Assembly: GCA_024277175.1 (NCBI GenBank)
Contig: JAJRVT010000201.1
Span: forward strand, 1-46,995
DNA length: 46,995 bases
Direction of reading: 5' to 3'
Source: Chloroflexota bacterium
Lineage (GTDB): Bacteria > Chloroflexota > Anaerolineae > Caldilineales > Caldilineaceae
The position numbers were made by a program, and so were the translations under genes. The number at the start of each line of letters is the position of its first letter. Positions within the stretch are counted from its first letter, which is position 1. Shown here piece by piece: positions 1 to 46,995 of the stretch. Below the pieces are notes generated by a model. It made no database searches and was not told the DNA's origin. It worked only from the letters and a program-made list of their open reading frames with translations.

Positions 1-235
1 GCGTCCGCAGCGCGGACAAAGGCGAATTCCGTCATGGGGCGTTCTCCAGCGAATGGGCGGGGAAGGATCACAGTGACGTTTGAGCGCACCCACATACAAT
101 GGACGAAGCGCTCATCCATAGCAAACAGGGGATTGGGCGGTATTCCCAAATCCCCTGTCAATTGTCACCGTTATCTGACCAAGCGTGAGCGGTCTGTAAC
201 CGCCGGCCGGCGCTGACTGTTAGCGAACGACTGCT

Positions 236-421
236 TTAGATTTCTTCGATCTCGATAACCTGCCGGCCCTTGTAATAGCCGCAAGTGGGGCAGACCCGGT
301 GCGGCATCATTTTGGCGTGGCAGTTCGAGCATTCCACCAGCTTCGGCACACCAATAGAATCATGTGCGCGACGGCGATTACGCCGACCTTTACTGATTTT
401 TCGTTTTGGCAGCGGTCCCAT
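236..421 (-). CDS. rpmF: 50S ribosomal protein L32 (zinc-ribbon form, CxxC...CxxC)
   Basis: 61 aa, basic, KRKxSKxRRNxRRAH motif plus CSNCHA...CPTCGYY zinc ribbon; downstream of a YceD/DUF177 gene as in the conserved yceD-rpmF operon. Confidence 0.9.
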   Translation of the reverse strand: MGPLPKRKISKGRRNRRRAHDSIGVPKLVECSNCHAKMMPHRVCPTCGYYKGRQVIEIEEI

Positions 422-447
422 TTGGCATCTCCTTCAAAAATAATTCC

Positions 448-622
448 GTTACGATTTACGATAGACCGTGAATTGGGTTGATTTTTACGAATTTCGCTTA
501 AAAATCGTAACTATTCAGCGGTTATCAGGGGAACGCGGATTAGCGCGGACGAGAGCAGATTTGCACGGATTTTTCCTGAAAAATCCGTGCAAATCCGTTT
601 GTATCAGCGAAAATCCGCGTTC
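448..622. promoter_or_regulatory. highly structured yceD-rpmF intergenic leader: 38-nt perfect palindrome (558-595) nested in 11-bp inverted repeat (531-541 / 612-622), plus a further 10-bp inverted repeat (448-457 / 503-512)
   Basis: gatttgcacggatttttc-ct-gaaaaatccgtgcaaatc; gaacgcggatt...aatccgcgttc; repeated AAATCCG words; AT-richer than flanks. Confidence 0.4.
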
Positions 623-701
623 TACCGAAGCCTGCCTGAATAGATACTAAAAATCCAAATCATCCCACAATTGTTCACGGTCTATGAATTGGGCAATGAC
701 G

Positions 702-1334
702 TTACTCGATCGCATCCAGCCTCTCCTGCATATCCAACAACGCTGCCCAACGAGGATCGATATCCTCGCTTGATGCGTCCGTCTTGTCAGGCTCGCGTTC
801 CAACCCCTCCAGTTCGGCCAGGTAGCGGGTCAGGTTCGGGCACTGTCCCTCTCCCTCCCAGTTACAACCCGGAGCGATGGACATGGCCAGCCAGATGTTC
901 TGGCGCACCACCTCCGAAATGTCGAGAATGTGATGATCATCGATCATCAAAGCGGCGTCTTCCAACTCAGTCGTCGATCCTTCGAACTCCTCCGGCCGGA
1001 TGAAGCGCCCGGAATTCACCTCCGTCAAAGGACGAAAGCTCTCCTCCAGTGTGAAGCGGACTTCGATTGCAATCGGCTCCAGACAGCGATTGCACGTCAC
1101 CCGGAGAGCGGTGCTCAGCTCGCCACTAGCCAATATACCGCTGTTGGTGCGCAACAACTGTAGCCGCCCAACCAGCGGTCCCAACACGTTCAGTTCCGGG
1201 TCCAGGCGACTGATGTCTTCGACCAGATCATATTCCCGAATTGAGCCAATTGGCTCTTGCTGCAATTGTGCGACATTGAATTGCATGATATTTCGTCCTG
1301 GATTAGCAGGAACTGTCAAGGTGCGATACGACAA
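702..1334 (-). CDS. yceD: YceD/DUF177 family protein (large-subunit rRNA accumulation protein); true start may be the internal Met (MQFNVAQ, ~1286)
   Basis: CNRCLEPI...C..C motif; acidic C-terminus; position immediately upstream of rpmF. Confidence 0.8.
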   Translation of the reverse strand: MSYRTLTVPANPGRNIMQFNVAQLQQEPIGSIREYDLVEDISRLDPELNVLGPLVGRLQLLRTNSGILASGELSTALRVTCNRCLEPIAIEVRFTLEESFRPLTEVNSGRFIRPEEFEGSTTELEDAALMIDDHHILDISEVVRQNIWLAMSIAPGCNWEGEGQCPNLTRYLAELEGLEREPDKTDASSEDIDPRWAALLDMQERLDAIE

Positions 1335-1562
1335 AACACACGCTCAAAACACATTCGACAGCGCTGAAACGGCGGGCGACAGACGACCAAGCCCGTTGAC
1401 CCGACAAACAAACAGTATACCCCGGTGTTGATTATCTGTCAAAAACGCGCGTGATTTTCAGCCGCGCAATAGCCGGCGCACCGTTCGGAGTATACGCTTT
1501 CGCGCGACGCCCGTCGCCATCTGCGCTAAAGTGCATACTCCGAACGGGTTTCGACGGGCGTT

Positions 1563-2021
1563 CTACCCTTTTTCCTTGCGCGGCGCCTCCGACTCTGCAT
1601 CCGCTCTGGTCCCGGCCCGCTCTTGGAGCATGCGGATGCCATTGTCCACCTGCTGGGTGATGATGTCAAGCTTTTTCGCCAGTTCCTCCAGCACTTCAGT
1701 GGCGTAACGGTCCGCTTCCTGTGCGTGGCGCATGGCTTCATTGCGACTGTTGGCGATGATACGGTCCGCTTCCCGGTGCGCAGCCTGAACGAGCGCGTTC
1801 TCGCTCAGGAGTTCCTGGGCGCGGCCATGGGCCTGGGCAATGATGTTTTTGGCCTCATTTTGCGCCTCTGCAATAATGGCGTCCCGTTCGGCCAGGGTGC
1901 GTTCGCTCTCCCGGATCGAGCTGGGCACGCTGATACGCATACGTTCGATCAACTGTGAAAACTCATCGGCGTTGACGACGCGATAGGGAGACATGGGCAC
2001 AGGACGGCTCTGCTCCAGCAA
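1563..2021 (-). CDS. hypothetical coiled-coil protein (ATP-synthase-b / DivIVA-like Ala/Glu/Arg-rich heptads)
   Basis: ORF with AEAQNEAKNIIAQAHGRAQELL-type helical repeats; no catalytic motif recognised. Confidence 0.4.
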   Translation of the reverse strand: MLEQSRPVPMSPYRVVNADEFSQLIERMRISVPSSIRESERTLAERDAIIAEAQNEAKNIIAQAHGRAQELLSENALVQAAHREADRIIANSRNEAMRHAQEADRYATEVLEELAKKLDIITQQVDNGIRMLQERAGTRADAESEAPRKEKG

Positions 2022-2142
2022 TTCCGCTAACTGATCGACAAGCTGTAAGATAGCGATGACTCACCTCCATCGTCTGGCGCTGCAATGTCATGGGTGGCGC
2101 GCCGGCTGCGTTTCCACTGCGGCCGGCGTCAATCGTCCCGGC

Positions 2143-2676
2143 TCATCCATGGTGGGATAGTTTGGTGTCAGAATGGCTCACGCGATTGGTCTCGGCCGCG
2201 TGGGTGAACTTGGTGCGTAACGCTTCCTGGACATGGGCTGGCGCCCAATGGCTGTAATCGCCGTCGAGACTGGCCACCTCCTTGAGGATGGTGGCGCTGA
2301 GATAGGCGTAGGCGTCGTCGCAAAAAAGACAGAGCAGGTCCACATTCGGTGCGAGCTGATTGTTGGCCCAGCCGATCTGGTGTTCGTATTCAAAATCAGC
2401 CACATTGCGCAGGCCACGCACGATGACCTGGGCGTCATGCACTTGGGCGCAATCAACGGTCAGCCCGCGATAGCTGACCACGGTGACGTTGGGCAAGTGG
2501 GCCAAAGACTCTCGGGCCAGGGCCACGCGCTCATCGGTGGTAAAGAGCAGCCTCTTGGGCGGCATATCATAGACGGCAATCACCACTTCATCAAAAAGGG
2601 TGCTGGCCCGGGTGGCGATGTCGATATGTCCGTTGTGCATGGGATCAAATGTGCCTGGGTAGAGTGCCCGCGTCAT
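2143..2676 (-). CDS. coaD: phosphopantetheine adenylyltransferase
   Basis: [15 protein letters not shown] nucleotidyltransferase motif near N-terminus; ~160-aa core plus short C-terminal tail. Confidence 0.9.
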
Positions 2677-2779
2677 GGATCAAAACCTTTCCGGTGGCGG
2701 CGAATCGCTTCTGGCTTGCAGATGACGCCTATCTGTAACGCCTTTCGTTGCCAGCATTTCAAACGGCTATGTCTATATC

Positions 2780-3997
2780 TTATTCGTTCGGTAGAAAATA
2801 CGCAAAGACCTGATTCCCGACCATCAATCCCCGGCGGGTGAGGCGCACCCGATCGGCGTTCATTTCGATCAGGCCCCATTCCTGCAGCCGGATCAGTTCA
2901 TCCTCGAACGCTGCCGCCAACGTCACGGCATAGCGTTGTTGAAAGCGGGCAAAGGGGACGCCTTCCGTCACCAGACGCAACCCCAACATCATGGTTTCCC
3001 CCATACTCAGTCGCGGCCCAATCGTTTCGGTGAAGGCCGCCACCGATTGGCCGTCTGTGATCCGTTTAATGTAGTCCGCCACCGGTTTGCGATTGCCCCA
3101 CCGACGTTCTACAGGACCGTCATCCCCCTCCGCGATCAAATGGCTGTGTGCGCCAGGGCCGATGCCGAGATATCCCTGGTTGCGCCAGTAAATCAGATTG
3201 TGACGACAGGCGTAAGCTGGCGTCGCCGCCGCGTGCGTTCCCGCTGCGGGGTCGCCGGCGGTCATGCGGGCCCAGTTGGAGACTTCGTAATGGATATACC
3301 CCGCCTCACCTAACTCGTCCATGGCCAGTTCATACAGGTCGGCGGCCTCATCCTCATCGGGCTGGTCCACCCGGCCCACTTGAACCCAGTGATGAAGGGG
3401 CGTCTCCGGCTCGACGATCAGGCTGTACAGGCTCAGATGCTCGCTCTTCAGCGCCAGGGCCTTGCTCAGCGTATCCCGCCAGTGGGACGCAGGTTGATGG
3501 GGCAGGCCAAAAATAAGATCCAGGTTGATATTTTCAAAACCGGCGGCCCTTGCGCCGTCATAGGCCCGATAGACGTCGCCCACATCATGGATGCGGCCCA
3601 GAAAACCCAATTCGTCGGGCTGAAAGCTTTGGACGCCCATGCTCAGGCGATTGACGCCCAACCCGCGCAGCAACGCGAACTTATCCCGATCCACTGCGCC
3701 CGGGTTGGCCTCGCTGGAAAATTCGCACGTCGCGGAAAGGGTGAAGCAATCGTGCGCCTGCTGAACGATGCGGGTCAACTGGGCGGGGGTGAGAACGGTT
3801 GGCGTGCCGCCCCCCAGGAAAACCGTCTCCACCACGCGCCCGCTCAACGGCTCCCGCCACCGGGCCATCTCAGCGCAGATGGCGTCGACAGTGCGATCAT
3901 GCAGAGCGTCCAGCCCGGCGTAGGTGTTGAAATCGCAGTACGGGCATTTTTGCGCGCAAAATGGAATGTGAATGTAAAGCCCCAATGACGCAATCAC
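2780..3997 (-). CDS. hemW: radical SAM heme chaperone HemW (HemN-like, oxygen-independent coproporphyrinogen oxidase family)
   Basis: LYIHIPFCAQKCPYCDFNT CxxxCxxC radical-SAM motif at N-terminus; HemN C-terminal domain. Confidence 0.85.
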   Translation of the reverse strand: MIASLGLYIHIPFCAQKCPYCDFNTYAGLDALHDRTVDAICAEMARWREPLSGRVVETVFLGGGTPTVLTPAQLTRIVQQAHDCFTLSATCEFSSEANPGAVDRDKFALLRGLGVNRLSMGVQSFQPDELGFLGRIHDVGDVYRAYDGARAAGFENINLDLIFGLPHQPASHWRDTLSKALALKSEHLSLYSLIVEPETPLHHWVQVGRVDQPDEDEAADLYELAMDELGEAGYIHYEVSNWARMTAGDPAAGTHAAATPAYACRHNLIYWRNQGYLGIGPGAHSHLIAEGDDGPVERRWGNRKPVADYIKRITDGQSVAAFTETIGPRLSMGETMMLGLRLVTEGVPFARFQQRYAVTLAAAFEDELIRLQEWGLIEMNADRVRLTRRGLMVGNQVFAYFLPNE

Positions 3998-4092
3998 AAC
4001 GTTCTTCCTCTTCGACGCGGCTCTTCCCCCATCGTTGGCGGACGGGCGTTACGCCAAAGCCTGTTCGATGGGGGGAATGGCGCCTACGGAGG

Positions 4093-4770
4093 TCAACGAT
4101 TCTCCAGGCGGAAGCCGTGCCCGCGCACCGTGACCACATAGCGGAAGCTATCATCGATCTCGGCGATGCGTTCGCGCAGGCGGCGAACCAGGGCGTCGAT
4201 AGCCTGTTCACTCACGCCTTCGCCGCTGGCCTCAGGCCAGACAGCGTCTACGATCTGCTCACGCGTCACCACACCGCCGCCAGCGCCCCAAAGCGCTTCG
4301 AGCAGCCGGTATTGGTGCAAGCTCAGCGGCGGGTCGATCAATGCGCCATTGATCCAGATCTGGCGGGTTTCGGGGTCGAGGCGCATGCCCAGGTTTTCGT
4401 TCTCAAAGGTGAGAGGGGCGGTGGCGCCGGCGTCGACAAACGCCAGTTTGAAGCGCAGGGCGATTTGAATTTCATCGCCGTCATGGAGGGGCATGGGCTT
4501 GGTCAAATCCTGACCGTTTAGATGCGTGCCATTTTTGCTGCCCAGATCCTCCAGTTGATAGCCATCCCCCATCCACGTAATTCGGGCGTGGGTTCGGCTC
4601 ACCTGGCGGTCGGGCAGGGAAATGTCACATTCTTCACTACGTCCAATCACGAGGGGGTGCGTGCGGCTCAGAGGCCAGCGACGGCCCGCTTCCGCCCCGC
4701 GTTGCAGGACAAGCATGGCGTTTTCGCGACCTTTGCTGGTCACATCCTGGATATTGGTCTCAGTCGGCAT
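4093..4770 (-). CDS. FHA-domain protein fused to OmpR/PhoB-type winged-helix DNA-binding domain (trans_reg_C)
   Basis: N-terminal FHA signature ([24 protein letters not shown]...[10 protein letters not shown]...GDEIQI); C-terminal [13 protein letters not shown]...[10 protein letters not shown] winged helix. Confidence 0.75.
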
Positions 4771-4849
4771 ACCGGATCCTCTTGAAAATGGGCTGGGCCA
4801 ATCGATAACCAGAGTGGCTATCGATCGAACACGGTAGGATTTGCTCGAA

Positions 4850-4878
4850 TTGACACAGACGTTTGGCTAACGCATAAT
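4850..4878 (+). promoter_or_regulatory. sigma70-like promoter candidate TTGACA-17-CATAAT oriented toward the Ser/Thr kinase gene
   Basis: TTGACA at 4850-4855, 17-nt spacer, CATAAT at 4873-4878 inside an unusually AT-rich divergent intergenic region. Confidence 0.35.
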
Positions 4879-5125
4879 AAATAATCGCAGGTGTATCTTT
4901 CCAATTATGCTTGGGGAGGAAAAGCCGAACTTTTTGCGAACAGGCGCGCTTTCCACGACGACGCCCCGAAAATTCACGCTTTTTCGTCCCCAAACATTGA
5001 GAAGATACCAATAAAGTATATTATACCAAAAATATGACGCGAATAAAATGTAACGTCTGAATCTCCAGACATTAGACTTTAACAACTCCGATTTCGCATC
5101 GACGCCGACGGACAGGGCAATTACA

Positions 5126-6142
5126 GTGCAAAACATTTTGAACCCGGGGGACGTCCTCCGCAATCGATATGAAGTGATCGAACTGGTGGGCCAGGGCGGC
5201 ATGGGCGCGGTCTACAAAACCCGGGACCAGCGGCTCGATGGACGCATCTGTGCGGTGAAGGAAATCATCCCCTTCGCCTCATCCGGCGCCACCAACGATC
5301 AGGAACTGACCCAAATCGCCGATCAGTTCCACATGGAAGCCAGCATTTTAGCCCGGTTGGATCATCCCAATCTGCCCAAAGTGTCCGATTATTTTTCCCT
5401 CGGTCGGCGTGAATATCTGGTGATGGATTATGTTGAGGGGCGCGACCTGCAGGAGATCCTGCAACAGGCGCGACGTCGCGACGAATTCCTGGATGAGCGC
5501 CAAGTGCTGGCCTGGGCCGAACAACTACTGGACGCCTTAGAATACCTTCATGACCAGGATCCGCCGGTGGTGCATCGGGATATCAAACCCAGTAACATTA
5601 AGATTACCCCACGCGGGAACATCAAACTGGTCGATTTCGGTCTGGTTAAGATATTAGAACCTGATGATAGCCGTACGGTCACCGTTGTGCAAGGCCGCGG
5701 CACAGTGGCTTACACGCCGCTGGAGCAATATGGCGGCGACACCGGCTTCACCGACGCTCGCTCCGATATCTACAGCTTCGGCGCCACCCTCTACCACCTG
5801 CTCTCCGGTGAGTTGCCGGTGGACGCCAAGGAGCGCTTTTTACGCCCCGGTTGCCTGCCTCCCATCAGCGACTTCAACCCTGCGGTCTCCGATCAGGTCG
5901 AACGAGCCATTTTCCAGGCCCTCTCCATGCACCCCAATGAACGGCCCGCCAATGTGCGCGAGATGCGCATGCTGCTCACCGGCGCGGCCAGCCCCATGAG
6001 TCAACGGATTCGCGCCCAATCCCTGGGCGTCCCCGCTCCCCCCTCTCCCCAAAGCTGGGGGGCCATCCTGCGCCGCAACGGTGCGCTCATCGCCGCCGCC
6101 CTGACGCTGCTCGCCATCGCCGTCCTGGTGAGCATTTTCTAA
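5126..6142 (+). CDS. Hanks-type serine/threonine protein kinase with C-terminal transmembrane anchor
   Basis: [10 protein letters not shown] glycine loop, AVK lysine, HRDIKPSNI catalytic loop, DFGL, TPLEQ activation segment; hydrophobic C-terminal helix. Confidence 0.85.
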
Positions 6143-6153
6143 CCTGACTACGC

Positions 6154-8991
6154 TCACTGCTCCCTGCTCTCGCTCAGATCACTGGGCACATAGATTTCAT
6201 CGCCAGGACGCAGGAGGAAGCCGGGGCGCACCAATTCTGTGTTGACAGCCTGCAACAACTGAAGTGGAATGCCGAATTTGTCGGCGACGGACGCCCACGC
6301 GTCCCCGGGCTGAACGGTGTAATAGACGCCGTCGGCGCCGACGGTGAATGTAAGCGCGGTGGGAACCAGCAGGCGATCCCGCACCAGGAGCACGCCTTCG
6401 TTGCGCAGGGCCTGGGGGTTGGCGTACTGCAGTTCAGAGATGGTCAGGCCGAAACGCTTGGCGATCAATCCCCAATATTCACCCGGACGCACCTTGTAAA
6501 ATGAGAGCGAATCGCAAGGGCCGATGTTGACCGCCATCCCCCGGGCCAGCCCCCAACGCATGCGGCGGAAACGCTCCAGTTCATGTTCGGGGAAGTAGTT
6601 GACAGTGATGCTGTTGTCCTCACCCCGGGTGACCGCGCCCAGCTTACCGATGGCAACCTCAGCCGTGTTCATGGCCTCGATGGCGATATCCTCTGACGCC
6701 GCCTCCATCGCCTCCCGATCCCTGCGCGATGTGTCCACGTTGAGCAATCTACGCTCCTCGCCTTCAGGGTCGGTGCAGTAGATAGCGCCGCTGGCGTAGC
6801 CGTAGCGGGTAACATGGACCGGCCTGACCGGTTCGGTGGAGTAGGAGTCGAAAAGAGGGCCCGCGTCGCCGCCTTTGTCCAGCCAGGCCTGGCTGAAATA
6901 CTCGCCGCCTTCGCGACAACGCATGCGCGGAGGGCAATCGGGCAATTGAACCACATCATCTGGCGGGTCGAATGCCCACGCTTCGGGATCATCCGACGCC
7001 CCCAGTTCGGCCATCAGGTCAGGGTCGGCCATGACCGCCTCCATGAAGCGATTCCATACCGGCGCCGCGCCCGAAGAGCCGGTAGTGTTACGCATGGGCG
7101 TGGCGTCTGCATTGCCCATCCAGACGCCGGCCGTCAGGTATTTGGTGAAGCCGACCGTCCAGTTGTCCCGAAAATCGGTAGTGGTGCCGGTCTTGGCCGC
7201 GGCGGGCTTGCTGAGGCGCAGGGCGCTGTTGGCCCCAAAGGTGGGTGTGCGCGCCCGGTTGTCGCTGAGGATGTCGGTGACCTGAAAGGCCGCGGCCGGC
7301 GAGATGGCCTGGACCGGCTCCACCCGGGGAATGGGGTCGATGGAGCGATTTTGAGAGTCGAACACTTTGTACACCACCTCAGGCGGGCGATACTGTCCGC
7401 CGCTGGCGATGGTTGTAAAGCCATTCGTCAGGTCGATCAGGCTGATTTCGTTGCTGCCCAGAGCCAGCGCAAGATTATAGAAGCCCGGAATGCGATCCAG
7501 GCTCTTAACGCCCATAGCCTGCCCCACCTCCACCATGCGTTTCACGCCCACCTCGTCGAGCAGGCGCACGATGGGCACGTTAAGGCTGTTGCCCAGCGCG
7601 CCCCGGGCCGTCACCAGGCCATGAAATTTCTTGTCGTAGTTGGTGGGCTTGTAGTAGAGGCCGCCGCCCAGATCGTAGGTCACCGGCGTGTCCCAGAGGA
7701 TGGAGGCCGGACTGATGACCAGATCGTTGAACGCTGTCGAAAAAAGGATCGGCTTGATGGCGCTGCCAGGCTGGCGGGGGCTGCGGGTCATATTGACCTG
7801 ACCGTCGATCTCATCGCTGTCGAAATCAGCGCTCCCCACCATGACCAGAATATCAGACGTGTTGGGCTGCATGGCGATCAGGGCGCCGTTACCCATGGCA
7901 TGTTTGACGCCATATTTCTGAATCTGCCTGTTCACGGCATCTTCGGCCAATGCCTGCATGCGCAGATCCAGCGTGGTGTAGAGGTTCAGGCCAGCCCGCT
8001 CCAGATACCCCTCGCCCATGCGGGCGTCGATCGAATCGATGACGTACTGGACGAAATGGGGAGCGACCCACGCCGGCGGGCTGATGTCCGGGTTCAATTC
8101 AATGTCCTCAGCGAAGGCCTCATCCGCTGCCGTCGGGGTCAGCTTGCCCCGCTTGACCATCAGATCGAGCACGGTGCGCTGCCGTTCCTTCACATCATCG
8201 AAATTATTGTACGGATTCAAAAAACCGGGCGCTTGGGGAATGCCAGCCAGAAATGACGCCTCAGCCAGGGTCAGGTCAGCGGCCGGCTTGCGGAAATAAG
8301 TCTGGGCCGCGGCTTCCGGGCCGTAGGCCAGACTGCCATAGTTGAGCAAGTTGAGATACATCTCCAGCAACTCGTCCTTGGTGAACGTCTCAGTGAGCCG
8401 CTGGGCCAGACCCACTTCCAGGAGTTTCCGGTCCATGGACGGATCATAACGCTGTTCCGGCCCCATAAACAGGTTGCGGGCCAACTGCATGGTGATGGTG
8501 CTGGCGCCGGAGACGACTTCATCGTTACGCCAGTTATCCAGCGCCGCCTTGGCGATCCGTAACGGATCGACGCCGCTGTTAGAAAAGAAGGAGGCGTCCT
8601 CCGTGGCCACGGTGGCGTCGATCAGAAAGGGCGAGACGCGCTCCAGGCTAACCCAGGTGCGGCGGCCTTCGCCAAAAATTTCAGCCAACAGCTCGCCGTT
8701 GCGATCATAGAGATAGGTGGTCTGGAAGAGACGCGGTTCAGGACCGGGCTGATATTGGCGTAGATATTCTTCGACGGCCGTAGGCAGGTCTGACGCTGGC
8801 TTCTCTCCCACCATCATGCTGGTGTCGGCGCAGCCCCCGGCCAGCAGAGCGATCAACAACAGGGAGAGAACATAAATAGTGGATCGAAAATCGCGCAAGA
8901 GAATAACCATAGGTGTATATTGACTGAATAGCGGGTCGGCTAGATAATAGAGTCGGCGCGCTGACAGCGAAACCTCATTCGTAAACGTCAC
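6154..8991 (-). CDS. class A penicillin-binding protein (glycosyltransferase + transpeptidase) with two C-terminal LysM domains; start probably internal Met (~8910)
   Basis: GT51 motifs (RVSPFLIDATVATEDASFF), SAIKP (SxxK), KTGTT; C-terminal ...YKVRPGEYWGLIAKRFG... and ...YTVQPGDAWASVADKFG... LysM repeats; N-terminal TM helix. Confidence 0.85.
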   Translation of the reverse strand: MTFTNEVSLSARRLYYLADPLFSQYTPMVILLRDFRSTIYVLSLLLIALLAGGCADTSMMVGEKPASDLPTAVEEYLRQYQPGPEPRLFQTTYLYDRNGELLAEIFGEGRRTWVSLERVSPFLIDATVATEDASFFSNSGVDPLRIAKAALDNWRNDEVVSGASTITMQLARNLFMGPEQRYDPSMDRKLLEVGLAQRLTETFTKDELLEMYLNLLNYGSLAYGPEAAAQTYFRKPAADLTLAEASFLAGIPQAPGFLNPYNNFDDVKERQRTVLDLMVKRGKLTPTAADEAFAEDIELNPDISPPAWVAPHFVQYVIDSIDARMGEGYLERAGLNLYTTLDLRMQALAEDAVNRQIQKYGVKHAMGNGALIAMQPNTSDILVMVGSADFDSDEIDGQVNMTRSPRQPGSAIKPILFSTAFNDLVISPASILWDTPVTYDLGGGLYYKPTNYDKKFHGLVTARGALGNSLNVPIVRLLDEVGVKRMVEVGQAMGVKSLDRIPGFYNLALALGSNEISLIDLTNGFTTIASGGQYRPPEVVYKVFDSQNRSIDPIPRVEPVQAISPAAAFQVTDILSDNRARTPTFGANSALRLSKPAAAKTGTTTDFRDNWTVGFTKYLTAGVWMGNADATPMRNTTGSSGAAPVWNRFMEAVMADPDLMAELGASDDPEAWAFDPPDDVVQLPDCPPRMRCREGGEYFSQAWLDKGGDAGPLFDSYSTEPVRPVHVTRYGYASGAIYCTDPEGEERRLLNVDTSRRDREAMEAASEDIAIEAMNTAEVAIGKLGAVTRGEDNSITVNYFPEHELERFRRMRWGLARGMAVNIGPCDSLSFYKVRPGEYWGLIAKRFGLTISELQYANPQALRNEGVLLVRDRLLVPTALTFTVGADGVYYTVQPGDAWASVADKFGIPLQLLQAVNTELVRPGFLLRPGDEIYVPSDLSESREQ

Positions 8992-9420
8992 AACCGTTGC
9001 CAGTAAGTAGCCGAATCGTAGGTTTAGGCAGTATAATCGTAAACCAACGCTCGGTCAATAGTCGCACAGCGCATCTTTGTGGATCGATCCAACAACCTGT
9101 TCGAATTTGTCCTGTATCTTCTCAACAGTTTGGAATAGATACCTTGGAATGAAAGAAAACGAGTTTTGCGTGTCGCGGTTGCGAGGATCGCGCAGACTCA
9201 TAAAAGCTTGCCTTCGCTTCCAGATGATTGAGAAATCACTTCGCCATCGTATTACTCAGAGATAGGATTAGTCGTTAAATAATAAGCGTAACTTCCCGTG
9301 GTGATTTGCGTCATGATCTGCGCAGCGCAGCCGCGCCGCCCCTCATGGTTGCCGCCTGCCACAGGCGGCAATCGTTCATGACGAAGCCCCGACGTCAACT
9401 GTTGCAGGTGGAGGCAAACA

Positions 9421-12400
9421 ATGAAGCAAACTCTGCAGAGCCCAATGCATAACATGGCTAAACGATCGGTGACGACGCTAACTATGGCCCTTTTGTGGGC
9501 CGGCGTGTTGATTGCGCTGCTGCTAACCCCACGCGTAGCCGCGGCCCAGGGAGCGGTCCCCTACCTTCCCCAGTCCCTCGATGGCTGCTACGACGTTGCA
9601 GTCTACGGCGTCGGCCTCTATGACGGCGGCCAGGGACAAGTCACCATTCAACCGCCCCCGGGCGAAATTGTGCTGGCGTTGATAGAATGGGCGGGCGTCG
9701 AAGATACGACGCCTGGCGGCCTTACGCTGGATGGGACCAGTACGCTCACCATCAATGGCCAACCGGTGGTCGGCGCGCCGGCCGAGCCGCTCCAGTGGAA
9801 CGGCGGCGCCTTGATGGGCAACGCAGGCTATGACCCTCAGGGGTTCGCGGATGTGGGGCCGCGCGGCTGGTTCGCCTGGAACGCAGACATTGGGCCAGAT
9901 GGGCTGGAGTTTATCCCCGAGCACATGAGCCAACCGCTTACGTTGCAAATCGAGGACTGGGACGCGGCCACCATCGGCGGCCGTCGCGCTCGCCAAACCA
10001 ACGGCGCGTCCATCACCATCGTCTACCGCACCGATAGCGACGCCGATCCCGGCGTTTGCGGCGTGGAAAATAAAATTCAGATCCTGACGGGCATCGACAC
10101 CTATCACCAGAGCCAGAATCAGGACATCAGCGAGTTGCTGGTCTTCGACATTGACCCCGCCCCCATCGCGCGTACGGTGCGCATGTATTTCAGCCATGCC
10201 GGCACCGATCGCGGACAACAGGAATGCCGCGGCGGCGCGATCTGGATGGCCGTTGGCGACTCCTCGTCCACCCGCCCCGGCAGCGGCTTCTTTGTGCCTG
10301 AACATGACATTGTGGCCATCGGCGATACGAACCAGGACGGCGTGGCCCGAGGTTATGGCGTCAACGGCGGCGTGGAGATCGTCAACGATCCATTCACCTC
10401 GCCCAGCCTGCCTTGCACGCCCACGCTCAACCCCGCGCCCGATGAAACGTATGAACCCGGTCACCCCTACCCGGGCGGCGCGTCCACCGCACCGTACCGC
10501 TCACTGGCCATGGTCCCGCCCACAGGGGGTGATGTGGGCTGGCCAGGCGAATGGGGCGTGGTAGAGATGCGCGTCGTCGTCCCGCCCAACACCGAATGGA
10601 TGGCCTTCCAACTCGAATCGGAACGAGATCAGCACGGCGAATCGGGCGGATGGGTCGGCAACGGCGTCTTCGCCGTCATCCCCACCTCCACCCTGGGCGA
10701 CCGGGTGTGGGAGGACCTGGACGGCGATGGCATCCAGGACGCGGACGAGCCGGGCATTGCCGGCGCGACCATCAATCTCCGTAACGCCGCCGGTCAGTTG
10801 CTGGATTCGACCGCCACCAATGCGAACGGCCTCTACCAGTTCACAGATCTGGTCACCACCGACTATATCCTGGAGTTCGTCAAACCCGAGGGCTTCGCCC
10901 CCAGCCCCCAGAACGCGGGCGGACCGGGAAGCGAAGGCGTGGATAGCGACGCCGACCCGATCACGGGACGCACTGGGATCATCAGCCCCGCACCCAGCGA
11001 GGTGGACCTGGATTGGGACGCGGGCTTCTATCGCCAGGGCGCGCTGGGCGACACTGTCTGGATCGACGTCAACCGCAACGGCGTTCAGGATGAAGGGGAG
11101 CCGGGCTTGAACGGCGTCACGGTGCGTCTGCGCGGGGCCGGCGCGGACGACGTCTTTGGCACCAGCGATGACATCACCCGGCAGATGGTGACCGCGACCA
11201 ACGGCCAGAATGATGGGCGCTACCTCTTCGAGAACGTGTCACCCGGTCGCTATCGACTCACCTTCGACCTGCCAGCCGACTACCGTTTTACTCAGTCCAA
11301 TGTAGGCGACGACGACCGAGATTCGGACGCCGATCCGGCCACCGGCGAGACGGCCGCCTACGCCCTGATCTCCGGCGAGCGCAACCTGAGCGTCGACGCC
11401 GGCCTGATCCAACTGACGTCATCCATTCGCATCCAGAAGCTGCCCGATCTGCAGAAGATCGCGCGCGGCGCCACAGCCAACTTCCAACTGATCGTCCACA
11501 ACAACGGCGACAATCCACTCCACAATGTGACCGTCTCTGATCCGTTGGCGCCTGACTGCGACGCCAACATCGGCGATCTGAATACCGGCGCGCAGGTCAC
11601 CTATGGCTGCTCGCTGGCCGGCGTGGACGCGGACTTCGTCAACGTGGCCGCGGTCAGCGGCCAGGATGAGTTCGGCGTCCAGGTCAGCGATCAGGACAAC
11701 GCAGTGGTGGATGTGTTGCCGACGGTGGCCTTGACCAAGAGCGCCGCTCCCATCACACGGCCGGAGCCAGGCGGCGATTTCATCTTTACGCTGACCGTTC
11801 ACAACACCGCCAGCGAGCCGGTGACCATCACAGCGCTGAACGACACGAACCCGCTCAGCCGGGCCTGTCTCGATCTGATTGGAGAGACTCTGGCCGTGGA
11901 CGAGACGCACACATGCAGCTATGGGGTTCATCACACGGAAATCGCGGTCTATAAGAACGAAGCCGCCGTCACCGTGGAGGATGACGAGGGCAACCCGGCC
12001 CAGGCCAGCGCTCAGGCGACGGTCGAGGTCTTCGACGTCCCCCCCACCATTCGCGTGGTCAAAGAGGCGGACCCTGGCTTTGTTCTCCAGACTGGCGGCC
12101 AGGTGACCTTCACCGTGAGTATCTCCAACACCACGGTCGAGGAACTAACGCTATTTTTCCTGGAAGATGACATCCATGGCCCGCTGAATGGCCAGGGGAC
12201 CTGCGCCCTGCCCCAGACCCTGACGGTGGGCGGTGGCTACGCCTGTGCGTTCACTGCTTTCGTCACGCCCGGCGAAGATGGCGAGATTGATACAGTGACA
12301 GCCAAAGCCCGAGACGACGAAGGGAATGAGGCCAGCGCATCCGATACGGCCACGGTGTTACCCCTCACCCCCCGGGCTGAGTCAAGCGTCGGCGACTATG

Positions 12401-13104
12401 TCTGGCTGGACGCCAACGCCGACGGCATCCAGGATGAGGGTGAATCAGGCGTGGCTGGCGTCAAGGTGGAGTTGTTCAAGGCCGATGGGCAGGCTGCAGG
12501 CGTAACGGAGACGGACGCCGACGGTCATTATCTGTTCAAAGACCTGATTGCGGGCGACTACTACGTGGTGGTGACGCCCATGGCGAACAGCGGCGAATTC
12601 ATCGGCTTCAGTCCCATGCACCAGGGCGATGACCTGACCAAAGACAGCGATGTCTACCGCATCACTGAGGGTGATGTGGTCAAAGGTCGCACCGAGGTTT
12701 TCACCTTGGCGACCAAAGTGCAGGACTTGACGCGCGACGCAGGCCTGATCGCACCCACCGTCGTTGACCTGGCCAGCTTTACAGTGGAGCCCCATGGCGA
12801 CGCCGTGGTGATCGAGTGGGTGACCGACGCCGAAGCGGGAACCCTGGGCTATCATCTCTTCCGGGGCACGTCGCCGCTGCGCGTGGAGGCCGTCCGCATC
12901 ACCGGTGACCTGATTCCCAGCCAGGGGAGCGACGGTGGGGTTTACACGTTCACCGACGATTCTGTGGTCAACGACGTCACCTTCTACTACTGGCTGCGGG
13001 AAGTGGCGGGAGAGGAGTACACGGAATACGGTCCGGTGAGCATCATGGTCAGCAACGCAACCAATGCGGGCAGGCTCTTCCTGCCGCTGGTCAAAAGCGA
13101 GTGA
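9421..13104 (+). CDS. large secreted cell-surface protein with 3 SdrD-B/Cna-B-like repeats and 3 DUF11 repeat domains
   Basis: Signal peptide ([21 protein letters not shown]); repeated GDxVWxDxNxDGxQDxxExG...NGxYxF SdrD-B units; DUF11-like [13 protein letters not shown] units; highly acidic. Confidence 0.75.
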
Positions 13105-14321
13105 GGGAGCAACCTATGCCTGAAACCATCCTCTGCCTGGCCAGCTACTTCAAAGGCGGGGCCTTCATCGAAGAGTGCAAACAACAGGGGTTGCACACCA
13201 TCCTCATCACCACCGATGATCTGCAGGACGAAGCCTGGCCCCGGGAAGCCATCGATGAGTTCTTCACCTTTCCCGGTCCCAACCTCTCCCGCCAGCCGGA
13301 CATCACCTACGCGGTGAGCTACCTGGCCCGGGACCGCCAGATCGACCGCATCATCGCGCTGGACGACTACGACGTCGAGACCGCGGCTGCGCTGCGCGAG
13401 CACCTGCGCACGCCGGGCATGGGCAGCACGACCGCGCGCTATTTCCGTGACAAGCTGGCCATGCGCGTCCAGGCGCGCGACCACGGCATCCCTGTGCCGG
13501 ACTTCGTTCACGCGCTCAACTATGACCGGCTGCGGGAATACATGGCGAGCGCGCCGCCGCCCTGGGTGCTCAAACCCCGCTCGGAAGCCAGCGCCATGGG
13601 CATCAAGAAGATCAGCCACCCGGACGAACTGTGGACGCACCTGGAGGCGCTGGGCGATCGCCAGTCCTTCTTCGTGCTGGAAAAGTTCTTGCCCGGCGAC
13701 GTCTATCACATCGACTCGATTATATCGGAGAAGGAAGTCGTCTTCACTCGCAGCCACAAATACGGCATGCCGCCCATGAGCGTCTACCAGGGCGGCGGCG
13801 TCTTCGTGACCGGCTCCGTCCCCAGAGGCGGGGAGGAGGATCTGGCGCTCCAGGAGTTGAATCGCCAGATCGTGGAAGCCTTTGGTATGGTGCGCGGCGT
13901 CACCCACACCGAATTTATCCGCGCCCATGAGGATGGCCGCTTCTACTTCCTGGAGACCGCGGCCCGGGTCGGCGGCGCGGGCACGGATATGCTGATCCAG
14001 GCCGAATCGGGCGTCAATCTGTGGCGGGAATGGGCGAAAATCGAGGTGAACTACCTGCGGGGCGCGCCCTATCGCGCGCCGGTGACCCAGAGCAACTACG
14101 CCGCGCTCATGGTCTGCCTGACCGGGGAGGAGTGGCCGGACGTCTCCCGCTTCGATGCGCCGGAGATCGTCTGGCGCATGCCCAAGGCCCACCACGTGGG
14201 CATGGTGGTGGCCTCGCCGGGCTATGACCGGGTCCAGCAATTGGTCAGCGAATACGTGCCCATCCTGGCGTCCGACTACATGGCGGTCGCTCCGCCCATG
14301 GAATCGGCGACGGGGGAGTAA
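13101..14321 (+). CDS. ATP-grasp domain ligase (L-amino-acid-ligase / RimK-like fold)
   Basis: ATP-grasp signatures ([45 protein letters not shown]); start overlaps stop of upstream gene (ATGA, 4-nt overlap). Confidence 0.7.
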
Positions 14322-14324
14322 AAA

Positions 14325-14409
14325 GGAGATTGAGGATTGAGGAGATTGGGTAGATATTTCTGACGCTCCATGCGTCCAGTCTCCAATCTCTCAATCTCTT
14401 ACCCAATCC
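14325..14409. repeat. imperfect palindromic repeat element built from GAGATTG units (family A, copy 1)
   Basis: ggagattgaggattgaggagattgggta ... tctccaatctctcaatctcttacccaatcc; between convergent ATP-grasp and htpG genes. Confidence 0.6.
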
Positions 14410-14415
14410 GCCCCC

Positions 14416-16347
14416 TTATGCCTCATTCCCCTCCACATGCGCGGACACCGCACTCTCCATCAGCGTCTGGATGCGCGCCACCATTTCGGCAGGGTCGGTG
14501 AGCAGGCCGTCCATGAGTTGGGCGTTGTCGAATAGCTGCTCGATGGAGACGTCCAGCAGTGGGTCGTCCGGGTTGCTCTCCAAGATCCGGGCCAGATTGG
14601 CAACGATGGGGTGCTTGCGGTTGATCTCCAGTACCTTCTTGGGCGCTTCGTACTCCTCATCCATGAAGCGACGGACGCGCTGAAGGTCGCGGTCAAAGCT
14701 GTCCTCGGGCGAGACCAGACGGCAGGGACTGTCCACCAGTTGTTTGGATTCGCGCACGTCCAACACCCGCTCACCCAGCACCTCTTTGAAGCGCCCGGCC
14801 AGCTTGGCCAGGGTCTCCTCGCTGACGGCTCCGGCGTCCTCCTCGGTTTCGGATTCATCCTCCGGCAAGTCCAGGCCGGCGTCGTCGATGTTGCGCAGGG
14901 CCTTGCCATCGAACTCGCGCAGGTTGGCGATCATGAAGCCGTCGATGGCGTCCACCAACAGCAACACCTCGATGTCGTGGGCGCGGAAGTAATCCAGATG
15001 GGGACTGCGCAGGGTGGACTTAAGGTCATCGCCCAGCACATAGTAGATCTCCTGCTGTTCCTCGCCCATGCGCTCCACATATTCCGGTAACGAAGTCCAC
15101 TCCTCCTCGCCCGCGGCGTTGGTGGAATGGAAGCGCAGCAGTTCCACCAGCGCGTCCTTGTTGGTGAAATCGACGGCGATCCCCTCCTTCAGGAAGACGC
15201 CAAATTCACGCCAGAACTGGCTGTAACGGTCCGGCTCCTTATCAGCCAAGCTCTTCAGTTCCTTGAGCATGCGCCCGGTGAGGGCCTTGCGGATCTGACG
15301 CATGGCGGGGTTGGTCTGCACCATCTCGCGCGACACGTTGAGCGGCAGGTCCTCGGAATCGACCACGCCCTCCACAAAGCGCAGATATTCGGGCAGCAAA
15401 TCCTTGTTGCGCTCCTGGATCAGCACCTTGCGCGAGTAGAGGCGCAGGCCGTGATCCACCCGCGGGTTGAGCAGGCTCCCCTCCCGCTTGGCGGGCACGT
15501 AGAGGAGGGCGCGCAGGTTAACGGGCATGTCCGCCACCATGTGCACGTGCAGCAGCGGCTTCTCGAAGTCCAGGGTCAGTTGCTGGTAGAACTCGTCATA
15601 CTCCTCCGACTCCACCTTGGAGGGCGTCTGTCGCCAGAGTGCGGTCTGGCGGTTGACGGGCTGGCGCGCGTCTTCATCCACCTCCTCAGCCGTCTCGTCG
15701 ATGACGTAGATGGGGAAGGAGACATAGTCCGAATGCTTCTTGATGATCTGTTCCAGTCGCCAGGCGCTGGCGTACTCAGCGGCGTCGGCCTTGAGCCTGA
15801 TGTGGACGTCCGTCCCCCGGCTGCTCTTGTCTGCCGGCGTCAGTTCATAGCGGCTGTCCCCCGCGGAGCGCCAGCTCCAGGCCTCGTCTTCAGGGCGATA
15901 GGAACGGGAGGTGACGGTCACTTCCTCGGCTACGGTGAAGACCGAGTAGAAGCCCACGCCGAACTGGCCGATGATCTCCTCCAGAGAAGCCTTCCCCTCT
16001 TTGGCGCTGTCCAGGAAGGCCCGCGCGCCCGAATGGGCGATGACGCCCAGGTTTTCGATCAGTTCGTCATGGTTCATGCCCACGCCCGTGTCACTGACGG
16101 TAATGGTCTTCTCATCCGGGTTGAAACGCACCCAGATGGCCAGCTTGGCGTCCGGGTCGATCACGTCGTGGTTGGTGAGCATCTCGAACTGGACGCGATT
16201 GAGCGCGTCCGAAGCATTGGAAATCAGCTCGCGCAGAAAGATCTCCCGGTCCGTGTAGAGGGAGTGTGCCAGGATATCGAGCAATTGTTTGACTTCAGTG
16301 CGATATTCGCGCGCTTCCGGCGCGGTTTGTGTAGCTGTCATAAACAT
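14416..16347 (-). CDS. htpG: molecular chaperone HtpG (Hsp90)
   Basis: [26 protein letters not shown] ATPase N-domain, full-length ~640 aa. Confidence 0.9.
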
Positions 16348-16374
16348 TCTCCATCATTTGAATCAACTGCTCAT

Positions 16375-16403
16375 CTTCCAGAAAGTTGCGAGTTTTCTGG
16401 AAG
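16375..16403. promoter_or_regulatory. 10-bp inverted repeat CTTCCAGAAA-N9-TTTCTGGAAG in htpG leader
   Basis: perfect dyad 28 nt upstream of htpG start codon; candidate heat-shock operator or leader hairpin. Confidence 0.35.
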
Positions 16404-16547
16404 GCGAAAGCGGCTAACGTATTTAAAATATATCCATTTGAATCCATCCCGCGTTGATGCATTCTTCAGCATCTCCACCACTGTAACACGGAAAGCAAAG
16501 AATGACGTCAGAGATTTGTTAGAAGTTTGCTAATACGGGTGTAACCA

Positions 16548-17036
16548 TCAGTCGCCGAAGAGGGGGATCTCGTCGCCTGGCTCCCAGTCTGCGCCGGGCG
16601 GCGCCGTGTTCACCATCCAGCCGGAAAAGCCGACCAGAAAGGTCCAGAATCCGTCCAGATATTCGGGCGGGAAGTGGTAGGCGGCGGGCGCGTTGTCCAG
16701 CACCCGGCGGAAACAGGCCAGCCATTCCTGCCGGGCCGGCTCATCGATGGGAAAGGGAAGATGGCGTCCTCGCATCATGGGGCGGCCATATTGCTGCTGA
16801 TAAAGGGGCGGCCCACCCAGCAGGGTGACGAAGAACGCGGCCGACTTACGCGAGGTGCGGCGCATAGCCTCCTCGCCCCGGGGAAACATGCCCGCGATGG
16901 ACGAATGGGCCAGTTCGACGTAGAAGTCCTCCAACATCCTGAAAATATTCTCCTCGCCCATCTGTGCATAGATGGCCGGATTCGGACGCTCCAACCGCGG
17001 CGGTCCGCCGGGCGGCGTATAGATGGGTCGGTTCAT
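16548..17036 (-). CDS. group II truncated hemoglobin (bacterial-like globin, GlbO type)
   Basis: FYxxV...MFP...HxPFPI truncated-globin pattern; annotated upstream extension (MTRIFNLTFHSG) is translation of a palindromic repeat, so start set at MNRPIY with AGGAGA RBS. Confidence 0.7.
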   Translation of the reverse strand: MNRPIYTPPGGPPRLERPNPAIYAQMGEENIFRMLEDFYVELAHSSIAGMFPRGEEAMRRTSRKSAAFFVTLLGGPPLYQQQYGRPMMRGRHLPFPIDEPARQEWLACFRRVLDNAPAAYHFPPEYLDGFWTFLVGFSGWMVNTAPPGADWEPGDEIPLFGD

Positions 17037-17054
17037 GGGGTCTCCTGAATGAAA

Positions 17055-17104
17055 CGTGAGATTGAAGATTCGGGTCATGTAATCTCCTAATCTCCAATCT
17101 CACG
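17055..17104. repeat. palindromic GAGATTG-unit element (family A, copy 2)
   Basis: cgtgagattgaagatt ... aatctcctaatctccaatctcacg; in leader of truncated-hemoglobin gene. Confidence 0.6.
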
Positions 17105-17220
17105 CTTTAGGCTACTTCAAGAAAATAAATACACGTCATATCCCCGGCACTTTCCAGTCGCACTCTGGTCAGCGCCAAACTCGTGACAAGTGCCGGGGAC
17201 GTTAATTCCCAGGAAGGGCC

Positions 17221-18381
17221 TTACGCATCACGTTCCACAACAAATCGCTCATACTCATTCTCGCACGGCTGACCCCAAACCGCCCAAAGTTCGCGGGTGG
17301 TGGGGGACATGATGCAGGCGCCGGCGCTTTCCACGTCGTATTCAGGAACAGCGTGCGCACAGATGGAGGGACCGTCCGCCTCGTGGTGACGGGTCATCTC
17401 CATAAGCGTATCCACGGTGATGCGTCCCTGTTGCCGGCGCAGGATGTGATCGGCCTGCTGGAAGCGGGCGCGGGTGCTGGCCAGGGAGTAGGGCGCGCGA
17501 TCCCGTTCCAGCGCTTGCAGGGCGGGGATCATGCAGTGGTTGGTATGGGCAGCGACCGTCTCCACCGGCGTCACCCGCTGGCGGGTGGCCATGCGCTCCA
17601 CCTGGTACCCCCGCAACTTACCGTCCGCGCCCGGGCCCATGAACGCATAGTTGTGCGCTCCGGAAAGGGGCGCGTTGCTCAGCGCGGCCAGCGCGTCCTC
17701 CACCGTGGACTGGGCCAGCATCTTGCGCACGACGAAGGGCCAGTGGACGCCGGGTCGCCCGTCCGCGGCCACCAGGTTGTTGATGCCCACCGCCACGCCA
17801 TGCTCGTTCATGCCGATCATGCCCACGCAGCCGGTGATGGTGAAGGTCATGAACGCGGGTGCGTCTTCGGGCCGGGCGTCGAGCATGAGCACATAGGGCG
17901 TGGCGGATGTGTTCATGTCCCACGTCTGGCCCACATAGCCCCGGCCGTCGCCACTGGCCTCGAGATCGACCACGAACGCGGTGCAGCCACCGCCGTCCCC
18001 GTCACCGGTCACGCCCGGGATCGCGGGAGCCAACTCGTTCCTGACCCGGTCCAGGGCCTGGGGGCTGGCGGTCACGTCCACGAAATCGGTGAAGCCGTTC
18101 ATGATGATCAGTTCGTTGACGCCCAGTCCCGTAGCGTCGGCCAGCCCCCGAATCTCCGCCATCAACTCGGGTGCGTACGCTTCATGGTAGGGCAGGCAGG
18201 CCGCGCCCAGGGCCAACACGTCAGCGTGGCTCACTTGCCGGCCGCCATTCCAGAAAGGCTCGGCGGCCAGCCGCACCCGCTCCTCGGTCAGGCGGACGAT
18301 GTCGTCAGCATAGGCTTGTCCATGTCGGTAACCCATCTCATAAGGGGAGCCAAACAGTTGAAGCTTGCGGATTTTGTGCAT
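17221..18381 (-). CDS. C45-family Ntn hydrolase / acyl-CoA:6-aminopenicillanic-acid acyltransferase-like protein
   Basis: GGGCTAFVV motif with nucleophile Cys typical of AAT/C45 family; ~380 aa. Confidence 0.65.
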
Positions 18382-18393
18382 AGTATCTCCAGA

Positions 18394-18873
18394 CTACGGG
18401 ATCACCTGATCGCCCTTGCCCGCCAACTGGCGCAGATATTCCGTCTGACCGGTGTGGTAGGTCTCGTGCCAGCTCAGAAAGCTCAACTGCGCGCCCACAT
18501 CCTGATCCGCGCCTTCGAGGACCGCGTCCAACGCTGCCGGCGACATCTCCTTGATGCGGGCCAGCAAAGGCTCCTGGGAGGCGACAAGATCCCCCATGAT
18601 CTTTTCCATGCACAGGGCCTGGGCGTCATCGGTAATAGGGTCGGACCCCCGGCCGTAGCGGGCGTACTCGGCGTTGTCCCACAGGGGGTCGACGCCGGCG
18701 ATAGCGAGCATGCGTCCCCGCGACGCCACTAGGTGCCCCAGCACCCAGTTCAAACAGTTACCCTGAAAGGGGAGTTGTAACAGGCTGTCCTCATGGGTCA
18801 GGCCGTTAGTCTGGGCCATGAGGATATTGTAGTTGAGCTTGAGTTCGCGCACCAGTTGTCTGGATAGTTCCAT
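18394..18873 (-). CDS. DinB/YfiT-like (DinB_2) metal-dependent protein
   Basis: WHETYHTGQ motif; start placed at MELSRQ preceded by AGGAGG RBS. Confidence 0.65.
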   Translation of the reverse strand: MELSRQLVRELKLNYNILMAQTNGLTHEDSLLQLPFQGNCLNWVLGHLVASRGRMLAIAGVDPLWDNAEYARYGRGSDPITDDAQALCMEKIMGDLVASQEPLLARIKEMSPAALDAVLEGADQDVGAQLSFLSWHETYHTGQTEYLRQLAGKGDQVIP

Positions 18874-19116
18874 AATTCCTCCTGTGAACTTCTGCTGTGA
18901 ATCGCGGGTAATGATTCGGCCGAACAATCACCACCGATAAAAGACAAGCCAATCAAGTGGAATGAACGTTTCAAGGGGCGGGCGTTGACATTGTAGAGGA
19001 GAAGGGGAGAGGCGTCAACTCGTCCCCCATTGACAGGCCCTCATACAGCGTGATAGGATGCCCTCGTTGGCGGCTAATCGACACAACGCTCGTCATAACG
19101 AAGGAAAGGGAGCAAC

Positions 19117-19548
19117 ATGGGCGTGGTTCATCGTTTCCAGGGCGACGACGGAGAATGGGACTGGGCAGGCGTCTCCTGCACCGATCTGCAACCCGGCATC
19201 ACCGCCCGACGCTTCATCAGCCGGCAGGACGGGTCGAACAACCTGGAGTTGCGCTATTTCGAGATCGAACCGGGCGCGCGCAGCAACCATGAGCAGCACA
19301 ACTACGAGCACGCCGTCCTCATTCTGCGCGGTCGGGGGACCATTCTGCTGGGCGAAAAGGTTGTCCCTGTCCAATTTGGCGACGCCGTCTTTGTGGAAGC
19401 GGATGAGGTTCATCAGTTCCGCGCGGCCGAGGATGAGCCGCTGGGATTCCTCTGCACCGTGCTGGACAAAGAACTGCGGGTCAAGGTGCATGGGGAGCAG
19501 ACGCTGGTCATCTTCGATGATGAGATGGGCGAGGCGATGCAAGGCTAA
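19117..19548 (+). CDS. cupin-domain protein
   Basis: two-motif cupin pattern (HxxxHxxxxE...G...H: NHEQHNYEHAVLILRGRG ... VHQF). Confidence 0.65.
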   Translation: MGVVHRFQGDDGEWDWAGVSCTDLQPGITARRFISRQDGSNNLELRYFEIEPGARSNHEQHNYEHAVLILRGRGTILLGEKVVPVQFGDAVFVEADEVHQFRAAEDEPLGFLCTVLDKELRVKVHGEQTLVIFDDEMGEAMQG

Positions 19549-19573
19549 ATCCGGCGGCGGGCACAAACAACCC

Positions 19574-19654
19574 GACGCAGAGACGCCAAGGCACAGAGCT
19601 CGCAGAGAAAAGCAACAACTCTTTGCGTCCCTCTGCATCTCTGCGCCCTGACGT
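19574..19654. repeat. GCAGAGA-unit palindromic element (family C, copy 1)
   Basis: gacgcagagacgccaaggcacagagctcgcagagaaaagc // tctttgcgtccctctgcatctctgcgccctgacg; between convergent cupin and hsp20 genes. Confidence 0.6.
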
Positions 19655-19716
19655 TAAAAACGGCGGGTATCCAAAAAATGAGACCCCGGCTGAAAAAGCC
19701 GAGGCCTTGGAAAACA

Positions 19717-20184
19717 CTACTTCTTGTGCTCGATCTGCTTGCGGATCGCGATCTTCTTGGGTTTGACCTCTTCAGTCTTGGGCAGGTAGAGGGTCAGCAC
19801 GCCGTTCTCGTTGATGGCTTCCACCTTGTCGGCCTGGACCGTGGCCGGCAGCGCGATGCTGCGGGTGAAGCGCCCGAAACGGCGTTCGCGCAGGTGATAG
19901 TTCTTCTCTTCGATTTCCTCGTCCTGCTTCATCTCCCCCTTGATGGTCAGCACGTTGTCGGTCAGCGTGACCTCGATATCATCGGGATCGACGCCGGGCA
20001 GGGACGCCTTCACCGTGTATTTGTCATCGTCCTCGACCACGTCCAGCGCCAGGCTCCACTCGTCGATCATGGGGCGCTCCCACAGGACGCTCCGCTGCAT
20101 GAAGGGTTCCTCGAAGAGGCGATCCATGGTGTTGCGCAAAGCAGCCATCTCGCGGAAGGGATCCCAACGTACGATGCTTGTCAT
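19717..20184 (-). CDS. Hsp20/alpha-crystallin family small heat-shock protein
   Basis: MTSIVRWDPF...ACD core...IAIRK C-terminal; start at second Met with GGAGGAGG RBS. Confidence 0.85.
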   Translation of the reverse strand: MTSIVRWDPFREMAALRNTMDRLFEEPFMQRSVLWERPMIDEWSLALDVVEDDDKYTVKASLPGVDPDDIEVTLTDNVLTIKGEMKQDEEIEEKNYHLRERRFGRFTRSIALPATVQADKVEAINENGVLTLYLPKTEEVKPKKIAIRKQIEHKK

Positions 20185-20378
20185 TTTGCACCTCCTCATT
20201 CTATCTGAATTTTGCTAACGACAATCCATGTATACGCAACAGATATGAGTTGAACATCGGGGAAAACGGGGCGAGTCACACCCAGCCGCCGCTCCCTCAT
20301 CTCGATTATCACTATCGCGCAAAAATGTAAGATGGACGTAAGTCAAATATTAGCAAAATGTCAGAGAATAGAGGGAGG

Positions 20379-20456
20379 CAGGGTGAGGGGGTGACAAGAT
20401 GACAGGATGACAAGGTGACCGCACCCTGTCACCCCCTCATCTCGTCACCCTGTCAC
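20379..20456. repeat. GACAAGATGACAGG-unit palindromic element (family B, copy 1)
   Basis: cagggtgagggggtgacaagatgacaggatgacaaggtgacc // ccctgtcaccccctcatctcgtcaccctgtcac, directly after rny stop. Confidence 0.6.
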
Positions 20457-20459
20457 GCT

Positions 20460-22031
20460 CTACTTCGCGTACTCCACAGCCCGGGTCTCGCGCACGACGG
20501 TGACACGGATCTGGCCCGGGTACTGGAGGTTGTCTTCGATCTTGCTGGCGATGTCCTTACTCAGTTGGATGGCGGCCATGTCGTCCACCGCCCCCGGCTT
20601 GACCAGGACGCGAATCTCACGCCCGGCCTGGATGGCGTAGGTCTGCTCCACGCCTTGGAAGCTGTTGCCGATGGATTCCAGCTCGGTGACCCGCTTGATG
20701 TAGGTCTCCAGGCTTTCGCGGCGGGCGCCGGGCCGGGCCCCGCTGATGGCGTCAGCCGCGGCCACGATAACGGCCTCCACCGACTGGGGTTCGACTTCGC
20801 CGTGATGGCTGGCGATGCAGTTGACCACCGCGTCACTGACGCCATACCGTTTGGCGATCTCCGCGCCGACGATGGCGTGAGGGCCATCGATTTCATGGCT
20901 GACCGCCTTGCCCAGGTCGTGCAGCAGACCGCCGAGACGGGCGACGCGGACGTTGGCGTGCAGTTCGGCGGCGATGATGGCGGCCACGTGCGCGGTCTCG
21001 ACCGCGTGGTCGAGTTGATTCTGGCCATAGCTGGTGCGGAATTTGAGCCGCCCCAGCAGCTTGCGGATCTCCCGGTGCAGCCCCTGGGTATTGGTCTCGA
21101 TCATGGCCTGCTCGCCGGCGTCCATGATGATCTGATCGATTTCCTGGCGCGCCCGTTCCACCTCTTTCTCAATGCGGGTGGGATGGATGCGCCCGTCAGC
21201 CACCAGCTTGCTCAACGCCATGCGCGCGATCTCGCGCCGCACCGGGTCGAAGCTGCTGATGATGATAGCCTCGGGCGTGTCATCCACCACCAGGTCCACG
21301 CCGATGGCCTGTTCGATGGCGCGGATGTTGCGCCCTTGGCGTCCAATAATGCGGCCTTTCATCTCGTCTGAAGGCAGGGAGACGCTGCTCACCGCATATT
21401 CCGAAATGTGGTCGCTGGCCACCCGCTCGATGGCCAGGGCCACGATCTCCCTGGCGCGACGGTCGGCGTCCTCGGCCACCTCGGCTTCGACTTCGCGTAC
21501 AGTGCGAGCCATCTCCGCGCGCGAAGTTTTCTCCACTTCGGCCAACAGCACCGCACGCGCCTCCTCTTCGCTCATGCGGGCGATGCGCTGTATCTCCTGC
21601 ATATGTTTTTCTTCGGCCTGGGCCAACTGTTTATCCAGCTGATCGAGCCGGCTGGCCCGTTGATTGAGTTTACGCTCTCGAGTCTCGATCTTCTCCAGCT
21701 TGCGTTCAGCTGAATCGAGCCTGTTTTGCAGCCGGTCCTCAATCCGATCCAGTTCCTTACGTCGTTTCTCCTGCTCTATATCCATTTCATTGCGAAGACG
21801 AACAGCCTCTTCCTTCGCGGCCAACAGTTGCTGCTTGGCCTGCGTATCGGCGTCGGCCAGGATGCGACTTGCTTCGTCCAACGCATCCTGCCGCAGCTTG
21901 CTTTGGCGGTCTTGTTCGATCTCTATGCCAGACCGGCGGCCACGCTGAAAAGCGAAGTAACCGGCGGCGGCGGCGGCGAGCAATGAAAATAGGATAATCA
22001 GAACAATCGTCAGTAAAATGCCGGTGTCCAT
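20460..22031 (-). CDS. rny: ribonuclease Y
   Basis: N-terminal TM helix, long coiled coil, KH domain (IGRQGRNIRAIE), HD domain (HDLGK...HH). Confidence 0.9.
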   Translation of the reverse strand: MDTGILLTIVLIILFSLLAAAAAGYFAFQRGRRSGIEIEQDRQSKLRQDALDEASRILADADTQAKQQLLAAKEEAVRLRNEMDIEQEKRRKELDRIEDRLQNRLDSAERKLEKIETRERKLNQRASRLDQLDKQLAQAEEKHMQEIQRIARMSEEEARAVLLAEVEKTSRAEMARTVREVEAEVAEDADRRAREIVALAIERVASDHISEYAVSSVSLPSDEMKGRIIGRQGRNIRAIEQAIGVDLVVDDTPEAIIISSFDPVRREIARMALSKLVADGRIHPTRIEKEVERARQEIDQIIMDAGEQAMIETNTQGLHREIRKLLGRLKFRTSYGQNQLDHAVETAHVAAIIAAELHANVRVARLGGLLHDLGKAVSHEIDGPHAIVGAEIAKRYGVSDAVVNCIASHHGEVEPQSVEAVIVAAADAISGARPGARRESLETYIKRVTELESIGNSFQGVEQTYAIQAGREIRVLVKPGAVDDMAAIQLSKDIASKIEDNLQYPGQIRVTVVRETRAVEYAK

Positions 22032-22073
22032 TATTCAATCCTATCCTTTAATTGTGTTGGCAAACTTCACCCC

Positions 22074-22105
22074 ATAGAAAAAGCGCTGTAGCCAGGCTAC
22101 AGCGC
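22074..22105 (-). terminator. intrinsic terminator (9-bp GC stem + T-tract on minus strand) downstream of recA
   Basis: minus-strand gcgctgtag-cctgg-ctacagcgc followed by TTTTTCT. Confidence 0.6.
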
Positions 22106-22257
22106 AACGGTGACAAACAAATCAACGTCATGGCCGGGCGCGGCCATAACAGGAATTTGGCTTTTAACAGAGCAATGCAATGTCTTAAAACGCAGTCCGC
22201 CCTCGATTCGCGTCTATCGAATCGCTCTCGAGGAAAGGCTATACCCTTGATGGATGG

Positions 22258-23322
22258 CTACGACTTTGATTGAGCGACCTCGACATCTTTGTCCGTCGTC
22301 TCAACACCAGTATCGAGCGGCACAGCGCGCGCGGGCAGACCAACCCGTTCACGGATCAGGGCGTCGATTTCAGCGGCGATACGAGGATCATCTTTCAGGG
22401 AGGCTTTCGCATTTTCGCGCCCCTGCCCCAACAGTTCGCCGTTGTAGCGGTAGAAACTCCCCCGCTTTTCGATGATGTCGTGCTCCACGCCCAGGTCGAG
22501 CAGATCGCCGCTGGTGCTGATACCCTCGTCATACATGATGTCGAACTCGGCCACCTTGAAGGGCGGCGCGACTTTGTTCTTCTTCACGGTGACGCGGGTT
22601 CGGTTCCCAATCGGCTCACTGCCCTTTTTGATGGTCTGGATGCGACGTACGTCCAGACGAACGCTGGCGTAGAACTTGAGCGCCATGCCGCCTGACGTCG
22701 TCTCCGGGTTGCCAAACATGACCCCGATCTTCTGACGCAACTGGTTGGTGAAGATGAGGCAAGTGCCGCTGGTCTTGACTGCACCGGCCAGCTTGCGCAG
22801 GGCCTGACTCATAAGCCGGGCCTGCAGGCCCATGTGGGAGTCGCCCATCTCGCCTTCGATCTCAGCCCGGGGCACCAGGGCCGCCACGCTGTCCACTACC
22901 ACCACATCCATTGCGTTCGATCGCACCAACGCCTCGGTGATCTCCAGCGCCTGCTCGCCCGTGTCGGGCTGGCTGACGTAGAGATTGTTCACGTCCACGC
23001 CGATCCTGGAGGCATAGGCTGGGTCCAACGCGTGCTCCACGTCCACAAAGCCGCAGATGCCGCCTTCGCGCTGCGCCTCTGCAATCACATGCAAGCAGAA
23101 CGTCGTTTTCCCCGAACTTTCCGGCCCATAGATTTCGATGACGCGGCCTTTGGGCACGCCACCGATGCCAAGTGCGAGATCGAGGCTAAGACTGCCAGTG
23201 GGGATGGCTTCGACATTGAGCCGGGTGGCGTCTCCCAGCTTCATCACGATGCCTTCCCCAAACCGTTTATTGAGACCGGCGAGGGTCGTTTCGAGGGCTT
23301 TTTGGCGACCATCTGTAGACAT
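22258..23322 (-). CDS. recA: recombinase RecA
   Basis: GPESSGKTT Walker A, full-length 354 aa with canonical RecA N- and C-terminal regions. Confidence 0.95.
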
Positions 23323-23581
23323 TGCATACTCCGAATGACGCTCCCGCTATCCCCGTGAAACAATGGGGGCGAAAACGCCAGTTTAAGTCACATCTTATCG
23401 CTGTAGACTTTATCGATTGTAGGCTTCAATATAAGTGTACTTTACTTAAGCCCATATTGCAAAAGCGCACTAAAAAATTGTGACTTTGTTGTGGGTGCGT
23501 TCAGGGTAGGGCGAAGGGAATAGGCACGCAGATGGCGCAGGCCATCTGCGTTCTATCTGGGTGTTCGTTGTTATGTGGCGA

Positions 23582-25114
23582 TCACTGGGCGTATGGCAGA
23601 TAAATCCTATCGCGAAGTTTGGCGACTTCGGCCCGCAGCGCATCGTCCTCGGCTATGTCTTGCTCCATCTTGGTCACGCCATGGCGGATGGTGCTGTGAT
23701 CGCGGCCGCCCAAAACCCGCCCGATTCGGGGATAGGAAAGAGCGTTCTCCGCCCGCAGCAGGTACATGGCCACATGCCGGGCGTGGGCCACCGGCTGGCT
23801 ACGCCCGCGGCCGATCAGTTCCTCCGGCGTCAGGTTGAAATGAAGAGCCACAATGCGCACCACCCCGTCCGGGCTGCACGGCTTGCGCTGGGGCGCGAGA
23901 TTGTCCATCATCTGTACGGCCAGTTCGTAAGTCAACGGCTGGTTGCTCATCTGTGACTGAATATGCAGCCGGTTGAGCGCCCCTTCCAACTCACGAATAT
24001 TGGTGTCGATCCGTTCAGCCACGAACATCAACACCTGGGGATCGATGGGGACGCCAAGCCGGTCGGCCTTTTTTTGCAGAATGGCGACCCGGGTTTCGAA
24101 ATCGGGCGGCTGAATATCGGCCTGCAAGCCGCCTTCGAACCGGCTGCGCAGCCGCTCCTCCAGCCCGCCCAGCGCTTTGGGCGGACGGTCGCTGCTCAAC
24201 ACTACTTGGCCGCCGGCCGCGTGGAGGTGATTGAAGGTGTGGAAAAATTCCTCCTGGGTCCGCTCTTTGCCATCCAAAAACTGAATGTCATCGATGAGCA
24301 GGACGTCCACCTGTCGATACTTCTCGCGGAATTCGTCCGTCTTCTGATGCCGAATGGAGTTGATCAAGTCGTTGGTGAATTGCTCCGACGAACAGTAGAG
24401 CACGATGCTCCCGTGGGCTTGGGCGTAGTTGCCAATGGCGTGTAAAAGGTGGGTCTTCCCCAACCCCACACCGCCATAGACGAAAAATGGGTTGTAACGC
24501 ATGCCCGGTTCCCGGGCGATAGCGCTGGCTGCGGCGTGGGCGAGCCGATTCTGGTCACCCACCACAAAGGCGTCGAACGTATATTCGCCCCGTAGTTGGC
24601 TCGTATAGCGCGACCGAAACGCCATGGGGATCGAGCGATCCTGTCGGGCCGCCGACGGCGATGATGACGTCCCTTGCGCCCAATGCCCCGTGTCGTCCAT
24701 TTCATCTGCCCGAGAACGGTTTCCGGCCTCACGACTGGCGGACGCCCCAACCGCCACCGCAGGCGTCACCTCCGCGCTGGCGGCCTGGTAGAGGGGGGTG
24801 GACGCCAACTCGGCATCGCCTTCCATGGTTTTTGGAGACTGCACCCGCAGGGTGACCTGAACGGACGAACGCCCCATATGGACGCGCAACTTCTTTTTGA
24901 TGGTGTTGAGTAGCTTTTGATGGAGCCACTCGTATGCAAACATGGTGGGCAGGCCGATGATGAACTCGCCGTCCTCATAGGCGATAAGCCAAGCATCGCG
25001 CACGTATGAATGAAAGACGCCAGGGTCCAGGCTCAGTTTCAATTCATCAAGAACGGAACGCCAGATTCGCTCCGGGTCGAACGTCTGTCTCGAGAAAGGG
25101 ACAGATCCCACCAT
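23582..25114 (-). CDS. dnaA: chromosomal replication initiator DnaA (ORF is open up to 25375, but domain I begins near 25114)
   Basis: DnaA domain I (IWRSVLDELKLSL...), AAA+ GGVGLGKTHLLHAIGN, C-terminal DNA-binding HTH (DHSTIRHGVTKMEQ). Confidence 0.85.
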   Translation of the reverse strand: MVGSVPFSRQTFDPERIWRSVLDELKLSLDPGVFHSYVRDAWLIAYEDGEFIIGLPTMFAYEWLHQKLLNTIKKKLRVHMGRSSVQVTLRVQSPKTMEGDAELASTPLYQAASAEVTPAVAVGASASREAGNRSRADEMDDTGHWAQGTSSSPSAARQDRSIPMAFRSRYTSQLRGEYTFDAFVVGDQNRLAHAAASAIAREPGMRYNPFFVYGGVGLGKTHLLHAIGNYAQAHGSIVLYCSSEQFTNDLINSIRHQKTDEFREKYRQVDVLLIDDIQFLDGKERTQEEFFHTFNHLHAAGGQVVLSSDRPPKALGGLEERLRSRFEGGLQADIQPPDFETRVAILQKKADRLGVPIDPQVLMFVAERIDTNIRELEGALNRLHIQSQMSNQPLTYELAVQMMDNLAPQRKPCSPDGVVRIVALHFNLTPEELIGRGRSQPVAHARHVAMYLLRAENALSYPRIGRVLGGRDHSTIRHGVTKMEQDIAEDDALRAEVAKLRDRIYLPYAQ

Positions 25115-26053
25115 CCTGGATTTTCCCTCATTGACGGAGACGTCAGCGGGCGAAACGGGGTCGGCTGCAGGCTCACCGCGACGCGACGTTGAACCGGCCC
25201 TCGGCGGAGCTATCCACTCTGACTGGTGGTCGGAAACGTCCACGACTGTAGCCGCAGGCATGGGCGCGCGCTGGAATTGACGCCGGTCTTCATGAGGGAA
25301 ATCGAAATCAACAGCCTGATAGTCGAGCAGAGAATCGGCGCTATGGCGGCGTGATGAGGCGGAATGAGATTTCAAGGTCGGTCCCCCAAAAAATATCTGA
25401 TCGAATGAATAGATAATGTCGCACTCGAAACAATACCACGGACTGCCGGAACAATTGTGAAAAAATAATGAATCGTCCCGTAAATTTCACTCTGTTTTGG
25501 CGCCTGTTTCAGGGACGCAAAACCCCACCGCGCGCGATGAGTCGCCCACACAGGCCCAAAAGTATGATCCGCAGTTGTTTCGTTTATTAGACCGAACCAA
25601 ACCCGTTAAAGTTTGCCCGGCCGAGGGGTGATACGCGCTACAACATCGGGTTCGCTGTTGCTGCTGGACACCCCATTACTTCCGTCAGAAGATGGGCGCC
25701 CAGTTGCGAGGCGATGAATTTGAAGCGATGAATTTGTATTGGACAGTCTACCAGATTCGAGCCAAGATCGCAATCCGTTTCATGTGAAATTTTGGACGAA
25801 TTCCTTTAACACCACCTGTTTTATTGTCAACTGATCGGCATTGAACATTTGTCCTACGCGAGATATGGCGCGCTTCTGCCGACGATCCACAAAATGGAAG
25901 ACAGCGCCAATATTGGTCAGCATCATAACTTTAAGGTTGAATCGAGCGCTGTCCAGCGACCGCTAACGCAACCTTACCCTTGCCTGACGCCTCTTCCGAG
26001 TTACCCCCAGTCGCCCCCAGGTAATCCCCAGAGTTATCCCCGAAGTGGGCGAG

Positions 26054-27742
26054 TTATTGGTAAGTGATCGTATAATCCAGCGGCGTGACGCTGATCCAGG
26101 TGCGGCCCGGCTTGAGGGGAATCTCCGCTCCGTTCTCGCCATAAAAGCGGGGCGTATCCCCCTGGCTCTCACTGCGCCACACCCCCGAGAACGCCTGCCC
26201 GTCCCGAAAAACGATGGCCGGCCCGCTGCCAAAGAGGTTGAGACGGATGCTACGGCTTCCCAGGGAATCCTCCACGATGTCGGTCACCTGGTGAGGAACA
26301 TATTGGACCACCACATTTTCGACGCCCACCTGCACGCCCGTATTGCCGTCTAACTGGGCTCCGCCGCCTAGAAAACGCAGATATCGCCCACTGCCCGGAT
26401 CGTACTGATAGCTTACCTGACTGCCCGTGCCGCTTGGATAGGGGATGCTGACGCTTGTGGCCGGCGCACCCCCGCCCGCCGGATCGCCGAACGTAAAGCC
26501 GCGCACGCCGGTCGCCTGCTCCACCCCCCAGTCCGCCAGCCAGCGCCGCAGCTTTTCCGTGCTCGTGCGCAGCCGGGTGCGATAGTCATTGCCAATGCTG
26601 ACCGAATAGCGGGTGTTGGACGGGTCGTCGAGGTCGATATCCATATAGGGTGCGGGCATATTGTTCTTGAGCGCGTAGCGCACCTGGTCGCTGGCCCCGG
26701 AACAGGCCAGGCCTGCCTTGTAAAGGGGCGCCATATAGTAGTTGATCAGGCGCGCGCTGCGCACCGGCCCGATCTGTCCTATATCATCGCCGTAGAAGAC
26801 GCCGCTGAAACGGGTGATGCCAAACCCCTCCATCAGATACTCATACATCACATCGGCCTGGCTGATCCCCATCTGAGGACGGGCTGCGTAGTCATTATTG
26901 ATACAGACGATGACAGGCCGTTGCCCGGCGCGCCCACCGGCCAGAGGCTGACCAGTCAGGGGATTGGTTCCCCCGGGCGGGCCGAATCCGCCATCCCTGG
27001 GCAGCCCGGCCGCGGGCGCAGCCGCCAGGCGCGCGGACTCCCCGCCGCCGGAAGCAGAGACGCTCTGGTCTCCGCCCGTTACGGCCGCGGCGGCCGTCAC
27101 CGTCTCCGCAGCCGGCGTTGGCGGGGGCGGCGCCTCCACCAGCGGCAACGCGGCCTCAATCCCGCCGTCCACCGTCACATCCAGCAGGTTGGCGCTGATC
27201 CAGCCCGGGATCTCTGCATCGTCTTCAGCGCCGGTCGCGCCCGCCAGACAGCAGACCTGAAGCCAGGCGCCGTCTTCGTCGCGCCCACTCAGTTGGTACG
27301 CCGTTCCCTCGCCTACGGTGGCGAGGATGGGGTAGGTCGTCCCCGGCCCGCCGCGTACATTGACCAGCGTCCCTGTGACCACGCCTGCACGCCGGGGCGC
27401 TGCTGTCGGGCTCGGCGTGGGCGTGGGCAGAACCAACGGAGGCCGGGTGAGCGTCGGCGCAGGGGGCGGGGTCGCGGCCAGAAGCGTCACCAACGGCTCC
27501 GCGCGCGCCCCATCCCCGGGTGTGACTGGCTGGTCTAGCGCAACACTGTCGGTGCTGGGAACCGCGCCGGCGTCCGTCGCGGCCGGCGTCTGAGAGGGGG
27601 ACGCTGACTCGTCGGTCGAAATCGGGGCCGCGTCCGGGCTGCTACAGCCGTTCAGCAACAGAAAAAGTGTGACGGCCGTCGCTGCCAAGGTGATCATAAC
27701 GCCGCCTCGTAGGCGGAGCGAATGCTTCATTGTTTTATCCAT
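26054..27742 (-). CDS. lipoprotein with SH3b domain and C-terminal DUF3048 (YerB-like)
   Basis: signal peptide + lipobox (LLLNGC), Pro/Thr-rich linker, SH3b-like GTLVNVRGGPGTTYPILATV...AWLQV, DUF3048-like C-terminal half. Confidence 0.6.
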   Translation of the reverse strand: MDKTMKHSLRLRGGVMITLAATAVTLFLLLNGCSSPDAAPISTDESASPSQTPAATDAGAVPSTDSVALDQPVTPGDGARAEPLVTLLAATPPPAPTLTRPPLVLPTPTPSPTAAPRRAGVVTGTLVNVRGGPGTTYPILATVGEGTAYQLSGRDEDGAWLQVCCLAGATGAEDDAEIPGWISANLLDVTVDGGIEAALPLVEAPPPPTPAAETVTAAAAVTGGDQSVSASGGGESARLAAAPAAGLPRDGGFGPPGGTNPLTGQPLAGGRAGQRPVIVCINNDYAARPQMGISQADVMYEYLMEGFGITRFSGVFYGDDIGQIGPVRSARLINYYMAPLYKAGLACSGASDQVRYALKNNMPAPYMDIDLDDPSNTRYSVSIGNDYRTRLRTSTEKLRRWLADWGVEQATGVRGFTFGDPAGGGAPATSVSIPYPSGTGSQVSYQYDPGSGRYLRFLGGGAQLDGNTGVQVGVENVVVQYVPHQVTDIVEDSLGSRSIRLNLFGSGPAIVFRDGQAFSGVWRSESQGDTPRFYGENGAEIPLKPGRTWISVTPLDYTITYQ

Positions 27743-28059
27743 GGTTGATGACAGTTGATAACGCCGACAGCCTGCCGGCGATCATACCCCCCGCGCAAAG
27801 AGTCGTCAAACATGGACGTCTCTGCATCTGCTTTGCCGATTGCCTCCAGGTTGCGAACGGGGTATAATGGACAGGCGCAGTCATCCAAGAGACAGAATTT
27901 TTTTCATAGATTCAGCAGTTCACGATTTGTCATTCCAATGACCAAAGGAAAGAGGAATCTGCGGTCTCTACCCGAAAGATTCCTCGTTGCCCCGTTGCTC
28001 CACTCCCCAGAGTAACAAATCCTGCAAAAATCGTGAATTTCTGAGATTGGAGACGGAAC

Positions 28060-28869
28060 ATGGGCTTTAGTCTGGGTTTACTCGTTATCGTCCTCGTGTT
28101 GCTGTTCATGTTCTTCCGCGCCGCGGTCAAGGTGGTGCCAGAGTATGAACGCGGCGTGATCTTCCGACTTGGCCGGGTCCAGGGAGACGCCAAGGGACCA
28201 GGTCTCTTTCTGCTCATTCCCTTCATCGACAAAATGATGAAAGTGGATCTGCGCGTGGTCACCCTGGACGTGCCGAGCCAGGAGGCTATCACGCTGGATA
28301 ACGTGACCGTGCGCGTCAACGCCGTCTGCTATTTCCGGGTCATGGACCCGGTGGCCGCGGTCGTCAATATCGATAATTACCTGCTGGCCACCCAACAGAT
28401 CGCGCAGACCACCCTGCGTTCAGTCATGGGCCAGAGCGAGTTGGATGAACTGCTTTCCGAGCGTGACCAGATCAACCGTCAGCTTCAGCAGATCATCGAT
28501 GAACAGACGGAACCCTGGGGCGTGAAGGTGAGCATTGTCGAGGTCAAGGATGTGGAGTTGCCCAAGACCATGCAGCGGGCGATGGCCCGCCAGGCCGAAG
28601 CTGAGCGTGAGAAGCGGGCCAAGATCATTCATGCCGAGGGTGAATATCAGGCCGCCAAGCGACTTTCCGAAGCGGCGGAGACCATGGCCACCAGCGGAGC
28701 CATGCAACTGCGCTATCTACAAACCCTGAGCGAGATCAGCGCCGAAAACAACAGCACCATCATTTTCCCCCTGCCCATCGAGTTATTCCAGGGCCTGTTG
28801 GGTCAAGATTCGCAGAAAGGGAATAAAAAGGATGATACGCAGGACATAGCAGGTCAAATCTCCGAATAG
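28060..28869 (+). CDS. SPFH/band-7 stomatin-like membrane protein
   Basis: N-terminal TM helix then [15 protein letters not shown]... SPFH domain and coiled-coil C-terminus. Confidence 0.8.
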
Positions 28870-28911
28870 ATGCTCTCATAATCAATCACCTTTCCCCCAA
28901 ACCAAGCATCG

Positions 28912-29826
28912 ATGCTTATGCGTATTCTTCGTCCAACCACGCCTGCGGGCGCAGCGATCCACAAAAAACCGCGCTTTCGGCTCACGCCCTATCTCTTCGT
29001 CCTGCCCTATCTGACCATTTTTGTGGTTTTCCGGCTGGCGCCATCCATCGCGGGATTGGGCGTCTCCTTCACCAACTGGGCGGCTGTGGGAACGCCCCGA
29101 TGGATCGGCCTTAAAAATTACCAGGCCATGGTACGCGACCCGCGGCTGCATGATGCCGTGCGCAACACCTTCGTCTTCACCCTGATCACCGTGCCCCTGC
29201 TGGTTGGATTGGGGCTGGCCCTGGCCATCTTCCTTAACCAGCGTCACCGGGGACGGGGCGTGGGACGCGTGGCGATCTTCACGCCCTATGTGATCATGTC
29301 CACCGTGGTTGGCGTGCTCTGGACATGGATGCTGGACAAAGATTTCGGCCTCATCAACGTCTACCTTGGCCATAACATCCCTTGGCTGGTGAGCCAGAAA
29401 TACGCGCTCTACGCCATCGTCATCACCACCGTCTGGTGGACAGTGGGCTACAACATGGTCCTCTATCTGGCCGGTTTGCAGGATGTGCCCGCGGAACTCT
29501 ATGAGGCGGCCCGCATCGATGGAGCCAATTCATGGCGACTTTTCCGCCACATCACCCTGCCCCTGCTGGCCCCGACCACTTTCCTGGTGCTCATGCTCAC
29601 CCTGATCAACTCATTCCAGATCTTCGATCTGGTCTTCGTCATGACCTCTGGCGGGCCGGGAACCTCGACGCTGACCCTGGTGCAGTACGTCTACACGACC
29701 GCCTTCCAGTTCCGTAAATTCGGCTATGGATCGGCCGTGGCGGTGCTCCTCTTCGCCATCCTGGTTGTACTTGCGATCATCCAGACGCGCGTCTATCGTC
29801 GCGGGTTGAAGGGGGCGGCGGAATGA
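28912..29826 (+). CDS. carbohydrate ABC transporter permease (MalF/UgpA type)
   Basis: EAA loop [25 protein letters not shown]; 6 TM segments. Confidence 0.8.
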
Positions 29827-30668
29827 CTATCGGGAAAGTGGTGGGCGGCGCGCTCTGGTATGCGCTCCTGATCGTGGTGGTGGTCCTGGCATTGGGCCCG
29901 GTGGTGTGGATGGTCTCGACTTCGCTCAAACCAGAAGTGCAAATCATGACCACGGAGATCCATTGGATCCCGCAGACCTTCACCCTGGAGAACTTTCAGG
30001 CCGTGCTCGCACGTCACAACATACTGCGCTGGACGTTCAACAGCCTGTTGGTGGCCAGCGTGGCCACCCTGCTGGTGCTGATCCTGGATTCCCTGGCCGG
30101 TTACGCCTTGGCGCGCATGGAATTCTATGGACGGGATTCGCTCTTCATCCTCATCCTCTCCATGCTCTTCGTGCCCTTGCAGATCACGGTGGTGCCCCTC
30201 TTCCTTCTCTTTTCGAAGATGGGCCTGACCGACACCTACTGGGCGCTGATCCTGCCCGTGGGCGCCAACGTGACCGGCGTCTTCCTCATGCGCCAGTTCT
30301 TCCTCACCATTCCCGGCGAGCTGGAGGATGCGGCCCGGGTGGATGGAGCCAATGATTTCCAGATCTGGTGGCGGGTGGTCATGCCCCTGGCCAAGCCTGC
30401 GTTGACCGCGGTCACCATTATCACCTTCCTCTCCACCTGGAACAGCTTCTTCTGGCCGCTGATCGTCACCCGCACGGATGCGGTGCGCACCCTGCCCGTG
30501 GGCGTGGCCCAGTTCATGAGCCTGCGCCCGGGCATGGCCCAGGCCGCCCAGGCTTTCGGCCAGTCCATGGCCGGGGCCACCATGGCCGCGCTGCCGCCCA
30601 TCATCTTTTTCCTGCTGCTCCAGCGCTACTTCATCGAAGGTATTTCCATGACGGGCATGAAGGGCTGA
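29823..30668 (+). CDS. carbohydrate ABC transporter permease (MalG/UgpE type)
   Basis: EAA loop [26 protein letters not shown]; 4-nt overlap with upstream permease. Confidence 0.8.
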
Positions 30669-30672
30669 TCCG

Positions 30673-31458
30673 CTACCCAAACATCCCCATGGCCAGATCC
30701 CAGATCCCGAACATCTTGATGATGGAGACGACGATGATGAAGATCAGGAGACGGCGCACCCAGACGTTGGCGTTGGGATTGCCGGTGGCGAAGCGCGCCG
30801 CCAGCCAGGCCCCCGTGCTCTGACCGACGGCCATAAGCAGACCCAGCCCCCAGTTCACCTGCCCGTTCGTCACGAAGACGATGATGGCGGCCAGGCTGTA
30901 GGTCAGGATGATGACCAGTTTAATGGCGTTGGCATGGATCAGGTTATAGCCGGCGCCCAGCACCAGCGCCGCCAGCAGGAAGATGCCCACGCCGGCCTGG
31001 ATGAAGCCTCCGTAGATGCCAATGAAGAAAAACATGATCAGCTTCCACAGGCTGGGCCGCCCTACCTGTGGATCGGACTTCTCCCGCAGCCAGCGTTTGG
31101 GATCCACCAGGATCACGATCAACATGACGACCATGACCACGCCGATGGTGATGTGCATGGCGCGCTCGTTGAGGTCCACGGCGATGCGCGCCCCCAGGAT
31201 CGCCCCCAGCACGGCCGGCAGCGTGTACCAGATGCCGTCGCCGAGCTCTAGATGCCCCCGGCGCTTGAATGTGCTCACGCCAACAATGTTCTGGATAATG
31301 ACGCCCACCCGGTTGGTGCCGTTAGCCACCGGGGCCGGCAGACCCAGGAAAATCAGCATGGGCAGGGTGACCAACGAACCGCTGCCCGCCAGGGTGTTGA
31401 TGATGCCGGCCAAAACGCCGGCCAAAATTGCAAGAACGTAGACATACCAATGAGTCAT
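30673..31458 (-). CDS. TauE/SafE (TSUP, DUF81) family anion exporter
   Basis: two glycine-rich 4-TM repeats (GxGGGxxxxP); annotated N-terminal 38 aa are translation of a tandem/palindromic repeat, so start set at MTHWYVYVL. Confidence 0.7.
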   Translation of the reverse strand: MTHWYVYVLAILAGVLAGIINTLAGSGSLVTLPMLIFLGLPAPVANGTNRVGVIIQNIVGVSTFKRRGHLELGDGIWYTLPAVLGAILGARIAVDLNERAMHITIGVVMVVMLIVILVDPKRWLREKSDPQVGRPSLWKLIMFFFIGIYGGFIQAGVGIFLLAALVLGAGYNLIHANAIKLVIILTYSLAAIIVFVTNGQVNWGLGLLMAVGQSTGAWLAARFATGNPNANVWVRRLLIFIIVVSIIKMFGIWDLAMGMFG

Positions 31459-31489
31459 GATCAGATCCCAGCTTGTGTGAACAGCGTTT

Positions 31490-31595
31490 GTGACAAGATG
31501 ACAGGATGACCGTATGACAAGATGAGGGGATGACAAGATGACAGGGTGACCGTATGATGAGCGCCTTGTCATCCTGTCACCTTGTCATCTTGTCA
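31490..31595. repeat. GACAAGATGACAGG-unit tandem + inverted repeat element (family B, copy 2)
   Basis: two direct copies of tgacaagatgacagg(a/g)tgaccgtatga followed by inverted ttgtcatcctgtcaccttgtcatcttgtca. Confidence 0.65.
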
Positions 31596-32759
31596 GATTT
31601 TCGGAACCAACCTCGCCAGCCGCTCCACTGTCCGCTCCAACGAGTCCATGTCCGTGGCGATGCTGAAACGCACGTGGCCTTCGCCGGCCTGACCGAAGGC
31701 CACGCCGGGCGTGGTCGCGATCAGGGCTTCCTCCAGCAGTATCCGAGAGAGGGTCAGGCTGTCCTTGTCGGTGGCCGTGAACCGGGGGAAGACGTAGAAT
31801 GCGCCCTGGATGGGCGCGCATTCGAGGCCGGGGATCTCTTCCAGCGCGTCGAGCATGAAGCGCCGACGGGCGGTGTAGGCGGCCACCATCTCGCGCACGC
31901 AATCCTGGGACCCGTTGAGCGCGACCGCGCCGGCCGTCATCGCGAAGCTGGCCGCGGAGGTGACGCTCTGGGTCTGGAGGGTGCGCGCCAGCTTGACCAC
32001 GGACGCGGGGCCGGCCAGCCAACCGAGACGCCAGCCGGTCATGGCATAGGCCTTGCTGAAGCCGTTGACGATGATAGTGCGTTCGGCCATGCCCGATCGC
32101 GCGGCCAGGCCGTGGTGGACCGCACCATCGTAGAGAATGTGTTCGTAGATCTCGTCGCTGAGCACGTAGAGGTCGTGGGCCGCGGCCACCAGGGCGATGG
32201 CGTCCAGCTCATCCAGGGTCAGCACCCGGCCGGTGGGATTGTTGGGGCTGTTGACCATGATCAGGCGCGTGCGCGGGCTGACATGGGCCTCCAACAGGTC
32301 AGCGGTAACGCGGAAATTGTCCTCGCTGGGCAGGGCGACGCGCACGGGAACGGCCCGTTGCAGCGCCACCATGGGCCCGTAGCTCACCCAGGACGGGTCC
32401 AGCACCAGCACCTCATCGCCAGGGTTGAGGGTCACGGCCAGGGTGGCATAGATAGCCCACTTCGCGCCCGGCGTGACCATGATCTGCTCCCGCGTGACAT
32501 GGACGTCGTTCTCCCGTTCCAGCTTGGCGACGATGGCGTCGAGCAGAGCCGGGGAGCCGTGGGAGGGGGGATAGTGGGTGTCGCCGGCGAGCATGGCCTG
32601 GTGCGCAGCCTCGATGATATGCGCCGGCGTGTTGAAGTCCGGCTCGCCGCCGGCCAGGTTGATCACGTCCAGGCCGGCAGCCTTCATCTCCCGGCCCTTC
32701 TGCATCATCATGGCCGTGACTGAGGCGGGGATAGAGGTGATGAGTTCAGAAAGTTGCAT
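31593..32759 (-). CDS. class I/II pyridoxal-phosphate aminotransferase (AspC-family)
   Basis: aminotransferase fold with conserved Lys region (FSKAYAMTGWRLGW); start set at MQLSEL because upstream codons are a palindromic repeat. Confidence 0.8.
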   Translation of the reverse strand: MQLSELITSIPASVTAMMMQKGREMKAAGLDVINLAGGEPDFNTPAHIIEAAHQAMLAGDTHYPPSHGSPALLDAIVAKLERENDVHVTREQIMVTPGAKWAIYATLAVTLNPGDEVLVLDPSWVSYGPMVALQRAVPVRVALPSEDNFRVTADLLEAHVSPRTRLIMVNSPNNPTGRVLTLDELDAIALVAAAHDLYVLSDEIYEHILYDGAVHHGLAARSGMAERTIIVNGFSKAYAMTGWRLGWLAGPASVVKLARTLQTQSVTSAASFAMTAGAVALNGSQDCVREMVAAYTARRRFMLDALEEIPGLECAPIQGAFYVFPRFTATDKDSLTLSRILLEEALIATTPGVAFGQAGEGHVRFSIATDMDSLERTVERLARLVPKI

Positions 32760-32784
32760 GGTTATTTTCCAGAATACCAGAATG

Positions 32785-32878
32785 TTTGACGCAGAGTCGC
32801 GGAGACGCAAAGGGACGCAGAGAGAAATTCAAATCCCTCTTTGCGTTTCTCTGCGCCTCTGCGCCTTCGCGTCAAAGC
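32785..32878. repeat. GCAGAGA-unit palindromic element (family C, copy 2)
   Basis: tttgacgcagagtcgcggagacgcaaagggacgcagagagaaa // tttctctgcgcctctgcgccttcgcgtcaaa. Confidence 0.65.
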
Positions 32879-32881
32879 AGT

Positions 32882-34078
32882 TTACGATCCCAATACATCA
32901 GCGATGGCGTCGCAGAGATAGTCCATGTTCGCCGCCGTCAGGCCGGCCACGTTGATGCGACCGGAGCCGACAATGTAGATCGAGTGCTTGTCCCGCAGCG
33001 CAGCCACCTGCTCTGGCGTGAGACCGGAATAGGAGAACATGCCTCGCTGGCGGGCGATAAAGCTGAAATCCTGCTCCACTCCCTTTTCATTCAGAGTTTC
33101 CACCAGCAGATGACGCATGTCCCGGATGCGGTTGCGCATGGCCGTGACTTCGCCTTCCCACTGGGCGCGCAGGCCGGGATCGTTGAGCACTGTGCTGACG
33201 ATGAAACCGCCGTGGGCTGGGGGATTGGAGTAGTTGGCGCGAATGCGCTTCTTGATCTGGCTCAACACGGCCGCGGCTGTATCCGCATCCCGCGTGACCA
33301 TGGTGAGCGCGCCGACGCGCTCGTCGTAAAGGCCAAAGTTCTTGGAGTAGGAGCTGGCGATGATCATGTCCGCGCCCGATTCCGCCAGGAGGCGCAGGCC
33401 GGCTGCGTCCGCGTCCAACCCTTCGGCGAATCCTTGGTAGGCGAAGTCGAGTAGGGGCAGCAGGTTGCGCTCGCTGACCACCGCCGCCACCTGCGCCCAT
33501 TGCTCCGGCGACAGGTCCACGCCGGTGGGGTTGTGACAACAGGTGTGGAGAAGGAGGATGTCGCCCTCAGGAATGGTCTTCAGCGCGGCCAACATGCCTT
33601 CGAAGTCCACGCCCCGGGTTTCGGGATCAAAGTACGGATAGGCGGCCGTCTCCAGCCCGGCGGAGGTGAAGACATGGGGGTGATTGGGCCAGGTGGGCGT
33701 GCTCATCCAGAGGCGCTTGCCGGGCATCATGGCGGCGATGAAGTCGGCGGCCACCCGCAGCGCGCCGGTGCCGCCCGGGGTCTGAGCCGTGGCCGCGCGG
33801 CCGCTGACCACGATCTCGTAATCCGGGCCGAAAAGCATAGACTGAGTGGCGCTGATAAATTCGGGGATGCCATTGATGGGCAGGTAAGTCTTGCTGGCTT
33901 CGTTTTCCAGGAGGTAGGCCTCGGCCCGTTTGACTGAATCCAGAATAGGCGTGCGGCCGCTTTCATCTTTATAGACGCCAACGCCCAGGTTGATTTTGTT
34001 GGGGTTCGGGTCTTTTTTGAAGGCGTCGGTCAGGCCCAGAATGGAATCAGGCGGCGCGGCTTGAATGGTTTCGAACAT
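32882..34078 (-). CDS. aspC: aspartate/aromatic amino acid aminotransferase (AspC/TyrB subfamily Ia)
   Basis: close pattern match to E. coli AspC family: GVGVYKDESG, SKNFGLYDERVG, 398 aa. Confidence 0.85.
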   Translation of the reverse strand: MFETIQAAPPDSILGLTDAFKKDPNPNKINLGVGVYKDESGRTPILDSVKRAEAYLLENEASKTYLPINGIPEFISATQSMLFGPDYEIVVSGRAATAQTPGGTGALRVAADFIAAMMPGKRLWMSTPTWPNHPHVFTSAGLETAAYPYFDPETRGVDFEGMLAALKTIPEGDILLLHTCCHNPTGVDLSPEQWAQVAAVVSERNLLPLLDFAYQGFAEGLDADAAGLRLLAESGADMIIASSYSKNFGLYDERVGALTMVTRDADTAAAVLSQIKKRIRANYSNPPAHGGFIVSTVLNDPGLRAQWEGEVTAMRNRIRDMRHLLVETLNEKGVEQDFSFIARQRGMFSYSGLTPEQVAALRDKHSIYIVGSGRINVAGLTAANMDYLCDAIADVLGS

Positions 34079-34374
34079 GGTCTCCGTCCTCTCCTCATGG
34101 TGAAAAAATACGGTCGTCGCCTATGGATGACGAACATGGCGACTATTATAATCCATCTGGTGAAAATCCGCCCGATTGATCCCAGACCGTTCAGAGGTGT
34201 CACCTCGATATTTCGGGGCAGGGTGCGTTGCACTGCCCCAGAACAGGTTGGAGTATCCCGATGCACCCGGTCGGTGCGACGGACTCCCCCGGTTTGTTGA
34301 GCAGATACGTTCAGAGAAACAAATCGTTCCACGTTTTTATGCTATACTGGCCCGCAAACGAAAGCAAAGCCCGC

Positions 34375-35019
34375 ATGGAGATCCGCATGGAAACGAACCT
34401 AATGGATCAGACACAACCCGAGGACAAAGCCGCGGCCATGGAAGCCATCCGCCGCGAGATCGAGCAACTGACCGAGTCGCCCCTCTACGAATACCGGGTC
34501 GCCAACGGCTATCAGCCGGTGATCGGCGCGGGCAGCCTGGATGCGGACGTCGTCTTCATCGGCGAGGCCCCGGGCAAGCAGGAGGCGCTGACCGGCCAGC
34601 CCTTCGTGGGTGCGTCGGGCCGCATTCTGGATGAACTCCTGGCGAGCATCGGCCTGAGCCGCGAGGAGGTCTATATCACCAACGTGGTCAAGGACCGCCC
34701 GCCCAACAACCGGGATCCGCGGCCGGCCGAGATCGCGCTCTATTCGCCCTTCCTGGTGCGCCAACTCGCCATCATCCAGCCCCGGATCATCGCACCCCTG
34801 GGCCGTTTCGCCATGGATTTCACGCTCAATCTCTTCCACCTGCCCCAGGCCGGCGGCAAGATCAGCCAACTCCACGGCCAGCCCATTCCCGCGCGCACCA
34901 GCTACGGCGAGATCAAGATCGTTCCCCTCTACCACCCCGCGGTCGCGCTCTACCAACGCACGAAGCTTCAGACCTTGCAAGATGATTTCCGACGACTGAT
35001 TGAAGAGCAAGGGGTGTGA
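34375..35019 (+). CDS. uracil-DNA glycosylase family 4
   Basis: GEAPG...GQPFVGASG motif and HPA... C-terminal motif; track ORF starts at an upstream TTG but the conserved domain begins at MEIRMETN. Confidence 0.8.
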   Translation: MEIRMETNLMDQTQPEDKAAAMEAIRREIEQLTESPLYEYRVANGYQPVIGAGSLDADVVFIGEAPGKQEALTGQPFVGASGRILDELLASIGLSREEVYITNVVKDRPPNNRDPRPAEIALYSPFLVRQLAIIQPRIIAPLGRFAMDFTLNLFHLPQAGGKISQLHGQPIPARTSYGEIKIVPLYHPAVALYQRTKLQTLQDDFRRLIEEQGV

Positions 35020-35114
35020 CGCAGAGGCGCAAAGTCGCAGAGGAACGCAGAGAAAGGCGCTTCTTCTAACATTGTAGTTCTCTGCGCCCCTTTGCGCCTC
35101 CGCGTCTCTGCGTC
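35015..35114. repeat. GCAGAGA-unit palindromic element (family C, copy 3)
   Basis: gtgacgcagaggcgcaaagtcgcagaggaacgcagagaaagg // gttctctgcgcccctttgcgcctccgcgtctctgcgtc; between convergent UDG and selenoprotein genes. Confidence 0.65.
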
Positions 35115-35128
35115 GAAGCATTTTCCCG

Positions 35129-35830
35129 CTACCCGAACGCGGCCCGGAACTCACTTACGGCCTTGGGACCGTTACGATCGAGGCCGGCGTAGAAGCCTTC
35201 CCGGTCCTGGGTGCGATAGTCCAGGCGCTCCACGTGGAAGGGGGCCAGGCGAGCGCCGCTGCGCCGTCGCCGCTTCACATCCAGAAAGTATTGAAGCGCG
35301 TTCTCCACGCTGGCGGCGTCGGTCCAGTCAGACTTGTAGACGGGGACGCCGGACTTGTTGAAGATCCACGTCATGTTGGGCATGGAACCGTAGGCCCGAT
35401 GGCAGGCGCCGTCCAGCGCGTCCACCAGGATGGACCGGGTGACGCCCAGTTTGTCGCGCAGGTCCCGGGCGTTGCTGAACTTCTGGGCCATGGAGGTGAG
35501 GCGGGGATAGATCTCGCCGGGATGGGCTTCGTGGGTGTAGAGGAAGACCGCGCCCACGCCCTGGTCACGGTAGCGGTCGGCGATTTCATTCATGGATGGC
35601 GCCGCCATCCCGCAGTATGGTCAGGTGAAGCTGCCGAACTCGACCACGGTGTAGGCGTGCCCGCGCAGGGTCTGGGCGAGGCTGGTTTCGCCGCCGTCCA
35701 GCCGCCAGAGGGGGAAGTCAGGGGTGCGCTCGCCCAGGGGCGGGCTTTCGTCGAAGCGCATCCAGGGCATGAACTTTTCCGGGACGAAGCTGTCGTAGTT
35801 GTAGGCGTTGAGCAGATCGGCGTCTGGCAT
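35129..35830 (-). CDS. iodothyronine-deiodinase-like thioredoxin-fold protein with in-frame TGA (candidate selenocysteine) at 35621-35623
   Basis: ORFs 35621..35830 and 35129..35608 are in the same frame, separated only by TGA+4 codons; joined protein reads ...YTVVEFGSFT-U-PYCG...VGAVFLYTHEAHPGE, matching deiodinase FGSxTUPxF...YIxEAH. Confidence 0.6.
35594..35610 (-). promoter_or_regulatory. small hairpin (7-bp stem, GGC loop) beginning 10 nt 3' of the in-frame UGA; candidate minimal bacterial SECIS
   Basis: minus-strand ggauggc-ggc-gccaucc; spacing from UGA similar to the ~11 nt reported for E. coli fdhF SECIS. Confidence 0.35.
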
Positions 35831-35981
35831 GGTTTCTCCTCAGCGTACAGGCTGGTGCAGAAAGTGCAAATAGATTTCTTGTACATAGTATGCGCTTTAG
35901 CGCGGTTGTTGGTTAGACTACGCTATCCTATGAACGGTAGATGACAATCATGCCTGAAAGAGCATTTTTACGCAACAGAGT

Positions 35982-36010
35982 TTGACATCCCCCATTCTCC
36001 GCACTATGCT
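35982..36010 (+). promoter_or_regulatory. sigma70-like promoter TTGACA-17-TATGCT upstream of M20 amidohydrolase gene
   Basis: TTGACA 35982-35987, 17-nt spacer, TATGCT 36005-36010; GAGGTGA RBS before ATG at 36062. Confidence 0.4.
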
Positions 36011-36061
36011 TACCCCATTCATCAAGCAATCGCACCACTCACACAACCATCCAACCATGAG

Positions 36062-37240
36062 GTGACAACCATGTTAGAAGAAGCCCAAGCGTTGGCCGAG
36101 CAACTGGTGGCCTGGCGGCGCGACATTCACATGCACCCTGAACTCTCCTTCCAGGAAAACCGGACCGCGCGGCTGGTGGCCGACGAACTGGAATCCATGG
36201 GGATCGAAGCTCAGACCGGCGTCGGCAAGACCGGCGTAGTCGGCTACCTGGGCGAAGGCGGCCCCGTTATCGCCATCCGCGGCGACATGGATGCGCTCCC
36301 CATCCAGGAGGACCACGACGTGCCCTACGCCTCCCGGACGCCCGGGGTCATGCACGCCTGTGGGCACGACGCGCACACGGCCATGCTCATGGGCGTGGCC
36401 CGCCTGCTCAGCCAGATGCCCGACCGCCCGCCGGGCCAGGTGCGCTTTCTCTTCCAGCCCTCGGAAGAGGCGTCCGACGACGAGAACAAGTCGGGCGCGG
36501 TGCGTATGATCGAGGACGACGCCCTGGAAGGCGTGGACGCGGTCATCGCCCTGCACGTGGACAGCACGACCGAAGCCGGCAAGATCATGCTGGAGGAAGG
36601 CTACGCCTCGGCCAACGAGGACTCCTTCACCATCCAACTGATGGGCGATGGCGGCCACGGGGCCATGCCTGACAAGGGCGTCGACCCTATCTTCATCCTG
36701 GCGCAGGTCATCAACGCCATCAACGGCATCCGCGCCCGACGGGTGGACCCGACCAAGGCCGCGGCCATCTCCATCGGCTCCATCCACGCCGGAGTCGCGT
36801 CCAACGTCATCCCCAGCGTGGTGACCATCACCGGCACCATGCGCAGCTTCGATGACGAGGTGCGGGCGCAGTTGAAGACGGAACTGGCCCGCATGCTGGA
36901 GGTGGCCCGCGCGCTGGGCGGCGACTTCAATCTGACGTTCAAGCAGGGATACCCGTCCATGTACAACGATCCCGAAGTCTGCGCGTTGATGCGGGAGACC
37001 ATCACCGATGTGCTGGGCGAAGACGCCTTGCTCCACGCCGAACCCATGATGGGCGCGGAGGATTTCAGCTATATGACCCGCAAAGCGCCGGGCGCCATGT
37101 TCATGCTGGGCGCCAAGTATGACGACGTCAGCCGGGGTCATCACACGCCCGTCTTCGACATCGACGAATCGGTGTTGCCCAAGGGCGCGGCTCTGCTGGC
37201 GGAGATGGCCTGCCGCCTGCTGCGCGAAAAAGCCTCATGA
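36062..37240 (+). CDS. M20D-family amidohydrolase (N-acyl-L-amino-acid amidohydrolase / hippurate hydrolase type)
   Basis: MHACGHDAHTAM metal-binding motif, dimerisation domain, 392 aa. Confidence 0.85.
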   Translation: MTTMLEEAQALAEQLVAWRRDIHMHPELSFQENRTARLVADELESMGIEAQTGVGKTGVVGYLGEGGPVIAIRGDMDALPIQEDHDVPYASRTPGVMHACGHDAHTAMLMGVARLLSQMPDRPPGQVRFLFQPSEEASDDENKSGAVRMIEDDALEGVDAVIALHVDSTTEAGKIMLEEGYASANEDSFTIQLMGDGGHGAMPDKGVDPIFILAQVINAINGIRARRVDPTKAAAISIGSIHAGVASNVIPSVVTITGTMRSFDDEVRAQLKTELARMLEVARALGGDFNLTFKQGYPSMYNDPEVCALMRETITDVLGEDALLHAEPMMGAEDFSYMTRKAPGAMFMLGAKYDDVSRGHHTPVFDIDESVLPKGAALLAEMACRLLREKAS

Positions 37241-38127
37241 ATCGAGGCGTCGTCTATGGCGTGACCGCATACGCAATGTGGGGCGTGCTTCCCATCTACT
37301 GGAAGGTGCTCCACAGCGTCCCGGCCATCCAGATTCTGGCCCACCGTATGGTCTGGTCACTGCTCTTCTGCCTGCTGCTGCTGACTATGACCCGTAATTG
37401 GGGCTGGCTGTCCGCGGCCCTGCGCGACCGACGGACCGTGTTCACTTTTCTGGGCGCGGCCGCGCTGCTCTCCGTCAACTGGTTCACCTACATCTGGGCC
37501 ATTAACGCCGGCTTCATCGTGGAGACCAGTCTGGGCTACTTCATCAACCCCCTGGTCAGCGTGTTGATCGGCGTCATCGTCCTCCATGAGCGGCTGCGTT
37601 CCTGGCAATGGACGGCCATCGGCTTGGCTTTTGGAGGCGTGCTCTACCTGACCGTGGCCTATGGCGCGCTGCCCTGGATCGCGCTCACCCTGGCCTTCAC
37701 TTTCGCTTTCTATGGTCTGCTCAAGAAACAGGTGCGGGTCGGTGCGGTGGAAAGCATGGCTGCGGAGACCGCGATCATGAGCGTCCCAGCGCTGCTCTTT
37801 CTGCTCTGGCTGGCCAGCCAGGGGCGAGGCGCGCTGGGCCATGGGAGCGTGGCGGTCAGCCTTCTCCTCGTCGGATCCGGCGCGGCCACTGCAATTCCGC
37901 TGATCTTCTTTGCAGCCGCGGCCCATCGCATCCCCCTGAGCCTCGTCGGCATTCTCCAATACCTCGCCCCCACCCTCCAGTTCCTGATCGGCGTCTTCAT
38001 TTACCACGAAGCCTTTGGCCGCACGCGCCTGATCGGCTTCAGCATCATCTGGGCGGCTCTCCTTATCTACACCGTGGAAGGCCTCCACCAGCGGCGGCGG
38101 TTGCACCAGGTTCCGGTGGAGGCGTGA
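37237..38127 (+). CDS. rarD: EamA-family transporter RarD
   Basis: 10-TM DMT protein with RarD-like N-terminus (GVVYGVTAYAMWGVLPIYWK); 4-nt overlap with upstream gene. Confidence 0.75.
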   Translation: MNRGVVYGVTAYAMWGVLPIYWKVLHSVPAIQILAHRMVWSLLFCLLLLTMTRNWGWLSAALRDRRTVFTFLGAAALLSVNWFTYIWAINAGFIVETSLGYFINPLVSVLIGVIVLHERLRSWQWTAIGLAFGGVLYLTVAYGALPWIALTLAFTFAFYGLLKKQVRVGAVESMAAETAIMSVPALLFLLWLASQGRGALGHGSVAVSLLLVGSGAATAIPLIFFAAAAHRIPLSLVGILQYLAPTLQFLIGVFIYHEAFGRTRLIGFSIIWAALLIYTVEGLHQRRRLHQVPVEA

Positions 38128-38260
38128 AGGCGTGAAACGTAAGATCGCCGCGAACTAAGTGACGCCGCGCCCCTTACGAGTCATGCTTCACGTTTCACGT
38201 CTTCGCGCCTCCACGTCTTCGCGCCTCCACGTCTTTACGTTCCATGTTTCATCTCCAATT
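38128..38260. repeat. palindromic/tandem repeat element (family D: gtgaaggcgtgaaacgtaag // cttacg...cacgtttcac plus 2.5 direct copies of cacgtcttcgcgcctc)
   Basis: direct 16-mer repeats at ~38196-38240 and flanking inverted arms immediately after rarD stop. Confidence 0.55.
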
Positions 38261-38469
38261 TCTCCATTTTCCTTCTTTGCGCGAAGGATTCCTCAAACCC
38301 ACACGATAAAGAGTGCAGGTAGCGCCCGGAAGGGTAGCACAGCCGGATTTCACCGGCGATTTCAAAGCTAATCGTTGCCGGAGGCAATGCAGTGCGTGTG
38401 ATTGCAAGGCCGCCGTCACTGAACCATACAGCGCCAATCTTTGGCTGTTTTAGAAGGAGGCAACATCAG

Positions 38470-38802
38470 ATGGCTGAGCTTATCAGGGTTTCCGCCCACT
38501 CCCGTTCGACCGCCGTGGCTGGCGCTATTGCCGGCGTCATGCGCGAGCATGGATACGCAGAAATGCAGGCTATTGGGGCCAGCGCCGTGAACCAGGCCAT
38601 CAAAGCCATCGCCATTGCCCGCGGCTATCTTGAACAGGATGACATCGACCTGGCGGTGATCCCTAAATTCACCGAGGTTGACATCGATGGCAACGAGCGC
38701 ACCGCCGTCCGTCTGTCCATCTATAAACGGCCAAACTCACTCTACACGCCCGCTGTTCTGGCCCGTCGCAACAGCAGCGCGCTGTTGGAAGCGGCCATAT
38801 AG
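38470..38802 (+). CDS. spoVS: stage V sporulation protein S homolog (SpoVS family)
   Basis: MAELIRVSAHSRSTAVAGAIAGVMREHGYAEMQAIGASAVNQAIKAIAIARGY strongly matches SpoVS; AAGGAGG RBS 10 nt upstream; annotated upstream extension lacks similarity. Confidence 0.8.
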   Translation: MAELIRVSAHSRSTAVAGAIAGVMREHGYAEMQAIGASAVNQAIKAIAIARGYLEQDDIDLAVIPKFTEVDIDGNERTAVRLSIYKRPNSLYTPAVLARRNSSALLEAAI

Positions 38803-38945
38803 GTCAGTGACCGCGGTTCGAACATAACGTAGTCGCGCCCTCTCAAAAAGCGGGATCGCGGAGCGTTGCAAGAGATTGTGCAGAGAGTCCCAGAGAGTTC
38901 TTGAGGGCTTTCCCTGAAATATTAAGAAGACGCACATAGTCCAAT

Positions 38946-38986
38946 AAAAAAAATGCGAACGCCATTCCTGGCGTTCGCATTTTTTG
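38946..38986. terminator. bidirectional intrinsic terminator (A8 - 12-bp perfect stem/4-nt loop - T6)
   Basis: aaaaaaaa-tgcgaacgcca-ttcc-tggcgttcgca-tttttt between convergent spoVS and ricT. Confidence 0.75.
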
Positions 38987-39057
38987 TTAAACTGAGGCGG
39001 TCTCCCTACATTCTGGCGGAAGAACCCCGACAGCCATTAAAAACAGACATGGCCTGT

Positions 39058-40050
<993 letters not shown>

Positions 40051-40066
40051 CTAAAGGTAACTCCTC

Positions 40067-41137
40067 TCAGACCCGATGGGTCGTCAGGCTTGGCATTTGT
40101 AAAAGCAACACGTCCAGCGCCAGGCGCGTATTCACCGTATGATGAAGATACCCCTCGATACGGTTGAGCGTCTCCAGATAACGACGCACCTCCGCATCGG
40201 AGAGTGCATCAGCCTGACGCTGAAGTTCCGACTTACAATCCACATTGCTACAGGCGTCGAGCGCGCCCGCCTGAGCTAACATCACGTCTCGCCACCATGT
40301 GGTCCAAAGGGCCAGCATGCCGAACAGACGCCGATTATCACGGTTGGACGCCAACGACGCCGCGAAGGCCATACGTTCGATCCGGTTCGCGCCCACCAGA
40401 CGCCACAACGTCTCCAGTTCAGCCGTACGCTGGTCCAAGCCATCGGGGAGCGTCTGCTGCTCTACAGCCCACCCCAGCCGGCCACTGGCGAGACGGGCCA
40501 GAAGCTCCGCCTGCTCAGCGTCCACGTCCCACTGTTGGCGCAGGGCCAGGGCCACGACGGCGGCGTCCACCGGACGCAAGTCGAAGACCTGACATCGGCT
40601 GACGATGGTGGGCAACAGGCTATTACGATCGCTGGCCGTGAGCGCAAGCACCACCTGGGCGGGCGGCTCTTCCAGGGTTTTCAGAAGCTTGTTAGCAAAA
40701 TGTGGATGCGCGCGCTGAAAATCCTGGATCAGAAAAACCTTATAGCGCCCCTCCATGGGGCTGGTGGAGACGTCGCGAATGATCCCAGCCGCCTGCTCCA
40801 CCCGCAGCAGCCCATTTTCCCGATCCGGTTCGCCATCACTGTTCAGCGGTTGGATCAGGCGAAAGTCCGGGTGATTGCCGTGGGCCATCAACCGGCACGA
40901 ACGGCATTCGCCACAGGGCGCACGGTCAGAATTCTCACAGAGCAGCGCCTGTGCAAACGCACGCGCAAGCGTCGTTTTCCCCACCTGCTGCGGACCGGTG
41001 AAGAGGTAGGCGTGCCCCAACCTGGCCGGCGCGCTGCCCGTCTCACCGGTCGGGGCGATGGCCCGTTGCAGCAGTTGCACAACCCAGTCATGTCCGTAGA
41101 CCGGCCAATTCGTTTCCGAGGCAAGCGTTGCATTCAC
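40067..41137 (-). CDS. holB: DNA polymerase III delta-prime subunit
   Basis: AAA+ clamp-loader fold, GPQQVGKTT Walker A, zinc module CGECRSCRL, SRC-like motif. Confidence 0.85.
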   Translation of the reverse strand: MNATLASETNWPVYGHDWVVQLLQRAIAPTGETGSAPARLGHAYLFTGPQQVGKTTLARAFAQALLCENSDRAPCGECRSCRLMAHGNHPDFRLIQPLNSDGEPDRENGLLRVEQAAGIIRDVSTSPMEGRYKVFLIQDFQRAHPHFANKLLKTLEEPPAQVVLALTASDRNSLLPTIVSRCQVFDLRPVDAAVVALALRQQWDVDAEQAELLARLASGRLGWAVEQQTLPDGLDQRTAELETLWRLVGANRIERMAFAASLASNRDNRRLFGMLALWTTWWRDVMLAQAGALDACSNVDCKSELQRQADALSDAEVRRYLETLNRIEGYLHHTVNTRLALDVLLLQMPSLTTHRV

Positions 41138-41266
41138 AAGCGCGTTACTCGATCCAGGTGCTCACTCAAAATCAATGACAGCGCCGCGATTGTATCACAG
41201 GCGAAATGGGCCACCAAATCAACGCGGAAAAGCAGGCTGAACAGACGGCTATGCTATAATGCAGCC

Positions 41267-42631
41267 ATGATGAAGCCCGCCGCCTCCTATACACACTCAA
41301 ACGGCGCTCCCATCCCTCGACGGGCTGCGGGACGCCGTCGCCTGCTACTGATTGGGATGTTGGTCAGTGCGTTGACTGTCCTGGTGGCAGGCTGCAACCG
41401 CCTCTCAGACGCCGATGAACTCACGCCCGCGCCCGTCGCCAGTTCGACCGCGGCGAATGTCGCACCCCTGACATCCGGCGATGAATCGGCTGAGGCGTCC
41501 ACGGACGCGCGCCAGTTGGTCATCTGGGCCCCGCCATTCATGTCCACCACCCAGGACCGCAATGAGGACGAAGTGCTGGCCGCAGCCATCACCCAGTTCG
41601 AACAGGATCGCCCTAACGTACGCGTTGAAATCCAGACCAAGGAGGAATCGGGGACGTCCAGCGTCTTCAACTACTTGCGCAGCGCACAGAAGGCGGCGCC
41701 CTCGGTGCTGCCGGACATCGCGCTGTTGCCCACGGATGAACTGTGGCAGGCGGCGGAACTGGGCCTGATCCCGGCCCTGGAGCCGACTGATCTGGCGCGT
41801 ATGGGTGACTTTTACGCCTTTGCTCGTCAGGGAGTGGCGTTCGATGATCAGATCCTGGGCGTTCCCTACGCCGCGGATATGCTTCACCTGGCGTACCACA
41901 AAGGAAATCCAGAGACGCCCCCGCGGACATGGGAAACGCTATTCGATCTCAAACAGCCCTATCTTTTCCCGGCCGCCAGCCCGGACGGCTATAGCAATGA
42001 TTCGCTGTTGCTTCAATACGTGGGGGCCGGGGGTGAATTGTTGGAGAGCGGCGAAGTCAGCAATCCGCCGGCCCTGGAGGCAGTCTTCGAGTTTCTGATG
42101 GACGGACGCGAACTAGGCATCATCCCGCCGGAAGTGGATGGATATGCGCGCCTGCAAACGGTCTGGGAGGCGTTTCTGGCCAGCGAGAACGGAATGGCTG
42201 ATACGTCGGTGCATCTTATTCTCGGCCGGCAGGATGTGCCGGAAACAAGCGACTATGGCATCATTCCCACGCTGTTCGGCGAGCCGACCACTATCGCCCG
42301 CACGTGGGCTTTCGCCGTTCTGAGCGATGATCCCGAACAGCGTGAGCTGGCGCTGGCGCTGATTCAGGCCCTGCTGGAGCCGTCAGTCCACGGCTCCTGG
42401 AGCCAGTTCTCAGCTCGCGTGCCTACGCAGCCGGCTGCATTCGACGCCTGGTCCAGCGGTAACGCCTACTACGAATTTCTGCGCAGCGAACTGGCGCCGG
42501 CCGCCGTGGCTATTCCCAACGGTCGCCGTTTCGCCGATTTCTCCGCCCGCCTGCAGGAAGCCCAACACAAGGTGCTCAGCGGCCAATCTTCGCCGGCTGA
42601 CGCGGCCCTGGATGTGCAGGTGACGCCTTAG
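41267..42631 (+). CDS. ABC transporter extracellular solute-binding lipoprotein (family 1, sugar type)
   Basis: signal peptide with lipobox LVAGC; SBP_bac_1-like body; lies inside a longer spurious ORF antisense to holB. Confidence 0.7.
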   Translation: MMKPAASYTHSNGAPIPRRAAGRRRLLLIGMLVSALTVLVAGCNRLSDADELTPAPVASSTAANVAPLTSGDESAEASTDARQLVIWAPPFMSTTQDRNEDEVLAAAITQFEQDRPNVRVEIQTKEESGTSSVFNYLRSAQKAAPSVLPDIALLPTDELWQAAELGLIPALEPTDLARMGDFYAFARQGVAFDDQILGVPYAADMLHLAYHKGNPETPPRTWETLFDLKQPYLFPAASPDGYSNDSLLLQYVGAGGELLESGEVSNPPALEAVFEFLMDGRELGIIPPEVDGYARLQTVWEAFLASENGMADTSVHLILGRQDVPETSDYGIIPTLFGEPTTIARTWAFAVLSDDPEQRELALALIQALLEPSVHGSWSQFSARVPTQPAAFDAWSSGNAYYEFLRSELAPAAVAIPNGRRFADFSARLQEAQHKVLSGQSSPADAALDVQVTP

Positions 42632-42825
42632 GATTGGCGGCTAAATAACTCGGTGACCTTCCTGGAAGCTCTGAGCTGCCCTGAAAAATAGCCACGGATT
42701 ACACAGATTGCACGATTGTTCATTCCTCGTGGCGGTGATCAGCAGCATGAATGTCTTCCAGGAAGGTGAATTCGATGACTTATTGACTCGCCGGTCCTTA
42801 GCGCGTGCATGTCAGATTTTCTAGC

Positions 42826-42893
42826 AAAAAAAATCACCACAAAGTGCAAAGAACACGAATAAAAACTTTATGTTCTTTGCATCTTTGTGGTGA
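42826..42893 (-). terminator. intrinsic terminator downstream of rplL (long ~20-bp stem followed by T8 on minus strand)
   Basis: caccacaaagtgcaaagaac ... gttctttgcatctttgtggtg flanked by A8 on plus = T8 on minus strand. Confidence 0.65.
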
Positions 42894-42925
42894 AAAATCG
42901 TTTCTGGTTGGCGTGTCAACCAACC

Positions 42926-43300
42926 TTACTTGATTTCGACCTTGGCGCCTTCGGCCTCCAGCTTGGCCTTGGCTTCCTCAGCCGCTTCCTTGCCAACACC
43001 CTGCATGACAGGCGCAGGTGCGCTCTCGACCAACTGCTTGGCCTCTTTCAAGCCCAAGGTGGTCAGGGCGCGGACAGCCTTAATCACGTTGATCTTTTTG
43101 GCCCCCATGTCGGCCAGGATCACGTCGAATTCGGTCTGCTCTTCCTCCGGCTCGGCGGCGGCGCCAGCGCCGGGCATGGCGGCCATCACTGGGGCCGCGG
43201 CGCTCACGCCCCACTTTTCTTCCAGCGCCTTGACCAGCTCTGCGCCTTCGCCCAGGGTCAAGCCGTCCAGCATTTCAATGATCTTTTCCAAATCAGCCAT
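42926..43300 (-). CDS. rplL: 50S ribosomal protein L7/L12
   Basis: [32 protein letters not shown]..., 124 aa. Confidence 0.95.
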
Positions 43301-43439
43301 TGTTGATAATTCTCCTTTTTATTCGCGCGTTCGCAAACGGTGCGATTCTTGTCGATACGACTAACTAAGTATAGTGACGGCGGACGGGGGTCCGCAATCA
43401 GACGAATACGTTACACAGACCAAACAGAGAGGAGCGGCG

Positions 43440-43973
43440 TTAGGCGGCCTCTTCCTGCTGCTCTTCGATATGTGCATTGATGACGCGGACCAGGCTGGCG
43501 GCCGGGGCGTTGATGACGCCCACCAACTCGCGCGCAGGGCCATTGATAGTGCTGAGAATCATACCCAGCAACTGCTCCTTGGTCGGCAAGTTTGCAAGCG
43601 CCTCCGCGCTGGCGGCGTCCAGAACGGCGCCCTCCATGAGCGCGCCCTTGATCTCGACGGCCTTCTCCTGCTTGATCCATTGCTTCAGGACCGTCACGCT
43701 ACGCCCAATATCCTCACCCGAGAACAGGACAGCATTGGGGCCGGCGAGCAACTCCTCTGGAATCTCCTGATCGTTCTCATTGAGTGCGATGTTCAGCAGC
43801 GTGTTTTTGACGACCAAATAGGAGCCGTCCGCTTCCTGGATCGCAGTGCGTAGGGACTGTATCTGGGGCACAGTCACGCCGCGATAGTCTGTGAAGACAA
43901 GCGCCGTAGAGTTTTCGATCAACTCTTTGTAGCGTGCAACCAGTTCTTCCTTCTTCTTTCGCGTAATTGCCAA
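43440..43973 (-). CDS. rplJ: 50S ribosomal protein L10
   Basis: MAITRKKKEELVARYKELIENSTALVFTDYRGVTV..., 177 aa. Confidence 0.95.
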   Translation of the reverse strand: MAITRKKKEELVARYKELIENSTALVFTDYRGVTVPQIQSLRTAIQEADGSYLVVKNTLLNIALNENDQEIPEELLAGPNAVLFSGEDIGRSVTVLKQWIKQEKAVEIKGALMEGAVLDAASAEALANLPTKEQLLGMILSTINGPARELVGVINAPAASLVRVINAHIEEQQEEAA

Positions 43974-44282
43974 GTGACTTTTCCTCCTTTCTTTAGGATA
44001 TCCAACGGTTTGTGCAGGTGACCCGCACGGTCAAACGGAAAAAGAAAACGTCTTCACACCGGGGCGTGAAGACGTCGAAGTCAGAAGGCGAACGACAAAC
44101 CAACGCAGGGACTACGTCTCTGACGATGATTCATCTTGCCGTACTTGCTTCGGCAGGCCACAAGCGCAAGGCTCGTAATTAAGGTCGTACACCTGCTGTC
44201 TTCAGCGCGTTTGACATTGTTATGCAATTGAGGCCGCGCCCATGACAGGCGGCGCAACCTGTATAACCAAACTCAGATCTCG
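43974..44282 (-). ncRNA. probable rplJ (L10) leader / autoregulatory mRNA region
   Basis: 309-nt untranslated gap between rplA and rplJ in an otherwise tightly packed r-protein cluster; the L10(L12)4 leader is widespread in bacteria; structure not verified here. Confidence 0.35.
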
Positions 44283-45002
44283 TCAACTGCCGTCGGCTTT
44301 CATGGCCGTGAGCAGATTGGCGTCCACATGCACGCCAGGTCCCATGGTGCTGGTCAGCGTGGCCCGGCGAATATAGATATTTTTGAGGCCGGCGGGCTTG
44401 GCGGCCATGATGGCCTCCATAAGCGTTCCCATATTCTGGCGCAGTTTCTCAGTATCAAAGCTAACTTTACCGACGGGAACGTGGATGTTGGACGTCTTAT
44501 CAACCCGGAACTCCACGCGCCCCAGCCGCGCCTCTTGAATGACCCGGGGCAGATCATCAGCCTGGACGATGGTGCCGGTCTTGGGGCTGGGCATCATGCC
44601 CCGGGGACCCAGAACGCGACCCAAGCGGCCCACGACGCGCATCATATCCGGCGTAGCCAGGACGACGTCAAAATCAGTCCAGCCGCCTTGAATTTTCTTG
44701 GCCAGGTCCTCGCCGCCGATGAAGTCGGCGCCGGCTTCCTCAGCCTTGATTTGGCCGTCCGGACCGGCGAAGACGAGAATGCGGACAGTGCGACCGGTGC
44801 CGTTGGGCAGGGTCACGACGCCGCGCACCTGCTGGTCGGCGTAACGGGGGTCCACGCCCATGCGCAGGTGAAGTTCAACCGTCTCGTCGAATTTAGCCGT
44901 GGCCAATTCTTTGACCAGGCCCAGCGCCTCATCGGGCGTATAAGCCTTCTCTCGATCCACTTTGGTGCGGATCTCTTGATAGCGTTTACTGTGCTTTGCC
45001 AT
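44283..45002 (-). CDS. rplA: 50S ribosomal protein L1
   Basis: [27 protein letters not shown]..., 239 aa. Confidence 0.95.
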
Positions 45003-45065
45003 GTTCTAAACCTCCGTGGTGCTTGCGGGACGAATCCCTCCCACTGATTTCACATCAATGCTTGT

Positions 45066-45491
45066 TCAATCAACGACGGTCACGCCCATACTGCGAGCCG
45101 TGCCTTCCACCATTTTCATGGCGCTTTCCGTGCTGACGCCGGTCAAATCCTTGAGCTTGATTTCGGCGATCTCCCGCACCTGGCTCTTGGTGATCTCTCC
45201 AACCTTGTCTTTGTTGGGTTCGGAACTACCCTTGCTGAGCTTGGCGGCTTTCTTGATCAGATCCGTGGTAGGCGGCGTCTTGGTGATGAAGCTAAACGAA
45301 CCGTCCGTATAGATGGACAGTTCCACCGGAATGATCTGGCCCATGTGCTGCTGGGTGCGGGCGTTGTACTCTTTGCAAAAGCCCATAATGTTGACGCCGT
45401 GGGGGCCCAGCGCGGTGCCGACGGGCGGCGCCGGGTTGGCCTTGCCGGCGGGGATCTGCAATTTCACGACTGCTTTAATCTTCTTTGCCAT
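45066..45491 (-). CDS. rplK: 50S ribosomal protein L11 (start at MAKKIKAV; upstream 20 codons of the ORF are not L11-like)
   Basis: [44 protein letters not shown] canonical L11 N-terminus. Confidence 0.9.
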
Positions 45492-45615
45492 GGTTTCGCT
45501 CCTTCTGGACTTGGTGAACGCTTGTGCGCCGCGGCTGGCGACCGCAGCCAAGCTCCCAAATTCCAGCTAGTTTAATACGCAACACGTCGGATAGGACGGG
45601 TGTAGCGTGCTCCAC

Positions 45616-46251
45616 TCACATCGTGTCGCGTTCCAACTGTATAAAATCCACCTCAACCGGGGTTTCGCGATTGAAGAAACTCACAAGCACTTTGGCCTTG
45701 CCCTTATCCGCATCGATGGCATCGACAGTGCCGCTGAACTCAGCGAACGGGCCGCTGATAATGCGGACGTGTTCGCCGATCTGAAAGCTGACCTTCAGGC
45801 GCGGCTCATCAGATTCGATGCGACTCATGATCTTGCTGACTTCATCGTCGCGCAGGGGGGTGGGCTTGCTGCCCATACCGACGAAACCGGTGACGCCCGG
45901 TGAGTTGCGCACAACATACCAACTATCCTCGTCCATGATCATATGAACCAGGATGTAGCCGGGGAAAACCCGACGTTCCACCTCTTTGCGCACACCGTTG
46001 CGAATTTCGATCTCGGTCTCGGTAGGCACGACCACATCCAGAATGCGGTCCGTCATCCCCATGGACTCGGTGCGATGTTCGATATTGCGCTTGACTTTAT
46101 TTTCCATGCCTGAGTAACTATGCACGACGAACCACTCAGGCTTCGGGCCGCTCTCTTCTTCGTCCTCCGGCGCGAGGGGATCGTCCAATCCCAGATCGGC
46201 CAACTCTTCTTCGTCCTGTTCTGGCTGATATTGCGTCATCTCGTCGCTCAC
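45616..46251 (-). CDS. nusG: transcription termination/antitermination factor NusG with ~35-aa acidic N-terminal extension
   Basis: NGN domain (WFVVHSYSGMENKV) and C-terminal KOW (GEHVRIISGPFAEFSGTV). Confidence 0.9.
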   Translation of the reverse strand: MSDEMTQYQPEQDEEELADLGLDDPLAPEDEEESGPKPEWFVVHSYSGMENKVKRNIEHRTESMGMTDRILDVVVPTETEIEIRNGVRKEVERRVFPGYILVHMIMDEDSWYVVRNSPGVTGFVGMGSKPTPLRDDEVSKIMSRIESDEPRLKVSFQIGEHVRIISGPFAEFSGTVDAIDADKGKAKVLVSFFNRETPVEVDFIQLERDTM

Positions 46252-46399
46252 CCCTGCCTCCTTTTAACGCGTCCCGACCAACGTCCCGCCGCCTACTGGC
46301 AACAGGTGAAGGGATGAAGTCCGCTCTTCTGCACCTATGACCGTTACCGACCGGCCTGGTTGCACAGCCCGCTCCCGCCATGCATACGGCGGAGCGTCA

Positions 46400-46624
46400 C
46401 TAGCCGCCAATCCGCAGCAACGAAGTGACGATAGAGCTAAAAAACGTATCGATGCCAAACAGAAAGATCGCCGACACGACGGTGACAACGAAGACGACCC
46501 ATGTCAGGCGGATTCCTTCCTGTCGCGTGGGCCAGGTGACCTTGGCCACCTCGGCGCGCGTTTCGCGCAGATAACGAACAAAAGCGTTGCCACTTTTTGA
46601 TTTTGGTGTAGTCACACGACTCAT
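46400..46624 (-). CDS. secE: preprotein translocase subunit SecE
   Basis: 74 aa, single C-terminal TM helix, conserved position between tRNA-Trp and nusG. Confidence 0.85.
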   Translation of the reverse strand: MSRVTTPKSKSGNAFVRYLRETRAEVAKVTWPTRQEGIRLTWVVFVVTVVSAIFLFGIDTFFSSIVTSLLRIGG

Positions 46625-46703
46625 GACGATTCCTCTTGACTATGTCGACGCTGTTCCATTTCGGAAAACGACCACCGGCCATTTCAACCGGTGGTCTGCG
46701 AGG

Positions 46704-46776
46704 CAGGCGAGGCAGGACTTGAACCCACAACCTGCGGTTTTGGAGACCGCTGCTCTACCAATTGAGCTACTCGCCT
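46704..46776 (-). tRNA. tRNA-Trp (anticodon CCA)
   Basis: reverse complement folds as cloverleaf: acceptor AGGCGAG/CTCGCCT, D-arm GCTC-AATTGGTA-GAGC, anticodon stem CGGTC/ACCG with loop CUCCAAA, T-arm GTGGG-TTCAAGT-CCTGC; CCA not encoded. Confidence 0.8.
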
Positions 46777-46863
46777 ACAAAATCAGAAAACCAAGGAGGT
46801 GAGAGCCGACAGGAGCGAACCTGTCGCTCCTGCCAACTCCCAATCCCCGATTTCGCATCTCTT

Positions 46864-46995
46864 ACTTCAGTATCTCGGTGATGACGCCAGCGCCAACCGT
46901 GCGCCCGCCTTCCCGAATCGCAAAGCGGCTACCCACTTCCAACGCCACCGGCATGATCAACTCCACCTTCATGGTCACGTTGTCCCCAGGCATCA
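46864..46995 (-). CDS. tuf: elongation factor Tu, C-terminal fragment (gene continues beyond window end)
   Basis: reverse translation [43 protein letters not shown] matches EF-Tu domain 3 C-terminus. Confidence 0.9.

Follow-up and report, generated by a model that had tools for sequence, protein, structure and literature searches.

The locus studied here lies in a 46,995-nt stretch of DNA from a Chloroflexota bacterium of the family Caldilineaceae (the window), in which a minus-strand gene for an FHA-bearing regulator and a plus-strand gene for a Hanks-type Ser/Thr kinase are transcribed away from each other across a common spacer. The features of the locus are given below with their coordinates, strand and basis.

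4093..4770, minus strand: regulator gene, 225 aa, FHA plus OmpR/PhoB-type winged helix-turn-helix (wHTH); open reading frame and Pfam.
4432..4719, minus strand: FHA domain of the regulator, aa 18-113; conserved residues and structural superposition.
4420..4422, minus strand: codon of Thr117 in the linker motif A-T-x-P-L, a candidate phospho-acceptor and putative FHA ligand; conservation.
4099..4386, minus strand: OmpR/PhoB-type winged-helix DNA-binding domain of the regulator, aa 129-224; Trans_reg_C match, structural model and closest solved sequences.
4801..4825, minus strand: dyad ATCGATA-N11-TATCGAT, a probable RNA stem-loop in the regulator 5'UTR; folds and relatives.
4850..4878, plus strand: predicted kinase promoter TTGACA-N17-CATAAT, start near 4885; 11/12 matches and conservation.
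4885..5012, no strand: lineage-specific, MITE-like insertion of 128 nt with long terminal inverted repeats; empty site in relatives.
5020..5028, minus strand: predicted regulator promoter of the extended -10 type, TGGTATAAT, start near 5013; conservation.
5126..6142, plus strand: Hanks-type Ser/Thr kinase gene, 338 aa, tail-anchored, no ectodomain; open reading frame, Pfam and motifs.
5675..5683, plus strand: activation-loop codons T184-V-T186, candidate autophosphorylation and FHA docking sites; invariance.
6083..6139, plus strand: C-terminal transmembrane tail anchor, aa 320-338; hydrophobic stretch with the stop codon directly after.
6154..8991, minus strand: class A penicillin-binding protein (PBP), 945 aa, Transgly, Transpeptidase and two LysM domains, a neighbour only; Pfam.

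A first, sequence-only reading of this DNA had described the regulator as an FHA domain fused to a downstream winged helix, without a receiver and in the order opposite to that of EmbR, and Pfam bears this out. The FHA match covers aa 41-103 (E 1.2e-24; 87 bits against a cutoff of 20.7), the Trans_reg_C match (PF00486) covers aa 149-222 (E 4.9e-15; 55.8 bits against a cutoff of 26.2), and in the whole protein neither Response_reg nor, as a further departure from EmbR, BTAD was matched. The set of residues with which FHA domains (PF00498) bind phosphothreonine is complete (G43, R44, S58, R59, H61, S78, N80, G81 and T82), and among 47 orthologues and 62 family representatives these positions vary little or not at all. 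An AlphaFold2 model of the regulator contains two confident domains, in which the FHA (pLDDT 85-94) adopts the expected beta-sandwich fold and superposes on the FHA structures of GarA and OdhI at 1.2 A rmsd with 38-40% identity. The FHA domain has an intact phosphothreonine-binding pocket, as predicted from its residues and modelled fold.

The output domain is modelled with strands at 129-132 and 137-140, helices at 151-162, 170-177 and 188-205, and strands at 211-216 and 219-224, which is the beta-beta, three-helix, beta-hairpin topology of the OmpR/PhoB type. Among solved proteins it is closest in sequence to the DNA-binding domains of RegX3 and of response regulators of the PhoB type, and its DNA-recognition helix is invariant across Caldilineaceae. 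Orthologues of the regulator share 46-97% identity across Anaerolineae, with 75-97% inside one family and about 50% over the class. We considered three established classes for the protein and rejected each of them. It is not a two-component response regulator, as Pfam and NCBIfam detect neither a receiver domain nor a phospho-acceptor aspartate; the best NCBIfam matches to its output domain are PhoB and RpaB, and response-regulator models span only aa ~118-225 at scores far under their cutoffs (42.8 against 296 for PhoB). It is not a member of the EmbR/SARP family, having no BTAD by Pfam, a reversed domain order and a length of 225 aa, and it is not an equivalog of GarA/OdhI, scoring 67 bits against a cutoff of 200 for NCBIfam OdhI and showing no conservation of N-terminal residues 1-16.

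The divergent partner is, as first described, a membrane-anchored Hanks kinase. It carries a Pkinase domain (PF00069) at aa 15-236 (E 5.6e-42, 144 bits), in which K45, H150-R151-D152, N157 and D170-F171-G172 are recognisable in the sequence and occupy conserved columns of a 41-orthologue alignment; T184 and T186 of the activation loop are both invariant in the same number of orthologous kinases. The protein ends in a 19-residue hydrophobic tail with nothing beyond it, and most orthologues likewise finish, or nearly finish, with a hydrophobic helix at their C-terminus. We also rejected assignment to the PASTA kinases (PknB/Stk1), since the protein stops at the transmembrane helix and has no PASTA repeats; the NCBIfam model PknB_PASTA_kin reaches 205 against a cutoff of 450 and covers the kinase domain alone.

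The initial reading had put forward co-occurrence across genomes as a check on the pair and had named a lack of co-conservation in related genomes as grounds against it, and we found the two genes together whichever one served as the anchor. Anchored on the regulator, the kinase adjoins in 54 of 55 testable loci, comprising all 47 testable genome loci (45 of them divergent) and seven of eight further close relatives. Anchored on the kinase, the regulator lies divergently upstream in 61 of 63 testable metagenome loci, and two of the 63 have no regulator within 1.6-2.5 kb; the relative L074 has a regulator but lacks a kinase within 6 kb. Three distant members of the regulator family, at 39-44% identity, all have a divergent Pkinase partner (3/3) whose ectodomain differs from one member to the next, and one of these loci adds a PP2C phosphatase, of which there is none among the annotated ORFs of the window. 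The outer flanks vary by lineage around a constant kinase-regulator pair. On the regulator side, hemW comes next in 30 of 48 loci and overlaps by 4 nt in L065 and L066; hemW, coaD, yceD and rpmF are also syntenic within Caldilineaceae, and outside this family and a few Anaerolineales the hemW-side synteny is lost while the pair persists. Adjacency of about 97% in both directions, together with paralogous pairs whose kinases bear unrelated ectodomains, forms the pattern of cognate signalling pairs. Collectively, these comparisons make the pair look like an uncharacterised Ser/Thr counterpart of a two-component system that is preserved over a whole Chloroflexota class, and in the literature searched we found no description of an FHA plus Trans_reg_C, or FHA-wHTH, architecture in Chloroflexi.

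Two readings would deny this partnership. In the first, the two genes are neighbours by inheritance of gene order and are not functionally coupled, and the downstream genes are indeed likewise syntenic within Caldilineaceae; however, that synteny decays beyond the family and a few Anaerolineales while the pair does not, distant members of the regulator family are again paired with kinases, of other kinds, and the two promoters described below are interlocked and conserved, so that we regard inherited order as scarcely credible. In the second, the FHA domain reads some other phosphoprotein, or a partner bound independently of phosphorylation as GarA binds metabolic enzymes, and the link to the kinase is one of shared expression. 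The close similarity of the FHA to those of GarA and OdhI, the regulator of L074 with no adjacent kinase, and the frequent placement of hemW directly after the regulator would all suit such an arrangement, but it fits poorly with near-constant adjacency in both directions that extends to paralogous subfamilies with unrelated kinase ectodomains, and with the lack of conservation of a GarA-type N-terminal Thr motif in the regulator. We consider it quite unlikely.

The spacer between the two genes (4771-5125) is 355 nt long, as first reported, and has 44.5% GC against 60.0% for the window; the accompanying description of it as strikingly AT-rich was overstated, given that the other intergenic regions of the window range from 41.5 to 53% GC. 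The TTGACA-17-CATAAT promoter reported within it is present and conserved among orthologous spacers. It is the single such site in the 47-kb window, it is found in 31 of 46 orthologous spacers with the family form TTGACAG...ACGCATAAT, and of the 22 TTGACA..CGCATAAT sites that 1.08 Mb of locus sequence contains, 21 fall in a kinase-regulator spacer. In L074, where the kinase is absent, this element has decayed and TGGTATAAT is retained. On this evidence TTGACA-17-CATAAT is the predicted promoter of the kinase gene and not of the regulator. TGGTATAAT itself ranks among the top conserved k-mers of orthologous spacers; of the 46 spacers listed, 20 hold a single match to its pattern (17 of them exact), in every case beyond the kinase promoter, against a background rate of 4.9e-5 per nt. 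We assign it as a conserved, predicted promoter of the regulator that faces that of the kinase. For each gene the predicted start falls about 7 nt past its element, CATAAT for the kinase and TGGTATAAT for the regulator. When 35 non-redundant spacers were scanned without bias for conserved 7- to 9-mers, just these two promoter elements rose above shuffled sequence and no separate operator motif emerged, and by eye we saw no second TGTCA-like half-site near the kinase -35. Rfam models matched nothing in 4000-9500 at E up to 1, so the spacer holds no riboswitch or sRNA known to that database.

In the window the two promoters are separated by the insertion at 4885-5012, which has inverted repeats (I1 and I2) at its ends and an empty site in the 96-97% relatives L064, L065 and L066. 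Its termini resemble those of an independent insert in L069, which is flanked by the duplication CATAATT; the window insertion has no clear target-site duplication. That related copy in L069 is the only other one we detected; searches of 63 genome loci and of the rest of the window gave no further copy. Most of the structure predicted for the regulator 5'UTR comes from this insertion.

Across the kinase promoter from the insertion lies the dyad, centred near -72 and some 25 nt upstream of the kinase -35. The sequence-only reading had proposed it as a candidate operator, and its presence and rarity were borne out: ATCGATA-N11-TATCGAT is unique in the window, matched in 0 of 100 shuffles, and extends beyond its 7-bp arms to 11-nt arms (ATCGATAACCA/TGGCTATCGAT) with one mismatch around a 3-nt centre. 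Its role as a conserved operator did not hold up. The dyad is missing from most orthologous spacers, even with the recognition helix of the regulator invariant in Caldilineaceae, and does not reach past relatives of about 94% identity; a deletion removes it from L072/L073 (an 80% relative), and L067 has a hairpin at the same position built from different sequence. Among the 94-97% relatives, substituted positions still pair solely as G.U in the regulator-sense strand, and in L064 the DNA palindrome has mismatches at 3 of 11 positions while every pair is kept, as G.U, in regulator-sense RNA. Across the four closest sequences, the regulator-sense strand folds at -17.7, -16.4, -9.3 and -9.7 kcal/mol and the opposite strand at -9.3, -7.8, -5.4 and -7.2 kcal/mol. 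As a family-wide feature, a hairpin in the interval from the regulator ATG to the kinase -35 was rejected, its z-scores ranging inconsistently from -3.4 to +2.1. Due to its absence from most spacers, its decay to G.U pairing and its deletion in L072/L073, the dyad is not a conserved operator, and judged by these sequence comparisons it is most likely an RNA stem-loop in the regulator 5'UTR.

The operator formed part of a larger proposal, in which a regulator dimer on the dyad autoregulates the pair and the module, together with the LysM-bearing PBP, controls the cell wall. The PBP is present as described, with its stop codon at 6154 and an 11-nt gap from the kinase stop at 6142, and L064 is arranged alike; the STPK-FHA-PBP cell-wall module built on this proximity was not upheld. 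Across 47 genome loci and the close relatives, a PBP adjoins the kinase solely in the window and in L064, its 97% relative. The genes flanking the kinase in other genomes are GT2/MutS2, CrtI-like, NUDIX or GH3, of which the GH3 (NagZ-like) envelope enzymes stand beside the kinase in 16 Anaerolineales loci as a lineage-specific feature. We rejected the PBP as a conserved third partner on its absence beside the kinase in the 47 genome loci and in L067. OmpR/PhoB domains usually bind direct repeats, which also counts against a dyad operator. A statistically unexpected dyad close to the kinase -35, the nearby PBP and the GH3 neighbours are what the proposal can draw on; the loss of the dyad in all but close relatives, the broken palindrome of L064, the deletions and the missing PBP leave it very unlikely.

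The linker between the two domains of the regulator holds an almost invariant threonine. T117 is kept in 47/47 orthologues and in 58 of 62 family representatives (50%-identity clusters), whereas only 3 of 27 FHA domains of other proteins, among those whose alignment reaches that far, have a Thr at this position, which excludes a generic C-terminal feature of FHA domains. An N-terminal phospho-Thr tail in the style of GarA or DgcB was likewise rejected, the N-terminus of the regulator being disordered but unconserved. The A-T-x-P-L motif places an aliphatic residue at +3 of T117, and the surrounding linker (115-126) has pLDDT below 50 in the AlphaFold2 model, in which the interdomain arrangement is not confidently predicted (pTM 0.50). 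By the general topology of the FHA fold, the binding pocket lies at the end of the domain opposite to the end of the C-terminal strand. T117 lies about four residues past the last FHA strand, and phosphorylated T117 should therefore bind the FHA of a second protomer in trans. The conservation of T117 might instead reflect a structural or interface role.

The domains, the conserved residues, the co-conservation of the pair and the conservation of both promoters are solid in this analysis. From them we infer docking, phosphorylation of T117, dimerisation and promoter use, and we think it fairly likely that the locus encodes a dedicated kinase-regulator pair with two-component-like logic carried by Ser/Thr phosphorylation. 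The kinase would sit at the membrane through its C-terminal tail anchor, without an external sensor domain, and would autophosphorylate T184 and T186 in its activation loop. The FHA domain of the regulator may dock on the phosphorylated kinase, as EmbR does on PknH, and the kinase would phosphorylate T117. Binding of pT117 by the FHA of a second protomer would give a head-to-tail dimer that pairs two winged-helix domains and acts as a DNA-binding switch, a part played in OmpR/PhoB regulators by dimerisation of the receivers. The two genes would be interlocked in their expression, as the kinase promoter and the extended -10 promoter of the regulator face each other with predicted start points that nearly coincide in close relatives; in the window, where the 128-nt insertion parts them, an antisense overlap of about 128 bp is expected.

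Another scheme stops at docking: the FHA binds the phospho-kinase, the regulator is tethered to the membrane or let go without ever being phosphorylated, and T117 is kept for some other reason. A membrane-anchored kinase and an intact FHA pocket accord with such sequestration, as does the invariant T184-V-T-V of the activation loop, a docking motif of the pT+3 aliphatic type, and EmbR2, a regulator with an FHA that binds PknH yet is not phosphorylated, is a precedent (PMC4601284). Docking alone nevertheless leaves unexplained a threonine in a disordered linker with an aliphatic +3 residue in 58 of 62 representatives, and we judge it unlikely. We retain the T117-driven dimer as the preferred reading. 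More tentatively, and as a possibility we hold to be somewhat doubtful, the pair may belong to a Chloroflexota family of Ser/Thr two-component-like systems in which kinases with swappable sensors (none, a PQQ propeller, or a PD40 propeller with TSP3 repeats) are combined with a divergent FHA-wHTH regulator that dimerises in trans through pThr; the window member would then be the sensor-less core kept through Anaerolineae, with mutually exclusive face-to-face promoters.

Routes from Hanks kinases to transcription in bacteria are mostly known from pleiotropic, one-off cases, and PknH-EmbR of mycobacteria is the main example of a dedicated kinase with an FHA-bearing regulator. The compact and strongly conserved pair described here follows the genetic logic of two-component systems with a different chemistry, and its paralogous pairs carry different sensor domains. 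Should the proposed T117/FHA dimerisation switch prove true, it would be a clean, portable case of a pThr reader replacing the receiver on an OmpR-type output, and would inform both the evolution of signalling modules and the design of synthetic circuits orthogonal to His-Asp systems. The analysis also offers specific residues and promoters for study in those Caldilineae that can be grown, whose regulatory genetics is nearly a blank; the cultured Litorilinea aerophila is one that carries the pair.

Comparison with known systems places the pair between several of them. As in PknH/EmbR of M. tuberculosis, the gene of a membrane Hanks kinase adjoins that of a transcription factor with an OmpR-type wHTH and an FHA domain, and there the EmbR FHA is needed for the PknH-EmbR interaction and phosphorylation raises DNA binding by EmbR (PMC4601284). 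The likeness to EmbR structures (2fez/2ff4) is confined to the FHA, the only part that aligns (34% identity, 1.7 A); EmbR is a 388-aa protein of wHTH-BTAD-FHA order, whereas the window regulator has 225 aa, the order FHA-wHTH and no BTAD. PknH has an extracellular sensor domain that the window kinase does not, and the Thr motif in the regulator linker has no described counterpart in EmbR. PknL, also of M. tuberculosis, is almost without an ectodomain, and its gene neighbours that of Rv2175c. In parallel with the scheme proposed for the window pair, PknL, a Hanks kinase, phosphorylates a Thr in a disordered segment of a small winged-helix DNA-binding protein (PMC4601284). Rv2175c differs in having no FHA, an N-terminal phospho-site and an atypical wHTH.

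EspM of Mycobacterium marinum likewise combines an N-terminal FHA with a C-terminal DNA-binding region (PMC11005418), but the latter consists of two HTH motifs around a helical bundle and is not of the OmpR type, and no cognate adjacent kinase is described. GarA and OdhI provide the closest solved FHA domains and are themselves regulated by a self-derived phosphothreonine, although they have no DNA-binding domain and their N-terminal Thr motif is unconserved in the window regulator. In Bdellovibrio DgcB (FHA-GGDEF; 6hbz/6hc0/6hc1) an FHA stands in the receiver's place before a response-regulator output, and the activating ligand of that FHA is a phosphothreonine of the protein's own disordered region (PMC6733907). 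DgcB differs in its diguanylate cyclase output and in the N-terminal tail that bears the phospho-site, and its kinase is not known to be encoded by a neighbour. In Myxococcus xanthus, Jelsbak et al. are said to have described in 2005 sigma-54 enhancer-binding proteins that bear an FHA domain where NtrC-type activators carry a receiver, reportedly with presumed input from Ser/Thr kinases. Those activators differ in their AAA+ sigma-54 core, their Fis-type HTH, their much larger size, their mode of action and their lack of a fixed divergent kinase pair. PhoB, RegX3 and RpaB resemble the window regulator in the same Trans_reg_C output, a similar size, a short linker and pairing with the gene of a membrane kinase; where they use a receiver, an aspartate and a histidine kinase, the window pair uses an FHA domain and a Ser/Thr kinase.

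The divergent regulator and kinase of the sequence-only reading, together with every other feature that it listed (ORFs, Pfam domains, promoter, dyad and spacer), were recovered where it had placed them.

Genes of the locus (ORF list)
4093-4770, minus strand: regulator gene, 225 aa
5126-6142, plus strand: kinase gene, 338 aa
6154-8991, minus strand: class A penicillin-binding protein (PBP) gene, 945 aa

In the regulator, Pfam assigns aa 41-103 to an FHA domain (E 1.2e-24) and aa 149-222 to Trans_reg_C (E 4.9e-15), with no match to a receiver or BTAD domain, confirming the proposed order of FHA followed by an OmpR/PhoB-type winged helix (wHTH). The kinase carries Pkinase at aa 15-236 and terminates in a 19-residue hydrophobic helix with the stop codon directly after it, and the PBP contains Transgly, Transpeptidase and two LysM domains. 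Matches in NCBIfam were sub-threshold for the regulator's N-terminal half (GarA/OdhI/FhaB only), for its C-terminal half alone (PhoB/RpaB-type response regulators) and for the kinase (PknB, confined to the kinase domain). The AlphaFold2 model of the regulator shows two confident domains, a disordered N-terminus (1-16) and a disordered linker (115-126), with an interdomain orientation that is not fixed (pTM 0.50). Structure comparison found no solved structure spanning both domains; the closest were GarA/OdhI for the FHA half and RegX3- and PhoB-type response regulators for the wHTH half.

Relatives of the regulator number in the thousands in databases, and the best 120 are 73-97% identical, are usually annotated 'FHA domain-containing protein' and, where a source is named, come from Caldilineaceae, Caldilineae, Litorilinea or Chloroflexota. 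Searching 1.84 billion cluster representatives exhaustively and without a profile returned 125 matches at E ≤ 1e-30; of the 150 best matches, about 62 are compact proteins of 200-250 aa that align over both domains, and the named members of ten distant clusters are likewise Chloroflexota. The FHA-wHTH family is real, widespread and uncharacterised.

The test set by the sequence-only reading itself was whether the two genes are conserved together, and they are, whichever gene serves as the anchor. Across 48 orthologous genome loci from Caldilineales, Anaerolineales, Ardenticatenales, Aggregatilineales and Pelolinea, a kinase orthologue adjoins the regulator in 47, the 48th contig being truncated; these kinases are 50-72% identical, except in locus L032 (27%), and the pair is divergent in 45 loci and co-directional in 2. 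The kinase is also present in 7 of 8 further close relatives with enough flank, the exception being the 84% relative L074, where a restriction-modification pair takes its place and no kinase lies within 6 kb. When the search was anchored on the kinase, the regulator lay divergently upstream in 61 of 63 testable metagenome loci. This two-gene linkage is tight, two-way and class-wide.

Loci in relatives that bear on the pairing
L074 (contig shared with L068), 3393-5772: NgoMIV-type restriction enzyme and N6/N4 methyltransferase at the kinase position
L155, 938-2863; L156, 1081-2838; L157, 1-2761 and 3817-4629: distant FHA-wHTH members and their paired Hanks kinases

The three distant members (39-44% identity) are all paired with divergent Hanks kinases whose C-terminal regions differ, namely a PQQ propeller in L155, an unassigned region of ~300 aa in L156, and a PD40 propeller with TSP3 repeats in L157, where a PP2C phosphatase gene lies directly downstream. 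Such a pattern is that expected of cognate signalling pairs diversifying by sensor swapping, and we consider it probable that kinase and regulator are functionally paired.

The outer neighbours vary between genomes. The PBP had been taken to echo cell-wall signalling modules, an idea that loses its footing here: adjacency to the kinase is confined to the window and L064, a 97% relative, and other genomes carry GT2/MutS2, CrtI-like oxidase, NUDIX or URO-D-like genes at this position, or a large GH3 protein. In 16 Anaerolineales loci the latter, membrane-anchored and ~1000 aa long, is encoded immediately past the kinase gene, and the two genes converge wherever the kinase sits on the opposite strand.

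Relatives' loci with the GH3 gene
L022-L030, L034, L035, L038, L039, L042, L044, L046 and L048 (for example L028, 1232-4435)

Together with the window's PBP, these loci give a hint, weak and lineage-specific, of an envelope connection. Divergent from the PBP gene across a 429-nt spacer, window 9421-13104 encodes a secreted protein of 1227 aa that combines DUF11/DUF7507 and SpaA-type domains with three SdrD B-like repeats. On the other side, the gene after the regulator in 30 of 48 loci, on the same strand, is a HemW/HemN-like radical SAM gene (window 2780-3997); the gap is 95 nt in the window, and in the relatives' loci L065 (1947-3164) and L066 (882-2099) the gene overlaps the regulator stop codon by 4 nt, which suggests co-transcription. 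Farther along, dnaA (23582-25375, minus strand), preceded by 678 nt of intergenic DNA (25376-26053), lies near recA, rny, htpG, holB, rplA and nusG, and the window may be close to the chromosomal replication origin.

The 355-nt spacer, previously called strikingly AT-rich, has 44.5% GC versus 60.0% for the window; its composition is ordinary, since other intergenic regions in the window have 41.5-53% GC. Comparison of the spacers, anchored on their sequences, revealed exactly two conserved elements and nothing further.

Elements of the spacer and of a related spacer
4850-4878, plus strand: kinase-directed promoter, TTGACA-17-CATAAT
5028-5020, regulator strand: extended -10 element, TGGTATAAT
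4885-5012: 128-nt segment exactly between the two promoters, with long terminal inverted repeats
L069, 574-1053: 480-nt spacer of a 94% relative, carrying two short inserts with inverted repeats at their ends

The first is the promoter of the sequence-only reading; its family form, TTGACAG-N17-(A)CGCATAAT, points at the kinase. Of 46 spacers 31 have it, and across 1.08 Mb of locus sequence this spacer holds all but one of its 22 occurrences (21 of 22). The TGGTATAAT pattern has a background rate of 4.9e-5 per nt; 20 of the 46 listed spacers contain a single match to it (17 exact), which always lies beyond the kinase promoter. The two predicted promoters are conserved and interlocked: given their positions they face each other, each within the other's leader. 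In 96-97% relatives the two -10 elements are ~14 nt apart, so that the predicted starts all but coincide and occupancy of either promoter should exclude that of the other. The kinase promoter of L074 has decayed along with kinase loss and the regulator's TGGTATAAT is intact, which supports the putative assignment of each promoter to its gene. A hairpin resembling a terminator, with a T-rich run after it (5051-5074, minus strand), sits close upstream of the regulator's extended -10; it is conserved in the closest relatives and could insulate the regulator promoter or be a kinase-leader structure.

The window's promoters have been pushed apart by the 128-nt segment, which relatives with a 96-97% identical regulator lack and which accounts for most of the leader structure predicted here. 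An independent insert in L069 (692-812) resembles it at the termini, and the segment is probably a MITE-like element. Apparent target-site duplications, CATAATT and ATGTATTTG, flank the L069 inserts and suggest a hot spot for small insertions in this spacer; repeated events of this kind probably explain its range of ~200 to 1300 nt across Caldilineaceae.

The dyad, ATCGATA-N11-TATCGAT, is present at 4801-4825 as described, unique in the window (0 of 100 shuffles match) and extendable to 11-nt arms with one mismatch; its assignment as the regulator's operator did not hold, as it was not found in most orthologous spacers despite a recognition helix that is invariant across Caldilineaceae. Among the four closest sequences all five stem substitutions are transitions that keep G.U or A-U pairing on the regulator-sense strand and give C.A mismatches on the other, with folding energies of -17.7, -16.4, -9.3 and -9.7 kcal/mol on the former and -9.3, -7.8, -5.4 and -7.2 kcal/mol on the latter, in the same order. 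An unrelated sequence forms a hairpin at the dyad position in L067, and the region is lost in L072/L073. As a small sample, these four sequences are no more than suggestive of an RNA stem-loop in the regulator leader, which nonetheless fits better than a conserved protein operator.

Closer inspection of the proteins found the phosphothreonine-binding residues of the FHA domain invariant in 47 regulator orthologues, and the catalytic motifs and activation-loop T184 and T186 invariant in 41 kinases. The tail anchor is retained in most kinase orthologues with at most ~10 residues past the helix. We read the regulator as an OmpR-type winged helix joined to a competent FHA domain, and its partner as a competent kinase with a tail anchor. 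Most kinase orthologues also share a juxtamembrane pattern before the anchor (Trp, then roughly x3-[F/I/L]-x2-[N/H]-[R/G]-x-L), which may be a membrane-interface element relevant to control of a sensor-less kinase.

Juxtamembrane pattern
Window 6050-6142 (kinase aa ~309-338): kept in most orthologues

The single striking conserved feature outside the domain cores is T117 of the regulator, in the motif A-T-x-P-L within the disordered linker, invariant in the orthologues and kept by 58 of 62 representatives of the family, down to 38% identity. A generic FHA feature is ruled out: the column is Thr in only 3 of the 27 FHA domains of other proteins whose alignment reaches it. At pT+3 many FHA domains prefer an aliphatic residue, and the preference of mycobacterial Ser/Thr kinases is for upstream acidic residues and a hydrophobic residue at +3; the motif is compatible with both preferences and provides a lead.

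FHA domains in general have their binding pocket at the far end of the domain, and T117 sits ~4 residues past the end of the fold, so phosphorylated T117 would find its binding pocket in trans, on a second protomer. In the mechanism we propose, the kinase would autophosphorylate at T184/T186, the FHA domain would dock there, as in the PknH-EmbR precedent (PMC4601284), and the kinase would phosphorylate T117; binding of pT117 by the second protomer's FHA domain would then yield a dimer with switched DNA binding. We advance this specific T117 dimerisation switch tentatively, at somewhat less than even chances. Because the kinase has no ectodomain, we speculate that sensing occurs within the membrane or via a partner protein.

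Collectively, these findings partly support the earlier interpretation, in that the module is real and the operator and PBP link are unsupported. In literature outside subscription journals we found no description of an FHA domain fused directly to Trans_reg_C or of such a fusion's pairing with a kinase. Myxococcus enhancer-binding proteins are known to have FHA domains in place of receivers. DgcB, in which an FHA domain replaces the receiver and reads a phosphothreonine of its own protein (PMC6733907), offers a structural precedent for this substitution in the regulator, and EspM shares an N-terminal FHA domain with the regulator but differs in its DNA-binding region (PMC11005418). With no receiver, no BTAD and a reversed domain order, the pair belongs to neither the PknH-EmbR nor the two-component systems, although in operation it would resemble both.

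What the first reader, a model, noticed from the sequence alone, without database searches (positions are those of the whole stretch)
19574..19654. Family C: three copies of an ~85-100-nt imperfect palindrome built from GCAGAGA/GACGCA units at gene 3' ends
Copies lie at 19574-19654 (between convergent cupin and hsp20), 32785-32878 (between the two aminotransferase genes) and 35015-35114 (between convergent UDG and the selenoprotein gene, overlapping the UDG stop). Each has a left arm of GACGCAGAG / GCGCAAAG / GCAGAGAAA words and a right arm that is its near reverse complement, with no U-tract. They look like a dispersed REP/BIME-like family or U-less intrinsic terminators. The six-frame track reads one of them as the first 17 codons of the aminotransferase ORF.
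Basis: seen in the sequence. Interest (0 to 1): 0.6.

Follow-up and report, generated by a model that had tools for sequence, protein, structure and literature searches.

The report
Octamer-array hairpins after stop codons
Three long hairpins whose arms are strings of an 8-letter word (RNCGCARAG) sit just after stop codons in this Anaerolineae-like contig, and the same word-hairpin turns up in many bacterial phyla and some phage contigs, pointing to a widespread but functionally untested kind of gene-end element.

Summary
Sites 19574-19654, 32785-32878 and 35015-35114 are related imperfect palindromes. Each arm holds about four tandem 8-10-nt units (RNCGCARAG), and each site starts 0-25 nt after a stop codon. 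No further copy is in the window.

This is not a local family. It gave 77 hairpins of the same kind from Chloroflexota, Acidobacteriota, Planctomycetota, Verrucomicrobiota, Chlamydiota, Gemmatimonadota, Bacteroidota, Proteobacteria and others. Arms are conserved across phyla; loops (6-160 nt) are not. The elements favour convergent and co-directional gaps, avoid divergent ones, and lack U-tracts.

An 86-90% identical metagenome contig keeps copy 3 at the same site. It has one octamer fewer, a different loop and compensatory arm changes. The window and the fetched loci also hold hairpins of the same architecture built from other 7-9-nt words, nearly always purine-rich arm first.

A 2009 Geobacter genome paper noted the architecture without testing it. 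Rfam has nothing.

Best reading: REP-like stem-loops in 3'-UTRs or between cistrons, evolving in place by octamer slippage. Function is inferred only, and a wobble-pair test found no RNA-strand signal.

The parts
19574..19654 (.). Copy 1 (degenerate). Left arm: GACGCAGAG ACGCCAAG GCACAGAG CTCGCAGAGAAAAG. Right arm: CTCTTTGCGT CCCTCTGCAT CTCTGCGC CCTGACGT.
   Evidence: MFE -31.4 on the + strand and -46.5 on the - strand; left arm E 0.009.
32785..32878 (.). Copy 2. Two 45-nt arms (32785-32829 and 32832-32876) with four units per arm. It lies between the two aminotransferase cistrons.
   Evidence: MFE -54.8 / -54.3, z about -7.3. E 2e-7 and 9e-7.
35015..35114 (.). Copy 3. Two 37-nt arms (35018-35054 and 35078-35114) with four units per arm and a 23-nt loop. 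Its first TGA is the UDG stop codon.
   Evidence: MFE -58.2 / -58.4.. The orthologous copy in L119 is shown.
19117..19548 (+). Cupin-domain gene. Its stop codon lies 25 nt before copy 1.
   Evidence: PF07883.
19717..20199 (-). hsp20 gene, convergent with the cupin gene.
   Evidence: PF00011.
19681..19707 (-). Canonical hairpin plus T-tract (terminator-like) between the hsp20 stop and copy 1. Copy 1 is therefore not the first hairpin of the hsp20 transcript.
32882..34078 (-). Class I/II aminotransferase. Its stop codon lies 4 nt from copy 2.
   Evidence: PF00155.
31593..32759 (-). Second class I/II aminotransferase. Its ATG at 32759 lies 26 nt beyond copy 2. The longer ORF running to 32810 is an artefact.
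34228..35019 (+). Uracil-DNA glycosylase family gene. Its TGA stop is the TGA of the element head TGACGC.
   Evidence: PF03167.
35129..35608 (-). Conserved 154-159-aa hypothetical protein of Anaerolineae/Chloroflexi. Its stop codon lies 14 nt from copy 3.

Best explanation
The three sites belong to a widespread class of extragenic 'tandem-word hairpins'. They are two inverted arrays of 3-4 copies of the octamer RNCGCARAG (ends TTYRA|CGC...GCG|TYRAA), purine-rich arm first on either strand, around a free-evolving loop.

Proposed action (inferred):
- They are transcribed as part of the 3' UTR or intercistronic RNA of the gene whose stop codon they abut.
- There they act as a long stable stem-loop, much as REP elements do: a barrier to 3'-to-5' exonucleases that fixes and stabilises the upstream message.
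- They may also act as a pause or partial terminator that works without a U-tract.
- Because they are near-palindromes, they could serve both transcripts of a convergent gene pair.

Proposed evolution:
- They persist at a site for long periods and change in place by gain or loss of whole octamers (slippage), loop turnover and arm-to-arm compensation.
- Recent transposition is not needed to explain them.

What is shown: sequence, architecture, position, phyletic spread, orthologous conservation with compensatory change, and absence of a U-tract.

What is inferred: transcription, stabilisation or termination activity, and the slippage/correction mechanism.
For: Position:
- All three copies start 0-25 nt after a stop codon.
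- Among 56 classifiable family members in other genomes, 22 lie in convergent gaps, 29 in co-directional gaps and 5 in divergent gaps. By intergenic length the expectation is 18/54/28% (chi-square p 3e-5).
- 37 of the 80 element sides that face a gene's 3' end lie within 25 nt of the stop.

Structure:
- In 40 elements from about 35 genomes, 90.4% of cells pair and 12 of 28 pairs change on both sides. The covariation score is 0.227 against 0.152+-0.009, with 0 of 500 shuffles as high.

Orthology:
- A contig 86-90% identical over window 32901-38154 keeps copy 3 at the same site. It has one octamer fewer, a 13-nt loop instead of 27 nt, and the change CGCAGAG/CTCCGCG to CGCAATG/CATTGCG. It still folds at -46 kcal/mol, z -6.2.
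- The neighbouring word-hairpin at 38116-38240 behaves the same way.

Functional niche:
- More distant orthologues of the flanking genes carry other strong hairpins at the same gene end. Some are canonical hairpin+T-tract terminators (L130, L131, L134, L135, L323). One is another word-hairpin (L162). Where the next gene starts 2 nt away (L325) there is none.

The three window copies share arms but not loops, so they are not recent duplicates.

From established knowledge, not tested here: REP stem-loops stabilise upstream mRNA (Newbury et al. 1987), and Rho-terminated transcripts are trimmed back to stable stem-loops (Dar and Sorek 2018).
Against: - No transcript data exist for this organism.
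- No U-tract: only 8 of 154 flanks have >=5 T in 8.
- The wobble test found no preference for the sense RNA. G.U 41 versus A.C 35, p 0.57. Sense versus antisense folding energy favoured sense 23:12, p 0.11.
- A DNA inverted repeat would give the same covariation signal.
- This genome does use canonical terminators, after hsp20 and recA.
- Copy 1 lies behind one of those on the hsp20 side.
- Solo purine-rich arrays without a partner arm exist. The array, not the hairpin, may therefore be the functional unit.
- Gene context in other genomes rests on a home-made ORF caller.
Confidence: 0.45

Rival explanations
1. Non-autonomous mobile DNA (MITE- or REPIN-like). The octamer arrays would be terminal inverted repeats bound by a transposase or recombinase. 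The position after stop codons would only reflect where insertions are tolerated.
For: - Within some genomes whole elements recur with conserved loops: L003 x4, L033 x2, L073 x2, L076 x2.
- 11 genomes were hit twice or more among only 118 rows.
- The element ends are conserved (TTYRA|CGC).
- Members occur in viral contigs.
- In G. metallireducens, IS elements sit at a fixed distance from elements of the same architecture (PMC2700814).
Against: - No target-site duplication is visible.
- Several of the multi-copy cases are larger local tandem duplications that share their flanks.
- Copy 3 is stable at its site across about 12% nucleotide divergence.
- The three window copies share no loop sequence.
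- No transposase appeared among 35 window ORFs scanned.
- An 8-bp period is short for repeated transposase binding sites.
Confidence: 0.2
2. The tandem words are arrays of binding sites for a protein, and the hairpin is secondary. On DNA this could be a nucleoid or 'global regulator' protein, as guessed for Geobacter. On RNA or ssDNA it could be an OB-fold protein with a 6-8-nt footprint, such as a cold-shock protein.
For: - Solo arrays exist and lie on the sense strand downstream of a gene 50:21 (p 8e-4). In viral contig L205, four of five arrays sit in short stop-to-ATG gaps (about 41-58 nt).
- The polarity is near-universal: purine arm first in 40 of 40 family members, and 21:6 in hairpins built from other words.
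- The period peaks at 7-9 nt.
- The pyrimidine-arm unit G[TC]CT[TC]TG includes GTCTTTG, the in-vitro consensus of B. subtilis CspB (PMC1904285).
- Aklujkar et al. proposed IHF/HU binding.
Against: - No binding data exist.
- Many unrelated words share the architecture, which argues against one sequence-specific partner.
- The CspB match is a resemblance to a single in-vitro consensus.
- An 8-bp period does not fit the face of a DNA helix.
Confidence: 0.15
3. A neutral by-product of mutation. Short tandem duplications (slippage) plus template switching in quasi-palindromes would build and lengthen hairpins wherever selection is weak, that is, just beyond stop codons.
For: - There is a whole-unit indel between the orthologous copies.
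- Units within one arm are often more alike than the two arms are to each other (for example L001).
- Many different words occur.
- There is no RNA-strand signal.
Against: - Orientation and polarity biases are strong.
- The elements are depleted from divergent gaps, which are at least as free of coding constraint.
- The same word and the same ends recur across phyla.
- Other strong hairpins replace them at orthologous gene ends.
Confidence: 0.1

Closest known systems
REP / BIME / REPIN elements of Enterobacteria and Pseudomonas
   Same: Multi-copy, extragenic, imperfect palindromes. They lie in 3' UTRs, between convergent genes and between cistrons, often within about 15-25 nt of a stop codon. 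They fold into long hairpins. The proposed role as an mRNA 3' barrier is the same.
   Different: The arms here are tandem octamer arrays, not a single REP unit. There is no GTAG head and no RAYT gene in view. The same word is shared across many phyla, whereas REPs are specific to a genus or species.
'Paired global-regulator sites' of Geobacter metallireducens (Aklujkar et al. 2009, PMC2700814; classes 1-3)
   Same: The architecture is identical: two sites on opposite strands, each made of 3-5 tandem octa-, nona- or heptanucleotide repeats, separated by a variable distance, present in tens of copies, and intergenic.
   Different: The words differ (GTTGCTYN, TCTCCGTS[Y], MTYCTGA). The sites were described in one genome only. 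IHF/HU binding was a guess and was never tested. Position relative to stop codons, polarity and phyletic spread were not analysed.
Intrinsic (Rho-independent) terminators
   Same: A stable G+C-containing hairpin just downstream of a stop codon. Canonical terminators occupy the same place in some orthologous loci.
   Different: There is no U-tract. Stems are 30-45 nt with periodic internal mismatches. Loops reach 160 nt. One copy ends 26 nt before the next start codon.
STRR heptamer arrays of heterocystous cyanobacteria (from my own knowledge, not checked here)
   Same: Intergenic tandem arrays of 7-nt words. A Nostoc locus in the scan carries both kinds (L106).
   Different: STRRs are described as direct arrays in one phylum. 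The inverted-pair hairpin form, the octamer word and the spread across phyla are not part of that description.

Membership tests
REP/BIME/REPIN | Extragenic imperfect palindrome in a 3' UTR or intercistronic position | tested here: met
REP/BIME/REPIN | Conserved GTAG-type head next to a single 20-40-nt palindrome | tested here: not met
   The heads are TT[TC][GA]A|CGC, and each arm is 3-4 tandem octamers.
REP/BIME/REPIN | Cognate RAYT (Y1 transposase) gene in the genome, flanked by REPs | not testable with these tools
   Only a 47-kb contig is available. None was found among 35 window ORFs scanned against Pfam.
REP/BIME/REPIN | High copy number within one genome | tested here: inconclusive
   There are 3 copies in 47 kb. 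Other genomes show up to 4 in 8 kb, and 11 genomes were hit twice or more in a truncated scan. No whole-genome count was possible.
Intrinsic terminator | U-tract within 0-2 nt after the stem | tested here: not met
   Only 8 of 154 flanks have >=5 T in 8. Copies 2 and 3 have none.
Intrinsic terminator | Stable hairpin shortly downstream of a stop codon | tested here: met
Intrinsic terminator | Transcript 3' ends at the site | not testable with these tools
   No transcript data are available.
MITE | Terminal inverted repeats | tested here: met
   The arms with conserved ends.
MITE | Target-site duplication and empty-site polymorphism | tested here: inconclusive
   No direct repeat is visible at the ends. 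The only syntenic relative has the element.
Paired tandem-repeat sites (G. metallireducens classes 1-3) | Two inverted sites, each of 3-5 tandem 7-9-nt repeats, at a variable distance | tested here: met
   compared with the description in PMC2700814.
Paired tandem-repeat sites (G. metallireducens classes 1-3) | The same repeat word | tested here: not met
   The word here is CTYTGCGY / RNCGCARAG. The Geobacter words are GTTGCTYN, TCTCCGTS[Y] and MTYCTGA.
Any Rfam 15 family | Match at the gathering score | tested here: not met
   Only a tRNA matched at gathering score. In E-value mode there were only sub-threshold matches to miRNA-precursor hairpin models.

The most novel reading that the evidence does not exclude
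The functional unit is the array, not the hairpin. Tandem 7-9-nt words placed on the sense strand right after stop codons would be a sequence-programmed landing pad for a universal single-strand-binding factor with a 6-8-nt footprint. The best lead is the cold-shock-domain proteins: the pyrimidine-arm unit GTCTTTG equals the CspB consensus. Binding to one arm would decide whether the long hairpin forms. That would give a condition-dependent, U-tract-independent switch between termination or stabilisation and read-through, used at hundreds of gene ends in many bacterial phyla and their phages.
Probability: 0.08. Interest if true: 0.88.

Novelty: new variant of a known kind. Interest (0 to 1): 0.6.

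Why it matters
Gene-end signals are poorly understood outside a few model bacteria. Many Chloroflexota, Acidobacteriota, Planctomycetota and Verrucomicrobiota genes lack recognisable intrinsic terminators. A hairpin class with a fixed grammar would be a candidate for an unrecognised, widespread 3'-end or intercistronic signal. The grammar seen here is tandem octamers, purine arm first, ends TTYRA|CGC, no U-tract, and a start within about 25 nt of the stop codon, shared across at least ten phyla.

There are practical consequences as well.
- The elements extend ORF calls: here, 17 spurious codons on an aminotransferase.
- They can supply stop codons, as for the UDG gene.
- They may break metagenome assemblies. 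The related contig ends 23 nt short of copy 2.

Tried and rejected
- Rfam at gathering score and in E-value mode gave only generic miRNA-precursor hairpin hits below threshold.
- Full-text searches for ten versions of the array sequence found no paper. Keyword searches found only the Geobacter precedent.
- BLAST of a perfect element against PLSDB plasmids found no match, possibly because of low-complexity masking.
- Exact-protein look-ups for window proteins mostly failed. The look-up for rplL gave only a 1.5-kb contig.
- RNA-strand tests were not significant: sense versus antisense folding energy and G.U versus A.C pairs.
- A within-element unit-order test was significant only for the spacer position.
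- A first naive ORF caller mis-called even the window's genes and was replaced.
- The idea that this genome lacks canonical terminators was rejected: hsp20 and recA have them, although such sites are not enriched over shuffles.
- The idea that the word RNCGCARAG is unique was rejected. In viral contigs the pattern gives 32 stretches, the reversed control 13, and other words 83 and 19. Several 'control' hits are themselves real arrays.
- An integron attC site, a CRISPR array and a coding repeat were each considered and dismissed from the sequence alone.

Full report

Yes. The three stretches read as described.
- Each is an imperfect palindrome with a left arm of four tandem units, GACGCAGAG / NCGCNNAG / NCRCARAG / NNCGCAGAGA, and a right arm that is the near complement.
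- The arms are 45 nt (76% complementary), 37 nt (81%) and 19 nt (79%).
- CGCAGAG occurs 8 times in the window, 7 of them inside the copies.
- The degenerate arm pattern has 10 matches at up to 3 mismatches, against 0.28 expected.
- All three fold on both strands far better than shuffles: -31 to -58 kcal/mol, z -4.2 to -7.4.
- A profile of 80 arms from other genomes finds both arms of copies 2 and 3 (E about 1e-7), the left arm of copy 1 (E 0.009) and nothing else in 47 kb.
- The copies share arms but not loops.

**2. Context in the window**

- Copy 1 lies between convergent cupin and hsp20 genes.
- Copy 2 lies between two co-directional aminotransferase genes, 4 nt after one stop and 26 nt before the next ATG.
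- Copy 3 lies between convergent UDG and a conserved 159-aa gene, and provides the UDG TGA.
- The 405-aa ORF that starts at a TTG inside copy 2 is an extension artefact.

Other genes are RNase Y, recA, dnaA, htpG, spoVS, DUF3048 and the nusG-rplKAJL cluster.
- Named relatives of the 159-aa protein are Anaerolineae/Chloroflexi MAGs.
- A 100%-identical NCBI protein sits on a contig of exactly 46,995 nt.
- The window is therefore probably a whole MAG contig.

Canonical hairpin+T-tract sites follow hsp20 (19681-19707) and recA. So this genome does use ordinary terminators, and copy 1 lies behind one of them on the hsp20 side.

**3. The family is not local**

- By my own arithmetic, 17 fixed bases in 596 Gb on two strands give about 70 chance hits. 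Single hits therefore prove little.
- However, 62 blocks contain the full hairpin, 77 elements in all after removing nested duplicates, and 11 genomes were hit at least twice.
- Record titles span Chloroflexota, Acidobacteriota, Planctomycetota, Verrucomicrobiota (including Akkermansia), Chlamydiota, Gemmatimonadota, Bacteroidota, Gamma- and Betaproteobacteria, Myxococcota, Desulfobacterota, Cyanobacteria, Synergistota and others.

Shared grammar of the family:
- Unit spacing is 8 nt (293 cases), 9 (21) or 10 (19).
- The unit is G[A>G]CGC[A>G][A/G]AG.
- There are 3-4 units per arm.
- The ends are TT[TC][GA]A|CGC ... GCG|T[CT][GA]AA.
- Loops are 6-160 nt, median 47. They are conserved only within a genome, as in L003 x4, L033, L073 and L076.

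**4. Where they sit**

I used a home-made gene caller based on amino-acid-composition log-odds. It recovered the Pfam-supported genes of the window, with two exceptions: it missed the DUF3048 gene and preferred an antisense ORF to EamA.
- Of 56 classifiable elements, 29 are in co-directional gaps, 22 in convergent gaps and 5 in divergent gaps.
- The expectation by intergenic length is 54/18/28% (p 3e-5).
- 37 of the 80 sides that face a gene's 3' end are within 25 nt of the stop.
- No U-tract follows: only 8 of 154 flanks have at least 5 T in 8.

**5. Is the pairing maintained?**

I took 40 elements and aligned the outer three units of each arm, joined by an artificial GAAA loop.
- 90.4% of cells pair, and 12 of 28 pairs change on both sides.
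- The covariation score is 0.227 against 0.152+-0.009, with 0 of 500 shuffles as high. Slid controls pair at 32-53%.
- Examples are G-C versus A-U at the TTGAC/TTAAC end, and A-U versus G-C at the variable purine.
- Spacer positions are often mismatched.

Caveat: a DNA inverted repeat, or genome-specific word variants, would give the same signal. A stricter within-element test of unit order is significant only for the spacer (85 against 56.7).

**6. Orthologous comparison**

A metagenome contig (Ga0114931_10006827, L119) is 86-90% identical over window 32901-38154.
- Copy 3 is at the same site but has three left units instead of four (an 8-nt indel).
- Its loop is 13 nt instead of 27 nt.
- CGCAGAG/CTCCGCG has become CGCAATG/CATTGCG, so 14 bp pair perfectly in a shifted register. 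It folds at -46 kcal/mol, z -6.2.
- The different-word hairpin at 38116-38240 is also conserved, with compensatory A>G / T>C changes.
- The contig ends 23 nt short of copy 2.

The elements are therefore old at their sites and evolve by octamer slippage, loop turnover and arm compensation.

More distant orthologues of the flanking genes have other structures at the same gene end:
- canonical hairpin+T-tract terminators (L130, L131, L134, L135, L323);
- another word-hairpin built from CACRAAG units (L162);
- a long unrelated hairpin (L321/L322);
- nothing, where the next gene follows at once (L325).

This positional conservation of a strong hairpin, without sequence conservation, is the best indirect argument for a transcript-level role at the gene end.

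**7. RNA or DNA?**

For the 36 elements with a single defined sense strand:
- The sense RNA folds better in 23 and worse in 12 (p 0.11).
- Transition mismatches give G.U 41 times and A.C 35 times in the sense strand (p 0.57).

So there is no evidence that one RNA strand is favoured. This is compatible with use on both strands, with a DNA-level role, or with low statistical power.

**8. A wider phenomenon**

The window also holds hairpins of the same architecture built from other words:
- 531-622 (GCGCGGAT, period 10);
- 14324-14399 and 17052-17107 (GAGATTG);
- 20369-20462 and 31491-31602 (GATGACAR);
- 38116-38240 (GGCGTGAA).

All lie just beyond stop codons. The fetched blocks hold 33 more (34 counting the window's TGACA hairpin), with words such as AATGGTG, TGAGAAA, GATTGAA, AAGGATG, CACGGAAAA and ATTGGCAG.
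- The tandem-repeat period histogram peaks at 8.
- Polarity is striking: the purine-rich arm comes first in 40 of 40 family members, and 21:6 in the others (p 0.006).
- Entry arms of the other words often carry a stop codon in all three frames: 22 of 68, against 8 of 68 exit arms (p 0.007).

Solo purine arrays with no partner arm also exist.
- They lie on the sense strand downstream of a gene 50:21 (p 8e-4).
- In viral contig L205, four of five arrays sit in short stop-to-ATG gaps.

Counts in viral contigs show that RNCGCARAG is one favoured word among many, not a unique one. The family pattern gives 32 stretches, its reversed control 13, a TGACA pattern 83 and a GCGTGAA pattern 19.

**9. What is known**

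- Rfam 15 has no matching family.
- No paper in the searchable library prints the arrays.
- The architecture was noted once, in the G. metallireducens genome paper. It describes 'paired sites' on opposite strands, each of 3-5 tandem octa-, nona- or heptanucleotide repeats at a variable distance, in 24+21+8 pairs.
- The authors guessed these were IHF/HU sites and noted IS elements inserted at a fixed distance (PMC2700814). That guess was never tested, and the words differ.
- The pyrimidine-arm unit includes GTCTTTG, the in-vitro consensus of B. subtilis CspB (PMC1904285). This is a lead, not a test.

**10. Verdict**

The REP-like description fits how the elements behave, but membership in REP/BIME, in intrinsic terminators or in MITEs is not established, because defining features are unmet or untestable.

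I rate the readings as follows:
- REP-like 3'-UTR or intercistronic stem-loops that evolve in place: 0.45.
- MITE/REPIN-like mobility: 0.2.
- Protein-binding arrays: 0.15.
- Neutral slippage by-product: 0.1.

Function is inferred throughout.

Noticed in passing
window 531-622, 14324-14399, 17052-17107, 20369-20462, 31491-31602, 38116-38240: Six further hairpins have the same architecture (arms of 3-8 tandem 7-10-nt units) but are built from other words: GCGCGGAT, GAGATTG, GATGACAR and GGCGTGAA. All lie just beyond stop codons, and all have the purine-rich arm first.
   Followed up: partly
L001-L118 and window: Polarity rule: the purine-rich arm comes first on both strands (40 of 40 in the family, 21:6 for other words). 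Entry arms of the other words often carry a stop codon in all three frames (22 of 68, against 8 of 68 exit arms). A 7- or 8-nt period guarantees this once the word contains TGA, TAA or TAG.
   Followed up: partly
L205 4793-13352; also L175, L185-L191 (viral contigs): Solo RNCGCARAG arrays with no inverted partner lie on the sense strand in short gaps between a stop codon and the next ATG. Across all loci the sense bias is 50:21. The array itself may be the functional unit.
   Followed up: partly
L180/L182 about 6007-6150; L010 3931-4060; L023 1694-1760: Consecutive arrays of different octamer words sit head to tail, for example (GACGCAAA)5 (GGTACAAA)8 (CGAATTAA)n, with no hairpin partner.
   Followed up: no
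L119 end (corresponds to window 32901); L119 start (about window 38207): The related metagenome contig stops 23 nt short of copy 2. The fetched 5.2-kb stretch also begins inside the hairpin at 38116-38240, but that is only the edge of the fetched range, because the contig continues beyond it. The break next to copy 2 suggests these repeats interrupt short-read assemblies.
   Followed up: no
window 19681-19707 (-), 22083-22105 (-), 22126-22151 (-): Canonical hairpin+T-tract terminator-like sites lie directly after hsp20 and recA. The genome therefore uses ordinary terminators alongside the word-hairpins.
   Followed up: partly
window 1-46995; protein P0001: A 100%-identical NCBI protein sits on a contig of exactly 46,995 nt, and the named homologues are Anaerolineae/Chloroflexi MAGs. 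The window is probably an entire MAG contig.
   Followed up: partly
window 25376-26053: A 678-nt non-coding gap lies upstream of dnaA (23582-25375, minus strand). It may be the replication origin. I did not examine it.
   Followed up: no
window 44047-44076 (-): A 13-bp hairpin plus T-rich tail lies between rplA and rplJ, where an L10-leader-type attenuator would be expected. Its stem (GACGTCTTCACGC...) resembles the word of the hairpin at 38116-38240.
   Followed up: no
L013 4478-4730: An RNCGCARAG hairpin is nested inside outer arms made of a different heptamer word: (AAGTCTC)n ... (TTGAGAC)n.
   Followed up: no
window 35590-35990 and L320-L325: The conserved 159-aa gene is preceded in relatives by a conserved 69-aa ORF and, in some, by an 83-aa ORF and a GRDB (glycine reductase B-like) gene. 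I did not check it in the window.
   Followed up: no

Follow-up and report, generated by a model that had tools for sequence, protein, structure and literature searches.

The bacterial 'deiodinase-like protein' was predicted as a selenoprotein family by Zhang, Fomenko, and Gladyshev in 2005 from the Sargasso Sea metagenome (PMC1088965). That report described both selenocysteine (Sec) and Cys forms of the family together with a bacterial SECIS element, and the GOS analysis recovered the family once more (PMC2398784). In reviews of 2022 and 2026 its entry reads 'PF00837, UxxC, predicted with high confidence', and its function is left unassigned, with a redox role presumed (PMC9312934, PMC13188914). 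A redox role was also what the definers of the family expected, since thyroid hormones are not expected in bacteria (PMC1088965). The gene analyzed here lies on the minus strand of a 46,995-nucleotide stretch of Chloroflexota DNA (the whole stretch is referred to below as the window) and is an unannotated member of this known selenoprotein family, which has no characterized function. The in-frame TGA that splits it is predicted, almost certainly, to be a selenocysteine codon.

The sole interruption of the minus-strand frame 35830..35129 is a TGA at 35623..35621, in the context EFGSFT-[TGA]-PYCG. Read through this codon, the frame is translated as ...HAYTVVEFGSFT-[TGA]-PYCGMAAPSMNEIADRYRDQGVGAVFLYTHEAHPGE... 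and extends over 233 codons to a TAG; the peptide spanning the Sec column is EFGSFT-U-PYCGMAAPSMNEIADR. The two open reading frames (ORFs) that the preliminary description had placed in one minus-strand frame, 35621..35830 (69 amino acids [aa]) and 35129..35608 (159 aa), do share that frame, with the TGA, the four codons P-Y-C-G, and a Met at the junction. Its expectation that gene callers would yield fragments is borne out by the public protein collection, which has 69-aa and 154-aa products from the 46,995-bp contig. Inspection of the sequence shows no hydrophobic segment within the first 60 residues (MPDADLLNAYNYDSFVPEKFMPWMRFDESPPLG...). The gene's neighbors in the window are housekeeping genes, encoding aminotransferases, a uracil-DNA glycosylase, an M20 peptidase, and an EamA transporter. 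The features of the locus are as follows.

35129..35830, minus strand: predicted selenoprotein coding sequence of 233 codons, with the ATG at 35830..35828, the Sec codon as codon 70, and the stop codon TAG at 35131..35129.
35836..35840, minus strand: AGGAG, a Shine-Dalgarno-like sequence read 5 nt 5' of the ATG, with a presumed function as such.
35621..35623, minus strand: in-frame UGA, the putative Sec70 codon, in the motif FGSFT-U-PYC.
35612..35614, minus strand: TGC codon of Cys73, the second residue of U-x-x-C and presumably the resolving Cys.
35611..35620, minus strand: spacer CCAUACUGCG, which sets the hairpin 10 nt from the UGA and is of the same length and gapless in 81 of 81 aligned sequences.
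35594..35610, minus strand: SECIS-type hairpin with a 7-bp stem (GGAUGGC/GCCAUCC) and an apical GGC.
35513..35539, minus strand: codons 98 to 106 (YTHEAHPGE), the deiodinase-type EAHP motif after strand beta3, which aligns with Dio3 and Dio2.

The joined sequence, with Sec replaced by Cys, was searched against approximately 5.8 billion proteins, and 1744 relatives were retrieved. Of the 120 best protein matches, 113 cover the last two-thirds of the query only and start just after the TGA, which indicates that the gene is split alike across databases, and just 7 extend across the TGA. A scan of one genome per species revealed that at least 277 species encode a relative, and the best 80 loci were fetched. 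These loci are mostly from Chloroflexota (Anaerolineae, Caldilineaceae, and Ardenticatenaceae), with a few from bins labeled Planctomycetota, Armatimonadota, Deinococcus, Latescibacterota, or Rubrobacter. The tblastn alignments of the best 80 loci run from residue 1 (residues 3 to 10 in a minority) to residues 231 to 233 and always span residue 70, with protein identities of 66 to 78% across both flanks of the TGA. The upstream 69-aa piece is conserved in these homologs, in frame across the TGA, as the preliminary description required. A TGA stands at the same column in 80 of the 80 best loci, each from a different species genome, in the context EFGS(F)T-U-(P/S)YC(G/A), and no TAA, TAG, or frameshift was found at this column in the 80 loci. 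Two close full-length homologs, P0002 (68% identity) and P0008, have the Cys codon TGT there, which gives the Sec/Cys pairing that the preliminary description proposed to look for. Among the distant full-length relatives shown by a search of 1.84 billion cluster representatives, Cys is the commonest residue at the Sec column, within FGSxTCP.

We considered whether the TGA stems from an error in sequencing or assembly or from an inactivating mutation, so that the locus would be a pseudogene or the codon a miscalled Cys, as one base change from TGA to TGC or TGT restores Cys and the contig is of a metagenome type. Such an origin is vanishingly improbable. In 80 of 80 genomes from independent species the TGA occupies this column, both flanks (66 to 78% protein identity) are under strong purifying selection, and a hairpin specific to the TGA forms accompanies the codon. 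The occurrence of TGA in all 80 loci with no TAA, TAG, or frameshift excludes sequencing error, a pseudogene, and an ordinary stop. It is likewise very improbable that the UGA is a real stop between separate proteins of 69 aa and about 159 aa, the second perhaps made by termination-reinitiation at the downstream Met, although an ATG lies 5 codons past the TGA and gene callers report just such products. A break at this point would fall between strand beta1 and helix alpha1 and sever the thioredoxin fold at the active site; in the 80 genomes the frame is never lost and TAA or TAG never replaces the TGA; full-length Cys homologs exist; the P-Y-C-G codons between the TGA and the Met are invariant in the aligned sequences, the redox Cys included; and the hairpin covaries with the presence of the TGA.

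The Cys at position +3 relative to the Sec column is found in 81 of 81 sequences and is also kept in the variants with Cys, Trp, Leu, or Phe at the Sec column. In the wider family, the U/C-x-x-C form was seen only among close relatives of the window clade. The homologs with Trp, Leu, or Phe at the Sec column are rare, and the single-contig variants have TGG, TTA, and TTC codons; these residues are not easily explained by a strictly catalytic role. Translation of TGA under code 4 was considered as the origin of the Trp homologs and was rejected for P0001, the one of them (P0001 and P0009) examined at the DNA level, which has a real TGG.

The hairpin GGAUGGC-GGC-GCCAUCC at 35610..35594, 10 nt after the UGA, has the sequence given in the preliminary description. 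The helix itself was recovered by the comparative analysis, whereas the segment 35560-35625 (66 nt) folded alone adopts a different minimum free energy structure, with a z of -1.78. Because this single-sequence fold is nonsignificant and misses the hairpin, the case for the helix is made by comparison between species. RNAalifold, applied to the ungapped alignment of 81 sequences, found the same 7-bp helix independently, and 99.3% of the base-pair cells in these sequences hold standard pairs. Compensatory double changes occur at 3 pairs in 11 cells (G-C to C-G, G-C to A-U, and A-U to C-G), and the remaining stem variation consists of G-U wobble. None of the 500 shuffles reached the observed pairing or covariation, and pairing falls to 29 to 60% when the partners are slid by 1 to 3 columns. 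Within the stem, ATG to CTG (Met to Leu) co-occurs with TCC to GCC (Ser to Ala), and GGG to GGA co-occurs with TCC to TTC (Ser to Phe). These compensatory changes alter amino acids, which indicates that the RNA structure, not the peptide, is preserved.

Inside the hairpin, synonymous variation is strongly curtailed. The mean codon entropy is 0.37 bits inside the hairpin versus 1.66 bits in 36 comparable columns elsewhere in the gene. The stem codons are near-frozen, with GCG GCG wherever Ala occurs there and GGG in 96% of cases, and Ala, Gly, and Pro columns outside the hairpin vary freely. The stem has folding energies of -7.3 to -12.2 kcal/mol in 81 of 81 sequences, and the apical loop is GGC or GUC in 79 of 81, with an invariant first G followed by G or U. 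The same 17 nt give only -1.3, -2.3, and -4.7 kcal/mol in the two TGT homologs and the TTC (Phe) variant, with the peptide nearly unchanged, and the TGG and TTA variants, each a single mutation from TGA, retain the stem. The decay of the stem in the Cys and Phe forms and its retention in the TGG and TTA forms indicate that the hairpin tracks the UGA. No Rfam family matched the hairpin. In position, in size, and in having a small apical loop that contains G, it agrees with published descriptions of bacterial SECIS elements (PMC1088965), and with these usual signatures the hairpin at 35610..35594 is a candidate bacterial SECIS-type element. The earlier suggestion of a probable unannotated selenoprotein is thus supported by the TGA in 80 of 80 loci, the Cys homologs, the covarying hairpin, the synonymous constraint, and the loss of the hairpin in the Cys forms.

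TGA also terminates 17 of the 38 other predicted genes in the window, which indicates that the standard code is used and that the recoding is local; a reassigned code with TGA as Trp or Gly was rejected on this basis. No tRNA-Sec was found by ARAGORN in the window and 60 loci or by Rfam in the window, a scope of one contig and flanks. tblastn searches with Escherichia coli SelA, SelB, and SelD revealed no selA, selB, or selD in the window or the 80 flanks, apart from one weak GTPase match, and a GC3-based scan of the window gave no credible candidate for another TGA-interrupted coding frame. It could be argued that the UGA is instead decoded by a near-cognate Trp or Cys tRNA or through a local change of the code, that the hairpin only stimulates readthrough in a generic way, and that no selenium is involved, as the window yielded no Sec machinery, that of the genome is putative, and one homolog has a real TGG at the column. 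We regard this as highly unlikely. TGA is a normal stop for those 17 window genes, and the column alternates with Cys, which is the signature of Sec/Cys pairs. The size of the hairpin, its spacing, and its small G-containing loop fit a bacterial SECIS (PMC1088965), and the family is classed as a selenoprotein family (PMC13188914). The lineage also uses selenocysteine, the Chloroflexi being documented selenoprotein users with tRNA-Sec (PMC1794560 Table 2; PMC5389517).

With U replaced by C, the window protein passes the Pfam cut-offs of both Redoxin (32.6 bits) and AhpC-TSA (32.1 bits versus a cut-off of 26) and scores just under the cut-off of 27.0 for PF00837 (T4_deiodinase), at 26.6 bits; P0002 scores 24.8 bits for PF00837. 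Across 50 diverse full-length relatives, PF00837 matches 49, with a best E value of 4e-18, AhpC-TSA matches 40, and Redoxin matches 34. The best NCBIfam match is NF038285, 'deiodinase family protein' (E = 5e-16, 59 bits versus a cut-off of 250), and NCBIfam ResA gives 22 bits versus a cut-off of 170; no specific model covering the clade was found in NCBIfam. A clade profile searched against all PDB sequences matched Dio3 (4tr3) first, with an E value of 2e-4, and also matched Dio2. FGSxT(C/U)P, Y-x-x-EAHP, and the helix region after them all fall within the profile alignment. FGSFT-U-P and YTHEAHP align to FGSCTCP and YIEEAHP of Dio3, and both motifs also align to Dio2; the segments aligned to the full YTHEAHPGE are YIEEAHPSD in Dio3 and YIDEAHPSD in Dio2. 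Across the 50 diverse relatives, E101 never varies and Y98, H103, P104, and G105 hardly do. At the family level, the deiodinase assignment made in the preliminary description is upheld by the Dio3 and Dio2 profile matches and by PF00837 in 49 of the 50 relatives.

P0002, the Cys homolog, was modeled with AF2 (pLDDT, 77.5); the model has a strand at residues 60 to 66 and a helix at residues 71 to 90, with residue 70 between them, and so places the TGA at the active-site position after strand beta1 and before helix alpha1, where it had been proposed to lie. In Foldseek searches of the PDB with this model, ResA/TlpA-like, Prx-like, and deiodinase structures were all matched with E values of ~1e-8. 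The query-normalized TM-score was highest for Dio3 4tr3 (0.57), with 0.54 for Dio2 9h48, and ResA 2h1g/1su9 were the top matches, with a TMt of 0.82. On fold alone, judged from the model, deiodinases cannot be told apart from ResA/TlpA-like or Prx-like proteins. The peroxiredoxin signature PxxxTxxC was not found at the active site, where residues -7 to 0 are V-E-F-G-S-F-T-U, with no Pro at -7 and a Ser at -3. Of the TlpA/ResA features, the U-x-x-C and the fold are present, and no N-terminal signal peptide or membrane anchor was found in the first 60 residues. The profile, Pfam, and fold matches place the protein, predicted to be soluble, within the thioredoxin/peroxiredoxin fold, in its bacterial deiodinase-like branch.

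The neighborhoods of the gene in other genomes were compared across the 80 loci. A DUF3179 gene lies within 3 kb in 23 of them. In 13 homologous loci it is immediately upstream and has a conserved in-frame TGA of its own (VTW-U-P(L/I)C) with an invariant downstream hairpin; DUF3179 is also a listed selenoprotein family (PMC13188914). Like the documented use of selenocysteine by Chloroflexi, this second gene lends indirect support to Sec competence. Other recurrent neighbors among the 80 loci are a MerA-like HMA-flavoprotein reductase (14 loci), Grx-TrxR fusions (11 loci), and an ECF sigma factor. These redox- and metal-type neighbors point to a redox or detoxification context rather than dehalogenation.

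This context bears on whether the protein, as a real selenoprotein, may work as animal deiodinases do, by true reductive dehalogenation of organohalogens found in nature (iodo- or bromo-phenolics), instead of being a selenol/thiol oxidoreductase of a general kind. Among solved structures, those of Dio3 and Dio2 are closest to it in sequence, and it has the FGSxT-U-P and YxxEAHP motifs in common with them; the region aligned to the Dio3 segment 'PQHRSLEDR...AARVL' and the presence of PF00837 in 49 of 50 relatives also speak for a dehalogenase. A dehalogenase is nevertheless unlikely, as U-x-x-C is a motif characteristic of oxidoreductases of the disulfide type, the +3 residue of animal deiodinases is Phe, the recurrent neighbors (DUF3179, MerA-like reductases, and Grx-TrxR fusions) are redox/metal-type and not dehalogenation genes, and the definers of the family expected a redox role (PMC1088965). 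The DIF dechlorinase (PMC3205185) was considered as a precedent and set aside, because that enzyme is GST-related and so not relevant.

A more specific role was also considered, in which the deiodinase-like protein and the adjacent DUF3179 selenoprotein form a dedicated two-selenoprotein module that reduces or detoxifies a specific electrophile in Anaerolineae-type Chloroflexota. This proposal is tentative and on balance rather doubtful. If it is true, the module would give a first lead on the function of two orphan selenoprotein families. The candidate electrophiles would be organohalogen, metal, or metalloid species. MerA-like or Grx-TrxR-type flavoprotein reductases and an ECF sigma/anti-sigma pair occur nearby in many genomes. 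The window carries only the deiodinase-like gene of the two-selenoprotein pair.

The explanation that we consider very likely is that the locus is one gene for a 233-residue cytoplasmic deiodinase-like selenoprotein, in which UGA70 is recoded via the hairpin and U70 and C73 carry out redox chemistry. The translation proposal has its basis in the established mechanism of bacterial Sec insertion. For the actual insertion of Sec, the substrate, and the reductant, we infer the following course. The hairpin located 10 nt past UGA70 would recruit SelB-GTP-Sec-tRNASec, so that Sec is inserted and translation does not terminate; in the absence of selenium or SelB, the 69-residue fragment would be made. 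Sec70, between strand beta1 and helix alpha1, would pair with Cys73 (U-x-x-C). The Sec70 selenolate may attack an oxidized or electrophilic substrate, which could be a peroxide, a disulfide, or possibly a carbon-halogen bond, and Cys73 would then resolve the intermediate to give a selenenylsulfide, from which a thioredoxin- or glutaredoxin-type reductant would regenerate the enzyme. The conserved Thr69 and the H-E-A-H-P-G-E loop may have the same roles as their counterparts in deiodinases.

The bacterial deiodinase-like family has been a predicted selenoprotein family since 2005, and the present result is therefore an annotation fix and not a discovery; no new kind of system is revealed. Its value lies in the scale of the misannotation. 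At least 277 species-level genomes encode a relative, and the half of the protein with the active site is absent from nearly all records (113 of the 120 best). The absence of an NCBIfam model for the clade is probably the reason that the gene is split in GenBank records, and a dedicated family model would repair hundreds of records. Judged from the genomes compared, the family appears to be widespread and, in Chloroflexota, almost exclusively Sec dependent. The locus also offers a clean example of a minimal SECIS backed by covariation, in which RNA-structure constraint overrides the protein sequence, as the Met-to-Leu and Ser-to-Ala changes arise together and the base pair is kept.

In the fdhF-type SECIS of E. 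coli, the hairpin lies within the coding sequence, approximately 11 nt after the UGA. The window element resembles it in lying inside the coding sequence, in starting about 11 nt after the UGA, and in having a small loop with a G followed by G or U. It differs in its perfect, shorter 7-bp stem, which has no bulged U, and in that no extended lower helix is predicted. Relative to the animal deiodinases, the SECIS is of the bacterial in-frame type, in contrast to their 3'-UTR element.

The protein itself is similar to Dio1-3 (4tr3/4tr4 for Dio3 and 9h48 for Dio2) in having FGSxT-(U/C)-P after strand beta1, Y-x-x-E-A-H-P after strand beta3, a conserved helix region next, a comparable fold, and Sec at the same structural position. 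Its identity to deiodinases is ~19 to 22%. Unlike Dio1-3, it lacks an N-terminal membrane anchor, has Cys rather than Phe at +3 (giving U-x-x-C), and carries a helical C-terminal extension of ~65 residues and a 30-residue N-terminal 'YNY' segment, and thyroid hormones are not its expected substrate. With ResA/TlpA and the Prx-like selenoproteins (PF00578/PF08534, UxxC), the protein shares the fold, the passing of the Redoxin and AhpC-TSA cut-offs, and the position of C/U-x-x-C, but it has neither a signal peptide or anchor nor PxxxTxxC. The EAHPGE and DG(A)CHRAYG motifs are common to the window protein and deiodinase-like proteins instead. The protein also agrees with the published bacterial deiodinase-like family, which has the same thioredoxin fold, kinship to PF00837, U-x-x-C, Sec and Cys forms, and SECIS just after the UGA. 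The shared Pfam family and motif suggest that the published MFL2763324.1, MBO99264.1, and AACY01143874 belong to the same clade. Unlike that published family, which was described from marine plankton reads, the window clade is found mainly in Chloroflexota/Anaerolineae genomes.

In some loci the deiodinase-like gene lies near a DUF3179 (PF11376) gene, and the two often form what appears to be a two-gene unit. Among the best 80 homologous loci (L001 to L080, of 277 species encoding a relative), the DUF3179 gene carries a conserved in-frame TGA in L003, L007 (TGA at 9338), L011, L032, L040, L042, L045 (two copies), L046, L048, L055, L058, L059, and L070. In these loci the TGA lies in the context GIP(T/I)LVTW-U-P(L/I)CYTGLVHDRR and is followed by an invariant TACACCGGTCTCGTGCACGACCGG hairpin. 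The TGA-bearing DUF3179 gene looks like a second selenoprotein gene. Cys forms occur in L002, L021, L025, L029, L037, L039, and L066. The DUF3179 gene is usually on the same strand as the deiodinase-like gene, approximately 0.9 kb upstream, except in L003, where it is downstream and on the opposite strand. The window contains no DUF3179 gene. Other genes that recur near the deiodinase-like gene in these 80 loci are as follows.

MerA-like HMA plus pyridine-nucleotide-disulfide oxidoreductase, 14 loci
Glutaredoxin-thioredoxin-reductase fusions, 11 loci
ECF sigma factor plus small Cys/His-rich putative anti-sigma protein, 10 to 11 loci
VTT/DedA membrane protein, 11 loci

Searches of the window for RNA genes found one tRNA gene and no others; neither tRNA-Sec nor any other Rfam family was present.

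46702-46776, minus strand, tRNA-Trp (CCA anticodon)

A long, near-perfect hairpin lies directly downstream of the selenoprotein gene at 35020-35112, in an intergenic region flanked by convergent genes. It is composed of CGCAGAGG / CGCAAAG-type units, and its 126-nt fold has an energy of -64.5 kcal/mol (z = -5.7). Matches to the hairpin units numbered 14, compared with 2.8 expected, and similar units occur at three other places in the window, at least two of them intergenic.

32790-32871, similar hairpin units
19576-19645, similar hairpin units
38201-38231, similar hairpin units

The hairpin at 35020-35112 looks like part of a family of REP-like palindromic repeats, or else like a bidirectional terminator.

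In rare intact homologs of the deiodinase-like protein, Sec or Cys at the Sec column is replaced by Trp (TGG, L083), Leu (TTA, L084), or Phe (TTC, L087). All three retain the +3 Cys and the remainder of the protein, and the SECIS hairpin is still present in the TGG and TTA forms. These homologs could be recent loss-of-Sec mutants, could reflect assembly errors, or could be proteins working via another residue.

The window protein has Arg at codon 110 (35501-35503, minus strand; YPRLTS), a position occupied by His in at least 90% of its close homologs (YPHLTS). In the wider family, the position adjoining residue 110 aligns with a His of the animal deiodinase Dio3 ("PQHRS").
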